DNA of 64,000 nt from contig CBDUPA010000001.1 of assembly GCA_965368975.1 (NCBI GenBank), forward strand, positions 800,001 through 864,000, given 5' to 3'. Below are positions 1 to 64,000 of the stretch, one piece after another. Below the pieces are notes generated by a model. The model was not told the origin of the DNA, did no database searches, and worked only from the letters and a program-made list of their open reading frames with translations. Source of the DNA: an uncultured bacterium. Lineage in GTDB: Bacteria > Acidobacteriota > Thermoanaerobaculia > Multivoradales > JAHZIX01. The position numbers and the translations under genes are program-made. Each line of letters opens with the position of its first letter. Position 1 is the first letter of the stretch.

Positions 1-1435
1 CGGCTTCGACGCGGAAGCGTCCCTGCTGCAGGCACAGGCTAGTCGCCGTACCGGCACAGGTCTGCTGCGGTGCGTAGAGGAAGGCGACCGCCGCCCGGTC
101 GTCGGCGGTCAGCTGTGCGCCGCGGCCGTCGAGGTGGGCGAAGGCGCGCATCAGGGCCTCGTCCTTGGTCGTGGTGTTGCACGTGCCGCTGGCGGCGTCA
201 CCGCAGGCGTGGCTGAAGCCGAGGGTGTGACCGACTTCGTGGGCGAAGACTTCTGCCGCCGCACTCGACTGGTCGAGGATACAGCGGCTGTTGGTGTTGG
301 TGACGATGTCGGCACCGAGCGCGCTCAGGTAGTCGACGCCGCCGTAGCTGTGCGTTACCGGTGTCGAACGATCGAACCAGGGGCCGCCAAGGGCCACAGT
401 GCCGAAGCCGCCGCCGTTGTCGTCGCAGAAGAACGGGTTCGAGAAGCCGCTGTAGCCGTTCGGGTTTTCGAACAGGATGGCGTTGATGCCGTCGAAGCTC
501 GACAAACCACCATCGGCGCTGGTGGTGCCGGCATAGTGATACCGGACCTGGCTGTCAGGGGCGTGGTTCCAGGCGTCGAGGGCGTCCTGCAGCTCGCTGT
601 CACCGCTGCCCGGCAGGTCGGGCTGACCGTCTGCGAAGCGGAAGAAGTCAACCGTTCCGGAGACGAAGTTGGGCCAGCGCAGGTTGAAGGGCACGCCGTT
701 GACGTCGATGGTCGACAGGCGGAAGCGCTGCGTGACGGCCGGCTGGGCTGACTCCGGCGTGGCCAACCCTCGGTGTGCCTCGGCGATCGCCAGCAGGTAA
801 TCAGCGGCGGGAGCTTCGTGGGTCGGGACGGCCAGGGCCCGCTGCTCCAACCAGTTCGCGAAGCGATCGAAGTCACGGCTGCGCGGCAGCACGAGCGTCG
901 GTTGACCCGTCTGGTCGAGGAAGTGGCTGCCATCGAGGTGCCGCTGTGCCAGGCGATGGCCCTGGTGCAGTTCTTCGTAGAAGGCGCCGAGGGCCAGGTG
1001 AAGGACGCCGTAGACGTCGCCGCCGTAGAGCGTCGAGTCGACGTCCTGGCGCGTCAAGGCCAGCAACACACGCTCGCCGGCACGGAAGCGTGGCACGCCG
1101 GGCAACCACAGCTCGCGGCCTGCCGCGTCGACGCCGCCGGGCACGCGCAGGGTCAGCTCGTGGGTCAGGTCTTCCTGAGTCGAGTTCTTGAGCACTCGCT
1201 CCGGCTGCAGCCGGTAGAGGGTGAACGGCTCACCCGCCGGGTCCGCCTGCGCCTCGCCGACCACCTGGCCGACCAGCAGCAAGGGGGCCGCGTCGGCCAG
1301 AATCCGGTCAGCATGGAGAGGGTCGGCTGGCAGCACGTAGGTCGCGGCCGGTGCCGGCAGTGTCGCCGAGGCGGCCAGCAGCGCCGCGAGCAGGCAGGGT
1401 AGGAAGAGGTGGAGCCGAGAGGTGGACCAGTGCAT
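1..1435 (-). CDS. Secreted matrixin-like (metzincin) zinc metalloprotease, runs off the window start
   Basis: Not in the ORF track; translated by hand. ATG at 1435 overlaps the upstream TGA (TGATG). Signal-peptide-like N-terminus MHWSTSRLHLFLPCLLAALLAASATLPAPA; in-frame HEVGHTLGFSH (HExxHxxGxxH) at ~209-241 followed by a Met-turn ALMRA. Confidence 0.85.
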   Translation of the reverse strand, partial: MHWSTSRLHLFLPCLLAALLAASATLPAPAATYVLPADPLHADRILADAAPLLLVGQVVGEAQADPAGEPFTLYRLQPERVLKNSTQEDLTHELTLRVPGGVDAAGRELWLPGVPRFRAGERVLLALTRQDVDSTLYGGDVYGVLHLALGAFYEELHQGHRLAQRHLDGSHFLDQTGQPTLVLPRSRDFDRFANWLEQRALAVPTHEAPAADYLLAIAEAHRGLATPESAQPAVTQRFRLSTIDVNGVPFNLRWPNFVSGTVDFFRFADGQPDLPGSGDSELQDALDAWNHAPDSQVRYHYAGTTSADGGLSSFDGINAILFENPNGYSGFSNPFFCDDNGGGFGTVALGGPWFDRSTPVTHSYGGVDYLSALGADIVTNTNSRCILDQSSAAAEVFAHEVGHTLGFSHACGDAASGTCNTTTKDEALMRAFAHLDGRGAQLTADDRAAVAFLYAPQQTCAGTATSLCLQQGRFRVEA

Positions 1436-2925
1436 CAGTCGATTCTGCCATATCCTTCCGCTGCCTCCTCCGCGAGCGCGGCGAAGCCGCCGTCGCGGGG
1501 GAGTTGCCGTGGCATGACGCGCTGGCCCAACTCTTCGTCCGGTGTGTCCAGCTCCAAGTACCCGAGCGCCGCGAGCTGGCCGCGCGTCTCGTCGTCGAGT
1601 TCCGTCTTCTGCCGCTCCGCGGCGAGCACGCCCAGCCGATTGTGGTGCCGTAGCAGGGCGGCCAGCGGGTCATCGTTGCTCGGTTCTTGTGCCAGGCGCT
1701 CTTCCGGGTCGAGCTCCAGGTCGAAGCTCAGATCGTGCGGGGCTCGCCAGCGGTGGATCAGCTTGCGCGGCCACTGCGTGGACGCCAGCAAGCCGCGCTC
1801 GTCGAGGTCCATGTGGAAGTAATAGGTACCGCCCTCGGCTTCGTCGTTGGGTGGCGTGCCGGCCAGCAACTCGGTCCAGCGCGACGCGCCGTCCAGACCA
1901 TGGCGGCCGCCCAGCTCCGGCAGGGGCTCGTCGAGCTGCATCGCATCCAGAACGGTGGGCAGGAAATCGACTTGGTGGAAGCGATCGGGGCTCTGGTAGC
2001 TGGGCAGACCGTCGCGTGCCCACAGCACGAAGGGCACGCGCAGCACCTCTTCGTACAGCGTGATGCCGTGGGTCAGCATGCCGTGTTCGCCGAACTCCTC
2101 ACCGTGGTCCGCGGTCACCACCACCAGCGTGTCGTCCAACAAGCCGCGGGCGTCCAACTCGTCGAACAGGCGGCGGATCTCGACGTCCATCTCACGGATC
2201 TCACCGTCATAGGCGTTGATCAGGTACTGCAGGGTTTCGTCGTTGAGAGGGTGGTTGCGTCGTAGCAACCGCTGGGGTTGCATCCGGCGCAGCGGCTTGA
2301 CGTCCTCTTCGGCTCCCCAAGGACGGCGCGGCCGGTAGGGGTCGTGGGGGTCGGTGTAGTGGACGTAGAGGAACACGGGGCCATCGCCTTCCGCCTCGCG
2401 TGCCGCATCGAGCTGCCCGAGCGCGCGGTCGGTCACCCGCGCGGCGGGCTTCTTGCCGCCGCTGGTCTGGTCGAAGGCGTCGTAGCCACGATGGAAACCA
2501 AAGGGGCGACTGGCGTTGCGGTTGGAGATGAACGCGGCGGTGACGAAGCCTTGGTTGTCCAGTAACTGGGGCAGGAAATCGAGCCCTTCTGGAAGCTTGT
2601 CGCTGCGGCTGATCGCCTGGTGTCGCTGCGGGTGGAGGCCGGTCATCAACGTCGCGATCGACGGCTTGGTCCAGGACGACGCCGAGTAGCCCTGGACTTG
2701 GATTCCCTCGGCCGCCAGCTCGGCCAGGAAGGGGGCGGTATCGCGCTCATAGCCGTAGCTCGGCAGGTGATCGCTACGCAGGGTGTCGATCATGATGATG
2801 ACCAGGTTGCGGTAGCTTGGGCCTTGCGGTGCGCGCGCGCAGGAGAGGTTCAGGCTCGCGATCAGCAGGAGCGTAGAGGGTAGAACGAGAGTCGCGTACC
2901 GCGGAAGCCAAGATTGCCGAGTCAT
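1435..2925 (-). CDS. Sulfatase-like (alkaline phosphatase superfamily) hydrolase, probable lipoprotein
   Basis: IDTLRSDHL, HYTDPHDPY, TADHGEEFGEHG motifs; LNLSC lipobox-like signal; the canonical CxPxR is replaced by WTKPSI. Confidence 0.85.
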   Translation of the reverse strand: MTRQSWLPRYATLVLPSTLLLIASLNLSCARAPQGPSYRNLVIIMIDTLRSDHLPSYGYERDTAPFLAELAAEGIQVQGYSASSWTKPSIATLMTGLHPQRHQAISRSDKLPEGLDFLPQLLDNQGFVTAAFISNRNASRPFGFHRGYDAFDQTSGGKKPAARVTDRALGQLDAAREAEGDGPVFLYVHYTDPHDPYRPRRPWGAEEDVKPLRRMQPQRLLRRNHPLNDETLQYLINAYDGEIREMDVEIRRLFDELDARGLLDDTLVVVTADHGEEFGEHGMLTHGITLYEEVLRVPFVLWARDGLPSYQSPDRFHQVDFLPTVLDAMQLDEPLPELGGRHGLDGASRWTELLAGTPPNDEAEGGTYYFHMDLDERGLLASTQWPRKLIHRWRAPHDLSFDLELDPEERLAQEPSNDDPLAALLRHHNRLGVLAAERQKTELDDETRGQLAALGYLELDTPDEELGQRVMPRQLPRDGGFAALAEEAAEGYGRID

Positions 2926-4346
2926 GAAGTCTCCTCGTCGAGAAGCCGCCAGCCGCTGGCGACACAGTCGGGGATGCCGACGCCACGGCGCCAGTTGCCG
3001 AGCACTGTCAGGCCGGGGTGCTCGGCTTCGAGTCCGCCGGCCACGGCGTCGAGCTGTGCCCAGGCCGCGGTCGGTTGCGGGATCCCGGGCTGCCAGCGCC
3101 GGATTACCGAGATCGCCGGAGTTCCCCGTGCACCGAGCAGGTCGGCCAGTTCGCGCGTCACCATTTCGAGCAGGGCGTCGTCATCGAGCTGCAGTAGCTC
3201 TGGACGCCGACGGCCACCGACCATGGCGGTGAGCAAGACGTGCCCTTCGGGAGCGCGGCCTTCGAAGATGCTGGAGGGAAACAGCACACCGAGCAGGTCG
3301 CGATCCTGGCGGTGCGGGATCAGGCAGCCGAAGCCGTCGAGTGGGTGGGCGACCTGCTCGCGACGGTAGCCGAGAGCCACCACGGCGACGGCGGAACAGG
3401 GAAGTGGTGCCGGCACGGTATCCGCTCCAGCGAGCCCTTGCAGCAGCTGCCAGCTGGCCGCTTGCGGCAAGGCTAGTACCAGCCGCTCAGCGCGGTGCTC
3501 GAACGGCTCGCCGACGGCGTCGTGACCGTGCACCAGGAAGCCGCGCTCCGTGGCTCCTGCCTCGGTGGACCTGGGCAAGGGCTGCAGTCGCTCGACTCTC
3601 CGGCCGTAGTGGATGTCTAGCCGTGATGCGCCAGCCCCGTGCGTGAGGGGTTCAGCGAGCTGGCGCGCCAGCGTTTCGAGCCCGTCACGGTGGCTGACCA
3701 GGCGTCGCGGTGCCGCCTGCTCTTCCGGTCGTGAGGCTGCCTGCTTGCGCCGGGCCAGCACGCCGCGCAGCAGGCTACCGTGTTCGGTTTCGAGGGCGTA
3801 CAGGCGACGAAACGCGTAGCCGACGGCGAGTTCGTCCGGATCCCCGGCGTAGATACCGAGCACCATGGCATCGCCCAGTCGCTGCAGCGTCTGACGTCCG
3901 AGCCGGCGCTCGAAGAACGACGCTACCGACTCCGCGGGACCCAGCCCGCCGCGCCGCCGTAGCGGTTCTGTGAACAGCCGCAGCTTGGCGCCCAGGGACA
4001 GCACCGGCGTTGTCAGGATCCCCGGCGGCTTCGACGGCAGTGCGACCAGCTTGCCGCCGTGCACCAGGTACCGTCGCGCCGCCGCCGTCTCGGCTCCGAT
4101 CAGCTGATCCTGGCAGCCGACGTAGGCGCACAGCTCGTCCAGCTCCGGCGATGCCTGCACCGTGTTGGGACCCAACTCAACGATGAAGCCGTCCTGCCGG
4201 TGCGTGCACAGCGTACCGCCCGGTCGGTCCTGAGCCTCCAGCACCGTCACCGTCATTCCGCCACGCTGGAGCGCATGTGCCGCCGCCAGGCCGCTGATAC
4301 CAGCACCCACCACGAGGGCGTGGTGCTGCGTGCTTCGAGCCGTCAT
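2922..4346 (-). CDS. hemG: Protoporphyrinogen/coproporphyrinogen oxidase (HemY-type)
   Basis: GAGISGLAAA FAD-binding motif, ELGPNT, GIYAGDP, GFGCLIP, GVGIPDCV; adjacent to hemE. Confidence 0.93.
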   Translation of the reverse strand: MTARSTQHHALVVGAGISGLAAAHALQRGGMTVTVLEAQDRPGGTLCTHRQDGFIVELGPNTVQASPELDELCAYVGCQDQLIGAETAAARRYLVHGGKLVALPSKPPGILTTPVLSLGAKLRLFTEPLRRRGGLGPAESVASFFERRLGRQTLQRLGDAMVLGIYAGDPDELAVGYAFRRLYALETEHGSLLRGVLARRKQAASRPEEQAAPRRLVSHRDGLETLARQLAEPLTHGAGASRLDIHYGRRVERLQPLPRSTEAGATERGFLVHGHDAVGEPFEHRAERLVLALPQAASWQLLQGLAGADTVPAPLPCSAVAVVALGYRREQVAHPLDGFGCLIPHRQDRDLLGVLFPSSIFEGRAPEGHVLLTAMVGGRRRPELLQLDDDALLEMVTRELADLLGARGTPAISVIRRWQPGIPQPTAAWAQLDAVAGGLEAEHPGLTVLGNWRRGVGIPDCVASGWRLLDEETS

Positions 4347-4355
4347 CGATCGAGC

Positions 4356-5408
4356 CTAAAGAGGGTCGAGGTCGGCGAGCTGGGTGCTCTGCACCGTGCG
4401 GATGAAGGCGCCGGCGTGGTCGAGCGGCGTTTCTTTGAAAATGCCGTGGCCGAGGTTGGCGATGTGTCCACCGCCGAGCCCGCGTCGCAGCATCTCGCGT
4501 GTGCGCGTCTCGATCTCGTCGACCGGGCCGAGCAGGGCACCAGGATCGAGGTTACCCTGTAGCACCTTCGATGGCCCGATGGCGGCGCGCACGACGTCGA
4601 GCGGTTGACGCCAGTCGACCGACAGCACGTTCACCGGCAGCGTCGCCAGTTCGGACTGCAGGTGAGCGCCCTCGCGCAGGTAGAAGATCGTTGGAACGCG
4701 CTCACCCAGGCGCTGCAAGATCCTCTCGACCGACGGCCGCGCGATGCGGCGCCAGCGCTCGGCATCGAGCAGACCGCCCCACGTGTCGAAGAGCTGGATC
4801 GCCTCGGCACCGGCGTCGACCTGCGCTTCCAGGTAATCGCAGGTGACTTCGGCGATACGGTCGAGCAGCAGGGTCAAGCCGGACGGGTCGGCGTAGCTCC
4901 AGGCCAACAGGTGGTGGAACTGCTTGGACACGCCACCTTCAACCAGGTAGGCCGCCAGTGTCCACGGCGTGCCGGCGAAGCCGAGCAGCGCGGTTGCGGG
5001 ATCGAGTTCCCGGCGCACCCGCCGTAGCGCCTCGAAGACATAGCCCAGCGTCGCCTCGACGTCCGGCCGTTTGAGGCGCCCCAGGTCCGCTACGCTACGT
5101 ACGGGTCGCGGGAACTGCGGCCCGTCACCCTTGACGAAGCGCAGCTCGGCACCCATGGCTTCGAGCGGCAGCAGGATGTCGGCGAACAGAATCGCCGCGT
5201 CCATGCCGTAGCGGCGAATCGGCTGCAGCGTCACCTCGGTCGCCAGCTCCGGTGTCTTGCACAGCGTCAGGAAGTCGTTGTCGGCGCGCAGCTCGCGGTA
5301 TTCAGGAAGGTAGCGTCCCGCCTGGCGCATCATCCACACCGGCCGGCGATCGGTCGGTTCGTTGCGCGCGGCACGCAGGAAGAGATTGTCGGTAGTTGCG
5401 TTGCTCAT
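4356..5408 (-). CDS. hemE: Uroporphyrinogen decarboxylase
   Basis: PVWMMRQAGRYLPEY, DAAILFADIL, QGNLDP, NLGHGI signature motifs. Confidence 0.97.
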   Translation of the reverse strand: MSNATTDNLFLRAARNEPTDRRPVWMMRQAGRYLPEYRELRADNDFLTLCKTPELATEVTLQPIRRYGMDAAILFADILLPLEAMGAELRFVKGDGPQFPRPVRSVADLGRLKRPDVEATLGYVFEALRRVRRELDPATALLGFAGTPWTLAAYLVEGGVSKQFHHLLAWSYADPSGLTLLLDRIAEVTCDYLEAQVDAGAEAIQLFDTWGGLLDAERWRRIARPSVERILQRLGERVPTIFYLREGAHLQSELATLPVNVLSVDWRQPLDVVRAAIGPSKVLQGNLDPGALLGPVDEIETRTREMLRRGLGGGHIANLGHGIFKETPLDHAGAFIRTVQSTQLADLDPL

Positions 5409-5474
5409 CAGGCTTCCAGGATATCAGGTAGGCCGTCCAGATCGTGGTGTTTCCGACGCACGCGCGCACCGATC

Positions 5475-6236
5475 TCAGGTGCGCAGATACGAAGCACCGT
5501 TGGCGTCCAGGATGCAGCCGGTCAATGCATCGTGTCCCTCGGCCGCCAAAAAGGCAATCGCCGCCGCAATCTCCTCCGGTGTCGCCGCGCGCCCCAGCGG
5601 GCTCTGATTGCGCACCTCGTCGCCGCCTGGGCCATCGAGAAACGGCTTCGCCATGTCGGTCTCCACCCACCCAGGCGCTACCGAGCACACGCGGACTCCA
5701 TGTGGCGCCAGCGCCTTCGCCATCGACTGACCAAACGCATTCAACGCCGCCTTCGACGCCCCGTACGCCGGCGCCGTCGGTTCGCCGCGGAACGCCCCAC
5801 GTGACGTCACGTGCACGATCCGGCCACCCTTGCCGCGCTCGATCATGCGCCGGCTGACCAGATACGAGAGGTGGACCGGACCCAGCAAGTTCGCGTCGAG
5901 GGTGCGCCGCCATGCTGCTTGCCAATCCTCGAAGTCGGTCGACGCCGGCGAGTGTTCCTCGTAGATCCCCGCGTTGTTCACCAGCACATCGATCTCCCCG
6001 AGCCGTCGCGGCACCGCTTCAGCCAGCCGCGCGACATCGTCGAGTTTCGACAGATCCGCCTGGAATATCCCGTGCACCGCCTCTGGCAAATCGTTCAGGG
6101 TCGCCTCCGCCGCTGCCCGGTTGCAGTTGTAGTGCACGGCCACCCGCGCCCCCAAGCCGGCAAACTTGCGCGCCGCCGCCCGGCCAATGCCGCGCGATGC
6201 GCCGGTGACCAGGACGGTCTGATCGGTGAAGTTCAT
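5475..6236 (-). CDS. SDR family NAD(P)-dependent oxidoreductase
   Basis: TGASRGIG, NNAG, YGASK catalytic motif; start moved to MNFTDQ at 6236 behind an AGGAG RBS. Confidence 0.92.
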   Translation of the reverse strand: MNFTDQTVLVTGASRGIGRAAARKFAGLGARVAVHYNCNRAAAEATLNDLPEAVHGIFQADLSKLDDVARLAEAVPRRLGEIDVLVNNAGIYEEHSPASTDFEDWQAAWRRTLDANLLGPVHLSYLVSRRMIERGKGGRIVHVTSRGAFRGEPTAPAYGASKAALNAFGQSMAKALAPHGVRVCSVAPGWVETDMAKPFLDGPGGDEVRNQSPLGRAATPEEIAAAIAFLAAEGHDALTGCILDANGASYLRT

Positions 6237-6392
6237 GGGTCGTCTCCTCTGGCGGGGTGTGGTGGTGAAGGTCGGTGTTCTGCGAGGGCCCTCTGGATGA
6301 TAACTTGCGTGACTCACGCCCGAGGAGATTGCATTCACATCGAACACTTGGCGGTGGCGAATCAAGGTAGCTGCGGCTCCGCGATCAGGGCC

Positions 6393-6429
6393 TGATGCCT
6401 TGACATCAAGTTCTGAGCCATCCTAAGCT
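6393..6429 (+). promoter_or_regulatory. Sigma70-type promoter with overlapping operator palindrome for the vapBC operon
   Basis: TTGACA (6400-6405), 18 nt spacer, TAAGCT (6424-6429); ATG follows at 6436, suggesting a leaderless mRNA. Inverted repeat TGATG-N6-CATCA (6393-6408) overlaps the -35. Confidence 0.65.
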
Positions 6430-6435
6430 TCATGT

Positions 6436-6705
6436 ATGAGGACGACACTGACGCTCGATGATGATCTCGCGGGGCTCTTGAAGGACCGTGCTCAGCGCCA
6501 GGGAGTTGCTTTCAAGACGATCGTGAACGACCTCCTTCGTACCGCGTTGGGCATCGAAGCCACGCCGGCAACGAAGGCTCCCAGGGTGATCCCGCACTCG
6601 TTCGGTTTCAGAGCCGGCATTGACCTCGACAAGCTCAATCAGCTTGTGGATGAACTCGAGGCAGAGGAGTTTGCGAAGTCCTGGCAGAAGCAGGTCGAAC
6701 CGTGA
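6436..6705 (+). CDS. vapB: Type II toxin-antitoxin antitoxin (VapB, ribbon-helix-helix type)
   Basis: MRTTLTLDDDL N-terminus typical of actinobacterial-type VapB; overlaps the downstream PIN gene (GTGA). Confidence 0.85.
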   Translation: MRTTLTLDDDLAGLLKDRAQRQGVAFKTIVNDLLRTALGIEATPATKAPRVIPHSFGFRAGIDLDKLNQLVDELEAEEFAKSWQKQVEP

Positions 6706-7133
6706 TTCTGCCGGACGTGAACATCTTGATCCACGCGCACAACGAGGATTCTCCGTCACATGTGCGAGCGAGAGCTTGGTGGGAAGGATGTCTGCAGAAT
6801 ACCGTGGGAGTTGGTCTGGCCTGGGTTGTGGTTCTGGGCTTCGTCCGCATCACGACGCATCGTCGAATCCTGGCTCAGCCACTGGATGTCGATTCGGTAC
6901 TCGATAGGCTAGAAACTTGGTTGGACTTGCCCCACGTCCATATCCCCCAGCCTTCCGATCAACATTTTTCGCGACTGAGGACGAACATTAGCAGACTTGG
7001 TACAGCAGGGAACCTTACTACAGACGCCCACTTAGCTGTCTTGGCGATGGAGCGCGGCTACGTCCTGTACACCACGGATACTGATTTCTTGAGATTCCCA
7101 GGTCTGCGTTGGGTCAATCCGCTCAAGGAGTAG
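6702..7133 (+). CDS. vapC: Type II toxin-antitoxin toxin, PIN-domain ribonuclease (VapC)
   Basis: MILPDVNILIHA, GNLTTDAHLA, TTDTDF-RFPGLRWVNPL PIN motifs. Confidence 0.93.
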   Translation: MILPDVNILIHAHNEDSPSHVRARAWWEGCLQNTVGVGLAWVVVLGFVRITTHRRILAQPLDVDSVLDRLETWLDLPHVHIPQPSDQHFSRLRTNISRLGTAGNLTTDAHLAVLAMERGYVLYTTDTDFLRFPGLRWVNPLKE

Positions 7134-7171
7134 TGCAGTTGGCGGCTTTGGATGTGCCGCCGCGCCTAGAG

Positions 7172-7936
7172 CTACAGCGCCACCGCCACCAACACCACCA
7201 ACGGCGCCAACAACAACAGCCCCAAGATCACCCAAGCCGCCGGCCGCGCGAAGTTGAACGTGTAGCCGAGGCCGGTCAGCTTCTCGACCCACAGGCGTGA
7301 GTCATCCGGGTTGTAGTAGAACAACCCGCCCTTCCAATGCTTTGACGCGCCCGGCTCCAGGTACTTCTGTTCCGCCTTGGACGGCTGCAACAACGATCGT
7401 CCTGCGGGTGTAATCAGGAGCAACGGCACGATCAGCATGTCGAGAAATGCCATTGCCAGCACGGTGACCAGCAGCGTCCGTTGCGATGTCGCGTCTTCCA
7501 GCAGGGGCCCCAGGCTGACCAGGGCGAAGATCACCGCCATCTGCAGCGACACGGCGAGCAGAATCCAGAGGACCGAGCGGTGTCGCTTGGAGGCGTGGTC
7601 GTAGGCTTCGCTGCCGGCGGGGAAGCGGCGAGCGATCGAGCGGCTGCCGGTGCGGGCGAGAGCGGCCGAGATGCCGGTCATCATCAGGCACAGGGCGGCG
7701 CCGAAGAGCAGGATACCGAAGACGGTCCAGGTGCTCTTGTCAGCCCAGCCGTCCGGCTGGAATTGACCATCGTAGTGAGTGGCGAAGCGTTCCGGGATCT
7801 GCTCCCAGTTCAGTTGCAGCCACAGCGCGGCGAGAGCGAGCACGAGGTAGGGCAGGCTCTGGCCAGCGGGACCCCCGGGTAGGGTGATGGGCTGTGTCGC
7901 TGAGCGGGAAGGTTGCGCGGCGAAGAGGATGGGCAT
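7172..7936 (-). CDS. Membrane protein, DUF1648 plus DUF5808 type
   Basis: IPERFATHY..G.PDGW (DUF1648-like) and WKGGLFYYNPDD.RLWVEK..GLGYTFNFA (DUF5808-like); about 5 hydrophobic segments. Confidence 0.75.
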   Translation of the reverse strand: MPILFAAQPSRSATQPITLPGGPAGQSLPYLVLALAALWLQLNWEQIPERFATHYDGQFQPDGWADKSTWTVFGILLFGAALCLMMTGISAALARTGSRSIARRFPAGSEAYDHASKRHRSVLWILLAVSLQMAVIFALVSLGPLLEDATSQRTLLVTVLAMAFLDMLIVPLLLITPAGRSLLQPSKAEQKYLEPGASKHWKGGLFYYNPDDSRLWVEKLTGLGYTFNFARPAAWVILGLLLLAPLVVLVAVAL

Positions 7937-8014
7937 CCTCAGAGTTTACACTTGACGCTTGCCGAAACGAAGAATGCCCGCGGCAGGTGGTCTGCCGCGG
8001 GCTCCTTGGGTCTC

Positions 8015-8045
8015 ACCCGGGACGCTCAGCCGAGCGCCCGGGTGC
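8015..8045. terminator. GC-rich hairpin just downstream of the protease gene
   Basis: CACCCGGG-A-CGCTC-AGCC-GAGCG-CCCGGGTG inverted repeat ~15 nt after the stop codon; no clear U tract. Confidence 0.45.
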
Positions 8046-8059
8046 GTCTACGGTGCTGC

Positions 8060-11000
8060 TTACTGGCAGGCCGTGACCGTAACGTCGTCCAGGAACCAGC
8101 CATCGCGGGTGATGGAACAGTCCGTGATCGAGGTGAAGGCGATGTAAAGGGTCTGGCCGGCACAGCCGCCGGTGCCACTGGTGATGGCGTCGCAGACCGC
8201 GTCGAGGTCCACCGTCGTGCTCTGGAAGGAGCTCTGGGTGGCGGTGAAGATCGAGAGGCCACCAGCGCCGGTGGGCGGGCAGGCGGTGCTCGACGTGCTG
8301 TTGTAGGTGTGACCGCTGAGCGCCGATGCTGGCACCAGCGTGTAATTGCTGCCGTCCAGCGACACAGCCAGGGTAGCGCCGTCGTAGTTCGTCTCGAACT
8401 GGTAGCGGTGGTCGAAAGTCAGCGTGGTGTTGCTGGCCGTCGATGCCACCGAGATACCGGTGCTGCCCTGAGGTTGGGCGAAGTTGAAGTTGTTGCTGCT
8501 GTAGTTGCCGGTGCAGCCACTGCCGCCGAAGCGGAAGATCTTGCTGCCGTTCGACGCCGAGCAGGTCTGGATGCCACGCCAGCTGGTGACGCTGCCGCCG
8601 CTGACGAAGGTACCGCGCGTCCAGTCGGACAGGCCCGAGCCGCTCTCGAAGCCGTTGCTGTATAGCGTGGTGGTGGAGCAGCTACCGCCGCCGCTCTGGG
8701 TGGTGGCGTTGGTTTCCGCCGAGTTGGCGGACTCACAGCCAGCGACCGCGGTCACCACGTAGTAGTAAGTCGTGCTGGCGGACAGGCCGGTGTCGCTGAA
8801 CGACGTGCCGGTCGGGCTGCCGACGTTGGTGTAGGGACCACCGGTGGAGGTTGCTCGGTAGACGTTGTAGCTGGTGGCGCCGCTGACGGCGGTCCAGCTC
8901 AGGTTGATCTGCGTGCTGCTGGCGGCGGTAGCGCTGACGCCCGTGGGAGCCGACGGCGGCGTGCAACCACCGCTCTGGGTGGTGGCGCTGGCCTGGTTGG
9001 AGTCGCCCGACTCGCAGCCGTTGACCGAGCGTGCGACGTAGTAGTACGTCGTGCTGGCGGTCAGGCCCGTGTCGTTGAACGTCGTGCCGCTGGAGCTGCC
9101 GACGTTGCTGTAGGGGCCGCCGGAAGTCGTCGAACGGTAGACGTTGTAGCTGGTGGCGCCGGAGGCGGCGGTCCAGCTCAGGTCGATCTGACTGCTGCTG
9201 GCGGCGGTGGCACCCAGGCTGGTGGGCGCTGCCGGCGGCGTGCAGCCGCCACCGCTGGTCGGGGTCACCGACACGCAGGTGCTGGGCGCCGAGGCACAGG
9301 CCTCGTTGCCGGTCGGCTGGGCGATCATCTGGTAGTAGTAGGTATAGCCGTTGGCGACATCGTTGTCGGTGTACGACGTGCTACTGCTGTCGTTGACCAC
9401 CTTGGTGAAGCCGGCGTTGCACCCGACCTCGTTGCGGAACAGGTCGTAGACGACGCTACCGGAGTTGGTCCAGGAAGCGCTGACCTGGTTGTTGCCGGGG
9501 CTGACGCTGAGCGTCGGAGCACTGGGCTGGGTGCAGCCGCGGAAGGTGACGTTGGCCGCGGTGTCTGTGGTGCAGGCGATCAGGTGACGGTTGAAGGCGG
9601 CATACAGAGCGCCACCATTGGGGGTACCGTTGCTCAGGTTGCCATCGTCATCGTCCGCGGCGCGGAAGACGCGCCACAGGGTGCCGGTGGCACAGCCACT
9701 GGAGCTCCAGGGCGAGGTGCCGGTGTTGCAGGTGTGCGCCGTGGTGGCGGTGGAGCGGGTGGCGTACCACAGGCGCTCGACGGCGGACCAGGCCGCGCCG
9801 CTGCCCGGGTTGGAGATATCGCGGGTGGCGAAGTCCCACAGGGCTTCCGAGGCGACATAGGACTCACAGTGACCTTCCTTGCCGCAGGGCCCGATGTAGT
9901 TCGGGTTCAGCCAGCTCGGGTTGGGGCAGGTGGTCTGGGTGAAGTTGGCCACCGTGTGGGGCGTACCGGAGGTGTGCTTGGCGTAGTCGATATCGCGCAC
10001 GCCGGAGCAGCTGGTGCAAGCATCGCCGTAGCCGGAGCAGTTGCTGCTCTGGAAGAAGCCATTGCCGATGCAGCTGTTGTGGGTAGCCAGGGCGGCGGTG
10101 AAGTCACCGTAGGTCTCGCCGGTGGCCGGGTTCGAGGACGAACCGTTGCCGTCGTTGGAGTCGAGGCCGTGGCCATACTCGTGCATCGAGATGCCCAGCA
10201 CCTCGCCGGTGTTGCCGCAACCACCGCCGGAGCGGAAGAAGTTGAGCTGACCGCCGCCCCAATAGGCGTTGCAGGTCTGGTTGAGGTTGACGCGCACGGT
10301 CAAGTTGCCCTGAAGCCAGGTGTTGCTGGGCAGCCAGCCGCGGCCGGCTTCCTTGGCGCGGTTGATGTTGTAGTACTGGGTGCGCGCGGCGTGCGTGTTG
10401 CCCGCGCCGCCGGAGCCCGGCGTCGTGCAGTCGGTACCCCCGGAGGTGCCAAATGCCAGATTGCCGGTGCTGCTGTCGCTGAGCGCGATCGAACCGCAGC
10501 TGTCGCTGATCGTGACGTACTGACCGGCCAGGTTGGAGGTCACGGTGCCGCCGGTGTAGTTGTAGATGCCGGCGGAGTTGGTGAAGCCGCTGTTGACGTC
10601 GGCGAACGGCATCGGCAGCACGGTCTCGTTGTTGAAGATGTAGGAGATCGGCCAGACACCGCCGGTGACGCTGGCGTACATGTTGGTGTCGGTGAATTCG
10701 ATCACCTCGCCGGTGGTGGCGTCGATGCGAGCGCGCCAGTTGCCGACCTCGCCCGGCCGGTGGAAGAGCAGCTCCCAGACCTTGATCAGCTCACGGCCCT
10801 GGCCAAACTCGAAGCCATCGGTGACCAGCGCGGGCAGCAGCTTGAGGTTGCCCCGGTCGACGAACTCGTCGTTCATGTCGACGCCGCCGATGTGGGCGGA
10901 GAGCGCTTCCATCGCGTACTCACGGTCGTAGACCGTCGCCGGCATGTCGGCGTTCGGCGCAGGGATGTTCTCGCTGCCGAACTGGATCAGGTTGCCGTTG

Positions 11001-11602
11001 TTGACCCGGAAGACCAGGCGTGCGCCCTCGATCGGCAGGCCTTCCAGGACGATGTCGAAGTCGACGAACCACAGGTAGCCACCATACTCACCGGAACGGC
11101 CCTGGTTGAGCACCAGGCTGGCCGGATCGATACCCATCGATGGCGCCACCTGCTCGGCGAACTCGCGGGCCAGTTTCTCGAGAGTGTCGAGCGAGACGCG
11201 CGAGGTGCGGCTGCGCCCAGATCCGTCGGTGCGACCTTCGGTGCGGGTCAGACGGTTGCCGCGCCCCGGGATCCACGGGATGCCAGCGCCTTCCGCGTAC
11301 TCCAGGCGGCCGGTGCGCTGGTCGACGTAGCCGACCCACTCACCTTCGCTGAGCTGCTGAGCGAAGCTCAGGAAGCCTGCCCAGCCTTCGGTGACCAGCT
11401 CGTCGAGTTGCCCGCGGGCCTTGGTGTTGTCGATCGGCTCGGCCAAGGGCTGGGTCCGCAGGCGCTCGTCGGCGAGTGAGTAGTGAGCCAGGGTACCGGA
11501 CCGTTCCGTGACCATCTGTTGCGCCGAGACGATCGGCGCCAGGGCCAGGGTGACGAGCAAGGTCAGGGTCAGTGCTCGCAAGATTGCTGAGTGACGCTTC
11601 AT
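8060..11602 (-). CDS. Large secreted zinc metalloprotease (M4/M36-like) with three fibronectin type III domains and a C-terminal beta domain
   Basis: Signal peptide; propeptide-like region (W..RIDATTGEVI); CNAYW, HEYGH and downstream GETYGD third ligand; FN3 motifs (LSW, YNVYR, TYYYV); AGGAGG RBS at 11609-11614. Confidence 0.85.
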   Translation of the reverse strand: MKRHSAILRALTLTLLVTLALAPIVSAQQMVTERSGTLAHYSLADERLRTQPLAEPIDNTKARGQLDELVTEGWAGFLSFAQQLSEGEWVGYVDQRTGRLEYAEGAGIPWIPGRGNRLTRTEGRTDGSGRSRTSRVSLDTLEKLAREFAEQVAPSMGIDPASLVLNQGRSGEYGGYLWFVDFDIVLEGLPIEGARLVFRVNNGNLIQFGSENIPAPNADMPATVYDREYAMEALSAHIGGVDMNDEFVDRGNLKLLPALVTDGFEFGQGRELIKVWELLFHRPGEVGNWRARIDATTGEVIEFTDTNMYASVTGGVWPISYIFNNETVLPMPFADVNSGFTNSAGIYNYTGGTVTSNLAGQYVTISDSCGSIALSDSSTGNLAFGTSGGTDCTTPGSGGAGNTHAARTQYYNINRAKEAGRGWLPSNTWLQGNLTVRVNLNQTCNAYWGGGQLNFFRSGGGCGNTGEVLGISMHEYGHGLDSNDGNGSSSNPATGETYGDFTAALATHNSCIGNGFFQSSNCSGYGDACTSCSGVRDIDYAKHTSGTPHTVANFTQTTCPNPSWLNPNYIGPCGKEGHCESYVASEALWDFATRDISNPGSGAAWSAVERLWYATRSTATTAHTCNTGTSPWSSSGCATGTLWRVFRAADDDDGNLSNGTPNGGALYAAFNRHLIACTTDTAANVTFRGCTQPSAPTLSVSPGNNQVSASWTNSGSVVYDLFRNEVGCNAGFTKVVNDSSSTSYTDNDVANGYTYYYQMIAQPTGNEACASAPSTCVSVTPTSGGGCTPPAAPTSLGATAASSSQIDLSWTAASGATSYNVYRSTTSGGPYSNVGSSSGTTFNDTGLTASTTYYYVARSVNGCESGDSNQASATTQSGGCTPPSAPTGVSATAASSTQINLSWTAVSGATSYNVYRATSTGGPYTNVGSPTGTSFSDTGLSASTTYYYVVTAVAGCESANSAETNATTQSGGGSCSTTTLYSNGFESGSGLSDWTRGTFVSGGSVTSWRGIQTCSASNGSKIFRFGGSGCTGNYSSNNFNFAQPQGSTGISVASTASNTTLTFDHRYQFETNYDGATLAVSLDGSNYTLVPASALSGHTYNSTSSTACPPTGAGGLSIFTATQSSFQSTTVDLDAVCDAITSGTGGCAGQTLYIAFTSITDCSITRDGWFLDDVTVTACQ
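8695..9245 (-). repeat. Tandem internal duplication of an FN3 domain (~270 bp x2)
   Basis: CTPPAAPTSLGATAASSSQIDLSWTAASGATSYNVYR vs CTPPSAPTGVSATAASSTQINLSWTAVSGATSYNVYR. Confidence 0.85.
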
Positions 11603-11959
11603 TGAATTCCTCCTAAGGTATAGGCGTCATTGCCTGTTGGTTGAATCGCAGTCGCACGGCGCCATTCCCGTCGCTTCGCCAACGCAGGCTTTGCCCGATG
11701 GTCACGCAATCACCGGATGCCTATGTTGTGCGATTCTGATCAGCCCTTGATGTCTGGAGGATCGGGAGGGCACGCCAGGTGCCTGGAGATCCGATTGCCT
11801 GCCATCATCGGAGAGCTATCTGAAAGATAGGGGAAGGGATCAAAGTGCGGACCCGAGTCTTCTTGAGTACTCAGGAGGATACACCCGAGTTGCCTTGAAT
11901 GCAACGGTTCGTGGTCAACGGAGGTGCCTTGAAGCCACCGCTGGGGCGAGATTCGAGGG

Positions 11960-11997
11960 AAAAAAGAAAACGCGCTTCACGACTAGCGTGAAGCGCG
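11960..11997 (-). terminator. Rho-independent terminator
   Basis: Perfect 11-bp stem CGCGCTTCACG/CGTGAAGCGCG with a 5-nt loop, followed on the minus strand by TTTTCTTTTTT. Confidence 0.88.
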
Positions 11998-12134
11998 GAT
12001 CTGATCTCAGGTTGACGCCTATTGAATCAGGTGGAGAGAGGAGGAGAGCAGCTTGCGTGAAATCTGCTCTGTTGGACGCGCAGGTCCGAAGACCGGCGCG
12101 AAACGGACAACGGGCCCCGTGAGGAGCCCGTTCA
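11960..12134 (-). ncRNA. Candidate structured small RNA or leader RNA, family not recognised
   Basis: Five consecutive hairpins including a C(UUCG)G tetraloop stem and a terminal intrinsic terminator; TATACT -10 hexamer at 12138-12143 immediately upstream. Confidence 0.6.
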
Positions 12135-12213
12135 TGAAGTATAGTGAGCGACGTTACCAAGACCGGGACAACTTTTTTTTTGCCGTATTTCGATCGAGTG
12201 AGGAGGATTCGAG

Positions 12214-14349
12214 ATGAGACGGATGTCTACCGGCCTACAGCGTGCTGTCGTGTCGGTGCTGGTGATGGTTAGTTCTATCTGGGCTAGCTCCGTCTCGGCC
12301 CGTGTCGACTCAGCAGAAGTTCCGGGCAATGTGGTGCTGATCACGCTCGACACGACGCGTGCCGATCACCTCGGTGCCTACGGTTGGTCGCACGCTCGTA
12401 CCCCCCACCTGGACGCGTTGGCGGCACGCGGCACGCGCTTCGAACGCTGTGACACCGTGGCGCCGATCACCCTACCCAGCCACAGTAGCCTGCTCACCGG
12501 CCTGCTACCGCCGCGCCACGGCGTGCGCGACAACGCTACCTTTGTCCTGCCGTCCGAGATCCAGACGATCACCACACGCCTGCGCGCCGCCGGTTTCGAC
12601 ACCGGGGCGGTGGTGTCGGCGGTGGTGCTGGCCCGCCGTCACGGTCTGGACCAGGGTTTCCGTCTCTACGATGACGATCTCGGCTCCGGCTACACGGCCG
12701 GCACGGTGGTGGGGGAGCGGCAAGCCGAAGATACGACGCTGGCCGCCCAGCGTTTGCTGCAACAGCTGAAGCCCCCCTTCTTCTTGTGGGTGCACTACTT
12801 CGACCCGCACGAGGAATACCGACCGCCGACCCAGTTCGCCGATGCCGCCACCGGCCCGCATCGCCGCTACGATGGCGAGATCGCCTACATGGACGCGCAG
12901 GTGGGCGCGCTGCTCGACACGTTGCCCGAGCGCACGCACGTCGCGGTGGTCGGGGATCACGGGGAGATGCTTGGTGACCACGGGGAGTTGACGCACGGCT
13001 TGTTGCTCTACCAGGGAGCGCGCCGCGTGCCGCTGCTGCTGGCGGGGCCCGACGTGCCTACTGGTCACGTCCACAGCTGCCTGGTACGTACCACCGACGT
13101 CGCACCGACGTTACTGCAGTTCGCCGGCGTCGAGATTCCGGCGGGGCTGGACGGCGAGAGCTTGTTGCCGCTGCTGCCGTCGGCGGCCTCCGCGGTCGAC
13201 GATGGGGTACCGGAGTGCCGCGACCGCCTGAGTTACAGCGAGAGCTTCCTGCCGTTTTTCGCCTACCAGTGGTATCCGCTGCGCACCCTGTCCAACGGCC
13301 GCTTTCTCTTCCTACAGGCGCCGGAGAGCAGCCTCTACCAACTCAGCACCGATCCAGGGGAGGTGCGCGATCTGGCCGCCGAGCAGCCGGCGGCAGTACG
13401 TCTCTGGCAGAAGCGGATGCGCGACGTGCTGGCCGAGATGGGGGAGGATCTGGAAGGTGAGATGCGACCCGAGAACGTGATCAGCGACGAGCAGCGTTCG
13501 CAGCTGGAGAGCTTGGGCTATTTGGGAGGTGGCGGCGGTGGAGCGGTGGCGGCCGAGTTGCCGGATCCGCGCACCATGACCGATGTGGCGCAGCAGCTCC
13601 ACGAAGCTTTCGAGCGTGTACAACAAGGTGAGTGCGAGGACGTTCTGCGCACGTTGCAGACCATTGTGCAGCGCGACGCTCACAATTTCCCGGCGCTCAG
13701 CCTGGCGGCCACCTGTCTGCGGGACGGTGGCCGTGTCGAGGACGCCCTGGCGCTCTTCCGGCGCGCTGCCGAGGTCAACCCGCTGTCGCCCAATCCGGTC
13801 GCCAACATCGCTGGTTGCTTGCTGCTGCTCGGCCGCCAGGCTGAAGCCGAAGCCGAGTACCGGCGCGCGTTGGCGCTGGACCCGACGATCGCCGAAGCAG
13901 CGACCAACCTGGCGCGCTTGCTGCGGCAGGCTCGACGCCAGCCACAGGCGCTGACGGTGCTCACTGGCGCCCTCGACGCCGGCAGCCATGATCCCCGGGT
14001 CTACCTGGAGCGCGGGCTGATCTACACCGAGTTGGGGCGGCTAGAGCCGGCGCTCGACGACTTCCGCGAAGCCAGCCGGCGCCAGCCGACGGACGTCACC
14101 TCGCTCGAAAACGCCGCCCGCACCGCCTACCATCTGCGACGGTCGGGCGAAGCGGCCAGTTACTATGAGCGCTTGTTGCTGCTCGAACCGCGGCGCCTGG
14201 ATCTGTGGAAAACACTCGGCGCCGTCTATCACTTCGAGCTGGGCAAGCGAGAGGACGCTCTACGCTGCTTCCGCCGGGCGCTCACGTTGGAGATCGACCC
14301 GGCGGAACGGGGGCAGCTGGAGCAGCTGGTGGCCCAGCTGAGCGGGTAA
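12214..14349 (+). CDS. Sulfatase-like hydrolase/transferase with C-terminal TPR repeats
   Basis: Signal peptide, LDTTRADHL, PITLPSHSSLLTG, HYFDPH, GDHGE, LESLGYL, then TPR repeats. Confidence 0.88.
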   Translation: MRRMSTGLQRAVVSVLVMVSSIWASSVSARVDSAEVPGNVVLITLDTTRADHLGAYGWSHARTPHLDALAARGTRFERCDTVAPITLPSHSSLLTGLLPPRHGVRDNATFVLPSEIQTITTRLRAAGFDTGAVVSAVVLARRHGLDQGFRLYDDDLGSGYTAGTVVGERQAEDTTLAAQRLLQQLKPPFFLWVHYFDPHEEYRPPTQFADAATGPHRRYDGEIAYMDAQVGALLDTLPERTHVAVVGDHGEMLGDHGELTHGLLLYQGARRVPLLLAGPDVPTGHVHSCLVRTTDVAPTLLQFAGVEIPAGLDGESLLPLLPSAASAVDDGVPECRDRLSYSESFLPFFAYQWYPLRTLSNGRFLFLQAPESSLYQLSTDPGEVRDLAAEQPAAVRLWQKRMRDVLAEMGEDLEGEMRPENVISDEQRSQLESLGYLGGGGGGAVAAELPDPRTMTDVAQQLHEAFERVQQGECEDVLRTLQTIVQRDAHNFPALSLAATCLRDGGRVEDALALFRRAAEVNPLSPNPVANIAGCLLLLGRQAEAEAEYRRALALDPTIAEAATNLARLLRQARRQPQALTVLTGALDAGSHDPRVYLERGLIYTELGRLEPALDDFREASRRQPTDVTSLENAARTAYHLRRSGEAASYYERLLLLEPRRLDLWKTLGAVYHFELGKREDALRCFRRALTLEIDPAERGQLEQLVAQLSG

Positions 14350-14353
14350 CGGC

Positions 14354-14785
14354 TCAGCCGCTGCCGCCGCTTTCGCGCCGGTTGATGATCTCCGGATCGC
14401 TGGCGAACACTGTGTCTCGATCCCGGCCGCGCTGTAGGCGGACATAGATCTTGTATGGGTATCTCTGTTCCTTCTCTCCGACGGCCAGGGCAGCGGCGTT
14501 GACTGGCCGGTTGGTATTGACCGTGGTGACGCTTAGACCATTGGGATGGACGCGGGGGATCTTGATCTCGCACTCGGCACCCACCGGGTCCAGGAAGCCG
14601 ATGAATTCAAAGCGCCAGAGCCGAGTGTTGCCGCCGGCCTGTACCCACTCGATGTCGACGACCTCTCCCGGGTCCACGTAGACCTCATCGGGCTCGGCGA
14701 TGACGGCTGGCTGTTTGTCGGGATCGAAGAAAACTTGGATTTGAATCTTGCGGCTGACACTGGCCGCGCCGGGATTACTCGGCAT
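14354..14785 (-). CDS. Small beta-rich protein with C-terminal DPEIIN motif (DP-EP/DUF1888-like)
   Basis: AAGGAG RBS before ATG 14785; 143 aa with alternating beta-strand pattern ending YPYKIYV...ASDPEIINR. Confidence 0.6.
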   Translation of the reverse strand: MPSNPGAASVSRKIQIQVFFDPDKQPAVIAEPDEVYVDPGEVVDIEWVQAGGNTRLWRFEFIGFLDPVGAECEIKIPRVHPNGLSVTTVNTNRPVNAAALAVGEKEQRYPYKIYVRLQRGRDRDTVFASDPEIINRRESGGSG

Positions 14786-14906
14786 CGAATGTCTCCTTGC
14801 GTGCGGGAGCCCGCGGGGGGCGCCCGGGTCAACGGGAGTGTTGGAAGCTTCTGAAGGTTGGAAACTCCAGCATAGCAGAAGTAGCTCCGTGCTCTCCGAG
14901 AGCTGT

Positions 14907-17609
<2,703 letters not shown>

Positions 17610-17624
17610 AGCCGCGCGGAGGGA

Positions 17625-17984
17625 TCAGAGCTCGGCGATCTTGTCGAGCAACTGTTTGTGGTCGAAGGGCTTCTTGATGTAGGCGGCGGCGCCGGCCGAC
17701 ATCGCCCGTTCGGTGTCTTCTTCTTTGCCCTCGGTGCTGATGATCACCACCGGAATGTCGGCGAAGGCCGAGTCAGCCTTGATTTTCTGCAAGAACTCGA
17801 GGCCGTTCATGTTGGGCATGTTGATGTCCAGCAGGATGAGTTCTGCGTCGGCGTGTTCGCCGAGCATGCTCAATCCTTCTCGGCCGTCATGAGCGTGTAC
17901 GACATTGTACTGGCGCAGCATGACGTTGAACATCTTGTGGATCAGCTTGGAGTCGTCGACGACCAGGATCTTTGACGGCTGCAC
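17625..17984 (-). CDS. cheY: Single-domain response regulator (CheY-like)
   Basis: ILVVDDS, LLDINMP (phospho-Asp), ISTEG, YIKKPF; GGAGG RBS before GTG; divergent from cheA. Confidence 0.85.
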   Translation of the reverse strand: MQPSKILVVDDSKLIHKMFNVMLRQYNVVHAHDGREGLSMLGEHADAELILLDINMPNMNGLEFLQKIKADSAFADIPVVIISTEGKEEDTERAMSAGAAAYIKKPFDHKQLLDKIAEL

Positions 17985-18359
17985 GGAACCTCCTGCCAGT
18001 GGCTCTTTCTTGAAGGCCGGTTTCTCAACGGCCAGTAACTGTTCTCAAGGGGGTGAGATCTGCTCGTTCGATCGGAGTCTCTGACTTCGAGGCGCCTCCA
18101 GGGGGGCCGAGGTGCCAGGTTCGAGACGGACCTTCAACTCTCCGAAGGCAAGCGTAGCCGAAGCGCCGGGCCGGTTGCAACATACAGCGTCCGTGATGCG
18201 TCTCTTCGACGGCACTTGACAACCGAGGTTGGCGGCGAAACACTTCCGACTGCTGAAGCTCCGGCTGCTCGGTTGTTGCCCCGCTCGGGTACGTTCCTGA
18301 GCCTGATGGTTCGGGCCGGGTGAGTCGTGCGGATGTTCGGAGGGTGGAGGGTCGATCCG

Positions 18360-19988
18360 TTGGATACTGCATTCCAAGAGCTACTCGAAGATTTTCACCT
18401 CGAGGCCCGGGAGCGCTTGGACAGCGTCGAGGAATTGCTGCTGTCCCTGGCTTCCCAGGACGAGTCCGCCCGCCGTGAATCCATGAACCAGGCTCGTCGC
18501 GAGTTGCACACTTTGAAGGGCAACTCCGGCATGATGGGGTTCAGTGAACTCCAGGAGTTGGCGCACGGCATGGAGGATCGGGTCGACGAACTCGATCCGA
18601 TGGCGCCAGAGGTGGTGGAGCTGCTGCAAGGCGTCGACCGCTTCCGCCAGTTGTTGCACCAGGAAGTGGGCTCGCAACTGGGCGAAGGTGACGACGTTGG
18701 CGACAAAGCGGCCGTCGCGGCGGCAACCGGCAAGGTCGCGGAGACTGGGCAACTGGAGGCCAGTCAGGAGCTGGCGTCTGGCAGTGTGCGCGTGCCGTTC
18801 ACCGAGCTGGATGGTCTGGTGGAGTTGCTGGCGGAGGTACTGCTGTATCGCAATCGTCTGAGTGACTCTCTGGATCGCTTGCACAGCACTCTGCCGTTGC
18901 TGACCAAGGAAATGGCCGATGCCTGGGACGACGTCGGCGATGTCCGGCTGTCGTTCGAGAAGGTGTTGGACTTTCTGCAAGACCGTGTACTGCAGCTGCG
19001 TATGGTGCCGCTGCAGACCCTCTTCCGCCACCTCAATCGAATTGTCCACGACGAAAGTGCCCGCGAAGGCAAGCACGTACGACTGGACACGGAGGGTGGC
19101 GAAACACCGCTCGACAAGGCGCTGCTGGAACTGGCCAGCGAGGCGCTCGGTCACCTGGTGCGCAATGCCGTCAACCACGGTATCGAGGCTCCGTCGGAGC
19201 GCGAGAAGAGCGGCAAGCCGGAGCAGGGGACGATCCGCCTGTCGGCATCGGTGCACGGTCAGGAAGTGCACATCGAGGTGCGCGACGACGGCAGTGGCAT
19301 CGATCCGGAGGTGCTGCGCAAGAGTGCCCAGGAACGGGGGCTCGAGGTCGGTGACGGAGCTAGCGCGGCGGAACTCTACAAGCTCCTTTTCTTAGCTGGC
19401 TTCTCGACGAAAGAGGGGGCCGTCGATCTGTCGGCCGGCCGCGGTATCGGCCTGTCGGCGGTATCGGAGGCGGTCCGTCGACACGGTGGTCGCGTCGAGG
19501 TCGACTCGGATCTTGGCGCGGGAACCCGCTTCTTGCTGCGCCTGCCGCTGTCGGTGTCGATCACCCGTGCGCTCTTCTTGCGCGCCGACGGGGAAGAGTA
19601 CGCTCTGCCACTGGGGGCGGTGGTCGAGAGCTTGCACTACCGGCGCGATGTCTCCAGCCGCGTGCGCCAGACCGAGATCTTCGAGTGGCGCGGGCACTTG
19701 CTACCGGTGCTCGATGTGGGTACCTGCTTCGGCACTGCCAGGGCGTCGCGCGGCCAGGGTTTCGTGGTCGTGATAGAGGCTCTCGGCCGCTACCGAGCAC
19801 TCGTGGTCGACGAGTTGACCGGAATCCGTGACATCGTGGTCAAGGGCCTAGATCCTCTGCTCGGCTCGCCACGCGGTATTTCGGGTTCCAACATCATGGG
19901 CGATGGCCGTGTGGTGTTGATTCTGGACCCGCCGGCGCTGACGGAGATCAGCATCGAGAACCAGGCAGCCGAGGAGCCTTCCGCATGA
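18360..19988 (+). CDS. cheA: Chemotaxis histidine kinase CheA, short form lacking P2
   Basis: Hpt RELHTLKGNS, LRMVP dimerisation motif, HLVRNAVNHGIE, DDGSGID, GFST, GRGIGL, C-terminal CheW-like domain; TTG start after GGAGG. Confidence 0.93.
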   Translation: MDTAFQELLEDFHLEARERLDSVEELLLSLASQDESARRESMNQARRELHTLKGNSGMMGFSELQELAHGMEDRVDELDPMAPEVVELLQGVDRFRQLLHQEVGSQLGEGDDVGDKAAVAAATGKVAETGQLEASQELASGSVRVPFTELDGLVELLAEVLLYRNRLSDSLDRLHSTLPLLTKEMADAWDDVGDVRLSFEKVLDFLQDRVLQLRMVPLQTLFRHLNRIVHDESAREGKHVRLDTEGGETPLDKALLELASEALGHLVRNAVNHGIEAPSEREKSGKPEQGTIRLSASVHGQEVHIEVRDDGSGIDPEVLRKSAQERGLEVGDGASAAELYKLLFLAGFSTKEGAVDLSAGRGIGLSAVSEAVRRHGGRVEVDSDLGAGTRFLLRLPLSVSITRALFLRADGEEYALPLGAVVESLHYRRDVSSRVRQTEIFEWRGHLLPVLDVGTCFGTARASRGQGFVVVIEALGRYRALVVDELTGIRDIVVKGLDPLLGSPRGISGSNIMGDGRVVLILDPPALTEISIENQAAEEPSA

Positions 19989-22453
19989 GTGCTGCCGTCG
20001 CCGCGGAGTCCGCTGTATCTGGAGAGAAGCGGGGTCCTGGTACCTCTAGGGGCAAGGCGGTCGCGTCCGGGGTTGGTCAGGCACGTTCGTGGCTACTGCT
20101 CGACGCCGAGGGAGCGCTCTGTGGCCTGCCGGTGGAGCGCATCACTGAAGTGCTGTCCGACGAGATCATGCGGGCACCGGATGCTGGTGCACCTGCGGAG
20201 GTCTGCGGCGTCGTCGAGATGCACCATCGGCGGGTACCGGTGATCGACTTGGGACGACGTCTGGGCGTCCCACTCGAGCATTCGGGCCGCGTGTTGGTCG
20301 TCGAATCGCAAGGCCGCCAGCTCGGCTTGCGGGTAGGCAGGGTATTGCAGATGGTGTCGCTACCAGCGGAGGTGTTGCAGAGCTTGCCGCCGCTGGCGCG
20401 CACACCGGCGAATGAATTCGTGGCCGGAGTAGCGCCGGCCGACAACGACGGATGGCTGTTATTGCTGGATATCGACGGGCTGTTTCGTATTCGGGAACAG
20501 CTGTTCGACGTGCGAGAGAAAGGCTTGGGAGCTATGGCGAATCAAGAGGAAGCGGATCAGGTCCAAGAGCCGAGCTGGCAGGAATGCATCGAATTGCTCG
20601 ATCATTTGCCAAGCATGGATTTGGAGGAGCGCGTGCGCTCGCTGGAACGCCTGGTGCGCAACTCCAGTCCGGGGATCCGCAGCCGGGCGCTGCGCATGGG
20701 CGCGGCGGTGCTGGCAGATGAGACCTTGGTCACGTACCTGCGCAACGATGCTGATGGCGTGTTGCGCAACGCCGGTCTGGAAATGCTCAAGATGCGCGGC
20801 AATCGCGGCTTCTCGCTGTCGGTCGAGCTGCTGCGTGATCCCGACCCCGACGTCGCGTTGCAGGCCGTGCTGGTGCTGGATCACCTCAAGGATCCACGCG
20901 CTCTAGAACCGCTGCGCGGGCAACTGCGCCACGAAGATCCGAACATCGTGCAGGCCGTGATCACCGCCATCGGTCACCTCGGTGACGCACGCACCATCCC
21001 CGATCTGCTGCCCTTCTTGGAGAGTGATCCGTGGCTGCAGGCGGCGGCGATCGAAGCCTTGGGTGACGTCCGCTCTCCGGTTGCCGTCGAGCATCTCGAC
21101 GGCATCCTGAGCGACATGATGATGGGGCCGCTGGCAGCCGAGGCGCTGGCTCGCATCGGTGGTGTCAAGGCCTACCGCTCGCTCGGTCGCTACTGGCTGG
21201 ACAATACCGACGAGGTGGATGAAGAGACCGTTGTCGGCCTGCTGGCCCACGTGCTCGAAGGCCTGCCGCGTTTCCCGCAGTTGCTCGACGGCCTTGGCCC
21301 GGCGCTCAGCAAGCTACTGCACGGCGAGGACACGTCCCTGCGGGCGTCGGCAGCACGTGCGCTGCTGGCCCTGGGACCGTCCGACGAGGACACGCCAGCA
21401 CTGTCGACGCTGGTCGAGATCCAGCAGGAAGCGACCTTGCTTCCGGCGTGCCTGTCGGAGCGACAGGACTTGATCGCGCAGCTGCTGGCGGCCGAGGATC
21501 GGCGGCGGGCGTGGGGGCTGCTGCTGTGTGCCCGCTTCCCCAAGGCAGTGCCGATCGACGCTCTGGTGACTGCGCTCGGAGCCCCGCTGAGCGAGGACTG
21601 GCTGGATCTGACCGCGGTCACGCTGTCCAAGTTGCGCGCCCGGCGCGTGGCGGAGGCACTGCTCGATCTCTACCTGCAGTTGCCACCGGCTCACCGGCCG
21701 CAGCTGGCGCCAGCGCTGACCGTGCACAAGAGTTCGCTGCGCCAGCTGATGGAGGAGCGTGAGCTGGGGGTGGCCATACGATTGGTCCTCGACTCCACTC
21801 TCGGTGAAACCAGTGACAGCCTGGAGGCGGAGTTGGAGGCGCTGAGCGACGAAGAGCGTCTGGGAGTCCTGTCGCAGCTCGGTGAACGCGAGACGGTGCT
21901 GCGGCAGCTGCCCTGGCAGCGTTGGCTCGAAGCGCGTCCCGAGTTCTACGGACCTCTGGCTGCCGAAGCGGCGTTGGCATCCGGCTTGCGCGCGCTGTTG
22001 CCGTCGCTACGTCGCGTTCTGGAACTGACGCCGAGCCCAGAGCTGGTGCGCGCGATGGGGGAACTGGGCGACCGTGAAAGCGTGCCGCTGTTGGTGGACC
22101 TCCTCGGGCGCGGCGACAGCGACTACGAGCCGGTTTTGCTCGAGAGCCTGGGGCGTATCGGTGGTCCCGAGGTGCGGGCAACCCTGCGCGAGGTCGCCGA
22201 GAGCGATGACGATTCCCGCTCGCGCATCGCCTACAAGTCGTTGTCACTGTGCGCTGTGGAAGACGACGATGCCTTCTTCCGCGCTGCTGTCGACCACGAG
22301 GATTGGTACGTGCGGCTGGCCTGCGCCGAGGTGCTCGGGCGCTTCCACCGCCCTGAGAACCTGGCAGTCCTGGCCCAGCTTGCGGCCGACCCGGTGCCGA
22401 TTGTGGCGCAGCGGGCGATGGCGGTTCTCGATCCGGAGGCCGGAGGCAAGTGA
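19985..22453 (+). CDS. CheW domain fused to a HEAT-repeat protein
   Basis: N-terminal CheW (VCGVVEM...VPVIDL, LLLLDID); from residue 184 HEAT/PBS-lyase-like repeats (ALEPL, AIGHLGD, EALGD, ESLGRIGG). Confidence 0.8.
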   Translation: MSAAVAAESAVSGEKRGPGTSRGKAVASGVGQARSWLLLDAEGALCGLPVERITEVLSDEIMRAPDAGAPAEVCGVVEMHHRRVPVIDLGRRLGVPLEHSGRVLVVESQGRQLGLRVGRVLQMVSLPAEVLQSLPPLARTPANEFVAGVAPADNDGWLLLLDIDGLFRIREQLFDVREKGLGAMANQEEADQVQEPSWQECIELLDHLPSMDLEERVRSLERLVRNSSPGIRSRALRMGAAVLADETLVTYLRNDADGVLRNAGLEMLKMRGNRGFSLSVELLRDPDPDVALQAVLVLDHLKDPRALEPLRGQLRHEDPNIVQAVITAIGHLGDARTIPDLLPFLESDPWLQAAAIEALGDVRSPVAVEHLDGILSDMMMGPLAAEALARIGGVKAYRSLGRYWLDNTDEVDEETVVGLLAHVLEGLPRFPQLLDGLGPALSKLLHGEDTSLRASAARALLALGPSDEDTPALSTLVEIQQEATLLPACLSERQDLIAQLLAAEDRRRAWGLLLCARFPKAVPIDALVTALGAPLSEDWLDLTAVTLSKLRARRVAEALLDLYLQLPPAHRPQLAPALTVHKSSLRQLMEERELGVAIRLVLDSTLGETSDSLEAELEALSDEERLGVLSQLGERETVLRQLPWQRWLEARPEFYGPLAAEAALASGLRALLPSLRRVLELTPSPELVRAMGELGDRESVPLLVDLLGRGDSDYEPVLLESLGRIGGPEVRATLREVAESDDDSRSRIAYKSLSLCAVEDDDAFFRAAVDHEDWYVRLACAEVLGRFHRPENLAVLAQLAADPVPIVAQRAMAVLDPEAGGK

Positions 22454-22510
22454 GGTATTCCCTTGAGTATGGGCCCCAGGAGACATCTCGGTGAGATGTA
22501 CCAGTGAGGT

Positions 22511-23368
22511 GTGCACGTGAGGTATGACATCGCGGAGCTCACTCGTGAAGAGCAAGCGCTGATCAACGAAGTGATCTCGGCGGAGTTCGGCCTGCATTTT
22601 CCCGAGGGCAAGGCGCAGATCTTGGCGTCGCGTCTGGAGCCCCGGCTGCGTGAGCTACGCCTCAAGCGGTTCCTCGACTACTACCTCAAGTTGCAGTATT
22701 CGCTGCACCTGGAGCGCGAACACTTGGTGCGACTGCTGACCAACAACGAGACCTACTTCTTTCGCGAGAAGGCGCAGTTCGAAGCCCTCTTTGGCCCGGC
22801 GATGCCCGAGCTGGTGGCCGGCTGCATCATTCCCGGCAAGTTGCGCATTCTGTCGTCCGGCTGCTCGTCCGGCGAGGAGCCGCACACCATCAACATTTAT
22901 GCGCGTGAGAACCGCTTCCAACTGCCCAAGGTGCAGGTGTCGGTGGATGCCTTCGACTTGGACGAAGAGCGCCTGGCGATCGCACGCTCGGCCGAGTACC
23001 CCCAGCGCTCCCTACGGGCGATGGAAGCCGATCGCATTGGCCGCTACTTCAGGACCGAAGACGAGAAGGCGTTCCTACTCAAAGAGCCGTACCGTGAGGG
23101 AGTGCGCTTTCGTAGCGGCAACATCATGGATCCCGCGGCGTTCATCGGGCCGGGGTATTATGATGTGATCTTCTGTCGGAACGTGATGATCTACTTCTCT
23201 GAACCGGCGGTGCGACGGGCTATCGACAACTTCGCCAACGCCTTGCGTCCCGGGGGCTTGTTGTTCCTGGGACACTCCGAGTCGATCATCGGCATGTCGC
23301 CGCGGCTCAAGACCGTACGCCTCGGCAATTGCATCGCCTACCGGAGAGTCGAACCGACCGAGGCCTGA
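22511..23368 (+). CDS. cheR: Chemotaxis protein-glutamate methyltransferase
   Basis: TNNETYFFRE, SGCSSGEEP, DVIFCRNVMIYF, LFLGHSE. Confidence 0.94.
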   Translation: MHVRYDIAELTREEQALINEVISAEFGLHFPEGKAQILASRLEPRLRELRLKRFLDYYLKLQYSLHLEREHLVRLLTNNETYFFREKAQFEALFGPAMPELVAGCIIPGKLRILSSGCSSGEEPHTINIYARENRFQLPKVQVSVDAFDLDEERLAIARSAEYPQRSLRAMEADRIGRYFRTEDEKAFLLKEPYREGVRFRSGNIMDPAAFIGPGYYDVIFCRNVMIYFSEPAVRRAIDNFANALRPGGLLFLGHSESIIGMSPRLKTVRLGNCIAYRRVEPTEA

Positions 23369-23393
23369 GCTGCCGGTCGCGCGTGGAATCATC

Positions 23394-24602
23394 TTGAGTA
23401 AGCAACGCCCCCTACCCCCGTCTTCCTCCCGTGCCGCCGGTGGTGGTTCGCCCGGCAAGAAAGCCGGCCGCCGCGGTTCGCCGCTGCGGGTGGCCGTGGT
23501 CGACGACTCGAGTTTCGTGCGGCGCGCCATCGCGCGCATGCTCGGGGACGATCCTCGTCTCGAAATCGTTGGGCAGGCCTCCTCGGGCGAAGAACTGCTG
23601 GCGCAGCTGGAACACTGGCAGCCGGACGTCATCACCCTCGACCTCTCGATGCCGGGTATGGGGGGGCTGCAGACGCTCGATCGCATCATGTCGCAGCGCC
23701 CGACGCCGGTCATCATCCTGTCGACGCACTCCGCCAAGGACGCGCCGTTGACCATCGAGGCGCTGCACCGCGGTGCCATGGATTTCATCGACAAGCAGCG
23801 TTACTCGCTGGTCGACTTCGAGTCGCTGCGCGCCGTCATCACGGAGAAGATTCTGGAGGTCACCGAGGGAACGGTACCCCTGACCGACAAGACACTGACC
23901 GAGAAGTCGCTGCTCCAAGACGTGTCGACGCCCGAGCCGGTGCCCGAAGAAGCCGCCGTACAAGGTGACCCCAAAGAGCTGTGTTCCAAGTACTTCGATC
24001 TTCTGTTGGTGGGAGCCTCTACCGGCGGTCCGCCGACGATCCAGCGCCTGCTGCAAGATCTCGGCCCCGAAGTGCCTGTGCCCGTGGCGATCGTGCAACA
24101 CATGCCGCAGGGGTTCACCAAGGCCTTCGCCGAGCGGCTCAATGCCGTGTTGCCGCTGCAGGTGCACGAGGCGATCGACGGTGAACCGTTGTTGCCGGCC
24201 CACGTGTATATCGCGCCGGCCGGCCTGCACTTGCGCTTTTCGACCAGCGATGACCGCTACCTGGTGTCGTTGGAAGCAGAACCCGCGGACGTCACGCACC
24301 GACCTTCTGTCGACGTGCTCTACGAAGCCGCCGCCAAGACCGTTGGTTCGCGCGTGTTGGCCGTGTTGATGACCGGGATGGGCAGTGACGGCGCCGTGGG
24401 CATGATGCGATTGCGCCACAAAGGAGCCTATACGGTGGTGCAGGATCAGGACAGCTGCGTCGTCTACGGCATGCCGCGTGCAGCCGTGAAGCTGCAGGCA
24501 GCACGCGAGGAGGTGGCCATGGAGGGCATGGGCAAGCGCCTGCTGGAGATCCTGCACAAGGGACCGGAAACGGGTACCCGACGTGTGCCCAAGCTTGTCT
24601 GA
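23394..24602 (+). CDS. cheB: Chemotaxis response regulator protein-glutamate methylesterase
   Basis: Receiver domain (VVDDS, TLDLSMP) plus esterase triad GASTGGP, VQHMP, TGMGSDG; start uncertain. Confidence 0.95.
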   Translation: MSKQRPLPPSSSRAAGGGSPGKKAGRRGSPLRVAVVDDSSFVRRAIARMLGDDPRLEIVGQASSGEELLAQLEHWQPDVITLDLSMPGMGGLQTLDRIMSQRPTPVIILSTHSAKDAPLTIEALHRGAMDFIDKQRYSLVDFESLRAVITEKILEVTEGTVPLTDKTLTEKSLLQDVSTPEPVPEEAAVQGDPKELCSKYFDLLLVGASTGGPPTIQRLLQDLGPEVPVPVAIVQHMPQGFTKAFAERLNAVLPLQVHEAIDGEPLLPAHVYIAPAGLHLRFSTSDDRYLVSLEAEPADVTHRPSVDVLYEAAAKTVGSRVLAVLMTGMGSDGAVGMMRLRHKGAYTVVQDQDSCVVYGMPRAAVKLQAAREEVAMEGMGKRLLEILHKGPETGTRRVPKLV

Positions 24603-24693
24603 GGGTCCTGACGCAACGAACGAGATTGAACGAGTCCCAGCCGCCGAACTGCAATTTCATGGCAGACAACTACGAAGAAACGGAAGCCAGCGC

Positions 24694-25431
24694 ATGAGCG
24701 AAAAGCGCAAGCCCAGCACCTCGACCCGCAAACGCGGCAGCAAGGCGTCGCCGTCGAGCAAGTCCTCGACAGCGAAAGCGGCAGCCAGCAAGAAGACGGC
24801 CGATACCGCCGCACAGGCGGCTGCTGCCGAATCGGAAGTCGAGACCTCGACCCCGACCGCTTCGGCGAAAGCAAGTGCGCCCGACGATGTTGCCGGGGCG
24901 ACCTCGGACATCTACGGCTATGCGGATCTCTTGCAGGCCGACCAGGAAGCGGCCGAAGACGAGGAGCGCCGCCAGGAGCGCGAGGAGAGTTGGGTCAGCT
25001 TCCGACTGGCGGAACAGAACTGCGCGCTGCCGGTCGACCAAGTGCAGGAAGTGCTGCGCGTCGGCTCCATCACCCGCGTGCCGCACGCTCCGTCCGCTGT
25101 TCGTGGCGTCACCAATCTGCGCGGCCGCGTCCTGCCGGTGGTCGACTTGCGTCGGCGGCTGGGGCTGCGCGAAACCGAACTCGACGAGCACAGCCGCGTG
25201 CTCGTGGCGGCGTTCAAGAACCGCCCGGTCGGCATGCTGGTCGATGGCGTGCATCAGATGGTCGCGATTCTGCCGAGCACGATCCAGGATACTCCGGAAG
25301 AAGCCGTCCAGCTGCAGGACGAAGTGGTCCACGGGGTCTGCAGCACTCAGGATCGAGGCTTGCTGCTGCTCCTCGACCTGCAGCGCCTCTTGACCCTGTC
25401 CACGGAAACCGCTGACCTCGGGACCCACTGA
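24694..25431 (+). CDS. cheW: Chemotaxis adaptor CheW with low-complexity N-terminal extension
   Basis: VQEV, ITRVPHAP, GVTNLRGRVLPVVDLR, GMLVDGV, LLLLDL; N-terminal ~90 aa rich in Lys/Ser/Ala then acidic. Confidence 0.9.
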   Translation: MSEKRKPSTSTRKRGSKASPSSKSSTAKAAASKKTADTAAQAAAAESEVETSTPTASAKASAPDDVAGATSDIYGYADLLQADQEAAEDEERRQEREESWVSFRLAEQNCALPVDQVQEVLRVGSITRVPHAPSAVRGVTNLRGRVLPVVDLRRRLGLRETELDEHSRVLVAAFKNRPVGMLVDGVHQMVAILPSTIQDTPEEAVQLQDEVVHGVCSTQDRGLLLLLDLQRLLTLSTETADLGTH

Positions 25432-25527
25432 GAAGGTCCTGGAAATGAGCTCTCCATGCGACTCAGAAGCCCCATGAGCCCTGGATACCCCAGTGGTTCC
25501 GGAAGCACAGCTCCAGTAGGATGAACC

Positions 25528-27483
25528 ATGTCTGAACAGCCCACGTTTGAACAACGAACTCCAGTCCTGTCCAAGGACTCGTCGCTGGAGCCCAGCTGGC
25601 AAGAGTGTGTCGAGCTGCTCGAACAGCTGCCGTCGATGCCGCTGTCTGATCGGCTGACTGCGATCGAACGCCTGCTGCGCAACTCCAGTCCCGGCATCCG
25701 TGGTCGCGCCCTGCGTATGGGGTCGGCCTTGCTGCCGGAGTCGACGCTGGTGACCTACCTGCGCAACGATGCCGATGGTGTCTTGCGCAACGCTGGCCTC
25801 GAGATGCTCAAGATGCGCGGGCTGCAGTCCTTCTCGTTGTCGGTGTCGCTGCTGCGCGATCCGGATTACGATGTGGCCCTGCAGGCCGTCTTGCTGCTCG
25901 ACCATTTCAAGGACCCGCGTGCCTTGGAGTCGCTGCGCGCTCAGCTACGGCACGAAGACCCGAACGTGGTGCAGGCTGCGATCATGGCCATCGGTCACCT
26001 CGGCGACGCGCGGGCCATCCCCGATCTCCTACCCTTCCTGGAAGCCGAGACGTGGGTGCAAGCGGCCTCGGTCGAAGCGCTCGGCGACATCCGTTCGCCG
26101 GTCGCCGTGGTGCCACTGTCGCGTCTGCTCACCGACCTCATGGTGGGGCCGCTGGCGGCGGAGGCACTGGCCCGCATCGGTGGCGCGCGTGCCTTCCGCA
26201 GCCTGGCGACCCACTGGTTGCGTTTCGAGAAGGAACTCGACACCGAAACCTCGCTCGGCTTGCTGGCTCACGTACTCGAAGGTCTACCGCGCTTCCCGGC
26301 GCCCGTCGACGGGCTGCGTGCGTCGTTGGCGCACCACTTGGAGCACGAACAGCCGCGCATTCAGCTCGCTGCTGCTCGCTGTCTCCTGTCGCTCGGCCCA
26401 GGTTCCGAAGATTACGAGGCTCTGGACCTGGTGGCGCAGGCACGCCAGGACTCGACCTTGTTGCCGGCTTGCCTGACCGAGCGTCGCGACCTCATCGGAC
26501 GGTTGCTGGAGAGTGATCCGCCGATGCGCGATTGGGGCTTCCAGTTGACCTCGCGGTTTCCACGCTCGGCGCCAATCGAGCAGGTACTCGAAGCTCTCAG
26601 TGGCCTGGCGCCGACTGATACCCTGCACTCCGTGATCCGCGCGCTGCAGAAAGTACGCGGTACCGATCTGGCCGAAGGCTTGCTCGACTTCTATCTCACG
26701 CTGCCGGCCGAACGACGTCCGCTCCTGGTACCCGTCTTGGTGGCGCACAAGTCGCGCATGAGGCGGGCTCTCAAGTCGCGTCCAGACGTCAGTGAGCAGG
26801 CGGAGCTGGTCCTGTCCGCGCAGCTCGGGGAAGATACGGATGTCGTGATCGAACGCATCGAAGCGCTCGACGACGACGGACGCGTCCGCGTCCTGACGCA
26901 GCTGTTGGATCGCGAGGCCGTGCTGCGCCGCTTGCCCTGGAGCCGCTGGTTGCACGAACGACCCGAGGTCTATCGCGAGCTCGCGGCCCACGTGGCTGTC
27001 GAGGCCAATCTGGTCGAGTTGTTGCCCACGCTGCGCGATCAGCTGCAGCGCTCACCGAGCCCGGATCTCGTACGTGCCATGGGGGATCTCGAGGATCGGC
27101 AGAGCGTCGACCTGCTGGTCGACCTGTTGGAGAACGCCGACAGCGAGATCTACGAGCCCGTGGTCATGGAGAGCCTGGGCCGCATCGGTGGCCCCGAGGC
27201 TCGTGGAGCCTTGCGCCGGGCCGTCGAGCGCTGCGACGAAGAGGGGCCGCGAGCGCGCATGGCCTATCGTGCGTTGTCCAAGTGTGCCGAAGAAGAGGAC
27301 GAGCAGGTCTTCCGCCAAGCCGTCGGTCATGCGGACTGGAATGTACGGCTCTCCTGTGCCGAGGTCATGGGGCGCTTCCCGCGGCCGGAGAACCTCTCGG
27401 CGCTGGCCCAGCTGGCCGCCGACCCAATCCCGATCGTGGCGCACCGGGCCATGTCCTTCATCGAGCCGCACCATTCGCCTTGA
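25528..27483 (+). CDS. HEAT-repeat protein, paralog of the C-terminal part of 19985-22453
   Basis: Shares long blocks such as EPSWQEC.ELL, RNSSPGIR.RALRMG, TLVTYLRNDADGVLRNAGLEMLKMRG, LAQLAADP.PIVA.RAM. Confidence 0.85.
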   Translation: MSEQPTFEQRTPVLSKDSSLEPSWQECVELLEQLPSMPLSDRLTAIERLLRNSSPGIRGRALRMGSALLPESTLVTYLRNDADGVLRNAGLEMLKMRGLQSFSLSVSLLRDPDYDVALQAVLLLDHFKDPRALESLRAQLRHEDPNVVQAAIMAIGHLGDARAIPDLLPFLEAETWVQAASVEALGDIRSPVAVVPLSRLLTDLMVGPLAAEALARIGGARAFRSLATHWLRFEKELDTETSLGLLAHVLEGLPRFPAPVDGLRASLAHHLEHEQPRIQLAAARCLLSLGPGSEDYEALDLVAQARQDSTLLPACLTERRDLIGRLLESDPPMRDWGFQLTSRFPRSAPIEQVLEALSGLAPTDTLHSVIRALQKVRGTDLAEGLLDFYLTLPAERRPLLVPVLVAHKSRMRRALKSRPDVSEQAELVLSAQLGEDTDVVIERIEALDDDGRVRVLTQLLDREAVLRRLPWSRWLHERPEVYRELAAHVAVEANLVELLPTLRDQLQRSPSPDLVRAMGDLEDRQSVDLLVDLLENADSEIYEPVVMESLGRIGGPEARGALRRAVERCDEEGPRARMAYRALSKCAEEEDEQVFRQAVGHADWNVRLSCAEVMGRFPRPENLSALAQLAADPIPIVAHRAMSFIEPHHSP

Positions 27484-27621
27484 GCCCGCTGATCGCGCGC
27501 TGCCGCGGTCGCCGGCATCCTGATAGCATGCGGGCGTTGCGTTGACATTTCTGTGCTGATCAGCCGAGCCGGAAGCAGCTCTCGATCCGGGAGGGGCGGG
27601 CTCGAAGGAGGAGAAGATCCC

Positions 27622-30084
27622 ATGTCCGATACCCCGTCCGCAGAAGCATCCCCTGGCGCCTCGCAGGCATCCGCGTCGCCTGCCGCCGTCGCCAAGGGCC
27701 AGCGACTGGCCATGGCTCTGGTCGCCTTGCTCGTCGTCCTGTTGGTGGCGTATTCCGGCCTCGGCCTGATGGACGCCGCCCAGCCCGTGCCGGCTGACGC
27801 CCCAGAAGGCGCCTTTTCCGCCGAGCGAGCTCTGACCCATGTTCGCGCCCTGGGCACCGAGCCGCGACCGCTCGGTACCGCCGCCCACGCGCGAGCCGCC
27901 GACTATCTGCAAGACCACCTGCGGCAGCTGGGTGTCGAGCCGCAAGTGCAGGAAACAACCCTGCTGGCGGCCCTGCCTTACCGTTTGCCCATGGCCGCCA
28001 GCGTGCGCAATGTCCTGGCTCGGTTGCCGGGCAGCGTGCCGGGCGGGCCGGCGATCCTGGCCGTAGCGCACTATGATTCGGTGCACATGGCGCCCGGTGC
28101 CGCCGACGACCTGGCCGGGGTCGCAGCCATGCTCGAGACCTTGCGTGCCTTGCAGAGCGGTGATCCTCTCAGCCACGACATCATCTTCCTGTTCAGCGAC
28201 GCTGAAGAAGTTGGCTTGCTCGGCGCACGGGCCTTCGTCGACCAGCACCCCTGGGCTGAGGACGTCAGAGTCATTCTCAACTTCGAGGCGCGTGGCACCA
28301 GCGGCGCCTCGGTCATGTTCCGCACCAACGATGGCAATGGCTGGATCGTCCGGCAGATGGCTGCGGCAGCTGCGCCGGTGGCCAGCTCGCTATCCCACGA
28401 CGTCTTCAAGTTGATGCCCAATGACACCGACTTCTCGCAGCTGCGACGTCTCGATGCGGTGGGTATGGATTTCGCGTTCATCCGCGGCTTGCCGCACTAC
28501 CACACCGCGCTCGACAACCTCGATAACCTGGACGCCGGCAGCGTGCAGCAGCACGGCGATGCCCTGCTGTCGATGTTGCGCCGCCTCAACGGCCAGTCTC
28601 TCGATCCCTTGCCCGCCAGCGGCGATGTGTCGTACTTCAACTTCCCGGGACTGGGCCTGGTCGTGTACTCGGTCGGCCTGGTGTTGCCATTCGCCGTCCT
28701 GCTCCTCGTCGCCTGGAGCCTCGTCCTCGTCATGGCCAGGCGCCGTGGCCGGGTCCGGGTCAAAGCTGTCCTGGGCGGTGCTCTTGGCTTCTTGCTCAGC
28801 GTGGTCGTCTCGGTCGTCGTGCTGGTCGTCGTGATGCAACAGTTCCTGCGTCTGGACGCCCGCTTCGCCTGGATGAACAATGGCGTTTCCTACGACGGGG
28901 AAGCCTACATCTGGGGCTTGATCGCTCTCGGGTTGGCGGTCATCGGTTCTCTCACCTTGGGCCTGATGCGCATGGTCGGTGCTCTGGCCGCCAGCCTCGG
29001 TGCTCTGCTGGTGTGGACGATCTGCGCACTGCTGACGTCCATTCTGTTGCCCGGCGCCAGTTACCTCTTCCTGTGGCCGGCCTTCGCCGTGCTCATCGGT
29101 ATCGCGCTGATGCTGCGCTGGCCTGAAGGACCCAGCTGGCGCAACACAGGCGTCATCATCGTGGCTCTGTGCCCAGCGATGCTGATTGTGCCGACCATCG
29201 CCTTCATGATCATGGAAGGCCTCGGTCTGCCGTTGGTGCCTATGCTGTGCCTGCTGATCCTGCTGCTCGCTGGCCTCGCCGTCCAGTTGCTCGACCTGTT
29301 CCCGCCGAAGCTAGTGTGGGCGTTGCCCGCTCTCGCCCTGGTCCTAGGCCTTGTGCAGCTGATCCCCAACATCGGTAAGGGCTTCAGCGCCGAAGAGCCG
29401 CGTCCCAACATGCTGCTCTATGCCCTTGACGCCGATGCCGGCAACGCTCGCTGGGCCAGTCTAGATCCGGCCGTCAGCGAGTGGAACGAGCCCTACCTCG
29501 GCCAACCCGAGGGACGGCAGCAACTCACCGACATGCTGCCCTTCCTGTTCGAGTTCATGCAGGCCGAGGCCCCTGTCTTAGATCTGCAACCGCCGCAGGC
29601 CCGTCTGCTGCTCGCTGATGAAGACCAGGAGGAAGGTGCCACGGAGACGGAAGCTGAGGCCGCGGACACGGAGCCCACAGACGTCGACGCGATCGAAGGC
29701 GAGGTGACCGAGCCAGCTACCGACGAGCACATCGTGCGGGCCGAACTGGTCTCTCCGCGCGGTGGCAGCCGGTACTTCATCGGCTTTGAGAGCCTGGCCC
29801 AGGTCGTCGCCGTGCGCATCGGGGAGCAGCGCTTCGAGTTCCCGTCACCGCGTGGTGGTGGGGGAGACTTCAGCTGGTTGATGGAGGCCTTCGGCACACT
29901 GTCCGAGCCGTTGGTCCTCGAGCTGGAACTCACCGACCGCCATCCCGTCGACCTGGTCGTCGTCGATCTCAGCTACGGACTGCCCGAGGAAGTTGCCACC
30001 CGTCCCGCGGACACCATGCCGCGGCCGCACCTGCCGTTCATCGACACCACCCTGGTGCGGGCGCGCTACTTGTTGGCGCCCTGA
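27622..30084 (+). CDS. M28 family membrane metallopeptidase (ERMP1/Pff1-like architecture)
   Basis: AHYDS, PGAADD, DAEEVGLLGA, NFEARG, PNDTDF, HYHT motifs, followed by many transmembrane helices; GGAG RBS before ATG 27622. Confidence 0.9.
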   Translation: MSDTPSAEASPGASQASASPAAVAKGQRLAMALVALLVVLLVAYSGLGLMDAAQPVPADAPEGAFSAERALTHVRALGTEPRPLGTAAHARAADYLQDHLRQLGVEPQVQETTLLAALPYRLPMAASVRNVLARLPGSVPGGPAILAVAHYDSVHMAPGAADDLAGVAAMLETLRALQSGDPLSHDIIFLFSDAEEVGLLGARAFVDQHPWAEDVRVILNFEARGTSGASVMFRTNDGNGWIVRQMAAAAAPVASSLSHDVFKLMPNDTDFSQLRRLDAVGMDFAFIRGLPHYHTALDNLDNLDAGSVQQHGDALLSMLRRLNGQSLDPLPASGDVSYFNFPGLGLVVYSVGLVLPFAVLLLVAWSLVLVMARRRGRVRVKAVLGGALGFLLSVVVSVVVLVVVMQQFLRLDARFAWMNNGVSYDGEAYIWGLIALGLAVIGSLTLGLMRMVGALAASLGALLVWTICALLTSILLPGASYLFLWPAFAVLIGIALMLRWPEGPSWRNTGVIIVALCPAMLIVPTIAFMIMEGLGLPLVPMLCLLILLLAGLAVQLLDLFPPKLVWALPALALVLGLVQLIPNIGKGFSAEEPRPNMLLYALDADAGNARWASLDPAVSEWNEPYLGQPEGRQQLTDMLPFLFEFMQAEAPVLDLQPPQARLLLADEDQEEGATETEAEAADTEPTDVDAIEGEVTEPATDEHIVRAELVSPRGGSRYFIGFESLAQVVAVRIGEQRFEFPSPRGGGGDFSWLMEAFGTLSEPLVLELELTDRHPVDLVVVDLSYGLPEEVATRPADTMPRPHLPFIDTTLVRARYLLAP

Positions 30085-30116
30085 AGCGGGCGCCTGAGTC
30101 GGGGTAGCCCGGGACC

Positions 30117-31058
30117 ATGGACCCTATCGGCGCGGGAGAAGCCGCCTGCCTGGCGGCATCTCTCGGTTGGGCCTTGTCGCTCGCATGGTTTCGTGCCCCT
30201 GTGCAGCAGTTCGGTGCCTGGGCGGCCAATGTGGGGAAGAACGTGCTCGGCACGTTCTTCCTCGGGTTGACCGTTCTGGCCTTCGGTTTCACGAGTTCCC
30301 TGGCCAGCGCGCCGCCACGCGCTCTGCTCCTGGTCGCCGCCTCCGGCATCCTCGGCCTCGCGCTCGGTGATACCGCCCTTTTCGCTGCCCTTGCTCGGCT
30401 CGGCCTGCACCGCACACTGCTACTGCAGAGCCTGTCCCCTGTGTTCGCTGGCGCCCTGGCCATGGGGGTCTATGGTGAGCGGCTGACGTTGGTCCAGTTG
30501 CTCGGTGCTCTGACTATCCTCATCGGCATCGTCGCCGTCGTCAGTGAACGCACCGCGCCTCCGCGTCGACAAGGTGGAGTGGCATCCGGCACAGCCACCC
30601 GAGTTACTCATTTGCCCCGCAGAGCTCTGTTCTACGGTGTCTTCTTCGGCATTCTCTCCGCTTTCGGCCAGGGTGCCGGCCTGGTTCTCGCCAAAGATGG
30701 TATGCGGGACCTTCCCTTCCTTCCTGCCAGCTTCGTCCGCCTCGGAGCCGCCGTCCTCGTCTTGACCCTCCTGCTTCCCCTGGTGGGACGTGGTCATGTC
30801 CTCCGGCAGCTGGTCTCCCAACCAGAGCTCTGGCGCCGCCTCAGCGCTCCCACGTTCGTGGGCGGCTATCTCTGCATCCTCCTCATGATGGCCGGCATCG
30901 CCTGGGCCCCAGCCTCCATCGCTGCCGTTCTCCTGGCCACCCCGCCCGTCTGGGCCCTCTTTCTCGATGCCTGGATCGAAAGGCGTCCCGTCACTGTCCG
31001 AGGCCTCTCCGGCACTATCCTGACGGTCATCGGTATCGCTGTTCTGACGACATCTTGA
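30117..31058 (+). CDS. DMT/EamA family transporter
   Basis: About 10 transmembrane helices in two repeats; SGILGLALGD motif. Confidence 0.85.
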   Translation: MDPIGAGEAACLAASLGWALSLAWFRAPVQQFGAWAANVGKNVLGTFFLGLTVLAFGFTSSLASAPPRALLLVAASGILGLALGDTALFAALARLGLHRTLLLQSLSPVFAGALAMGVYGERLTLVQLLGALTILIGIVAVVSERTAPPRRQGGVASGTATRVTHLPRRALFYGVFFGILSAFGQGAGLVLAKDGMRDLPFLPASFVRLGAAVLVLTLLLPLVGRGHVLRQLVSQPELWRRLSAPTFVGGYLCILLMMAGIAWAPASIAAVLLATPPVWALFLDAWIERRPVTVRGLSGTILTVIGIAVLTTS

Positions 31059-31087
31059 GGTGCTAGAATCCTTCCGCTGACGCAAAT

Positions 31088-31171
31088 GCCGGAGTGGCGA
31101 AACTGGTAAACGCAGGGGACTTAAAATCCTCCGAGCTAACCCTCTTGCGGGTTCGAGTCCCGCCTCCGGCA
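31088..31171 (+). tRNA. tRNA-Leu, anticodon TAA
   Basis: Acceptor stem GCCGGAG/CTCCGGC, D-loop TGG, anticodon loop CT-TAA-AA, long variable arm, GGTTCGAGTCC T-arm; CCA not encoded; TGnTAGAAT extended -10 at 31061-31069. Confidence 0.96.
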
Positions 31172-31201
31172 CTTCGCTGGCTCCGCGGTTTCAGGGTTCC
31201 T

Positions 31202-32908
31202 TCAGCCCCCCGCCGCGTCCCTGCCGCCTTCCATTCCCTCGACGCCTTCTGGGCGCAGCAGTAGATGCCCGTCGTTGGGCTGGTAGCGGCCCAGTTCCTT
31301 GAAGCGCTCGATCGCGTCTTCACCGTTGAACTCGACGGACAACTCCATGCGCTTGTCGTGGAAGTAAAGCGGCGAGCTACCGTCTTCTCGTGAGATCACG
31401 GAGGTGTGGAAGTTCCACAATTCCGGGTTCTGGGTCACCGGGAAGGCCAGGTGCTTCTGGAAGCGCACCCAGTCGACGCTGCCGGGGATCAGGATCTCGT
31501 TGAAGAAGCTGTACCAGGTGTAGGAGTGAGGTGTGCCGTTCTTCTGCAGGTTGAGCGAGTTGATCTCGTGCTTGATTTCGAGGCAACGCTCGCGCGTGAT
31601 GTGGAAGGTCTCCTCGGTGTCGGAGGGCACGCCGACGATGATGCCGAAGTAGACGGCGGGCACTCCGGCCTGGACGATTTCGCGGATCAAATCTAGTTCG
31701 ATGTGGAAGGGCCGCAGCTTGTGCAGCTTCTTCATGTCCTTGTCGTCGAGCTTCTCGAGGGGCACGTAGATGCGGAAGCAGCCGACCCACTCGCCGCCTT
31801 CGCCCCCATTGTTGTAGAACATGGCGTTGAACAGCTCGCGGTTCACCTTGCCTCTGGTCTCGTCCCACAGCATGCCGATCTGGATTCCGCCGTCGAATTC
31901 CCAGGCCATGCGCAGTTCACGCATGATCTGGAAGATCTCGATGATCTCCTGCGTGCCGCCTTCTGGGTCGAGCGCCACGCGGCTGAGCAAGTTGTCCTCG
32001 TTGAGGGCGATGCTGCGGATGCCAAACGAGGCATAGAACTCGAGGATCTGACGCACGCGGGCGGTACGTGCGTAGCGGAAGTGGGTGCCGACGAGGTTCG
32101 GGGTGCCGCAGAAGGTGCAGCACTCGTGGCAGCCGCGCGAGGACTCGAAGTGCATGATCGGCGGGGACACGCCGGGGATCAGCAGGCCTTCGCCGCTCTC
32201 GCTGAAGTCGTTGACGTCGACCAGGTCGAGGGCGGGCAGCGGTGCGCTGTTCATGTCCGTCGCCCACGGGTCCTTGTTCTTCGGGTAACTGCCCAGGCGC
32301 AGGTAGCGGCCCGGTGCCATCGGCCGGCTGGTGGTGACCTTGCCGTCGCGAAGGACGGTGATGCCGGGCACGTCCATGATGTCGTTGCCCGCGGAGAGGC
32401 GTTCGAGCACGGCTGGCAGGCGTGATTCGCCTTCGGCGAGCACCACCACGTCGACGCCACGCTGCAGGTAGTAGGGGTAGCGCGCCGCGACGTCGCTGCC
32501 GCCGGCCATGGTCAAGGCATCGGGGTTGACCTTGCGCACCCACTTGAGGAATTCCTCGGTGACGCCGGCGTTCTGCGTGAAGTTGTTGGAGACGCAGACG
32601 ACGTCCGCCCGCTCGACGGCTTCGCGCGAGGACTCGAAGGGCGAGCCGATCCACACGTCTTGCATCTTGCGACCGAAGTAGTCGACATCCTTGTGCGGCG
32701 TCTCGCGGTCGGCTTCGCGGATGCGCAGGTTCTCGATGCAGACGTCGATGTCGGGGTACTTCTGGCGCAGTGCCGAGGACAGCATCATCTCTGGCATCGG
32801 GGGGAAGCGGGGGCGCGAGGTAGCGACGAAACCGTCGTCGTCCTTCAGCGTCGAGATCGGCGTCGTGATGAAGGCTACACGAGGCTTGGCCGGCAGTTTC
32901 CGCAGCAT
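31202..32908 (-). CDS. B12-binding-domain radical SAM protein
   Basis: SRGCHECCTFC (CxxxCxxC), EDNL; N-terminal Rossmannoid region (DVVCVS, MAGGS, DVVVLAEGE); GAGGAG RBS before ATG 32908. Confidence 0.88.
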   Translation of the reverse strand: MLRKLPAKPRVAFITTPISTLKDDDGFVATSRPRFPPMPEMMLSSALRQKYPDIDVCIENLRIREADRETPHKDVDYFGRKMQDVWIGSPFESSREAVERADVVCVSNNFTQNAGVTEEFLKWVRKVNPDALTMAGGSDVAARYPYYLQRGVDVVVLAEGESRLPAVLERLSAGNDIMDVPGITVLRDGKVTTSRPMAPGRYLRLGSYPKNKDPWATDMNSAPLPALDLVDVNDFSESGEGLLIPGVSPPIMHFESSRGCHECCTFCGTPNLVGTHFRYARTARVRQILEFYASFGIRSIALNEDNLLSRVALDPEGGTQEIIEIFQIMRELRMAWEFDGGIQIGMLWDETRGKVNRELFNAMFYNNGGEGGEWVGCFRIYVPLEKLDDKDMKKLHKLRPFHIELDLIREIVQAGVPAVYFGIIVGVPSDTEETFHITRERCLEIKHEINSLNLQKNGTPHSYTWYSFFNEILIPGSVDWVRFQKHLAFPVTQNPELWNFHTSVISREDGSSPLYFHDKRMELSVEFNGEDAIERFKELGRYQPNDGHLLLRPEGVEGMEGGRDAAGG

Positions 32909-33001
32909 GAGCAACTCCTCCGTGGGGGGCGAATCCCGGGTCGGTAGGGTGGTGACGAGATGGTGGAGGACCCGAGAGACAACAAGGATCAGATGTGCTG
33001 C

Positions 33002-33031
33002 AAGCTACCAGGCGTGGAGAACCGCCGTCAA
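33002..33031 (-). promoter_or_regulatory. Sigma70-type promoter for the radical SAM gene
   Basis: Minus strand TTGACG, 18 nt spacer, TAGCTT, about 95 nt upstream of the start codon. Confidence 0.5.
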
Positions 33032-33183
33032 CCGCGCGCGGGACCGCGCGGGACAACTAGCGGAGAAGAATATTTGCATGGCTCTATCTGATCGCGCTCG
33101 TTTTTCCGCTTAGCAGGAGACGGCGTCATGAAGACGTCGCTCTGACAATGAGTGCCCCCGACTTTGGGGGAGGAGGATTCATC

Positions 33184-35154
33184 ATGGTTGAGTGTAAGCG
33201 TGCTACGAAGTGGAGCCCGACGCGGGCCGTTCTGTGTGCCCTGGCAACTGTCGGGCTGTGCCTGACCTTGGGCGTTGTACCGAGCATCGAGGCACAGGTG
33301 TCGGGCACGACGATAGGGGCGAATCCGGCCTGTTTGGTACCCGTTGACCCGGTGCCGAGCGGCACGATAGACCGGCCTTTCGCCGAGGTGCCGACTGCGG
33401 ATTCCTATTTGCACTCATCGACTCACCTGCAGGGCCGGCGGGCGACGGTGAAGTGGGCGGGTGGCCTGATGCACCGGCCGGCGGTGAGTACTTGGTTCAA
33501 TGAAATGACCAGTGCGCTGGTGATCAACAACCCGCACCCGACGCAGGCGACCGCAGTGTTGATCGACTACTTCGATCATCTGGGCACGTTGGTAGGGACG
33601 ACCGGTCCGTGGACGATTCCAGCGGAGGGCTTCCATACGGAAGCCGCGACGCCGCTGGCTGGATCGCGCGGCGTGGGCTCGGCGCGCATCACGGTTCAGG
33701 GCGAGGGGCCGGAGATCGTCGGTGCGGTGCTCTGGCACCTCGCACGGTTGTTCGACGGTGCCGGTTTCGAAGTTCTAGATCCCGATCCCAACTTCGACGA
33801 TCCCGGGCCTGGTGCGGCATCGATGCAGCAGCTGCAGGTTGTTCAGGACGCCACTGAACTGGTCTGGGGGCCACTGCCCGTATCCAGTGTCAGCACCATC
33901 GACTTCTTCAACGGCGCCCAGCCGATCTTGAACGTGGTCAATCCGAACAATGCACCGAATCGCGTTCGCGTTGAGCTGTCGATCCACACGATCGGTAGCG
34001 GCGCTACGGCGCAACTCGTCTGGCGAGTTGTCGATCTGCCGCCCTTTGGTTCTCTGACCGACGTGCTCGGTGCGCACCTGACGGACCTGGGTACCAACGA
34101 CACCAAGGCGCTGTGGAACCAGCTGTTCCAACGCTATCTCGCATTCTCGACCGGGAATCAGGCGTCCGACTCCGACTACACCTTGCGCGTGATTTCGGAG
34201 GACGATCTGCCGATTCTCGGTGACGTGGTGGTGACCGACATTTGGGGACCGGTGTCAAAGAGCGCGCGCAACATCAGTGTCGGTGGTCTTGGGGGGATCG
34301 AGCCCGAGCCTCGCCCACAGGACAATCTGCTTCTCGGTGGCCGTTTCCGTATGGCGTCGAGCATGCTGGCTCCGACGCCGACTTGGCGACTGCTCAATCC
34401 GGATCTGACGTTCGATTACACGCCGACCAATGGCGTCCCCGACTTGCGTCAGACCATGATGCTGGTCTCGAACGTCGGCGCCGCCGACGCGGGGCCGGTG
34501 CATATCCAGTACTACGACCGTGATGGCAACCAGTTGGCTGCGGCATCCGTGCCATCCTTGCTACCTGACCAGACGCTGCGCATCCAGCCCGGTGCCCACA
34601 ACTATCCATCGACTACCCACAATCCCTTTGGCTGGGCGCGCATCACCGCTTGTCTGCCGGGGGCCGAACTGGTTGGTTGGTCGCTACGCGAAGTGCGTCC
34701 GCTCGACCTGCTGCCAGCCGAGTATCGGAAGGCTTTCGGTGAGCTTCTGGTGGGCAACGGTGGCCTGGAGCCAGGAGACTCGTTCGCTTCCGGTGATGGT
34801 GACTTGCGCAAGGTGATCCCGCTGGCGCGGGTTTGGTTGAACAATCCGTTCCCTGGAGACGTGACCTTCGGCAACTTCGCCGGACCCCAGATCGGTGACT
34901 ACACCTGGGAGTTCGCGGATGGCGGTGGTGTTGACTGCTCGGTGGGGACGGTCTTCAACACGGTACCATTCGGGTCGACATCTTCGACACACGTCGATCC
35001 GAACGAGATTTCCGGCTGCGGCACGCCCTTCGCCGAGAATCTGAACGGCCGGGTCGATCACGATAGCGGCACGATCGAAGGTATCGATATCATCGGGGAT
35101 CCCTTGTCGGAATATGACATCCCAGACTTTGCCCAGGGTGGCATGGAACAGTGA
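33184..35154 (+). CDS. Secreted hypothetical protein with repeated beta-sandwich-like modules
   Basis: GGAGGAGG RBS, signal peptide ending SIEA-QV; recurring motif (I/V)xN...V.I.Y(F/Y)D..G. Confidence 0.7.
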   Translation: MVECKRATKWSPTRAVLCALATVGLCLTLGVVPSIEAQVSGTTIGANPACLVPVDPVPSGTIDRPFAEVPTADSYLHSSTHLQGRRATVKWAGGLMHRPAVSTWFNEMTSALVINNPHPTQATAVLIDYFDHLGTLVGTTGPWTIPAEGFHTEAATPLAGSRGVGSARITVQGEGPEIVGAVLWHLARLFDGAGFEVLDPDPNFDDPGPGAASMQQLQVVQDATELVWGPLPVSSVSTIDFFNGAQPILNVVNPNNAPNRVRVELSIHTIGSGATAQLVWRVVDLPPFGSLTDVLGAHLTDLGTNDTKALWNQLFQRYLAFSTGNQASDSDYTLRVISEDDLPILGDVVVTDIWGPVSKSARNISVGGLGGIEPEPRPQDNLLLGGRFRMASSMLAPTPTWRLLNPDLTFDYTPTNGVPDLRQTMMLVSNVGAADAGPVHIQYYDRDGNQLAAASVPSLLPDQTLRIQPGAHNYPSTTHNPFGWARITACLPGAELVGWSLREVRPLDLLPAEYRKAFGELLVGNGGLEPGDSFASGDGDLRKVIPLARVWLNNPFPGDVTFGNFAGPQIGDYTWEFADGGGVDCSVGTVFNTVPFGSTSSTHVDPNEISGCGTPFAENLNGRVDHDSGTIEGIDIIGDPLSEYDIPDFAQGGMEQ

Positions 35155-35179
35155 CTTCAGGCAGCCTGTACCGACGTCC

Positions 35180-37696
35180 TCAGGGGTTGTCGTCGGTACA
35201 GGCTGACAGTAGGTTTCGCGCATGGTCCAGTTCGGGGTGGTCGGAACGCAGCAGAGGTCTGCGCAGCTCGATAGAGTTGTGCAACCAGGGAGTTGCCTGA
35301 GCACAATCCGCGGCTGCGAAGTAGACGACACCGAGAAAGTAGCCGGCCTGAGCGGTCTGTGGATGGTCCGGCGACAGCGACGAAGTCGAGGTGTCGATGG
35401 CTCGCTGGAGCTGCTCGATCGCTGCCTCGAGATCTCCCGCGGCCGCGCGGCAGTGTCCCAGCGCGGTGAGCGCCGCGGGGGCCAAGGGGGTGGCAGCGGT
35501 GTTGTTCTGGACGAGTTCCAGTGCCTGCTGCACCATGGGCTCGCCGCCGCGAAAGTCACCAGTGCGGCAGCGCAGTTCGCCCAGGTGCAAGAGGCTGCGG
35601 CCAAAGTCGGCGTGCTCTTCTCCCAGTAACTGCCGACGTCGTTCCAGGCTGCTCCGCAGCAGCGACTCGGCCGCTTCAGAGTCGCCCGCCAGGAAGAGCG
35701 TGACGCCGAGTTCGTCGACGATGCCGGCGGTGAAAGGATTGTCGTCACCCAGTTGCGAGTGGTAGACGGCGTGCACCTGGCGCAGCATGCCTTCGGCTTC
35801 GGTGAAGTGTCCACGGTCCCGTTGCAGCAGCGCCAGGTTGCTGAGGGTGTGTGCGGTCCGCAGGTTGTCGTCGCCGAGGTTGCGGCGCTGGCCATCGAGA
35901 GCCTGCTGGTAGAGGTCGTGAGCTTCGGCGTAGTGCCCCTGGTCGTGCTGCAGCAGCGCCAGGCTGGCCAGAACCCGGTGAACTCCCGGATGGTCGGGGC
36001 CGAACAGACGGCTGCGTAGTTCGAGGGCCTCGTTCATCCATACTTCAGCTGTGGCGTAGTTGCCGAGGTGGGCCAGGTCGATGCTCAGCTGGAACAGTGA
36101 GGTTGCGACCTCGGCATTCTCTTCGCCCAGCGTTTGCCGGTGCATCTCGAGTGCATCGTGGTTCAGGGCCAGACTCTGCTCGCTGAGGCCGAGACGGCTG
36201 TAGAGGCGCGCCAGCTCCAGCAATAGGTGCGCGGTTTCAGGGCTGGGGTCTAGAGCGCGCACTTGCTCGGCGCCGCGGTCGAGTAGCTCGCGAGCGGTGA
36301 CGGAGGTGCCACGAGCGACACTCGGGTCGGCAACGTTGAACAGTTCGGTGAGCATGAGCGAGATCTGCTCGGCACGGTCGCGCTGTTCGCGCACGTGGGC
36401 CGACTGTACGGCCATGACGATGGCAAAGGCGATGGCCAGCAGGAAGAAGGCGCCAGTGGCACCAACGCCCAGGCGGTGGCGGCGCAGAAACTTGCCGGCA
36501 CGGTAGCCGAGGCTGTCGCGGTGGGCGCGCACCGGTCGCCCGTCCAGGTGGTACTCGACGTCACGGGCCAGTTGTTCGACGGAGCCGTAGCGCCGTGCCG
36601 GCTCCTTGCGCAGCGCCATCAGGATGATGGTGTCGAGATCGCCGCGCAGGCGTCGGCGCAGCTGGGATCCCGAAAGACCGCAGTGCGGTAGGTTCTCGAC
36701 GCTGACAGCCCGGCTGGGGGCTTCTGGCTGCTGGTGTAGGATCGCTGCTTCCAGCGCGTGCTGGTTGTTGCGGTCGTTGTTCGTCTGGGGGCACCCGTCG
36801 CGGTCGGCGGGGAGGTTGGTCTCGAGACGATACGGGCGGCGGCCGGTGAGCAACTCGTAGAGCAGGACGCCGAGCGAGTAGACGTCGCTAGCGGTGGTGA
36901 TCGCCGTGCCGCGCACCTGCTCCGGGCTGGCATAGGCGGGTGTCATCGGTCGTAGACCGGCGACGGTGGCCTGCGGCGCCAAGCCAGGCAGCGAGAGGCC
37001 GAGCACCTTGGCGATGCCGAAGTCCAACAGCTTCGGCGTACCGCCAGCTGTGACCAGGATGTTGGAGGGCTTGAGGTCGCGGTGCACGACCAGATTCCGG
37101 TGCGCGTACTGCACCGCGCCGCACACGGCGTGGAACAGGCGTAGCCGCTGTTCGACCCGCAGCCGCTGTTGCTCGCAGTAGCGGTCGATGGGCAGGCCGT
37201 CGATGTACTCCAGCACGAAGTAGGGTAGGCCGTCGGTTGTGGTGCCGCCGTCGTACAGGCGAGCGATGTGCGGATGGTCGAGATTGGCGAGGATCTGGCG
37301 TTCGCCGTGGAAGCGGCGCAGGATATCGCCGCTGTCCATGCCACGGCGCAGCAGCTTGATGGCCACCTGCTGGTGGAAGTCGCCGTCCTCGCGTTGCGCC
37401 AGGAAGACCGAACCGATACCGCCACGACCGATCTCGCGCAGCAAGCGATAAGGGCCCATCTGCTGGCCGACGAGGTTTGCCACCGGTTCCGGTCCGAGCC
37501 AGTTCAGTGCCACGCTGCCGATGACCTCTTCGAGGTGCCCGTCGTCTTCGGCGTCCGCCTCCAGTAATTCCGCTACCCTGCCGGCCAGATCCGCGTCGTC
37601 GCTGCAGGCTTCGCGTACGTAGTCCTGGCGCTGTTCGGCTGGCCGCTCCAGAGCCTCGAGGAAGATGTCCTCGGCCCGTGTCCAGGGATCACTCAT
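35180..37696 (-). CDS. Membrane Ser/Thr protein kinase with TPR repeats (ECF-associated)
   Basis: GRGGIGSV, VAIK, HRDLKPSN, DFG, TPAYASPEQ, GDLDTI; transmembrane helix; kinesin-light-chain-like TPRs; overlaps the ECF stop codon (ATGA). Confidence 0.93.
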   Translation of the reverse strand: MSDPWTRAEDIFLEALERPAEQRQDYVREACSDDADLAGRVAELLEADAEDDGHLEEVIGSVALNWLGPEPVANLVGQQMGPYRLLREIGRGGIGSVFLAQREDGDFHQQVAIKLLRRGMDSGDILRRFHGERQILANLDHPHIARLYDGGTTTDGLPYFVLEYIDGLPIDRYCEQQRLRVEQRLRLFHAVCGAVQYAHRNLVVHRDLKPSNILVTAGGTPKLLDFGIAKVLGLSLPGLAPQATVAGLRPMTPAYASPEQVRGTAITTASDVYSLGVLLYELLTGRRPYRLETNLPADRDGCPQTNNDRNNQHALEAAILHQQPEAPSRAVSVENLPHCGLSGSQLRRRLRGDLDTIILMALRKEPARRYGSVEQLARDVEYHLDGRPVRAHRDSLGYRAGKFLRRHRLGVGATGAFFLLAIAFAIVMAVQSAHVREQRDRAEQISLMLTELFNVADPSVARGTSVTARELLDRGAEQVRALDPSPETAHLLLELARLYSRLGLSEQSLALNHDALEMHRQTLGEENAEVATSLFQLSIDLAHLGNYATAEVWMNEALELRSRLFGPDHPGVHRVLASLALLQHDQGHYAEAHDLYQQALDGQRRNLGDDNLRTAHTLSNLALLQRDRGHFTEAEGMLRQVHAVYHSQLGDDNPFTAGIVDELGVTLFLAGDSEAAESLLRSSLERRRQLLGEEHADFGRSLLHLGELRCRTGDFRGGEPMVQQALELVQNNTAATPLAPAALTALGHCRAAAGDLEAAIEQLQRAIDTSTSSLSPDHPQTAQAGYFLGVVYFAAADCAQATPWLHNSIELRRPLLRSDHPELDHARNLLSACTDDNP

Positions 37697-38298
37697 GGGT
37701 TTGCTGTGGCATGGCCACTGCCGCGTCGCAGCTGTGTCATCAGCCAGGCACGAGCAACACGTGTGTCGGATATCACCGTCGGTTCCGAGACACCCAATAG
37801 CTGTGCTGCCTCGGGCACCGTCAGGCCGGCGAAGAAGCGAAGTTCGATGACCCGCTCGCGCCGCGGCGCACGGGCGCGCAGGGTCTCCAGCGCCTGGTCG
37901 AGTGCCAACAGATCAACCCACTCTTCTTGCCGCGCACCGTCTGCGTCGGTCAGCGACAAGCGTTGCCGACCACCGCCCCTGCGCGCCGCGGCCAGTTGCC
38001 GGGCGTGGTCGACCAGGATGCGCCGCATCATCCGTGCCGTGACAGCGTAGAAGTGAACGCGGTCGCGAAATGCCGGCAGACTGTGCGCCAGCCGCAAGTA
38101 AGCCTCGTGGATCAACGCCGTTGGCTGGAGCGTGTGGCTCGCTTTCTCGCCGCTCATGGCGCGCCGTGCCAGGCGTCGCAGCTCCGGATAGACCAGCGGT
38201 ATCAAGCGATCGAGGGCTTGCTCGTCACCTGCGACCCAGCGATGCAGGCAGTCCGTGACGTCCTCGGTAGATACGGTGTTGTCTGCATCTGGATCCAT
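37693..38298 (-). CDS. ECF sigma-70 factor, kinase-associated type
   Basis: LVYPELRRLA, HTLQPTALIHEAYLRL, MRRILVDHAR, ELRFFAGLT, ARAWL. Confidence 0.93.
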   Translation of the reverse strand: MDPDADNTVSTEDVTDCLHRWVAGDEQALDRLIPLVYPELRRLARRAMSGEKASHTLQPTALIHEAYLRLAHSLPAFRDRVHFYAVTARMMRRILVDHARQLAAARRGGGRQRLSLTDADGARQEEWVDLLALDQALETLRARAPRRERVIELRFFAGLTVPEAAQLLGVSEPTVISDTRVARAWLMTQLRRGSGHATANP

Positions 38299-38429
38299 GG
38301 CTCGGCACTGCTATCTTTGGCGTCGAGAGCCCGATCTGGGCTGGCAACGTGGAACCCTGTGATTTCAATTCATCAAGGATAGAAATCTTAGAATATCATG
38401 GCTACGAATTCGAACACCAAGAGGACAAG

Positions 38430-39152
38430 ATGGCTTACGAAATCGACCTCGCCCACGTTCACGACCAGGGCTTCGGCCACATCGCCCGCGGTGCGGCGGC
38501 CGAGCTGCGAGGCCGACTGACCGACACCGGCAGTCACGGTGGGTTGATCCTCGATCTCGGCTGTGGCAGCGGTATCTTGACCCAGCGGCTGGTACAGGAC
38601 GGCTACCGCGGCTGGGGGCTCGATCTGTCGTCAGCCATGATCGACCTGGCGCGCCGGCATGTGCCACAGGCCGAGTTTCACGTCGGCTCGGTCTACGATG
38701 TCGACCTACCGCCGTGCATTGCGGTGGCGGCGATCGGAGAGGTGGTCAACTACCTCTTCGACAACCGCAACAGCGACGCTGCCTTCCGTCGCCTGCTGCG
38801 ACGCGTTCACCAGGCCCTGCAGCCCGGTGGGCTTTTTCTCTTCGATGCTGCTGGTCCCGACCGCATCCCGCCTGGCCCGTACCGCAAGTTCTTCGAGCAG
38901 CCCGACTGGACTGTATTGGTGGAGGCGTCGATGGACGAGGCCAAGACGGTTCTGACGCGCCGCAATGTCACCTTCCGTCGGCAGCCAGACGAGCTGTACA
39001 AGCGTGTCGAAGAAGTCCACGAGCTACGCTTGATGCGCCGCGAGGAGACGGTGGCGGCCTTGCGGGAAAGCGGCTTCGAGGTCGAGGTGCTGGCAGCCTA
39101 CGGCGATCTCGAACTCCCGCATGGGCTGATCGGCTACCTGGCGCGGCGCTGA
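38430..39152 (+). CDS. Class I SAM-dependent methyltransferase
   Basis: ILDLGCGSG, GLDLS, LQPGGLFLFD; GAGG RBS before ATG 38430. Confidence 0.9.
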   Translation: MAYEIDLAHVHDQGFGHIARGAAAELRGRLTDTGSHGGLILDLGCGSGILTQRLVQDGYRGWGLDLSSAMIDLARRHVPQAEFHVGSVYDVDLPPCIAVAAIGEVVNYLFDNRNSDAAFRRLLRRVHQALQPGGLFLFDAAGPDRIPPGPYRKFFEQPDWTVLVEASMDEAKTVLTRRNVTFRRQPDELYKRVEEVHELRLMRREETVAALRESGFEVEVLAAYGDLELPHGLIGYLARR

Positions 39153-39211
39153 GGAACCTTCCTCGGTTGGCAGCGTATCTAGCCGTACCGGACGTACAGG
39201 ATGACCCAGCC

Positions 39212-41998
39212 ATGACCGAGCGAGTCCACCAAGTCCAGCCAGTCCACTCAGCGCCCGGCGCCCGTGCACTGGATCTCGTGGAGCGTGTGCTGGAAGTGCC
39301 GGTGGAGAAGCGCGCCGAGCTTCTCGACGCCGAGTGCCCGGATCCGGCGGTTCGCCGGGAGGTCGAAGTGCTGCTGGCGGCCGACGCGGCGGCGGAAGGG
39401 TTTCTGGAAGGCCCCGCCCTGGAGCGCGATGAGGACGGTTCGGGTCTCGAGATCGGACCGTACCGCCTGCTGCACAAGCTCGGCGAGGGTGGCATGGGGG
39501 AGGTGTGGGAGGCCGAGCAGGTTTCACCGGTGCGGCGCCGCGTGGCGCTCAAGCGCATTCGGGGAGGCATGAGCCGTGCCGATGTCGTGGCACGCTTCGA
39601 GTCCGAGCGTCAGGCTTTGGCGTGGATGAGTCATCCCAACATCGCCACGGTGTTCGACGCCGGTAGCGACACCGAGGGTCAGCCGTACTTCGTCATGGAA
39701 CTGGTCGAGGGTTTACCGATCACTGACTATTGCCGTCACCGTGGGCTGAATCTGCACCAGCGCCTGCAACTCTTCGCCGCGCTCTGCGACGGCGTCCAGC
39801 ACGCACACCAGAAGGGTGTTCTGCATCGCGACCTCAAGCCGTCCAACCTGCTGGTTGTCGAGCAGGACGGTCCGCAAGGGCGCAAGGTTCCGGTGCCCAA
39901 GATCATCGACTTCGGCATTGCCAAGGCGCTGCACCCGGCTGCTGTCACGAGTTCGTCGGTGGAGGCACTCGAGACCGAAGTCGGCCAGTGGATGGGGACG
40001 CCGGAGTACATGAGTCCGGAGCAGGCAGAGTGGACCCGGCTTGGCGTCGACACGCGTAGCGACGTCTATGCGCTCGGCGCGGTGCTCTATGAGTTGCTCT
40101 GCGGGCACTTGCCCTTCCGCCGCGACGAGCGCGGCCTCGAGGCGCTGCGGCGGCGCATCCGAGAGGAAGACCCGCGGCCGCCCAGCGCCCTGGTTGGGGA
40201 GGTAGGAGAGGCTCGAATCGAAGCTCGCCGGCTGCGCGGCGATCTCGACTGCATCGTGCTCAAGGCGCTGGAGAAAGAGCGTGGCCACCGCTACGGCTCG
40301 GCGGCGGAACTGGCCGCGGATGTCCGACGTTACTTGAACCAGCAGCCGGTATCGGCACGGCCACCATCCCTGCGCTATCGGCTGGGCAAGTGGGTACGGC
40401 GCCATCGTCGCGCCACGGTGCTGGGGGCGGTCGTCTTGGTGGCGCTCCTGGTCGCGGCGGCCGGCGTGGTGGTCGGGGTGGTGCGTGCACAGCGCGAGGC
40501 ACGGATGGCACGGCAGGTGGCGACGGTGCTGGAAGAGACGCTGGCCGGGCTCGATCCCGGGGATCCGCGCACCAGCGCTGGTTCGCCTGCCACTCTGCTG
40601 GCGCTGGGTGCCGAGCGCATCGAGGCGCAACTCGGCGACCAGCCACGCGTGCGTGCGCGGCTGCTGGGCACGGTGGGCCGTATTTACCGCAACCTGGCCC
40701 GCTACGACGAGGCTCGACCGCTGTTGCAAGAGTCGCTGGCGCTACACCTGCAGGAGTATGGCCGCGAGCACGAGCGCGTCGGTGCTGCGCATCACGATCT
40801 GGGCTGGTTGGCCTATGCCAACGGTGACTATGTACAAGCGCGAGAACACTTCGCCGAGGCGCTCGACATCCACCAGGCAGTGCTCGGCATTGAGCATCCG
40901 AAGGTGGCCTGGACGCTCAAGGATCTTGCTCTGGTGCTGTGGAAAGACGGGGAGCCGCGCGCCGCCAAGCCACTCTTGGAGCGGGCGCGCGAGCTGCTGC
41001 GGCCGTTCGGTGACGAGCATTCCCTGGTGGCGGACGTCCTCTATCACCAGGGCCTGGTGCTCAAGGCCCTGGACGAGGACGTGGCAGCGGTGGCCGTTCT
41101 GGAACAGGCGCTGGCGATTCATCGCCGGCTGCACGGGGACCGTCACCCGCTGATCGCCTGGGACCTGCTCGATCTCGGCCACGCACGCCGTCGTCTGGAG
41201 GGTCCGGACGCCGGCCGGCCTCTGATGCAGGAGGCGCTGGACATCCAGCGGGAGGTCTTCGGCGACGACCACCCCAATGTTGCGTTCCCATTGCTGCTGC
41301 TCGCCGATCTGGAGAGTTCGGCCCATCGGCTCGAGGCGGCAGAGGGCTACTACCAGCAGGTGCTCGATCTGCGGCGCCAGGCGTTGGGTCAGCAGCACCC
41401 AGACCTCGTGCGTCCCTTGCTCGGCCTGGCACGGCTGGCGCGCGAGGCGGGACAGCTCGATCGCGCCGAGGCGTTGCTGCTGGAAGCCAGGGAACTGCGC
41501 GAGCTGGCGCTCGGCGGTGAGCACCCCTTGTTGGCCGAGGTGCTCGATGGCCAGGCGCGGCTCGCGCACCAGCGGGGAGATTTCGAGACTTCGGTCAGCC
41601 TCTTCGAGCAGGCCCTGCCCTGGATCGACCAGACGTACGGTGTGGAGCACGTGCGGGCGAACCGCTGGCGCATCAATCTTGCTTGGGCGCTGGCGTCCGC
41701 GCGCCGGCTGCCCGAGTCGCGTGCTCTATTGGAGGACGTCTTGGACCACGAGGCCAGCCTGTCGGCGACCTCAGCCGGACGCACGCTGCTGCAGTCCGGA
41801 CGCTACAACCTGGCCTGCGTGCTGGTTGCCCAGCAACAACCTGCGCAGGCGCTGGAGCACCTGCGCAGGGCGGTGGCAGAGGGACATGCGTTCCACGGCT
41901 ACCTCGACGATCCGGATCTCGACCCATTGCGCCAGAACCCTGAGTTCGAAGTTCTGGTGGCCGAGGTCCGGCGGCGGCTGGCGAACGCGGAGCGCTAG
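39212..41998 (+). CDS. Membrane Ser/Thr protein kinase with TPR repeats (ECF-associated)
   Basis: GEGGMGEV, VALK, HRDLKPSN, DFG, GTPEYMSPEQ; transmembrane helix; TPRs; C-terminal YNLAC...DPDLDPLR. Start moved to ATG 39212. Confidence 0.92.
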   Translation: MTERVHQVQPVHSAPGARALDLVERVLEVPVEKRAELLDAECPDPAVRREVEVLLAADAAAEGFLEGPALERDEDGSGLEIGPYRLLHKLGEGGMGEVWEAEQVSPVRRRVALKRIRGGMSRADVVARFESERQALAWMSHPNIATVFDAGSDTEGQPYFVMELVEGLPITDYCRHRGLNLHQRLQLFAALCDGVQHAHQKGVLHRDLKPSNLLVVEQDGPQGRKVPVPKIIDFGIAKALHPAAVTSSSVEALETEVGQWMGTPEYMSPEQAEWTRLGVDTRSDVYALGAVLYELLCGHLPFRRDERGLEALRRRIREEDPRPPSALVGEVGEARIEARRLRGDLDCIVLKALEKERGHRYGSAAELAADVRRYLNQQPVSARPPSLRYRLGKWVRRHRRATVLGAVVLVALLVAAAGVVVGVVRAQREARMARQVATVLEETLAGLDPGDPRTSAGSPATLLALGAERIEAQLGDQPRVRARLLGTVGRIYRNLARYDEARPLLQESLALHLQEYGREHERVGAAHHDLGWLAYANGDYVQAREHFAEALDIHQAVLGIEHPKVAWTLKDLALVLWKDGEPRAAKPLLERARELLRPFGDEHSLVADVLYHQGLVLKALDEDVAAVAVLEQALAIHRRLHGDRHPLIAWDLLDLGHARRRLEGPDAGRPLMQEALDIQREVFGDDHPNVAFPLLLLADLESSAHRLEAAEGYYQQVLDLRRQALGQQHPDLVRPLLGLARLAREAGQLDRAEALLLEARELRELALGGEHPLLAEVLDGQARLAHQRGDFETSVSLFEQALPWIDQTYGVEHVRANRWRINLAWALASARRLPESRALLEDVLDHEASLSATSAGRTLLQSGRYNLACVLVAQQQPAQALEHLRRAVAEGHAFHGYLDDPDLDPLRQNPEFEVLVAEVRRRLANAER

Positions 41999-42699
41999 AA
42001 CCGATAGGCGACGCCGACGCGCAACAGTAGTGGATCGAGTTCCAAGATGGACGTGGCTTGGTCTGCCTGGTTGGTCAGCTCCAGCTTGGTGTCGAGTTTC
42101 TCGGCCTCGACATGCAGGGACCAACGATGGTTGCGTAAGGGGATGTTGCTCAGGGGAATGTAGGCGCCGAGCGCCATGCTAGCGGTCCAGTCGTCCTCGG
42201 CGGCAAAGCGCTGGCAGCCGAGCTGCGGTTGGCTGAGGGTGACGTCGCCGAAGGTAACCCAGGCCAGACGGCCGGCCAGGTAGAGGTCGACGCGGCTATC
42301 CGGCGTCAGGTGCCAGGCGATGCCGACAGTCAAGGGCGTCATGCCGGGTGAGTCACCGAGCCGCACTGGACCGACTGGCGAACTCGGCAACCGCACATTG
42401 AGGCGCGTCGAGGTGTGGCTGAAACCGAAGTCGACGCCAAAGCGACGTGAGAAGCGGTACTCGGCGCTGAGCCCATAGCCGAGGTCGCTGTCGGCGTCGA
42501 TGGGCACCGGCTGGCCGTCGGCGGTGCGGCCGGTGGCGTCGAGACTGAAGTCGACGTACGCCAGGTCGGCACGCAGGCGCCAGCCGCGGTAGTCGTTCGC
42601 TTGTGCCTGGACGCTGGTGGCTTCCAGAGCCAGGCTCAGGCCGACGAGCAGTAAGGCGGCGAGCAGAAGACGTGGGAAGGGGAAGTGAGGATTCGACAT
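41995..42699 (-). CDS. Outer membrane beta-barrel protein (OmpW-like)
   Basis: Signal peptide (VQA-QA), amphipathic strands, DPLLLRVGVAYRF terminal-Phe signature; AGGAG RBS before ATG 42699. Confidence 0.82.
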   Translation of the reverse strand: MSNPHFPFPRLLLAALLLVGLSLALEATSVQAQANDYRGWRLRADLAYVDFSLDATGRTADGQPVPIDADSDLGYGLSAEYRFSRRFGVDFGFSHTSTRLNVRLPSSPVGPVRLGDSPGMTPLTVGIAWHLTPDSRVDLYLAGRLAWVTFGDVTLSQPQLGCQRFAAEDDWTASMALGAYIPLSNIPLRNHRWSLHVEAEKLDTKLELTNQADQATSILELDPLLLRVGVAYRF

Positions 42700-42830
42700 G
42701 AGGTTCTCCTGAGGGACGTCGTTGAGGATCAGTACAGCGAAAGGCTGATACCTGCTTTCCTCCAAGGGCGCGAGAACCGGCTGGTGAATCGATCACGGTG
42801 GTGGCAACTTTCTCCCGCAGAGTCGTTCCG

Positions 42831-42897
42831 AGTGCTTTCCCAGTGCTTCATCCCAGTGCTTCATCTCGGTGCTTCATCCCAGAGCTTCTTCCAGAGC
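42831..42897. repeat. Degenerate ~13-bp tandem repeat (AGTGCTTCATCCC, ~5 copies)
   Basis: agtgctttccc / agtgcttcatccc / agtgcttcatctc / ggtgcttcatccc / agagcttcttcc / agagc. Confidence 0.8.
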
Positions 42898-42967
42898 AAC
42901 TACCCGAGCGTCTCGCCCGCGTGTTCGATAGCATCCGGCGTATGAAGAGCACGGCAAGGGAGAGAAC

Positions 42968-43612
42968 ATGACGGAGACTGGCCGTGAGACGGTGACGCAC
43001 CTGCTGCGCGCCTGGGCCGCGGGAGAGGATGCGGCCGCCGATGCCTTGCTGGACACCATCTATCCAGAGCTACGCCGGCTCGCCGCTGCTGCCTTGCGCC
43101 GCGAACGCCCGGGGCACACCCTGCAGCCGACCGCGCTGGTGCACGAGGCCTACCTGCGTCTGGTCGACCAGCACGCTGTCGAGTGGCAGAGCCGCGGGCA
43201 CTTCTTTGCCCTGGCGGCGCGCATGATCCGCCGCATCTTGGTCGACCACGCGCGCCGACGCGGCTATGCCAAGCGCGGTGGCAACTGGGTGCGAGTCTCG
43301 TTCGCCGGCATCGAACCCACGCTTTTCGCTCGCGGTGAGGCCGAGCGGCCGCAAGATCTGGTGGCTCTGGACGACGCTTTGCGGCGTCTGGCTGAGATCG
43401 ATGAAGCGAAAGCCAAGCTGGTCGAGCTGCGCTACTTCGGCGGTTTGCAGGTGCAGGAAATCGCCGAGCTGGAGGGTTTGTCGACCGCCACTGTCAATCG
43501 CCGCTGGCGTGCTGCCCGAGCCTGGCTCTTTCAAGCCCTGAAGCCCGAAGATTCGGCGGCAGACTCTGACGGCGAAGCCGCTTCCCAGGCGGGCTCCGAA
43601 CGCGTACCATAG
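42968..43612 (+). CDS. ECF sigma-70 factor, kinase-associated type
   Basis: VTHLLRAW, IYPELRRLA, HTLQPTALVHEAYLRL, ELRYFGGL, WRAARAWL. Confidence 0.93.
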   Translation: MTETGRETVTHLLRAWAAGEDAAADALLDTIYPELRRLAAAALRRERPGHTLQPTALVHEAYLRLVDQHAVEWQSRGHFFALAARMIRRILVDHARRRGYAKRGGNWVRVSFAGIEPTLFARGEAERPQDLVALDDALRRLAEIDEAKAKLVELRYFGGLQVQEIAELEGLSTATVNRRWRAARAWLFQALKPEDSAADSDGEAASQAGSERVP

Positions 43613-43619
43613 GCTCCCC

Positions 43620-44978
43620 ATGGACAACCGCTCTCGCCAGGAGCTACCGCGCAGCGAAGAATCCGAGCGCGCGGTGCTCGCCGCCATCATGATCGAGCCG
43701 GGTATTCTGCCGATGATCTCGGCACGCCTGCGGGCGGAGGACTTCTACCTCGAGCGCCACCAGCTGGTCTATCGGTCGATGCTCGAGCTGCAGGACGCGC
43801 AGACCATCATCGACCTGCGTACGCTGCAGGGCAAGCTCGAGGAGCGCGGGCACCTGGAGCGGGCAGGGGGTCTGGCCTATCTCGCCAATCTGGATATCGA
43901 TCTGCCGGACCTGTCGCGGGTCGACAACTACGCCGAGATCGTCAAGGAACGCTCGGTACGGCGGCGCCTGATCCAGACCTCGGACGAGATCATTCGCGAC
44001 TGCCTGGAAGGCGGTCTGTCGGCCGAGGAAGCGCTGGCTCAGGCCGAGCAGTCGATCCTGACGCTGGGCGAAGAGACCATCCAGCGCGGCTTCGAGCAGC
44101 TGGGGAAGGTGCTCGAAGACGCGGTGCTGGAGTTGGAGGATCGTCCCGGCACGGCGCTGATCGGCGTGCCCACTGGCTACCGCCGCTTCGACGAGATCAC
44201 CCATGGCCTCAACCGTGGTGCCCTGGTCATCATCGCCGGCCGACCGGGCATGGGCAAGACCAGTCTGGCCCTCAACATGGCACAGCACGTGGCGATGCGC
44301 GAGGGCCGTTCGGTGGCCGTGTTTTCCCTCGAGATGAGCTCCCAGGAACTGGCCATGCGCATGCTGTGCGCCGAGGCGCAGGTGCCCTTTTCCAAGCTGC
44401 GCCAGGGGCTCTTGTCACAAGAGCGTTGGGACGCGGTGCACGCGGCGGTCGATCGAGCGCGGGATGCTCCGTTGTACATCGACGATTCACCCAATCCGAC
44501 CTTCCTCGAGATTGCCTCCAAGGCACGTCGCCTCAAGGCTGAGAAGGGACTCGAACTGCTGATTCTCGACTACCTGCAGTTGATGCAGGCGGGCGGCAAG
44601 TATGAGAACCGCAACCTCGAGATCGCCTCGATCAGCCGCGGCCTCAAGCAGCTGGCCAAGGAGTTGGAGATCCCGGTAATCGCGCTGTCGCAGCTGTCAC
44701 GCAATCCGGAAAAGCGCACCGGTGACCATCGGCCGCAGCTCGCCGACCTGCGTGAGTCTGGCGCTATCGAGCAGGATGCCGACCTGGTGGCCTTCGTTTT
44801 CCGCGAAGAGGTCTACAAACCTGACGATCCCGAACTGGAAGGCCGTGCCGAGTTGATCATCGCCAAGCACCGTAGTGGCGAGACCGGAAGCGTGCCGCTG
44901 ATCTTCCTGGGTGAGTACACCGCCTTCGTCAACCCGGACCCGGACGGCTTTGACGCCACCGGTCCGCCGCCCTTCTAG
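43620..44978 (+). CDS. dnaB: Replicative DNA helicase
   Basis: N-terminal E.AVL/DFY...HQ domain, GRPGMGKT Walker A, FSLEM, DYLQLM, LSQLSR, DLRESGAIEQDAD, AKHRSG. Confidence 0.96.
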   Translation: MDNRSRQELPRSEESERAVLAAIMIEPGILPMISARLRAEDFYLERHQLVYRSMLELQDAQTIIDLRTLQGKLEERGHLERAGGLAYLANLDIDLPDLSRVDNYAEIVKERSVRRRLIQTSDEIIRDCLEGGLSAEEALAQAEQSILTLGEETIQRGFEQLGKVLEDAVLELEDRPGTALIGVPTGYRRFDEITHGLNRGALVIIAGRPGMGKTSLALNMAQHVAMREGRSVAVFSLEMSSQELAMRMLCAEAQVPFSKLRQGLLSQERWDAVHAAVDRARDAPLYIDDSPNPTFLEIASKARRLKAEKGLELLILDYLQLMQAGGKYENRNLEIASISRGLKQLAKELEIPVIALSQLSRNPEKRTGDHRPQLADLRESGAIEQDADLVAFVFREEVYKPDDPELEGRAELIIAKHRSGETGSVPLIFLGEYTAFVNPDPDGFDATGPPPF

Positions 44979-45010
44979 ATCGGCCACGCGCTCAGGACTC
45001 GACAATCTCC

Positions 45011-46441
45011 ATGCATCTCGACGTCACAGCCTTCACGCGCGCCCGTCACCAGCTCGCCTACAGCGTGCGCTGCCAGCACCCGCGGGTCGGTGAACTGAGT
45101 TTCCACACCTCGCTGTGGTACGACTCGGTAGACTTCTTCGCCCTGGAGGAGCGCTACGGCGATGCCTTCCTCCGCCGCATCTACTTCCACATCGTCGCCT
45201 TCGACGTCAATCGCCTGGTCAGTCTGCAGCCGGAGACGATCGATTTCGGTCCGTTACAGGATTGCGTGACCCCGAGCTTCGAGCAGCTGTGGCAGCGCAT
45301 CGTGCACGGTGTGTGGGCCCAGTGGCGTTACGAGAACTCCCTGCCGGCGTATCGCGGGCCCTGTATGGAGGTTGCCGCGTCCAAGGAGGAGACGGTCTCG
45401 ATTCGCTCTGCCGGTGAGGTGTCTGAGGACAGGCCAGCACGCAGCTTGGCCTTCTGCGGCGGCGGCAAAGACAGCTTGCTCACGCTGCGTCTACTGGAAG
45501 ACGCCGGCGAGCCCTACGACACGCTGGTCTACTCGTACTCTGTCTACGGCCAGCACCCGCACCAGCACGAGCTCGTCGAGGGGCTGCTCGGTCACTTCAG
45601 CGGAGGTCGACGCCACCGCATCTGGATCTTCGACGACTTCCTACCGAGCCCGGTTCTCGACTGCAGTCCGGAGCTCGGCATCCGTACCCTGTGCGCCGCC
45701 GAGACGCCGTCCTCCGTCTTCGCCGCGCTGCCCGTCGCGCTGGCGCATGGCCTCAGCCGCTTGGTCGTGGGCCACGAGCGCAGTGCTGACGTGGGTAACA
45801 TGGTGTGGAACGAGACGGGCGAGGAGGTGAATCACCAGTGGGGCAAGTCGCTCGAAGCTGAGCGCCTGCTGGCCGACTACGTGCGCGATGCCCTGGTACG
45901 CGACGTGGACTACTGCAGCATCTTGAAGCCGATTTATGATCCGGTGATCTTCGCGTCCTTGACCGACGCCCCGAGCCTGCGTGCGATCGGCGCGACACAT
46001 TCCTGCAACGTCGACAAGCCGTGGTGTGGCCACTGCGCCAAGTGCGCCTATGTGTGGCTGAACTACTGTGCCTACCTGCCGGCCGGCCTCGCCGAGCCGA
46101 TCTTCGGCCGCGACCTGTTCGAGGACCCGCGCAACGACCTGTGGTTCCGTCAGCTGCTCGGCTTGGAGGAGCACACGCCCTTCGAGTGCGTTGGTCGTGT
46201 CGAGGAGGTTCGCCTGGCCTTCGAACTCTGCCGCGTCCGTGGATATCAGAACCGCTGGATCGAGCGCTACACCGAGGCTTTCCCGCAGCCGCTGACCGCC
46301 ACGCAGGTCGAGCCCTGCTTCGAGGTTGCCGTGCACAACCATGCGCTGCCGGCGGAACTGGCGCGGCGCATCCTGCCAGAACTTGTTGCACGCGCCGATC
46401 GTGCCCGAGAGTGGGTCGCCGCGCACGTGTTGGCTGGTTGA
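45011..46441 (+). CDS. MurL-like ATP-dependent epimerase (PP-loop family), divergent
   Basis: GGGKDS, HERSA, VNHQWGKS, HSCN, WCGHCAKC, HTPFECVG match motifs recalled for MurL (UDP-MurNAc-L-Ala-L-Glu epimerase). Confidence 0.7.
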   Translation: MHLDVTAFTRARHQLAYSVRCQHPRVGELSFHTSLWYDSVDFFALEERYGDAFLRRIYFHIVAFDVNRLVSLQPETIDFGPLQDCVTPSFEQLWQRIVHGVWAQWRYENSLPAYRGPCMEVAASKEETVSIRSAGEVSEDRPARSLAFCGGGKDSLLTLRLLEDAGEPYDTLVYSYSVYGQHPHQHELVEGLLGHFSGGRRHRIWIFDDFLPSPVLDCSPELGIRTLCAAETPSSVFAALPVALAHGLSRLVVGHERSADVGNMVWNETGEEVNHQWGKSLEAERLLADYVRDALVRDVDYCSILKPIYDPVIFASLTDAPSLRAIGATHSCNVDKPWCGHCAKCAYVWLNYCAYLPAGLAEPIFGRDLFEDPRNDLWFRQLLGLEEHTPFECVGRVEEVRLAFELCRVRGYQNRWIERYTEAFPQPLTATQVEPCFEVAVHNHALPAELARRILPELVARADRAREWVAAHVLAG

Positions 46442-46502
46442 GACTGGGTGTCTGAAACGCGGTGTTGCTGCTCGAGTGCCGGATTGTGGCATGATCATGA
46501 TC

Positions 46503-47288
46503 ATGAACGTCTGGCTTGCGCTTTTCCGGGGCATCAACGTCGGTGGCAAGAACATCTTGCCGATGAAAGACTTGGTACCCATCCTGGAAGGACTCGGTCT
46601 TGAATGCGTGCGCACCTACATCCAGAGCGGTAATGTAGTTTTCTGTGCACCCGAGCGACCGCAGCTAGAGACCGAGATAGCCGACCGCATTGAGGCGGAG
46701 CGCGGGTTTCGACCGCGGATCCTGCTCCTTGACGCCAGAAAGCTCCAGGCTTCCATGGCGGCCAATCCCTTTCCGCAAGCCGAGTCCGAGCCGAAGAGCC
46801 TGCATCTCTTCTTTCTGGAGCACGCACCACCATCACCGGATCTCGACGCGCTCCGGGCGGTGGAGAAGGAATCGGAACGCTTCGAGCTGATCGGCGACGT
46901 CTTCTACCTGCACGCCCCGGACGGCATAGGTCGTTCCAAGCTGGTGACCCAGGTCGAGAAGGCGCTCGGCGTCGCGGCGACGGCGCGGAACTGGCGGACG
47001 GCTACCAAGATCAAGGGGTTGGTGTCGGAGCTAGAGGACACCTATGGTTCAGGGCTGAATCTGGCCGACTGGAGACACATGCAGAAACTTCTCTTGCCGT
47101 TCATCCACGCCAAGGAGCCGGCTGCGGTCGCCATGCCTGCTGTCCCCGAGCACTTGCAGTCTCATCCTCTGATACAGATGATTCGTCGTTACCGTCAGTA
47201 CGGGCGCGAAGAGGACTTGGACGAGGCGGGAAGGCTCCTCTTCCCGACCGACAAGCCGTTCGACTGGTACCTGCCTCTGACCAAGTGA
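46503..47288 (+). CDS. DUF1697 domain protein with C-terminal extension
   Basis: ALFRGINVGGKN, TYIQSGNV, NPF, G.GRSKL, TARNWRT. Confidence 0.85.
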   Translation: MNVWLALFRGINVGGKNILPMKDLVPILEGLGLECVRTYIQSGNVVFCAPERPQLETEIADRIEAERGFRPRILLLDARKLQASMAANPFPQAESEPKSLHLFFLEHAPPSPDLDALRAVEKESERFELIGDVFYLHAPDGIGRSKLVTQVEKALGVAATARNWRTATKIKGLVSELEDTYGSGLNLADWRHMQKLLLPFIHAKEPAAVAMPAVPEHLQSHPLIQMIRRYRQYGREEDLDEAGRLLFPTDKPFDWYLPLTK

Positions 47289-47400
47289 ACATTCCTGACT
47301 GCCAAGAGCTGCCTGCCTCGACGCCGGATGTCGCCGCTTCGATCGGCGCCTTCTGTGATCAGCTCGGGCTGCGATAGCCGCGAGGCAGGCTTCACCTCGA

Positions 47401-48798
47401 CTAGGCGGCGGGGGGAATGTCTTCGGCCTGGATCGTCATCAGCAGCTGATCGGTGATCGGCGCGACACCGGCGATACGGTTGGCCTGTCGCTCGACGGTG
47501 CGTTCGAACAGGCTGCGGATGAGGCGCGCGTTGCCGTCGACGAAATCGCGGTTGTCGTGCAGGATCTGGAAGACGAGGTACAACTTGTGGCGCGCTTCGG
47601 GAGTGAGGCGGAAGCCGCTGTTGCTGGCAAAGTTGTCGAAGCCCTGGAGCAGTTCTTCGGGACGCAGGTCGTGGAAGTGGAAGCGGCGGCGGAAGCGGCT
47701 GCGCAGGTCACCGTCTTCTTCGACCAAGTGACGCAGCTGGTCGGGCTCGCCAGCCAGGACGACGACCAACCTGCCCTTGTGCTGGGTCAGCTGTTGCAGG
47801 ATGGCGCTGCACAGGGTGCGGCCGTGGTCGTGGTAGGCGGGAGAGAGTCGATGGGCCTGGTTGACCAGCAGCATGCCGTGCATGGCGCTATCGACGGCCT
47901 GTTGCAGACGGCGACAGCCGTTGTCGGTGCTGCCGGCAATCAACAGGGCCGCGTCGACTTCGACCAGGTGACCGCTCTCCAGGATGCCGAGCTGGCGGTA
48001 GAGCTTGCCCAACAGTTTGCCGACCCGGCTCTTGCCGGTGCCGGAGAGGCCGAAGAAGAGTGCATGCAAAGGGGCCTCGTCTTCGCTCAGCCCCCGTTCG
48101 CTGCGTTCACGGTCGAGGCGCAGCCGGTTGTACAAGCTGCGCACCTGGTCTTTGACGTCGGGCAAGCCGACCAGGGAGCCGAGTTCTTCCAGCAAGTCTT
48201 CCGGCGTCTCGCCGTCGATGCCAGGCAGGTTGGGCAGGCCCTGGGGCGGCAGGGTCGAGGGGCTGTGGATCAGGCTCCAGACTTGGCGCAGGGCCGCGAC
48301 TTCCTCTGGCGTCACGGTGCCGTCCGCCTTCACCAGGTAGGAGGCAAAGCGGTACATGGCACAGGCCAGCCGGTCGAAGGAAGCAGTGCCGCGCTCGTCA
48401 TCGTAACGCTGCACCAGTGCCGGCAGCGTAAGTGTGTCGAGTTCTTCCTTGCGCGCGGCGGAGAAGAAGCGCAGGGCGGCCTCAGTGTCCGTTGTCTGCT
48501 CGCGTGTTGGCTTGCGTTCCCCCTTGGTCCCAGAGGACGGGGGCAGAGCGTCTGCACTGGCGGCCTCGGTGACGGCTTCGTGACCGCGGTGCAAGATGCG
48601 CGAGAAGACGACGGCCGCGAACAGTGACTCCTTGGAGTCGAAGCGGCCGTCGGCGTAGCCGCAGATCAAGCCGATCTTGGCCAGATCGACGATCAGCCGG
48701 ATACGAAATTCGTCGAGGGTGGAGTCGGGTAGCTCGCTCCAGAAGGGCACCGCGTCGCAGATCGCCTGGGCCTGACGCTCGAAGGTTTCAAAGTCCAT
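47401..48798 (-). CDS. CbbX/SpoVK-type AAA+ domain protein with TerB-like N-terminal motifs
   Basis: LVGLPDVKDQV, GLSGTGKS, GHLVEV, LRSRF, GNARLIRSLFE; two ADG....E motifs in the N-terminal part. Confidence 0.75.
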   Translation of the reverse strand: MDFETFERQAQAICDAVPFWSELPDSTLDEFRIRLIVDLAKIGLICGYADGRFDSKESLFAAVVFSRILHRGHEAVTEAASADALPPSSGTKGERKPTREQTTDTEAALRFFSAARKEELDTLTLPALVQRYDDERGTASFDRLACAMYRFASYLVKADGTVTPEEVAALRQVWSLIHSPSTLPPQGLPNLPGIDGETPEDLLEELGSLVGLPDVKDQVRSLYNRLRLDRERSERGLSEDEAPLHALFFGLSGTGKSRVGKLLGKLYRQLGILESGHLVEVDAALLIAGSTDNGCRRLQQAVDSAMHGMLLVNQAHRLSPAYHDHGRTLCSAILQQLTQHKGRLVVVLAGEPDQLRHLVEEDGDLRSRFRRRFHFHDLRPEELLQGFDNFASNSGFRLTPEARHKLYLVFQILHDNRDFVDGNARLIRSLFERTVERQANRIAGVAPITDQLLMTIQAEDIPPAA

Positions 48799-48858
48799 AA
48801 TGGGTCGAATTTTACCACGCGGACGTGCGGCTCGACGGGGCCGGGGCGACGTGTCGTT

Positions 48859-51645
48859 TCACCTTCTGAACAGCAAGTCGCCGGGGCGGATGATGCGGTT
48901 GGGTGACTCGAGGAAGTCTTCAGCTTCGTTGGCGGGCATGGGGCGAGCGAAGTAGAAGCCCTGGGACAGGTCGCAGCCCATGGCGTGGATCTGCGTTAGC
49001 TGCATGGCTTCTTCGATGCCTTCCGCGACCACCTGGATCTTGAGGCTGTGCGCCAGTGTCACGACCGCGCGGATGATCGCCTGGTACTCGACGCGCTCAT
49101 TGAGGTTGCGGATGAAGGCGCGGTCGATCTTGAGTTCGTCGATTGGAAAGCGGTGCAGCGAACTGAGCGACGACAGGCCGGTGCCGAAGTCGTCCATGCT
49201 CAGGCGCACGCCGAGCTCCTTGAGCTTGCGCAGCACTGGAATCATGTCCAGGCGATCGTCGACCACCACGGTTTCGGTGATCTCGAGCTTCAGGCTATCG
49301 GCGGGGAGACGCGACTCCTGCAAGACGTCACGCACCTGGCCGATGAAGTCGGGGTGCGCCAGCTGCCGGCGCGAGACATTGACGTTGATGCTCAGCGGAG
49401 CCTGTCCGTTGAAGCGCTGCTGCCAGTCCTGTAGCTGGCGGCAGGCTTCACCCAAGACCCAGTGTCCTACTGGGTTGATCAGCCCAGTCTCTTCGGCGAT
49501 CGGGATGAAGCGGTCCGGTACGACGGTGCCGCGCTCCGGGTGGCGCCAGCGGAGCAGGGCTTCGAAGCCGATCGGGCCGGCGACCTGCAGTGAGATGATC
49601 GGCTGGTAGACCAGGAAGAGTTCCTGCCGATCGACGGCGCCGCGCAGGTCTTTCTCCAGGTCGAGGCGCAGCACGGCTTCCTCGTGCATCTGGTGGTCGA
49701 ACACGGCGTGGCGGGCGCGGCCAGCGGCCTTGGCGCGGTACATGGCGGTATCGGCGTCGCGCAGCACGTCCTGCGGCCGGTAGTAGCCCTGGTCGGAGGT
49801 GACGACGCCGATGCTGACGGTGAGGGCGACTTCCAGCTCGCCGACCTTGTAAGCCTCGCGCAGGGCGTGCTGCAGCCGCTCGACGGTGCTGGCCAGCTCG
49901 CTGTCGTCGACGTCGTCGAGCAGCACGACGAATTCGTCGCCTCCCAGGCGGGCGGCCAGGTCGCGCTTGCGCAGGTGATGCTGCAGGCGCTCGGCGATCT
50001 GGATCAGCAGGCGGTCACCGATGTCGTGGCCCATGCTGTCGTTGATCACTTTGAAGCGATCGAAGTCGAGGAACAGCACGGCGAAGCGGTAGCTGGCATC
50101 GTTGTGCGCTTGTTCCAGGGCTTCGTCCAGGCGCTCCTGGAAGCGGCGGCGGTTGGGCATGCCGGTCAGCGAGTCTTGCTGGGCTGCGCGCTGAAGGGCT
50201 TCCTCGATCTCCTTGCGGTCGGTGATGTCGGTCAGGGAGCCGAGCACGCGTGTCGGCTTGCCACTGGCGTCGCGCACCGCGGTGCCGCGGCACAGGTACC
50301 AGCGGTAGGTGCCGTCGCGGTGCTGCAGCCGGTGCTCGTTGCGTAGCTGCGGTGTCTTGCCGCTCAAGTGAGCATCGAGGTCGAGCTGCAGGGAACCCAG
50401 GTCGGCGGAGGCGATGAGGCGGAACCAGTCTTCGGGACCCTCGCCAAGGTCTTCTTCGTTGTAGCCGAGCATGGTGGTGAAGGTGGGCGAATAGTAGACG
50501 TGGTCGTGCTGCAGGTCCCAGTCCCAGAAGCCGTCATTGGTGCCATCGGCAAGCAGGGAGAAGCGCTGTTCCCGCGCGCGCAACTCACGTTCGTTTTCGA
50601 CCCGCTCGCTGTTGTCCAGGATCGTGCCGACCAGACGGCGGGCCTTTCCATGCTCATCGCGTACGATCAACGCTCGGTCGTGGACGTAAGCATAGTCGCC
50701 CTGGCGCCGCCGCAGCCGGTATTCTGCGGTCCACGTGTCGCAGTCGCTGCTGAGGGCCTCCTGCATCGATAGCAGCATGTGCTCGCGGTCGTCCGGGTGC
50801 AGGGCCTGCAGCCAGGTCTCGGTCTCGCCAGCAATGCCATCGGCTCCGGCCTTGGCATCTTCGACCTCGTAGAGGTGGGCGAAGTTCCGGTCACGCCAGG
50901 TGAGGTCGGTGGTCAGGTCCCAGTCGTAGACGCTGTCGCCGGTCGCCTGCTGCAGCAGGCGGAAGCGCTCTGCCAACTGTCGATCCAGGAGTTGCTGAGC
51001 CTCGGGGTCGTCGGCGGAGCTGGCTGCAGCGGCGGCACGGCTGCGTTGCGCTTGCTCGAGGGCCGCGATTTCTTCACGCAGCGGTCCGCCGACGGCGTGG
51101 TCGGCGGCTTCCAGTTCGAGCCCGAGCCACCGGGCTAGGCTGCGTACCAGGTCGAGCTCCCAGGCGGTGAAGGGAATCAGGCGCGGGTCTGGGCTGGCGA
51201 AGCAGAGGGTGCCGACGGGGCGGCCGTTGAAGCACAGGGGAGCGCCAATGTAGGCTTCGAAACGAAGCTCGCCATAGGCTGGGTGGTTGCCCCACTCGGA
51301 GCCAGAGGCGCGTCCGAAGCTGACCATGCGTCGCTGGCGCACGACCTCGTTGCAGAAGGTGCACGGCAGTAGCAGGGTTTCCCCTTCTTGCACCGGGACC
51401 GTGGCGTCCTCTTCCAGGCACATCTGGAAGAGCTCGTACTGCTGCCCTTGGATGTACGACACGATGCCGATAGGCAAACCGAGCTTGCCCGTCACCAGAG
51501 TCAGGGCGCGCCGAAAGGCATCGACGCAGGCGGGAAACAACGCCCGCACTTCTGGGAGCTTTTCGGGTCCGGAAGGAGGGTCGCTGGACACGGTTGCTTT
51601 TCTGCCTAGGTCGAACGCTGCCAGGTCGAGCGTCGGCCCCGGCAC
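48859..51645 (-). CDS. GAF-PAS-PAS-GGDEF-EAL c-di-GMP signalling protein
   Basis: GAF (YIGAPL, GTLCF), two PAS/PAC domains, RxxD I-site plus GGDEF, FEALLRW, LEITE, DDFGTG; start uncertain. Confidence 0.93.
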   Translation of the reverse strand: MPGPTLDLAAFDLGRKATVSSDPPSGPEKLPEVRALFPACVDAFRRALTLVTGKLGLPIGIVSYIQGQQYELFQMCLEEDATVPVQEGETLLLPCTFCNEVVRQRRMVSFGRASGSEWGNHPAYGELRFEAYIGAPLCFNGRPVGTLCFASPDPRLIPFTAWELDLVRSLARWLGLELEAADHAVGGPLREEIAALEQAQRSRAAAAASSADDPEAQQLLDRQLAERFRLLQQATGDSVYDWDLTTDLTWRDRNFAHLYEVEDAKAGADGIAGETETWLQALHPDDREHMLLSMQEALSSDCDTWTAEYRLRRRQGDYAYVHDRALIVRDEHGKARRLVGTILDNSERVENERELRAREQRFSLLADGTNDGFWDWDLQHDHVYYSPTFTTMLGYNEEDLGEGPEDWFRLIASADLGSLQLDLDAHLSGKTPQLRNEHRLQHRDGTYRWYLCRGTAVRDASGKPTRVLGSLTDITDRKEIEEALQRAAQQDSLTGMPNRRRFQERLDEALEQAHNDASYRFAVLFLDFDRFKVINDSMGHDIGDRLLIQIAERLQHHLRKRDLAARLGGDEFVVLLDDVDDSELASTVERLQHALREAYKVGELEVALTVSIGVVTSDQGYYRPQDVLRDADTAMYRAKAAGRARHAVFDHQMHEEAVLRLDLEKDLRGAVDRQELFLVYQPIISLQVAGPIGFEALLRWRHPERGTVVPDRFIPIAEETGLINPVGHWVLGEACRQLQDWQQRFNGQAPLSINVNVSRRQLAHPDFIGQVRDVLQESRLPADSLKLEITETVVVDDRLDMIPVLRKLKELGVRLSMDDFGTGLSSLSSLHRFPIDELKIDRAFIRNLNERVEYQAIIRAVVTLAHSLKIQVVAEGIEEAMQLTQIHAMGCDLSQGFYFARPMPANEAEDFLESPNRIIRPGDLLFRR

Positions 51646-51834
51646 TGGGAGGTTATTTCGCCAATTGACCTGCTAAGCGTACCATACAGCCCGCACTTGT
51701 CTGCATAGCGAGTGGCGCGGTGCGCTCACTGGTGGGCACCGGTTGTGTGCAGGGTGGTTCGGTGGTCACGAAAAAGCGCCGGAAACCTCGAGGTCATCCG
51801 GCGCCTGGTGGCGGGCTTGGTCGGCGCCTTCGGC

Positions 51835-54324
51835 TCAGCCGGCGCGACCGAATCGCTGCAGCACTTGCAGCGCCAACTCGTTGCCCGGTTGTAGGTCGAT
51901 GACCTGACGGCATAGTGCGACTGCTTCGCGCACCTGGTTGCGCTGCAAGTAAAGGCGGGCCAGGTTGAGCCGCGGGTTGATGGCGCGACCGTCACTGTCG
52001 ACGGCACGCTGCAACAGGCGGATGGCTTCGTCGGTCTGGCCTTGTTGCAGGCGGTTGACTGCCAGGTTGCCGAGGGCACGGCTATTGCGCGCGTCGAGGT
52101 CGAGCACCCGCTGCAGGTAGTGGTTGGAAGTCTCGAGATCGCCGCGTGCGCCGTACAGTGTCGCCAGGTTGTTGAGCGCCGGCAGGAAGGTCGGGTCGAC
52201 TTCGAGGGCCTGTTGCAGCGCCGCGACGGCGAGCGCGAAGCGATTCTGCTCACGGTAGAGGTTGGATAGCGCCAGGTGGATGTCGGGCACGTCCGGGCGC
52301 TCGTTCCGCAGCCCCTGCAGGTAGGATTCGGCCTGCTGCGGCTGACCCGCCTTGGTGAACAGGTTGGCGTGGCGCAGGCGCTCACCGGTGGAGATGCCTT
52401 GCACGCCTTCGAGGCGGTAGCGGGCCAGCGTCGTCCGGGCATCCTCGGTGCGTTCGGCTTCTAGCTGCAGGTGCACCAAGTCGGACAAGCTGTTGACGCA
52501 TTTCTCGGCCTGCGGTGCGGCGTCGCTACTGCTTTCCTGGCAGGTGTCGAGCAGGCGATTGTAGAGACGCGCGGCGCCGTCGACGTCGCCGTCCTGGCGC
52601 AGACGGTACGCTTGCAGGTAGTCGTGGCGCCAGGCCTCGCTGGGCCAGTAGCGGCCGAGCTCGCTGAGCAGCTGCAGGGCTCGATCCCAGTCGCCCAACT
52701 CGCGGTTGACGGCCGAGGCGAAGCGCAGGACGGCCGTGTTGTGCGGGTCTTCCTCCAGGATGCGGTCGAGAATGCGGCGGGCGCTACGCAGGTTGCCCTT
52801 GGCCTGAGCTGCCCAGGCGCGGGCCAGGTCTTCTTCCAGGTGAATGCGGTCCTTGGGATCTGGTAAAGCCTGCAACTCGTCTTCGGTGTCGGCGGGCATC
52901 GGATGCGTGCCACCGCCCAGGTAACCGAGGCTGGCCAGGGCGTCGCGCTCTTCGGTGCTACTGGATGTCTGAGTGCCGGTGGCTGCCGTGCGGGCACTCT
53001 GCTCGATCAGACGCAGCAGCGTGTCGCGTAGGTGCGCGGCGCGCTCGGGCTCGCGCTCGACCAGGTTCTGGCGCTCGTTCGGGTCGGCATCCAGATTGTA
53101 GAGTTCGGGCTTGGGTGCGAGGACGTACTTCCAGCCGTCGAGTTCGAGGCTGCGTAGGTAGCCCCAGCCGAAGTCATAGTAGGGCAGGAAGGTCTCGGAG
53201 TAGGCGGCTCGACGACTGGCGCGCTGGTGTTGCCACAACGGCCGCAGGTCGTCCCCCTGGACAGCGGCTGGGACCGGCAGACCGAGGACGCCGAGGGCGG
53301 TCGGCATCAGGTCGATGCCGCGGACACGCTGTTCGAAGCTGCGACCGCCGGCGGTGCCGGGCACGCGCACCAGCGTCGCGACGCGGGTGGTGGCGTCGTA
53401 GATGAAGTGACCGTGGGTGATCTCGCCGTGCTCCCCGAGGCTCTCGCCGTGATCGGCCGTCAGCACGACAGCGGTGTCCCCCCACTGGCCGCGTGCCTTC
53501 AAGTAGTCGACGACGCGGCCGATCTGCTCATCGACGAAGGCGACCTCGGCTGCGTAGGGATCGCGCGGATAGCGCTGGGTGAAGCGCTCGGGAGCCGCGT
53601 AGTCGGCGTGCGGGTCGAAGTAATGCAGCCACAGGAACCAGGGTTGCTGCGGCGTGAACTGCTGCAGCTGGTGCAGAGCCCGGTCGCTCACCTGGTCGGC
53701 GGTGATCTCCGGATAGAAGGCTTCCAGCCCCTCGCTGTCTCCATACAGGCTGCCGGGCAGGACGTCGAGGTAGTTGTCGAAACCCTGGTGTAGACCGTAG
53801 CGTGAGCTGACCACGTAAGCGCCTGTGACGGCGGTGGTCTGGTAGCCGCGACCCTGCAGAACTTCGGCCAGGGTCTCGTGTTCGTCGGTGAGCACGAAGG
53901 TGCCATTGTGGTGCACTCCGTGGTGGGTGGGACGGACGCCGGTGAACAGCGAAGCGTGGGACACCAGGGTGACCGGCGCTGCGGCGCGCGTGTTGCTGAA
54001 CAGCAGGCCTTCGCGCGCCAGGGCGTCGAGGTTGGGTGTTGCGACCTTGTCGGTGCCCGCGGCGCCGAGGTAGTCCCAGCGCCAGGTGTCGATGGTGATG
54101 AACAGCAAGTTGAGCGGGTCGTCGGGGGGCTTCGGCGTCTTGGGCAGGCTGGCGGCGAAGGCCGGCGCGGTGGCCAGGCTCAGGATGGCGACAGTGGCCA
54201 GGGTCAGTGCGGTGCGGGCGAGCGACGTCCAGCGCGGCCTCGCACGGGCGGAGCCGGCCAGGGCGGGCGATGCAAGGGAGGAAGAATCAGGGCGTTGAGG
54301 AGTCGAGTGCGGAAGGAGCGGCAT
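51835..54324 (-). CDS. Sulfatase-like hydrolase/transferase with C-terminal TPR repeats
   Basis: IDTWRWDYL, PVTLVSHASLFTG, HYFDPH, ADHGE, LASLGYL, TPRs; start uncertain (ORF open to 54399). Confidence 0.87.
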   Translation of the reverse strand: MPLLPHSTPQRPDSSSLASPALAGSARARPRWTSLARTALTLATVAILSLATAPAFAASLPKTPKPPDDPLNLLFITIDTWRWDYLGAAGTDKVATPNLDALAREGLLFSNTRAAAPVTLVSHASLFTGVRPTHHGVHHNGTFVLTDEHETLAEVLQGRGYQTTAVTGAYVVSSRYGLHQGFDNYLDVLPGSLYGDSEGLEAFYPEITADQVSDRALHQLQQFTPQQPWFLWLHYFDPHADYAAPERFTQRYPRDPYAAEVAFVDEQIGRVVDYLKARGQWGDTAVVLTADHGESLGEHGEITHGHFIYDATTRVATLVRVPGTAGGRSFEQRVRGIDLMPTALGVLGLPVPAAVQGDDLRPLWQHQRASRRAAYSETFLPYYDFGWGYLRSLELDGWKYVLAPKPELYNLDADPNERQNLVEREPERAAHLRDTLLRLIEQSARTAATGTQTSSSTEERDALASLGYLGGGTHPMPADTEDELQALPDPKDRIHLEEDLARAWAAQAKGNLRSARRILDRILEEDPHNTAVLRFASAVNRELGDWDRALQLLSELGRYWPSEAWRHDYLQAYRLRQDGDVDGAARLYNRLLDTCQESSSDAAPQAEKCVNSLSDLVHLQLEAERTEDARTTLARYRLEGVQGISTGERLRHANLFTKAGQPQQAESYLQGLRNERPDVPDIHLALSNLYREQNRFALAVAALQQALEVDPTFLPALNNLATLYGARGDLETSNHYLQRVLDLDARNSRALGNLAVNRLQQGQTDEAIRLLQRAVDSDGRAINPRLNLARLYLQRNQVREAVALCRQVIDLQPGNELALQVLQRFGRAG

Positions 54325-54581
54325 TTGATCGATCACGGTCGTGACCTCCAGGTTCTGGATATACGAATCCCCGGCTTCCACACGCTCGGAAGCGTCCAAG
54401 TGAGTCGTTCTGGGGATCGAGCGCGAACGGCCGGGGAGCGCGTTCGTCGGTGCCGGGCGGACAGGACATCCGTCCCGATCTCATGCTGGAATATACGCCT
54501 CCGGGGCGGCGAATGTTTCCTGCAAACCGAGGCTGTTGCAGATTTGTCGAGCTTTTGGGTGCGCTGGAGGACGGCAGGGAT

Positions 54582-55055
54582 TCAGGCAGGGCTCATGTGG
54601 TGCGGCAGAGCTCGTGCTGTGAGGATTCGCTTGAGGGCGGGCAGGACGGGGACGTCCGGATCGGCCCAATCGAGACCATCGAGTTCGGCCGCGCGGAACC
54701 AGCCGTGGCGGTGGTGCTCTTGTAGCAAGAGGTCGCCGCCGCGCGGCGCTGCCAGGAAGACGTCGAGCACAACCGAGCGGCTGCCCGGCCGGCCAGCGCT
54801 GCCGCGGCCGATCCAGGCGTCGATGGCGATGTCCAGCGCCAGCTCTTCGTAGATCTCCCGCACCAGGGCTTGGCGCGGTGATTCACCCGGTTCTACCTTG
54901 CCACCTGGGAATTCCCACTTCAGCGGCGTGCTCATCTCGGCACTGCGCTGCACGACCAGGCAGGTGTCCTGGTGCAGGATGGCAGCGCCGACCACGTGCA
55001 GGCTTCTTGCCGGTGGCGGCGGTGGATCCGGGGCAGGGGGGAAGTGGCGGGGCAT
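54582..55055 (-). CDS. NUDIX hydrolase, MutT/NudG-like
   Basis: KWEFPGGKVEPGESPRQALVREIYEEL Nudix box. Confidence 0.9.
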   Translation of the reverse strand: MPRHFPPAPDPPPPPARSLHVVGAAILHQDTCLVVQRSAEMSTPLKWEFPGGKVEPGESPRQALVREIYEELALDIAIDAWIGRGSAGRPGSRSVVLDVFLAAPRGGDLLLQEHHRHGWFRAAELDGLDWADPDVPVLPALKRILTARALPHHMSPA

Positions 55056-55177
55056 CCGCGCGATTGTCCCGCGTCTGGCGCCGGAGGGCAAGGACGGTGT
55101 CGATGATCTTGGGTGGAATGGGCCCGGCGGGGTAGGATGCGAGGAGATCAAGCGACATCCCTGGAAGGAGGCTGCAG

Positions 55178-55579
55178 ATGCAGGGAGCTGGAGGAACCGA
55201 AGGAGGTTTGGGGCGATTCATCTTCGGCCTGGTGCTGTTCGCAACCGGTGGCTATCTGTTGCTCGATTCGATCCGCGTCCACAGCGGCTTCGGTTTCGGG
55301 CACGGTCTCTACAGCTTCGGTGGTGTCTCGCTGACCACAGGCATTCTGCTGATCCCGTTCATCCTCGGGATCGTGTTGGTCTTCTACCGGGCGAAGAATC
55401 CCGTCGGCTGGATTCTGGCGGCTGGCGCACTGGCTGCCCTGGTATTTGGCGTGCTGCGCAACCTGCGCTTCGTCATGGTGCCGATGACCGTGTTCGAGCT
55501 GATCCTGATCCTGGTGCTGTGCTTCGGGGGCCTCGGGCTGTTCCTCAGCTCGCTACGACCGTCCGAGTCGAAGTTCTGA
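55178..55579 (+). CDS. Small membrane protein of unknown function
   Basis: GGAGG RBS; 4 hydrophobic helices; Gly-rich N-terminus GAGGTEGGLGRF. Confidence 0.75.
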   Translation: MQGAGGTEGGLGRFIFGLVLFATGGYLLLDSIRVHSGFGFGHGLYSFGGVSLTTGILLIPFILGIVLVFYRAKNPVGWILAAGALAALVFGVLRNLRFVMVPMTVFELILILVLCFGGLGLFLSSLRPSESKF

Positions 55580-55585
55580 ACCCAA

Positions 55586-55618
55586 GACTCCCCGGTGGAC
55601 AACGCAACCGGGGAGTCG
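55586..55618. terminator. Hairpin between convergent genes
   Basis: GACTCCCCGGT ... ACCGGGGAGTC inverted repeat 6 nt after the upstream stop codon. Confidence 0.55.
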
Positions 55619-55637
55619 GAGTCTAGCGACCCAGGGA

Positions 55638-57029
55638 TCAGAAGAGCGCTTTGCCTGGCCTGGGCGGCTTCGGTGGCTTGGGCGGCTTGCCGGGCGGCTC
55701 GGGCGGTTTGCCGGGCGGCTTGGGTGGCTTGCCTGTCGGCTTGCCGTGCGGATGGTCCAGGCGGCCGGGCTTCTCGGGCTTGCCCTGAGGGCCACCCTGC
55801 GGATGCCGGTTGCCGCGCAACCAGTGCAGAATCGGCGCTTCCAGGTCGGCACGGTGAGATGCGGTGAACCAGTTGTCGGCGTGCCCGTACTCGGTGAAGC
55901 TACGGATCGTGATGTCCTCGCTGCCGGTGAACAGGCTGGCCAGATCGGCCATCACGGGGCCGAAGCCGTGACCGGCGGCGAGGAGGTAGACAGGGCCCTC
56001 GAAGTCTCCGAGATCGTCGACGAAGCTCTCGTCCCCGGCCAGCGCGCAGGAGATGTCCGCCAGCACTCGCAGCGGCACCTCGTCGAGCAGGATCGAGGTG
56101 AACTCGAATACCCGTCGCTCGAAGGCGTACGCGAAGCGGTCGGTCTCGAAGTCGCCGCGCAGGCGCACGAACGTCTCAGTTGGGAAGTTCGGGCCGTCGC
56201 CGGGTAGCGACAGGGCGGCGACGAAGACCTGGTGATTGGTGGTGCCCGGCGGGAAACCTTCGAGTGGAGTCTCTCCGTTCGGGTCGGTCTCAGCCGCGTC
56301 GGCGATCAACTTGACCGCCGGGAAGGTGGTGGTGTCGTAGACGCTGCCCGCGGAGAGGGTCGCCTGCAAGTCGGCGCAGTAGGCTTCGTTGCGCTCACGG
56401 ACGGCATCGTCTGCGCTGTACAGGCTGCCTTCCAGCAGCAGGGCGCCACCCCAGTCACTGGGAGCGCTGTCGACGACTGCCGCGGCAGCCATGGCGCCGA
56501 GCGAATAGCCACCGATGATCGGCAAGACCTCCTCGTCGTCTTCGTCCTCGGTGGCGTACGCGTCGCGGATCTGTTCGCGGATCTGTGCCACGTCATCGAC
56601 GATGTCGGCGATGCCCCAGCCGTCGGCGTCGCCGGTGCGTGGGGAGTAGCCCCAGACGTCATAGCCGCGGTGTGCGAGGTACGCGCCGAACGAGCGGTTG
56701 AAGCCGCCGCGCTCGTCAGTGAGGAAGAAGTCGAAGCCGTTGGCGAGAGGGGGAAGTAGCAGCACGACGCCCTTGACCTTGTGTCCGTCGTCGTCCTCTT
56801 CCTCGCCGTCGTCCTCGACTTTGAGCAAGCGGTGCATCTGAAAGCTACCGCCGCCGTTGGCGGACAGAGTGGTGGTCGCCAATTCGAGATTGGCGACTTC
56901 CAGGGTACCTTCCCCATCGTCAGCCGCGAGGTGGCTGGCCGGGACGCAGGCGAGGAGGAGAAGTACGGCCAAGCAGTGGAGCTCTCGTGCCAGGGTGGGG
57001 AACCGTCGGAGTTGGGGTGCTGTATACAT
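55638..57029 (-). CDS. Secreted alpha/beta hydrolase with Pro/Lys-rich tail
   Basis: Signal peptide, GYDVWG, GGYSLG nucleophile elbow, YGHAD histidine; AGGAGG RBS; C-terminal GKPPKPP-type repeats. Confidence 0.82.
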   Translation of the reverse strand: MYTAPQLRRFPTLARELHCLAVLLLLACVPASHLAADDGEGTLEVANLELATTTLSANGGGSFQMHRLLKVEDDGEEEDDDGHKVKGVVLLLPPLANGFDFFLTDERGGFNRSFGAYLAHRGYDVWGYSPRTGDADGWGIADIVDDVAQIREQIRDAYATEDEDDEEVLPIIGGYSLGAMAAAAVVDSAPSDWGGALLLEGSLYSADDAVRERNEAYCADLQATLSAGSVYDTTTFPAVKLIADAAETDPNGETPLEGFPPGTTNHQVFVAALSLPGDGPNFPTETFVRLRGDFETDRFAYAFERRVFEFTSILLDEVPLRVLADISCALAGDESFVDDLGDFEGPVYLLAAGHGFGPVMADLASLFTGSEDITIRSFTEYGHADNWFTASHRADLEAPILHWLRGNRHPQGGPQGKPEKPGRLDHPHGKPTGKPPKPPGKPPEPPGKPPKPPKPPRPGKALF

Positions 57030-57222
57030 GGGAAACCTCCTGTTTCCAGGGATCGAACTCAAGGAGTCCGGATCTCGAAGTTTCCGGGAGGGGTGGAGAC
57101 GATGGGGAACCGAAGCGAATCGAGATTAATTCAAGAAATAGAAAAATGTCTCTTCGGGAAAGAGTATAGGCCTCGCCGTTCGGGCTTGCAACCCTCGACG
57201 GGTTTGCAGGTAGCATGGCGGG

Positions 57223-57591
57223 ATGAAGATCTCGATCAAGCGCATCTACGAGGAGCCCGCGCCGGCCGATGGCGTCCGTGTGTTGGTCGACCGTCTGTGG
57301 CCACGGGGGGTGAGCAAGGAGCGGGCGCAGTTGGCGCGCTGGCTCAAGGAGATCGCACCCAGTACTGAGCTGCGTCGCTGGGTGCATGCCCATCTGGATG
57401 ACTGGGACGAGTTCCACCGCCGCTACCTGGCCGAGCTCGAGGCTCAGCCCGAGGTGCTGGCTGAGCTACGGGAACTCGCACGAGAGGGCGAAGTGTTGAC
57501 CCTGCTGTATTCGGTCAAAGATCCGGAGCGCAACCACGCACGCATCCTGCAGCAGGTTCTGGCAGCCGATCCGGGTAGCGAACGAGCATGA
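57223..57591 (+). CDS. DUF488 (YeaO-like) family protein
   Basis: [40 protein letters not shown]. Confidence 0.9.
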
Positions 57592-59207
57592 ACCAGGCTG
57601 TCGAGCTCGAGCTGTTCACCAACCGATTCGCCGCGATCGCCCGCGAGATGGGGGAGATGCTGCAGCGCACGGCACTGTCGACCAACGTCAAAGAACGGCT
57701 CGACTTCTCTTGTGCCGTGCTCGATGCCCAGGGGGAACTGGTGGTCAATGCGCCGCACATCCCGGTACACCTGGGAGCTTTGGGGCTGTGTGTGCGCCGG
57801 GTCGCCGCGGCGCTGCCGCTCGGGCCCGGTGATGTCGCTGTGACCAACCACCCGGCCTTCGGTGGCTCGCATCTGCCGGACGTCACCGTGATCACGCCGG
57901 TGTACAGCGAACCTGACCCCGGGGCCGACAGCGTCCGTGCCCCGCGCGTCCGCGACCTGCTCGGGTATGTTGCCAGTCGTGCGCACCACGCCGAGATCGG
58001 CGGCACGCGTCCGGGCTCGATGCCGCCGGACGCGAAGTCGTTGGCGGAGGAGGGAGTGGTGCTCGAGCCGCAGTACCTGGTGCGAGCTGGTGTTGCTCGC
58101 TGGGACGACCTGCGACAACGGCTGTGTGACGGGCCCTATCCCAGCCGCTCGGTCGAAGAGAACTTGGCCGACCTGGCTGCTGCGGTGGCGGCCAACCACC
58201 GCGGTGCGGCGGGGCTCCGCGCGCTGGCGGGGCACCATGGTGCCGCGACGGTGGCGCGCTTCATGACCCGGCTCCAGGACCAAGCGTCGGCACAGCTGGA
58301 AGCGGCGTTGCGACGCCAGGGTGACGGCGTCTACCGAGCCGAGCAGCGTCTCGACGATAGTTCCCTGCTGTGCGTGCGATTCGAGATCAGCGACGGCCGC
58401 GCACACCTCGACTTCACTGGCTCGGCGGATGTCCATCCAGGCAACCTCAACGCGACGCCGGCGATCGTGCGCAGCGCGGTGCTCTACGTGCTGCGCTTGC
58501 TGCTCGACGAACCGCTGCCGCTCAACGAGGGGCTGCTGCGTCCGGTGACGCTGACCCTGCCGACCGGCATGCTGTCTCCCGACTTTCCCGACGATCCACG
58601 GCAAGCGCCAGCGGTGGTCGGTGGCAATGTCGAGACCAGCCAGCGTCTGGTCGACACGTTACTGTTGGCGCTCGAACTGGCTGCTTGCAGTCAGGGGACG
58701 ATGAACAACCTGCTGTTCGGCAATGAGCGCTTTGGGTACTACGAGACCGTGTGCGGCGGTTGTGGTGCTGGGCCGCGCAGGGGCACGGGCGACTCACCGA
58801 GGCAGGGATTCGACGGGGCCTCGGGGGTCCACAGTCACATGACCAATACCCGCATCACCGACCCGGAAGTGCTGGAGCACCGCTATCCGGTGCGCTTGGA
58901 GCGTTTCGCGCTACGTCGCGGCTCGGGGGGAGCGGGGTATTGCACTGGCGGTGACGGCGTGGTGCGCGAGCTGACCTTTCTGGAGCCGATGTCGATCTCG
59001 TTGCTCAGTCAGCACCGCGTCGAGCGCCCCTATGGCCTGGCCGGAGGTGAGTCTGGTCAGCCGGGACGCCAGCGCCTGGTGCGGGCCGGCGGAGCCACTG
59101 CAGAACTGGCCGGGATCGACGCACGCGAGGTCGAGCCGGGCGACCGCCTGGTGCTGGAGACCCCGGGCGGCGGTGGCTGGGGCGAACCAGCTACCGATCG
59201 TTCCTAG
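57588..59207 (+). CDS. Hydantoinase B / 5-oxoprolinase C-terminal module
   Basis: [57 protein letters not shown]. Confidence 0.92.
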
Positions 59208-60856
59208 CGCGTCTCTTCCAGGCGGAGGTTGACGTACGAGTCGGTCGATGAATATTGGTCACGCGCGCCGACCGCGACCTTGAGTTGTTCCGCGTGCTGC
59301 GGGACGCTCAGCTTGTAGGCCAGGAATTCAGGGGCGTTGCTGAGCTGTGCCTCGGGGATTCGGATCGGCAGCTTGATCTCGCGTAGCGGTTGGAATTCGC
59401 CGTCCGTCACCACTGCCACGATCAGCTGCACCAGACCGTTGTGTACCTGGTCTTGTGGCACCAGGGTGATCTGCGACAGCGGCAGGCGGATCATCAGATC
59501 CTGTTCGGTGGCGCCCGGTTCGGGTGGCGCGGCGTTGGTCAACTCGATGCGCAGCCCGAGGCTGTTGTCCAGGTTGTCGAAGTCGAGCGCGGCGATCGTG
59601 GTCTGTGCCATGCGGTCCCGCGCTGAGCGAGCGACATAGCCTTGACGGTGGCGCACGCGGGTACCGCGGCGCTTCACGCGGACGTCGATCTCGTGGTATT
59701 TGCCGTCCGACTCACCTATCGAGTAGCCGAGCGAATAGTAGTAGTCGAGGTCGCGCGCGACGCGGCCGAGTGCGCTACTGAAGTTGGTGGTGCGCGTGAT
59801 GGCGACGCCTCCGGTCGATTCGGCCAGGTACTCCATCGCCAGCTGGCCGTTGCCGAAAGTCTGGTTCTCCAGGAGATTCTGTGCTGCCAGTCCTGAGCCT
59901 TCGGCGGACAGCAGATCGCCGCGGTAAGCGCTCGCGGTGTCGACGGTGTAGAAGGTGACGCGGCTGGCATTGGCTACCTGCGCCATGCGCTGGTAGGCGC
60001 CCTCGAAGTTGTTGCCGGCGGGCAGCCCATCACTGATGTAGAGCACCGCTTTGCGGTGTGGCAGGCCGGCCAGCGAGTTGACGAAGTTCTCCATCGACGC
60101 GACGGCGCCGCGGATCTGATTCTGCGACTCCTGCGCGTTCTGCTCGGCACTGGCGTAAGCGTCACCAACCACCGCGGCGGCATTGGCACCTCCGGCCTTG
60201 CCGGCGTTCTCGATCTCCTGACGCGATAGATCGATCTCGCTCTGCTGCAGGCCGCGGGCGGTGGTTTCCTTGGCTGCCGCGTCCACTGCCGTCAACAGCA
60301 GGTTGCGGTCGCGGGTGAAGGGCTGGGCGACCCGCAGCGAGGTGTTGGCCACGACCAGCATGGCAGGGTCGGTGCTGGGCAACTGATCTTCCAGGAAATC
60401 ACGGACGGCTGGCATGACGCGCGCGCGGTTGCGCGGATGGATGTTGTAGTTGTCCAGGTAGAGCACGACCAGCAACTCTTGCTCCACGCGATCCAGGACC
60501 TCGGTGCCACCGCTGTCGACGGTTTGCAACTCGGTCGGTGCCTGCGTGTCCGGATAGCTGCGGCGCACGATCGAGAAGTTACTGATGTCGACCCGGTCGC
60601 CATCTTGGTAGACCTCGAAGTCGTCTTCGGTCAAGTCGGTGATCGGATTGCCGCTCCGATTGGTCACCATGACGTCGACGTTGACCACCTGCACGTCGAC
60701 CACGTCGACGAACGGCTGTTGTTGCGCCTCCTGCGCGTGCGTCGAAGAGGCCGGGGCGAGGATTGCGAACAGGGCGGCGGCGCAAACCAGGATGCCTACC
60801 GCGTAGGGGGCTCTGGTCAGGCTGGGTTTGCACGAGGTCTGGGGCAGAGAGGTCAT
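59204..60856 (-). CDS. VWA-related domain protein, acidobacterial type
   Basis: Signal peptide, VVNVDVMVT..G.PITDL..DDFEVYQDG, RKAVLYISDG, LAESTGG, YYSLGY, YHEIDVRV, RHRQGY. Confidence 0.88.
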   Translation of the reverse strand: MTSLPQTSCKPSLTRAPYAVGILVCAAALFAILAPASSTHAQEAQQQPFVDVVDVQVVNVDVMVTNRSGNPITDLTEDDFEVYQDGDRVDISNFSIVRRSYPDTQAPTELQTVDSGGTEVLDRVEQELLVVLYLDNYNIHPRNRARVMPAVRDFLEDQLPSTDPAMLVVANTSLRVAQPFTRDRNLLLTAVDAAAKETTARGLQQSEIDLSRQEIENAGKAGGANAAAVVGDAYASAEQNAQESQNQIRGAVASMENFVNSLAGLPHRKAVLYISDGLPAGNNFEGAYQRMAQVANASRVTFYTVDTASAYRGDLLSAEGSGLAAQNLLENQTFGNGQLAMEYLAESTGGVAITRTTNFSSALGRVARDLDYYYSLGYSIGESDGKYHEIDVRVKRRGTRVRHRQGYVARSARDRMAQTTIAALDFDNLDNSLGLRIELTNAAPPEPGATEQDLMIRLPLSQITLVPQDQVHNGLVQLIVAVVTDGEFQPLREIKLPIRIPEAQLSNAPEFLAYKLSVPQHAEQLKVAVGARDQYSSTDSYVNLRLEETR

Positions 60857-60881
60857 ATCATGTCTCCTGGCGAGTCCGGCT

Positions 60882-60922
60882 CAGTCTTTGGCGATCCAGT
60901 CTGTGGCAAGTCAGTCTGTGGC
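60882..60922. repeat. Three direct repeats CAGTCT(T/G)TGGC with a 15-bp period
   Basis: cagtctttggc-gatc-cagtctgtggc-aagt-cagtctgtggc, upstream of the VWA gene start. Confidence 0.75.
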
Positions 60923-60939
60923 GTGCCGCTCTTGGCGCG

Positions 60940-61407
60940 TCAGTGGCAGCCAACCCTGAGTTCAGTGAGTTCATCATCTTCAGCCAGCCATCTTCCGTAC
61001 GACACGTACAGCGTAGCGAAGGAGGCCTCAGAAGCATACTTGTCGCGCGCGTCGACTGCCACAGTCGAGCGTCGGTCGATGTTCGGTACCCTCAACGGAT
61101 ACGCACGATACGGTGGCATGGGGCTACGGGTTTCTTCCAGCATGGGCAGAGGCAGAGTGGAGGCTGCGTCATGAGAGCTGCGTCACGGTGTGCCCAGATG
61201 TAAGCGGGCGAACGAGTCGCGGGAGTTGTAGGAATCACGTGCGCCGACGGCGACGGTCAGGGAATCTCGGTAGTCGGGCAGGTCGACCTCTGCAACGGGG
61301 GCGTTCGCGGAGGTGGATTCCTGGGCCAAAGCACTGTTCAGCCGCGCCTCGGACAAGCCGAACGAGGTCAGGCTGGCGAGCAAAGCTGTCAAGAGAATCC
61401 GATGCAT
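60940..61407 (-). pseudogene. Two in-frame mini-ORFs, each resembling the C-terminus of the VWA protein (remnant or small secreted protein)
   Basis: 61183-61407 has an RBS and signal peptide and ends LTVAVGARDSYNSRDSFARLHL. After one in-frame TGA the same frame gives STVAVDARDKYASEASFATLYV. The VWA protein ends LKVAVGARDQYSSTDSYVNLRL. Confidence 0.55.
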
Positions 61408-61587
61408 GGCGAATTCCTCTAGGTCCCGCCGGTGTAACCCTCCGGCGCTGGCGTCGAGATGAAAGACGATCTGCCCTGGACCAACAGAGGTATCGGAAGA
61501 GTTATTCCGCCCACCTCTGACCGATCAGCTGTAAGCTGCTGGCTCTGGGCGACTCGAAGCCCTGTTTTCGAAGTACCCTACGCGACG

Positions 61588-62850
61588 ATGCCCGAGGCCC
61601 CGAAGTTCTTGCGCCTTTTCCTGCCGCTGGTTCGTGTCTACCGCGATGCCTTCGATGGCTTGCCGCGCGATGCCTGGTGGTTGGCGCTGGTCGCCTTCAT
61701 CAACCGCGCTGGCCTCATGGTTCTGCCGTTCATCAGCTTGTATGTGGTGCGGCAACTGGGTCTGCCGGCGAGTTCCGCGGGCATCGTGCTGCTCGCTTTC
61801 GGTCTCGGCTCGGTGGTCGGCTCGGTGCTCGGCGGCCGTCTGTGCGCCAAGGTTGGGGCGCTGCGCATGCAGTTGGTGTCGCTGCTCGCCGGTGGCCTCG
61901 GGTTCATCGCCCTCGGTACCCTCGACTCGATGGTGACCCTGGTGCCGGCCGTCTTTCTAGTCAGTTCGATCAGCGACGCCTACCGGCCAGCCGCCATGGT
62001 GGCGATGGTCGAATTGTCGCCTCTGCCCGTGCGTACGCGGGCCCTGTCCCTCATGCGCCTGGCGATGCACCTCGGGCTGACGGTTGGACCCGCGGTCGGA
62101 GGCCTGCTGGCGAGTGTCGACTACAAGCTTCTCTTCTGGGGTGACGGTCTCACCTGTATCGCGGCCGGGTTCGTCCTGTACCGCGTCTTGCCGCCCCGTC
62201 CGCTGCGCGGTGCAGGCGGAGAGGTTGCGCAGGCGCAGACGGAGATGGCCGCGGATGACGGAGCTGTCCACGCGGGACCTCTGCAGGACAAGCCCATGTT
62301 GGTGTTCTTGAGCATGGTCTTCGTCATGGCCTGCGTCATGTTCCAGTTCGCCGGCAGCCTGCCGCTGTACCTGACGACGGTCTATGCCTTCAGCGAGCGT
62401 GGAGTTGGCCTGCTGTTCGGTTTCAAGTCTCTGCTCACCGTTCTGTTCGAGATGCTGATTGTGCGGGCTTTCGAGCATCTGAAGCCGATGCGTATGTTCG
62501 GAATGGGTGCCTTCTTCCTTTGTGGTTGCTTCGCCCTGCTCGCTCTGCCGGAGCCACCATGGCTGGCGGTGGTCATGATGGCGTTGTGGTCGCTGGGTGA
62601 GATGCTCGCGATGCCGTTCTCCAACATCTTGGTCGTGTCGCGGGCCCCGGAGGGGCGCAGCGGGGCTGCGATGGGGCTGTATACCGGGGTCTTCTCCTGT
62701 GCCATGGTCGTCGCGCCTCCAGCCGGGTTGTGGCTGTTCGATCACTTCGGAGGTGAGGTGTTGTGGCTGACGGCGGGAGCGATGGGGCCGCTGTTGTGGG
62801 CCGCTGCGCGCTTGCTGGAGCCAAGGTGGGGCCGTCGAGGTTCTGAATGA
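61588..62850 (+). CDS. MFS transporter
   Basis: About 12 transmembrane helices, FINRAG.MV.PF..LY, GPAVGG, GEML.MP; start moved to ATG 61588. Confidence 0.9.
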   Translation: MPEAPKFLRLFLPLVRVYRDAFDGLPRDAWWLALVAFINRAGLMVLPFISLYVVRQLGLPASSAGIVLLAFGLGSVVGSVLGGRLCAKVGALRMQLVSLLAGGLGFIALGTLDSMVTLVPAVFLVSSISDAYRPAAMVAMVELSPLPVRTRALSLMRLAMHLGLTVGPAVGGLLASVDYKLLFWGDGLTCIAAGFVLYRVLPPRPLRGAGGEVAQAQTEMAADDGAVHAGPLQDKPMLVFLSMVFVMACVMFQFAGSLPLYLTTVYAFSERGVGLLFGFKSLLTVLFEMLIVRAFEHLKPMRMFGMGAFFLCGCFALLALPEPPWLAVVMMALWSLGEMLAMPFSNILVVSRAPEGRSGAAMGLYTGVFSCAMVVAPPAGLWLFDHFGGEVLWLTAGAMGPLLWAAARLLEPRWGRRGSE

Positions 62851-62936
62851 GGTCCACGACCGCAGCCCGTGTGCTCAGTACGCTCAGCCTATAGAATCGG
62901 AGCGAGCTGACTACGGAGAGAGGGGAGACGCGGCAA

Positions 62937-64000
62937 GTGACCTGGCAGATCGGGCTGGTTCTCGGGATTCTGGTGACGGCAGTCGTGCTGTTCGTCACGG
63001 AGAAGCTGCGTGTGGACGTGGTGGCCCTGCTGGTGTTGGTGAGTCTCGCCTTGACAGGTTTGGTCGAGCCGCGGGAAGCGCTGGCTGGTTTCAGCAACCC
63101 GGCTGTGATCACGATCTGGGCCGTGTTCATTCTCAGCGGTGGTTTGACGCGCACGGGGGTCGCCAATCTGATCGGCCACCGACTCTTGCACCTGGCGGGG
63201 GCCAGCGAGGTGCGGTTGATGGCGTTGATCATGGTGACGGCGGCCTTGATGTCGGCGTTCATGAACAATGTGGGGGTGACCGCCCTGCTGTTGCCGGTAG
63301 TGATGGACTTGGCCCGCAAGACGGGCACGGCACCGTCCAGATTGCTGCTGCCGCTGGCATACAGTTCCCTCTTGGGGGGGCTGTTGACGCTCATCGGCAC
63401 GCCCCCCAACATCTTGGTCAGCAGTGCCCTGCAGGACCGCGGCCATCCACCGTTCGAACTCTTCGACTTCACGTCCGTGGGCGGCGCGATCCTGGTGGCC
63501 GGAGTGCTGTACATGGTCTTCGTGGGGCGGCATGTGTTGCCACAGCGGGATCTGGCCAGTGCCGAAGGGGGCCATGCGAATGGCGAGGAGTTGTCCCAGG
63601 TCTACAACCTGGACGAGCGGTTGTTCGCCTTGCGCGTTCCAGAGGGATCGACGCTGGCCGACAAGACGCTCGGACAGAGTCGCCTGGGCTCGGCTCTGCG
63701 CCTGAACGTGCTGGCCATCCTGCGCGGCGCGGATAAACACCTGGCACCTCAACCGGACGTGCGGCTGGAGCCGGGGGATCGATTGCTGGTCGCGGGGCGG
63801 CCTAGCCAGACGGCAGAGTTGCTGGGCAGCGAGCAGATGGTGCTGGAGGCGTCGCAAGATCTCCACACGAAACGGCTGGTGTCGGAGCGGGTGCAACTGG
63901 CTCGCGTGAGGTTGATGCACGGTGCGGAGCTGGTCGGGCACTCACCGCGGGAGCTGCGCCTGCGTCGCCGTGGACTCAACCTCCTGGCCCTGCAGCGCCA
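62937..64000 (+). CDS. SLC13-family permease with TrkA-C domains, runs off the window end
   Basis: Translated by hand from GTG 62937 (GGAG RBS): VLFVTEKLRVDVVAL, GFSNPAVIT, SAFMNN, TLIGTPPNI, then a TrkA-C-like region (STLADKTL, LNVLAILR). Confidence 0.88.
   Translation, partial: MTWQIGLVLGILVTAVVLFVTEKLRVDVVALLVLVSLALTGLVEPREALAGFSNPAVITIWAVFILSGGLTRTGVANLIGHRLLHLAGASEVRLMALIMVTAALMSAFMNNVGVTALLLPVVMDLARKTGTAPSRLLLPLAYSSLLGGLLTLIGTPPNILVSSALQDRGHPPFELFDFTSVGGAILVAGVLYMVFVGRHVLPQRDLASAEGGHANGEELSQVYNLDERLFALRVPEGSTLADKTLGQSRLGSALRLNVLAILRGADKHLAPQPDVRLEPGDRLLVAGRPSQTAELLGSEQMVLEASQDLHTKRLVSERVQLARVRLMHGAELVGHSPRELRLRRRGLNLLALQR

Follow-up and report, generated by a model that had tools for sequence, protein, structure and literature searches.

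A plausible orphan small RNA or leader element upstream of a secreted metalloprotease-like gene in an uncultured acidobacterium

Does a short intergenic spacer in an uncultured acidobacterium encode a structured regulatory RNA, and would such an RNA act on the protease gene beside it? To our knowledge, almost nothing is known about the RNA regulators of Acidobacteriota, an abundant soil phylum. In Table 1 of one review, the annotated sRNAs of Acidobacteria number only 4 (PMC9029176), and the literature on sRNAs of this group, as covered by listings and abstracts, yielded no paper describing the element considered here. The spacer is 611 nt long and lies in a 64,000-nt stretch of DNA (the window) from a 7.1-Mb genome that is 99.3% complete; its G+C content is 55%, versus 65% for the window. 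A first-pass annotation had proposed that its minus strand carries an unrecognised RNA, complementary in two parts to the ribosome-binding site of the protease gene and acting either as an sRNA or as a leader. The genes on either side, for a protease-like protein (minus strand) and a sulfatase-TPR protein (plus strand), both diverge from the spacer, and therefore no gene ends within it, as that annotation had stated. The 1180-aa protease-like protein has a signal-peptide-like N terminus, an HEYGH zinc-protease motif, two fn3/Ig domains and a C-terminal MAM-like domain, and belongs to a family of secreted metalloprotease-like proteins that is large and uncharacterised. None of four small open reading frames in the spacer is present in a collection of 15 billion proteins.

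In ViennaRNA, the minus strand from 12135 to 11955 forms four hairpins and an 11-bp intrinsic terminator and leaves a CU tract of 14 nt unpaired (−73.1 kcal/mol), with the minimum free energy (MFE) structure identical to the centroid. The hairpins, unpaired tract and terminator that had been drawn by eye are thus all reproduced by the computed structures, and each listed sequence element (TATACT, CCTCCT, ATAGGCGTCA-A-CCTG, the target site and the ATG) is where it had been placed. H1 holds one U·G pair, the plus-strand equivalent of which is a C·A mismatch seen in the fold of that strand, and the segment AUAGGCGUCA-A-CCUG of H4 is the complement of a site adjoining the protease Shine–Dalgarno (SD) sequence. 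A terminator scan also recovers 11997–11971, with 11 pairs, 8 of them GC, and the tail TTTTCTTTTT; a Rho-independent terminator of this kind, an 11-bp stem followed by TTTTCTTTTT, is a feature of the sRNA class. A UUCACGC heptamer is common to the H3 loop and the 5′ arm of the terminator, by estimate at chance level.

Features of the spacer and its flanks (positions in the window; SD, Shine–Dalgarno sequence)
Feature	Position	Strand	Remark
Secreted protein, 1180 aa, protease-like	8060..11602	−	ATG at 11602
Own 11-bp terminator of the protease gene	8002–7976	−	
Protease mRNA ribosome-binding region, CAGG-CAA-UGACGCCUAU-ACCUU-AGGAGG	11609..11636	−	then ATG 11602
Internal anti-SD UCCUCCUGAG in the protease leader	11870..11879	−	predicted partner CUUAGGAGGA (11617–11608)
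Intrinsic terminator: 11-bp stem (8 GC pairs), 5-nt loop, U-rich tail	11960..11997	−	
H4, weak hairpin with two G·U pairs, carrying AUAGGCGUCA-A-CCUG (12022–12008)	12001..12030	−	MFE and centroid
Unpaired pyrimidine tract CCUCCUCUCUCCAC, anti-SD-like, complementary to GGAGG-type SDs	12031..12044	−	unpaired in MFE and centroid
H3, 7-bp stem AGAGCAG/CUGCUCU, 12-nt loop	12045..12070	−	MFE and centroid
H2, CGCGC-C-GGUC-UUCG-GACC-U-GCGCG, cUUCGg tetraloop, 3-bp outer extension	12071..12104	−	MFE and centroid
H1, 10-bp hairpin AACGGGCUCC-UCAC-GGGGCCCGUU	12109..12132	−	MFE = centroid
Symmetric AT-rich box AGTATAGT	12138..12145	both	TATACT on − (12143–12138), TATAGT on + (12140–12145)
Sulfatase-TPR protein, 711 aa, divergent neighbour	12214..14349	+	SD GAGGAGG

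The stability of this fold exceeds that of shuffled sequence (z = −5.61; 0 of 200 shuffles equally stable), and none of 158 random natural 181-nt windows from the 64-kb stretch is as low, their minimum z being −4.26. The distribution of z among these natural windows is heavy-tailed, with 2 of the 158 at −4.1 or lower, so that finding a single window of this kind in 64 kb is no extreme rarity; after regression of the MFE on G+C, the minus strand comes no higher than rank 123 of 2838. Strong terminators are scarce, the 7.1-Mb genome having 102, 39 of them outside long open reading frames. Among these 39, only the one described here is preceded by a CU tract, defined as at least 12 pyrimidines including CCTCC within 200 nt upstream of the terminator. 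The 3′ end of the protease gene bears a similar 11-bp terminator, and the organism therefore uses such a signal.

How transcription of this RNA might begin is less clear-cut. Neither strict nor relaxed scans recognised a sigma-70-like promoter for it, and no −35 partner for TATACT was found under either set of rules, in line with the earlier remark that the −35 element is poor. TATACT shares 4 bp with a plus-strand TATAGT of equal quality that precedes the sulfatase ATG by 69 nt, and −35 elements are poor on both strands. By analogy, this AT-rich box is a candidate for a −10 element that serves both directions, the small RNA to the left and the sulfatase-TPR gene to the right. In a preprint on bidirectional promoters, these are described as start sites 7–25 bp apart with preferred spacings of 18, 29, 23, 12, 10 and 7 bp, in phyla other than Acidobacteriota (10.1101/2020.01.31.928960). 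The present box resembles them in its overlapping −10-like hexamers on opposite strands between divergent units, and differs in that the predicted start-site spacing, ~21 bp, falls outside the preferred classes.

The link to the protease gene rests on base complementarity. On the RNA side it comprises CCTCCT (12044–12039) and ATAGGCGTCA (12022–12013), continuing as A-CCTG to 12008; on the target side it comprises CAGG-CAA-TGACGCCTAT-ACCTT-AGGAGG (11636–11609), ahead of the protease ATG at 11602, all on the minus strand. Shuffling gave a perfect 10-nt complement next to the SD 15 times in 3000 and 19 times in 3000; the energy of the full-length duplex was matched in 42 of 500 and 14 of 500 shuffles, hardly better than the shuffled controls against which the first-pass annotation had proposed to compare it. 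We also ranked 4536 start windows of the genome, picked by a crude rule (an SD-like motif, ATG or GTG, and at least 120 open codons) that lets in false starts. A perfect complement of at least 10 nt occurs in 76 of these SD-bearing windows. By raw duplex energy the protease window ranks 1032, and by the accessibility-aware cofold ΔΔG (−16.2 kcal/mol) it ranks 210, in the top 4.6%, behind the sulfatase start at rank 130. The sequence match in two parts stands as an observation; an sRNA specific to the protease finds no backing in the ranks. The 10-nt match beside the protease SD is real, and its statistical edge over chance is marginal; judged from sequence, the protease would be one target candidate among many, neither demonstrated nor outstanding.

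Homologues were sought at several distances. Within the genome itself, BLAST of 191 nt against the 7.1 Mb returned the query and matches of 23 nt or shorter, and together with R1, a covariance model built from the single sequence, found the present locus alone. The region is single-copy, which rejects a REP- or MITE-type repeat. Genomic matches to H2 were likewise set aside, C2:76095 being coding sequence and C3:378654 a gene-end hairpin, as was a transcription-factor site or MITE reading of the inverted 10-mer of this complementarity, which is no genome-wide motif (8 copies versus ~8.25 expected) and lies in a single-copy region. A plasmid or phage origin was also considered, with no match. 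Outside the genome, BLAST found no homologue in 40 relatives, none of 299 other genomes of the order had a match at E ≤ 0.001, and R1 found no credible homologue in 60 relatives. Its best match there (29.1 bits, in genome G030) joins a hairpin just past the stop of one gene to the leader of another, whose product begins MPYQLPALPYGFDALEPH, presumably the N terminus of an Fe/Mn superoxide dismutase, and was rejected as chance; the remaining matches in relatives are generic GC hairpins and were rejected on the same ground.

The surroundings of the protease gene gave a similar result. At 158 loci with protease homologues, R1 produced 5 matches, each with E ≥ 0.083 and each located past the protease match in locus coordinates, none upstream of it. 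The divergent protease–sulfatase pair is kept in 3 of 5 genomes of the family, and their spacers share no sequence; in one of the relatives (G002), the fold of the positional analogue is about as stable as that of shuffled sequence (z −0.22). Same-strand terminator-like sites lie upstream in 29 of 132 protease-homologue loci with at least 700 nt upstream; they appear to be the ends of upstream co-directional genes or start-codon hairpins, and none resembles the candidate RNA. Neither the hairpins nor the seed is conserved in any relative searched, and with homologues absent the candidate RNA therefore forms no family yet. In Rfam 15, a covariance-model scan of the whole window brought only a tRNA (31088–31171) to its gathering threshold, and a permissive scan of 11500–12300 gave best scores of 15.8 and 13.5 bits (E 7–9) where the gathering scores are 35 and 81; a search for tRNA and tmRNA found none for the candidate RNA. 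That it matches no known Rfam family agrees with the first impression. Overall, the first-pass observation is partly confirmed and its interpretation partly supported.

Taken together, it is plausible that the locus is an orphan sRNA or a leader element, with the protease as target unproven. Our tentative first choice, quite possible rather than probable, is that the minus strand from ~12131 to ~11962 specifies a discrete non-coding RNA of ~165–175 nt, most likely a base-pairing sRNA. We infer that it is transcribed, with a 5′ end beside the symmetric AT-rich −10-like box that may also serve the divergent sulfatase gene, and that it would act in trans on one or more targets. The RNA would fold into four hairpins around the 14-nt single-stranded CCUCCUCUCUCCAC tract and be released at the canonical terminator with a U tail that Hfq could bind; the genome encodes Hfq (63.2 bits, above the cut-off). 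GGAGG-type ribosome-binding sites would then be occluded by the pyrimidine tract, alone or together with the top of H4, and the protease gene is a candidate for such control, with AUAGGCGUCA-A-CCUG pairing next to its SD. sRNAs with C/U-rich seeds that occlude SDs are known, for example RsaE/RoxS of Firmicutes. The candidate would resemble these, and Hfq-associated base-pairing sRNAs that end in a Rho-independent terminator, in its length of ~170 nt, 5′ hairpin, single-stranded GGAGG-complementary pyrimidine tract, terminator with U tail and a genome with hfq; it differs in having no sequence or structure match in Rfam, no homologues and a host in a different phylum.

The same parts can be read without any regulation. 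If the −10 box of the sulfatase gene also fired leftward, the transcript could be a by-product and the terminator would merely shield the protease gene from it, and neither hairpins nor complementarity would have a regulatory role. Such a reading, which we regard as rather unlikely, agrees with the orphan, unconserved state of the element, with the marginal pairing statistics and with the overlap of TATACT and TATAGT, whose predicted starts ~21 bp apart lie within the 7–25 bp described as bidirectional in the preprint, although outside the spacings preferred there, in data from other phyla (10.1101/2020.01.31.928960). A plain insulator, however, could do without four extra stable hairpins, one with a cUUCGg loop, and without 14 nt of exposed CU tract, and the fold z lies beyond all 158 natural windows.

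Leaders that end at a riboswitch or attenuator terminator and release a short product acting in trans are also known, SreA of Listeria being one example. On a model of this kind, transcription from ~12131 would mostly stop at the terminator, and a 530-nt read-through leader would silence protease translation, segment 12035–12007 clamping the ribosome-binding region 11636–11608 until some signal opened the clamp; we consider this unlikely. The locus does share with SreA-type leaders a terminator-ended structured RNA that lies upstream of a gene in the same orientation, pointing toward it, and can pair with its ribosome-binding site, and strict and relaxed scans found no promoter-like site between terminator and protease start. 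In a 553-nt read-through RNA, both MFE and centroid contain the predicted long-range helix, with 10 base pairs at probability 0.89–1.0 and the SD paired with 12035–12027 at ~0.7, although long-range pairs from an MFE structure of 553 nt are unreliable. It is this segment, instead of the CCUCCU at 12044–12039 named by the first-pass annotation, that partners the SD in the predicted cis fold. Against the model, 359 nt (~360 by the earlier count) separate the terminator from the start codon, the spacer fold alone is no better than shuffles (z −0.85), inspection by eye revealed no alternative antiterminator, and neither the candidate nor any conserved aptamer-like element was found upstream of the 158 homologous genes or, for the latter, in syntenic spacers. 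Its own promoter was likewise not found, and it would be odd for terminator read-through to yield an RNA that is then silenced in translation as well.

A further feature, outside the element first described, bears on how the protease SD might be controlled in cis. The internal anti-SD UCCUCCUGAG of the protease leader is paired with the SD in the MFE of a spacer-only transcript, with pair probabilities of 0.86–1.0, so that, by prediction, no sRNA is needed to mask the SD; among 229 sampled starts, 12% have an SD masked at ≥0.95 and 6% at ≥0.99. The earlier idea that read-through sequesters the ribosome-binding site keeps its predicted long-range helix, but the SD would already be masked by this internal partner. 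Cis-acting leaders that mask an SD in the manner of RNA thermometers form a known class, which the predicted pairing of UCCUCCUGAG with the SD (P ~1.0) recalls; here the partners are 257 nt apart and form no compact hairpin. In the 29-nt ribosome-binding region 11636–11608, adjacent blocks are complementary to two upstream segments, 12022–12007 in the sRNA and 11879–11870 in the leader. Two-clamp riboregulation of the secreted metalloprotease, in which the sRNA or terminator read-through and the internal anti-SD jointly decide translation, is accordingly conceivable in outline and, in our judgement, decidedly improbable. If true, it would be among the first mechanistically defined sRNA–target pairs in Acidobacteriota.

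Two coding or opposite-strand readings complete the alternatives. The hairpins might instead lie in plus-strand RNA, whether in an extended 5′ leader of the sulfatase-TPR gene or around a small upstream open reading frame, 12053–12217, with an AGGAGG-N8-TTG start and a TGA overlapping the sulfatase ATG. The plus strand folds well too (−78.5 kcal/mol, z −4.89, 0 of 200 shuffles; rank 15 of 2838 by G+C-regressed MFE), and the frame, of 54 codons, is preceded by a suitably spaced SD and overlaps the sulfatase start in ATGA. We nevertheless find this very unlikely: the T tract of the terminator and three G·U pairs are compatible with the minus strand only, H4 dissolves on the plus strand, no plus-strand promoter was found upstream of the hairpins (the sole relaxed match is at 11699), and the frame is absent from the protein collection, with G or C at 30 of 53 third positions (hand count) in a genome of 65% G+C. 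A GGA-rich plus-strand RNA acting as a CsrA/RsmA sponge is opposed by the 99.3%-complete genome, in which CsrA (PF02599) was not found. Least credible of all is an mRNA for a small protein, encoded by the 38-codon frame from ATG 12135 to TAG 12019. Its ATG stands 2 nt past the TATACT hexamer and no stop interrupts the 38 codons, yet a −10 box at TATACT would place the transcription start downstream of that ATG, which has no SD; the frame runs through three stable hairpins, the protein collection has no exact copy of it, and no homologous DNA was found in its own genome, the 40 relatives or the 299 genomes of the order.

The base-pairing sRNA that we tentatively prefer would, if real, be a concrete sRNA candidate with an anti-Shine–Dalgarno seed, adjoining a secreted metalloprotease-like gene. 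The locus is now a single orphan prediction, of value as a lead and not as a discovery. Among sequencing runs, none of RNA was listed for this sequence, whereas near-identical sequence does occur in DNA: two metagenome runs contain contigs of 238–244 nt that cover only 11683–11985, with 1–2 differences, none of which falls inside the candidate RNA.

The element lies in a 611-nt spacer (11603–12213; G+C 55% versus 65% in the window) between two genes that point away from it, in a 7.1 Mb genome of 59 contigs that is 99.3% complete. ViennaRNA folds 12135–11955 of the minus strand into hairpins H1, H2 and H3, an unpaired tract, H4 and a terminator, the MFE and centroid structures coinciding at −73.1 kcal/mol, and all of the sequence elements listed by the first-pass annotation, which had described a five-hairpin non-coding RNA, were found where it had placed them. 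The architecture is genuine, and a minus-strand small RNA that ends in the terminator explains it best; the strand is assigned from the T tract and from three G·U pairs that turn into C·A mismatches on the plus strand.

Features of the spacer and of the genes on either side
Feature	Coordinates	Strand	Description	Source
Protease-like gene	8060–11602	minus	1180 aa	
Sulfatase-TPR gene	12214–14349	plus	711 aa	
H1		minus	10 bp	ViennaRNA
H2		minus	cUUCGg loop	ViennaRNA
H3		minus	7 bp	ViennaRNA
Tract CCUCCUCUCUCCAC		minus	14 nt, unpaired, between H3 and H4	ViennaRNA
H4		minus	between unpaired tract and terminator	ViennaRNA
Terminator		minus	11 bp, U-rich tail	ViennaRNA and independent pattern scan

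Against shuffled sequence the fold has a z-score of −5.61, with 0/200 shuffles as stable. Under a protocol of 30 shuffles per window, applied alike to the element and to 158 random 181-nt stretches of the 64-kb window (mean z −0.15, s.d. 1.26, minimum −4.26), its z of −4.98 is more extreme than 158/158 of these natural stretches, which show a heavy tail (2/158 at z ≤ −4.1). By the cruder measure of G+C-regressed MFE it ranks 123/2838 among window-strands, which we attribute to how strongly C/U-biased this strand is and which counts against terming the fold extraordinary. The genome has few strong terminators (stem ≥ 8 bp, ≥ 6 T in 8), 102 in total and 39 of these outside long ORFs. A leftward one in a spacer without any gene end is therefore the best individual piece of evidence that a transcription unit exists here. 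The protease gene has a similar 11-bp terminator of its own at its 3′ end (8002–7976).

The first-pass annotation had recognised no known family, and Rfam 15 likewise gave nothing at gathering thresholds; a permissive scan returned noise (E 7–9), and ARAGORN no tRNA or tmRNA. In its own genome, BLAST with 191 nt of the element found only itself (of two short matches inspected, one fell in coding sequence and the other was a hairpin at a gene end). There was no match better than E 0.003 in 40 relatives, none at E ≤ 0.001 in the other genomes of the order (0/299) and none in plasmid and phage searches. R1, a covariance model built from the single sequence over H1–H4, had only chance matches in 60 relatives, the top one (29.1 bits) combining a hairpin that follows one gene with the leader of the next; across 1.2 Mb of protease-homologue loci (79 metagenome and 79 genome, 34–63% identity) it had five, none of them upstream of the protease match: each lay past it in locus coordinates, with E ≥ 0.083. 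The divergent protease–sulfatase arrangement is retained in three of five family genomes (G002:C18, G003:C6 and G005:C126), whose spacers show no similarity to that of the element (best E 2.3); the only terminator-like site in the G002 spacer is weak (6 bp), and the sequence preceding this site folds no more stably than its shuffles (z −0.22). By these comparisons the element is an orphan within the data searched. It fits no known family, and its kind, an anti-Shine–Dalgarno (anti-SD) base-pairing sRNA or leader, is well known.

Both parts of the complementarity to the protease ribosome-binding site proposed by the first-pass annotation are present, the CCUCCU:AGGAGG half being generic to any strong SD. 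In the other half, AUAGGCGUCA (12022–12013) perfectly complements UGACGCCUAU (11629–11620), and CCUG/CAGG lengthens the pairing over a 1×3 loop. The RNA and the 68-nt start window shared a perfect complementary run of at least 10 in 15/3000 target shuffles and 19/3000 RNA shuffles, and the 10-mer is no genomic motif (8 copies, ~8.25 expected). Such runs with the small RNA occur in 76/4536 candidate start windows, defined by our own rule (an ATG or GTG preceded by an SD-like motif and opening a frame of ≥ 120 codons), which admits false starts. For this specific half, which was picked post hoc, significance reaches only about the 1–2% level. Duplex energy hardly set the pairing apart from shuffled sequence, the full-length value of −40.9 kcal/mol being reached by 42/500 and 14/500 shuffles, and for the CU tract plus H4 the protease start ranks 1032/4536. 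In structure-aware cofolding the protease start (ddG −16.2 kcal/mol, rank 210/4536) falls below the sulfatase start (−17.5, rank 130), because the GAGGAGG of the latter pairs with the CU tract. Silencing of the protease by the RNA is possible, its support extending as far as this marginal pairing statistic. The third-best predicted interaction of the small RNA genome-wide is with an 888-codon ORF at ~62937 (plus; cofold ddG −31.6 kcal/mol).

An independent sRNA is the likeliest reading, at somewhat less than an even chance, and hfq is present in the genome (63.2 bits). The weak point is the promoter: neither strict rules nor relaxed ones (at least 8/12 matches) found a σ70-like promoter on the minus strand of the spacer. 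TATACT (12143–12138, minus) shares 4 bp with TATAGT (12140–12145, plus), 69 nt before the sulfatase ATG, and the box could equally be a sulfatase promoter or a bidirectional one. That a bidirectional promoter yields the element as a by-product, its terminator acting as an insulator, is rather unlikely; the preprint 10.1101/2020.01.31.928960 gives for such promoters start spacings of 7–25 bp with preferred classes, and the ~21 bp predicted for the two −10-like hexamers falls in this range, yet in no preferred class given there. A role as the protease gene's leader or attenuator, also raised by the first-pass annotation, seems unlikely. A 553-nt read-through transcript is predicted to form, in MFE and centroid alike, a long-range helix of 10 pairs (probability 0.89–1.0), and this fold puts the SD with 12035–12027 (~0.7) in place of the proposed CCUCCU. 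In an mRNA starting past the terminator, folded without the small RNA, the SD is predicted to be masked (P ~1.0) by a different segment, the anti-SD UCCUCCUGAG (11879–11870) within the protease leader, whose partner, 11608–11617, lies 257 nt downstream; among 229 sampled starts folded with equal upstream context length, masking reaches at least 0.95 in 12% and at least 0.99 in 6%, making that by UCCUCCUGAG suggestive, not decisive. The small-RNA segment and UCCUCCUGAG complement neighbouring parts of the RBS region, on which they could work jointly.

The strand assignment bears on a plus-strand leader or upstream ORF, which we consider very improbable. A 54-codon ORF (12053–12217, plus) has AGGAGG-N8-TTG, and its TGA stop shares an ATGA with the sulfatase start codon; a hand count gave a low G+C at its third positions. 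A small-protein mRNA is less credible still. Four small ORFs (38, 54, 75 and 81 codons) overlap the element region, and 0/4 are present in a 15-billion-protein collection. The idea of a plus-strand GGA sponge was dropped because csrA was not found in the genome.

The 1180-aa protein combines a signal-peptide-like N terminus, an HEYGH motif, two fn3/Ig domains and a C-terminal MAM-like domain. It matched no catalytic-domain family, and despite HEYGH residues 1–780 matched no Pfam family besides a weak PepSY hit (E 0.12); 'secreted metalloprotease-like' is a reasonable label. Its best homologues are in Thermoanaerobaculia and Acidobacteriota MAGs, and it looks like a member of a large uncharacterised family. 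Homologues are plentiful, and often multi-copy, in these groups (139 metagenome and 198 genome stretches confirmed). Six from Thermoanaerobaculia (L074, L086, L088, L105, L191 and L197) have, at about −55 to −35 relative to the predicted starts, which are approximate, a GGAGG-N7-CCTCC hairpin with a T run after it; this hairpin, whose loop contains ATG or GTG, may be an SD/start-codon hairpin of a protein starting M-P-P. The protease leader itself holds a perfect 6-3-6 palindrome, CTATCT-TTC-AGATAG (11816–11830, minus), ~215 nt upstream of the ATG, which could be an operator. Elsewhere in the window, a second strongly folding, G+C-poor stretch (17348–17955; 0.54–0.56) has shuffle z-scores of −4.26 on the minus strand (at 17348) and −3.6 on the plus strand (at 17710); part of it is just upstream of a Ser/Thr kinase-TPR gene (14907–17609, minus), and terminator-like sites lie on the plus strand at 17630–17717.
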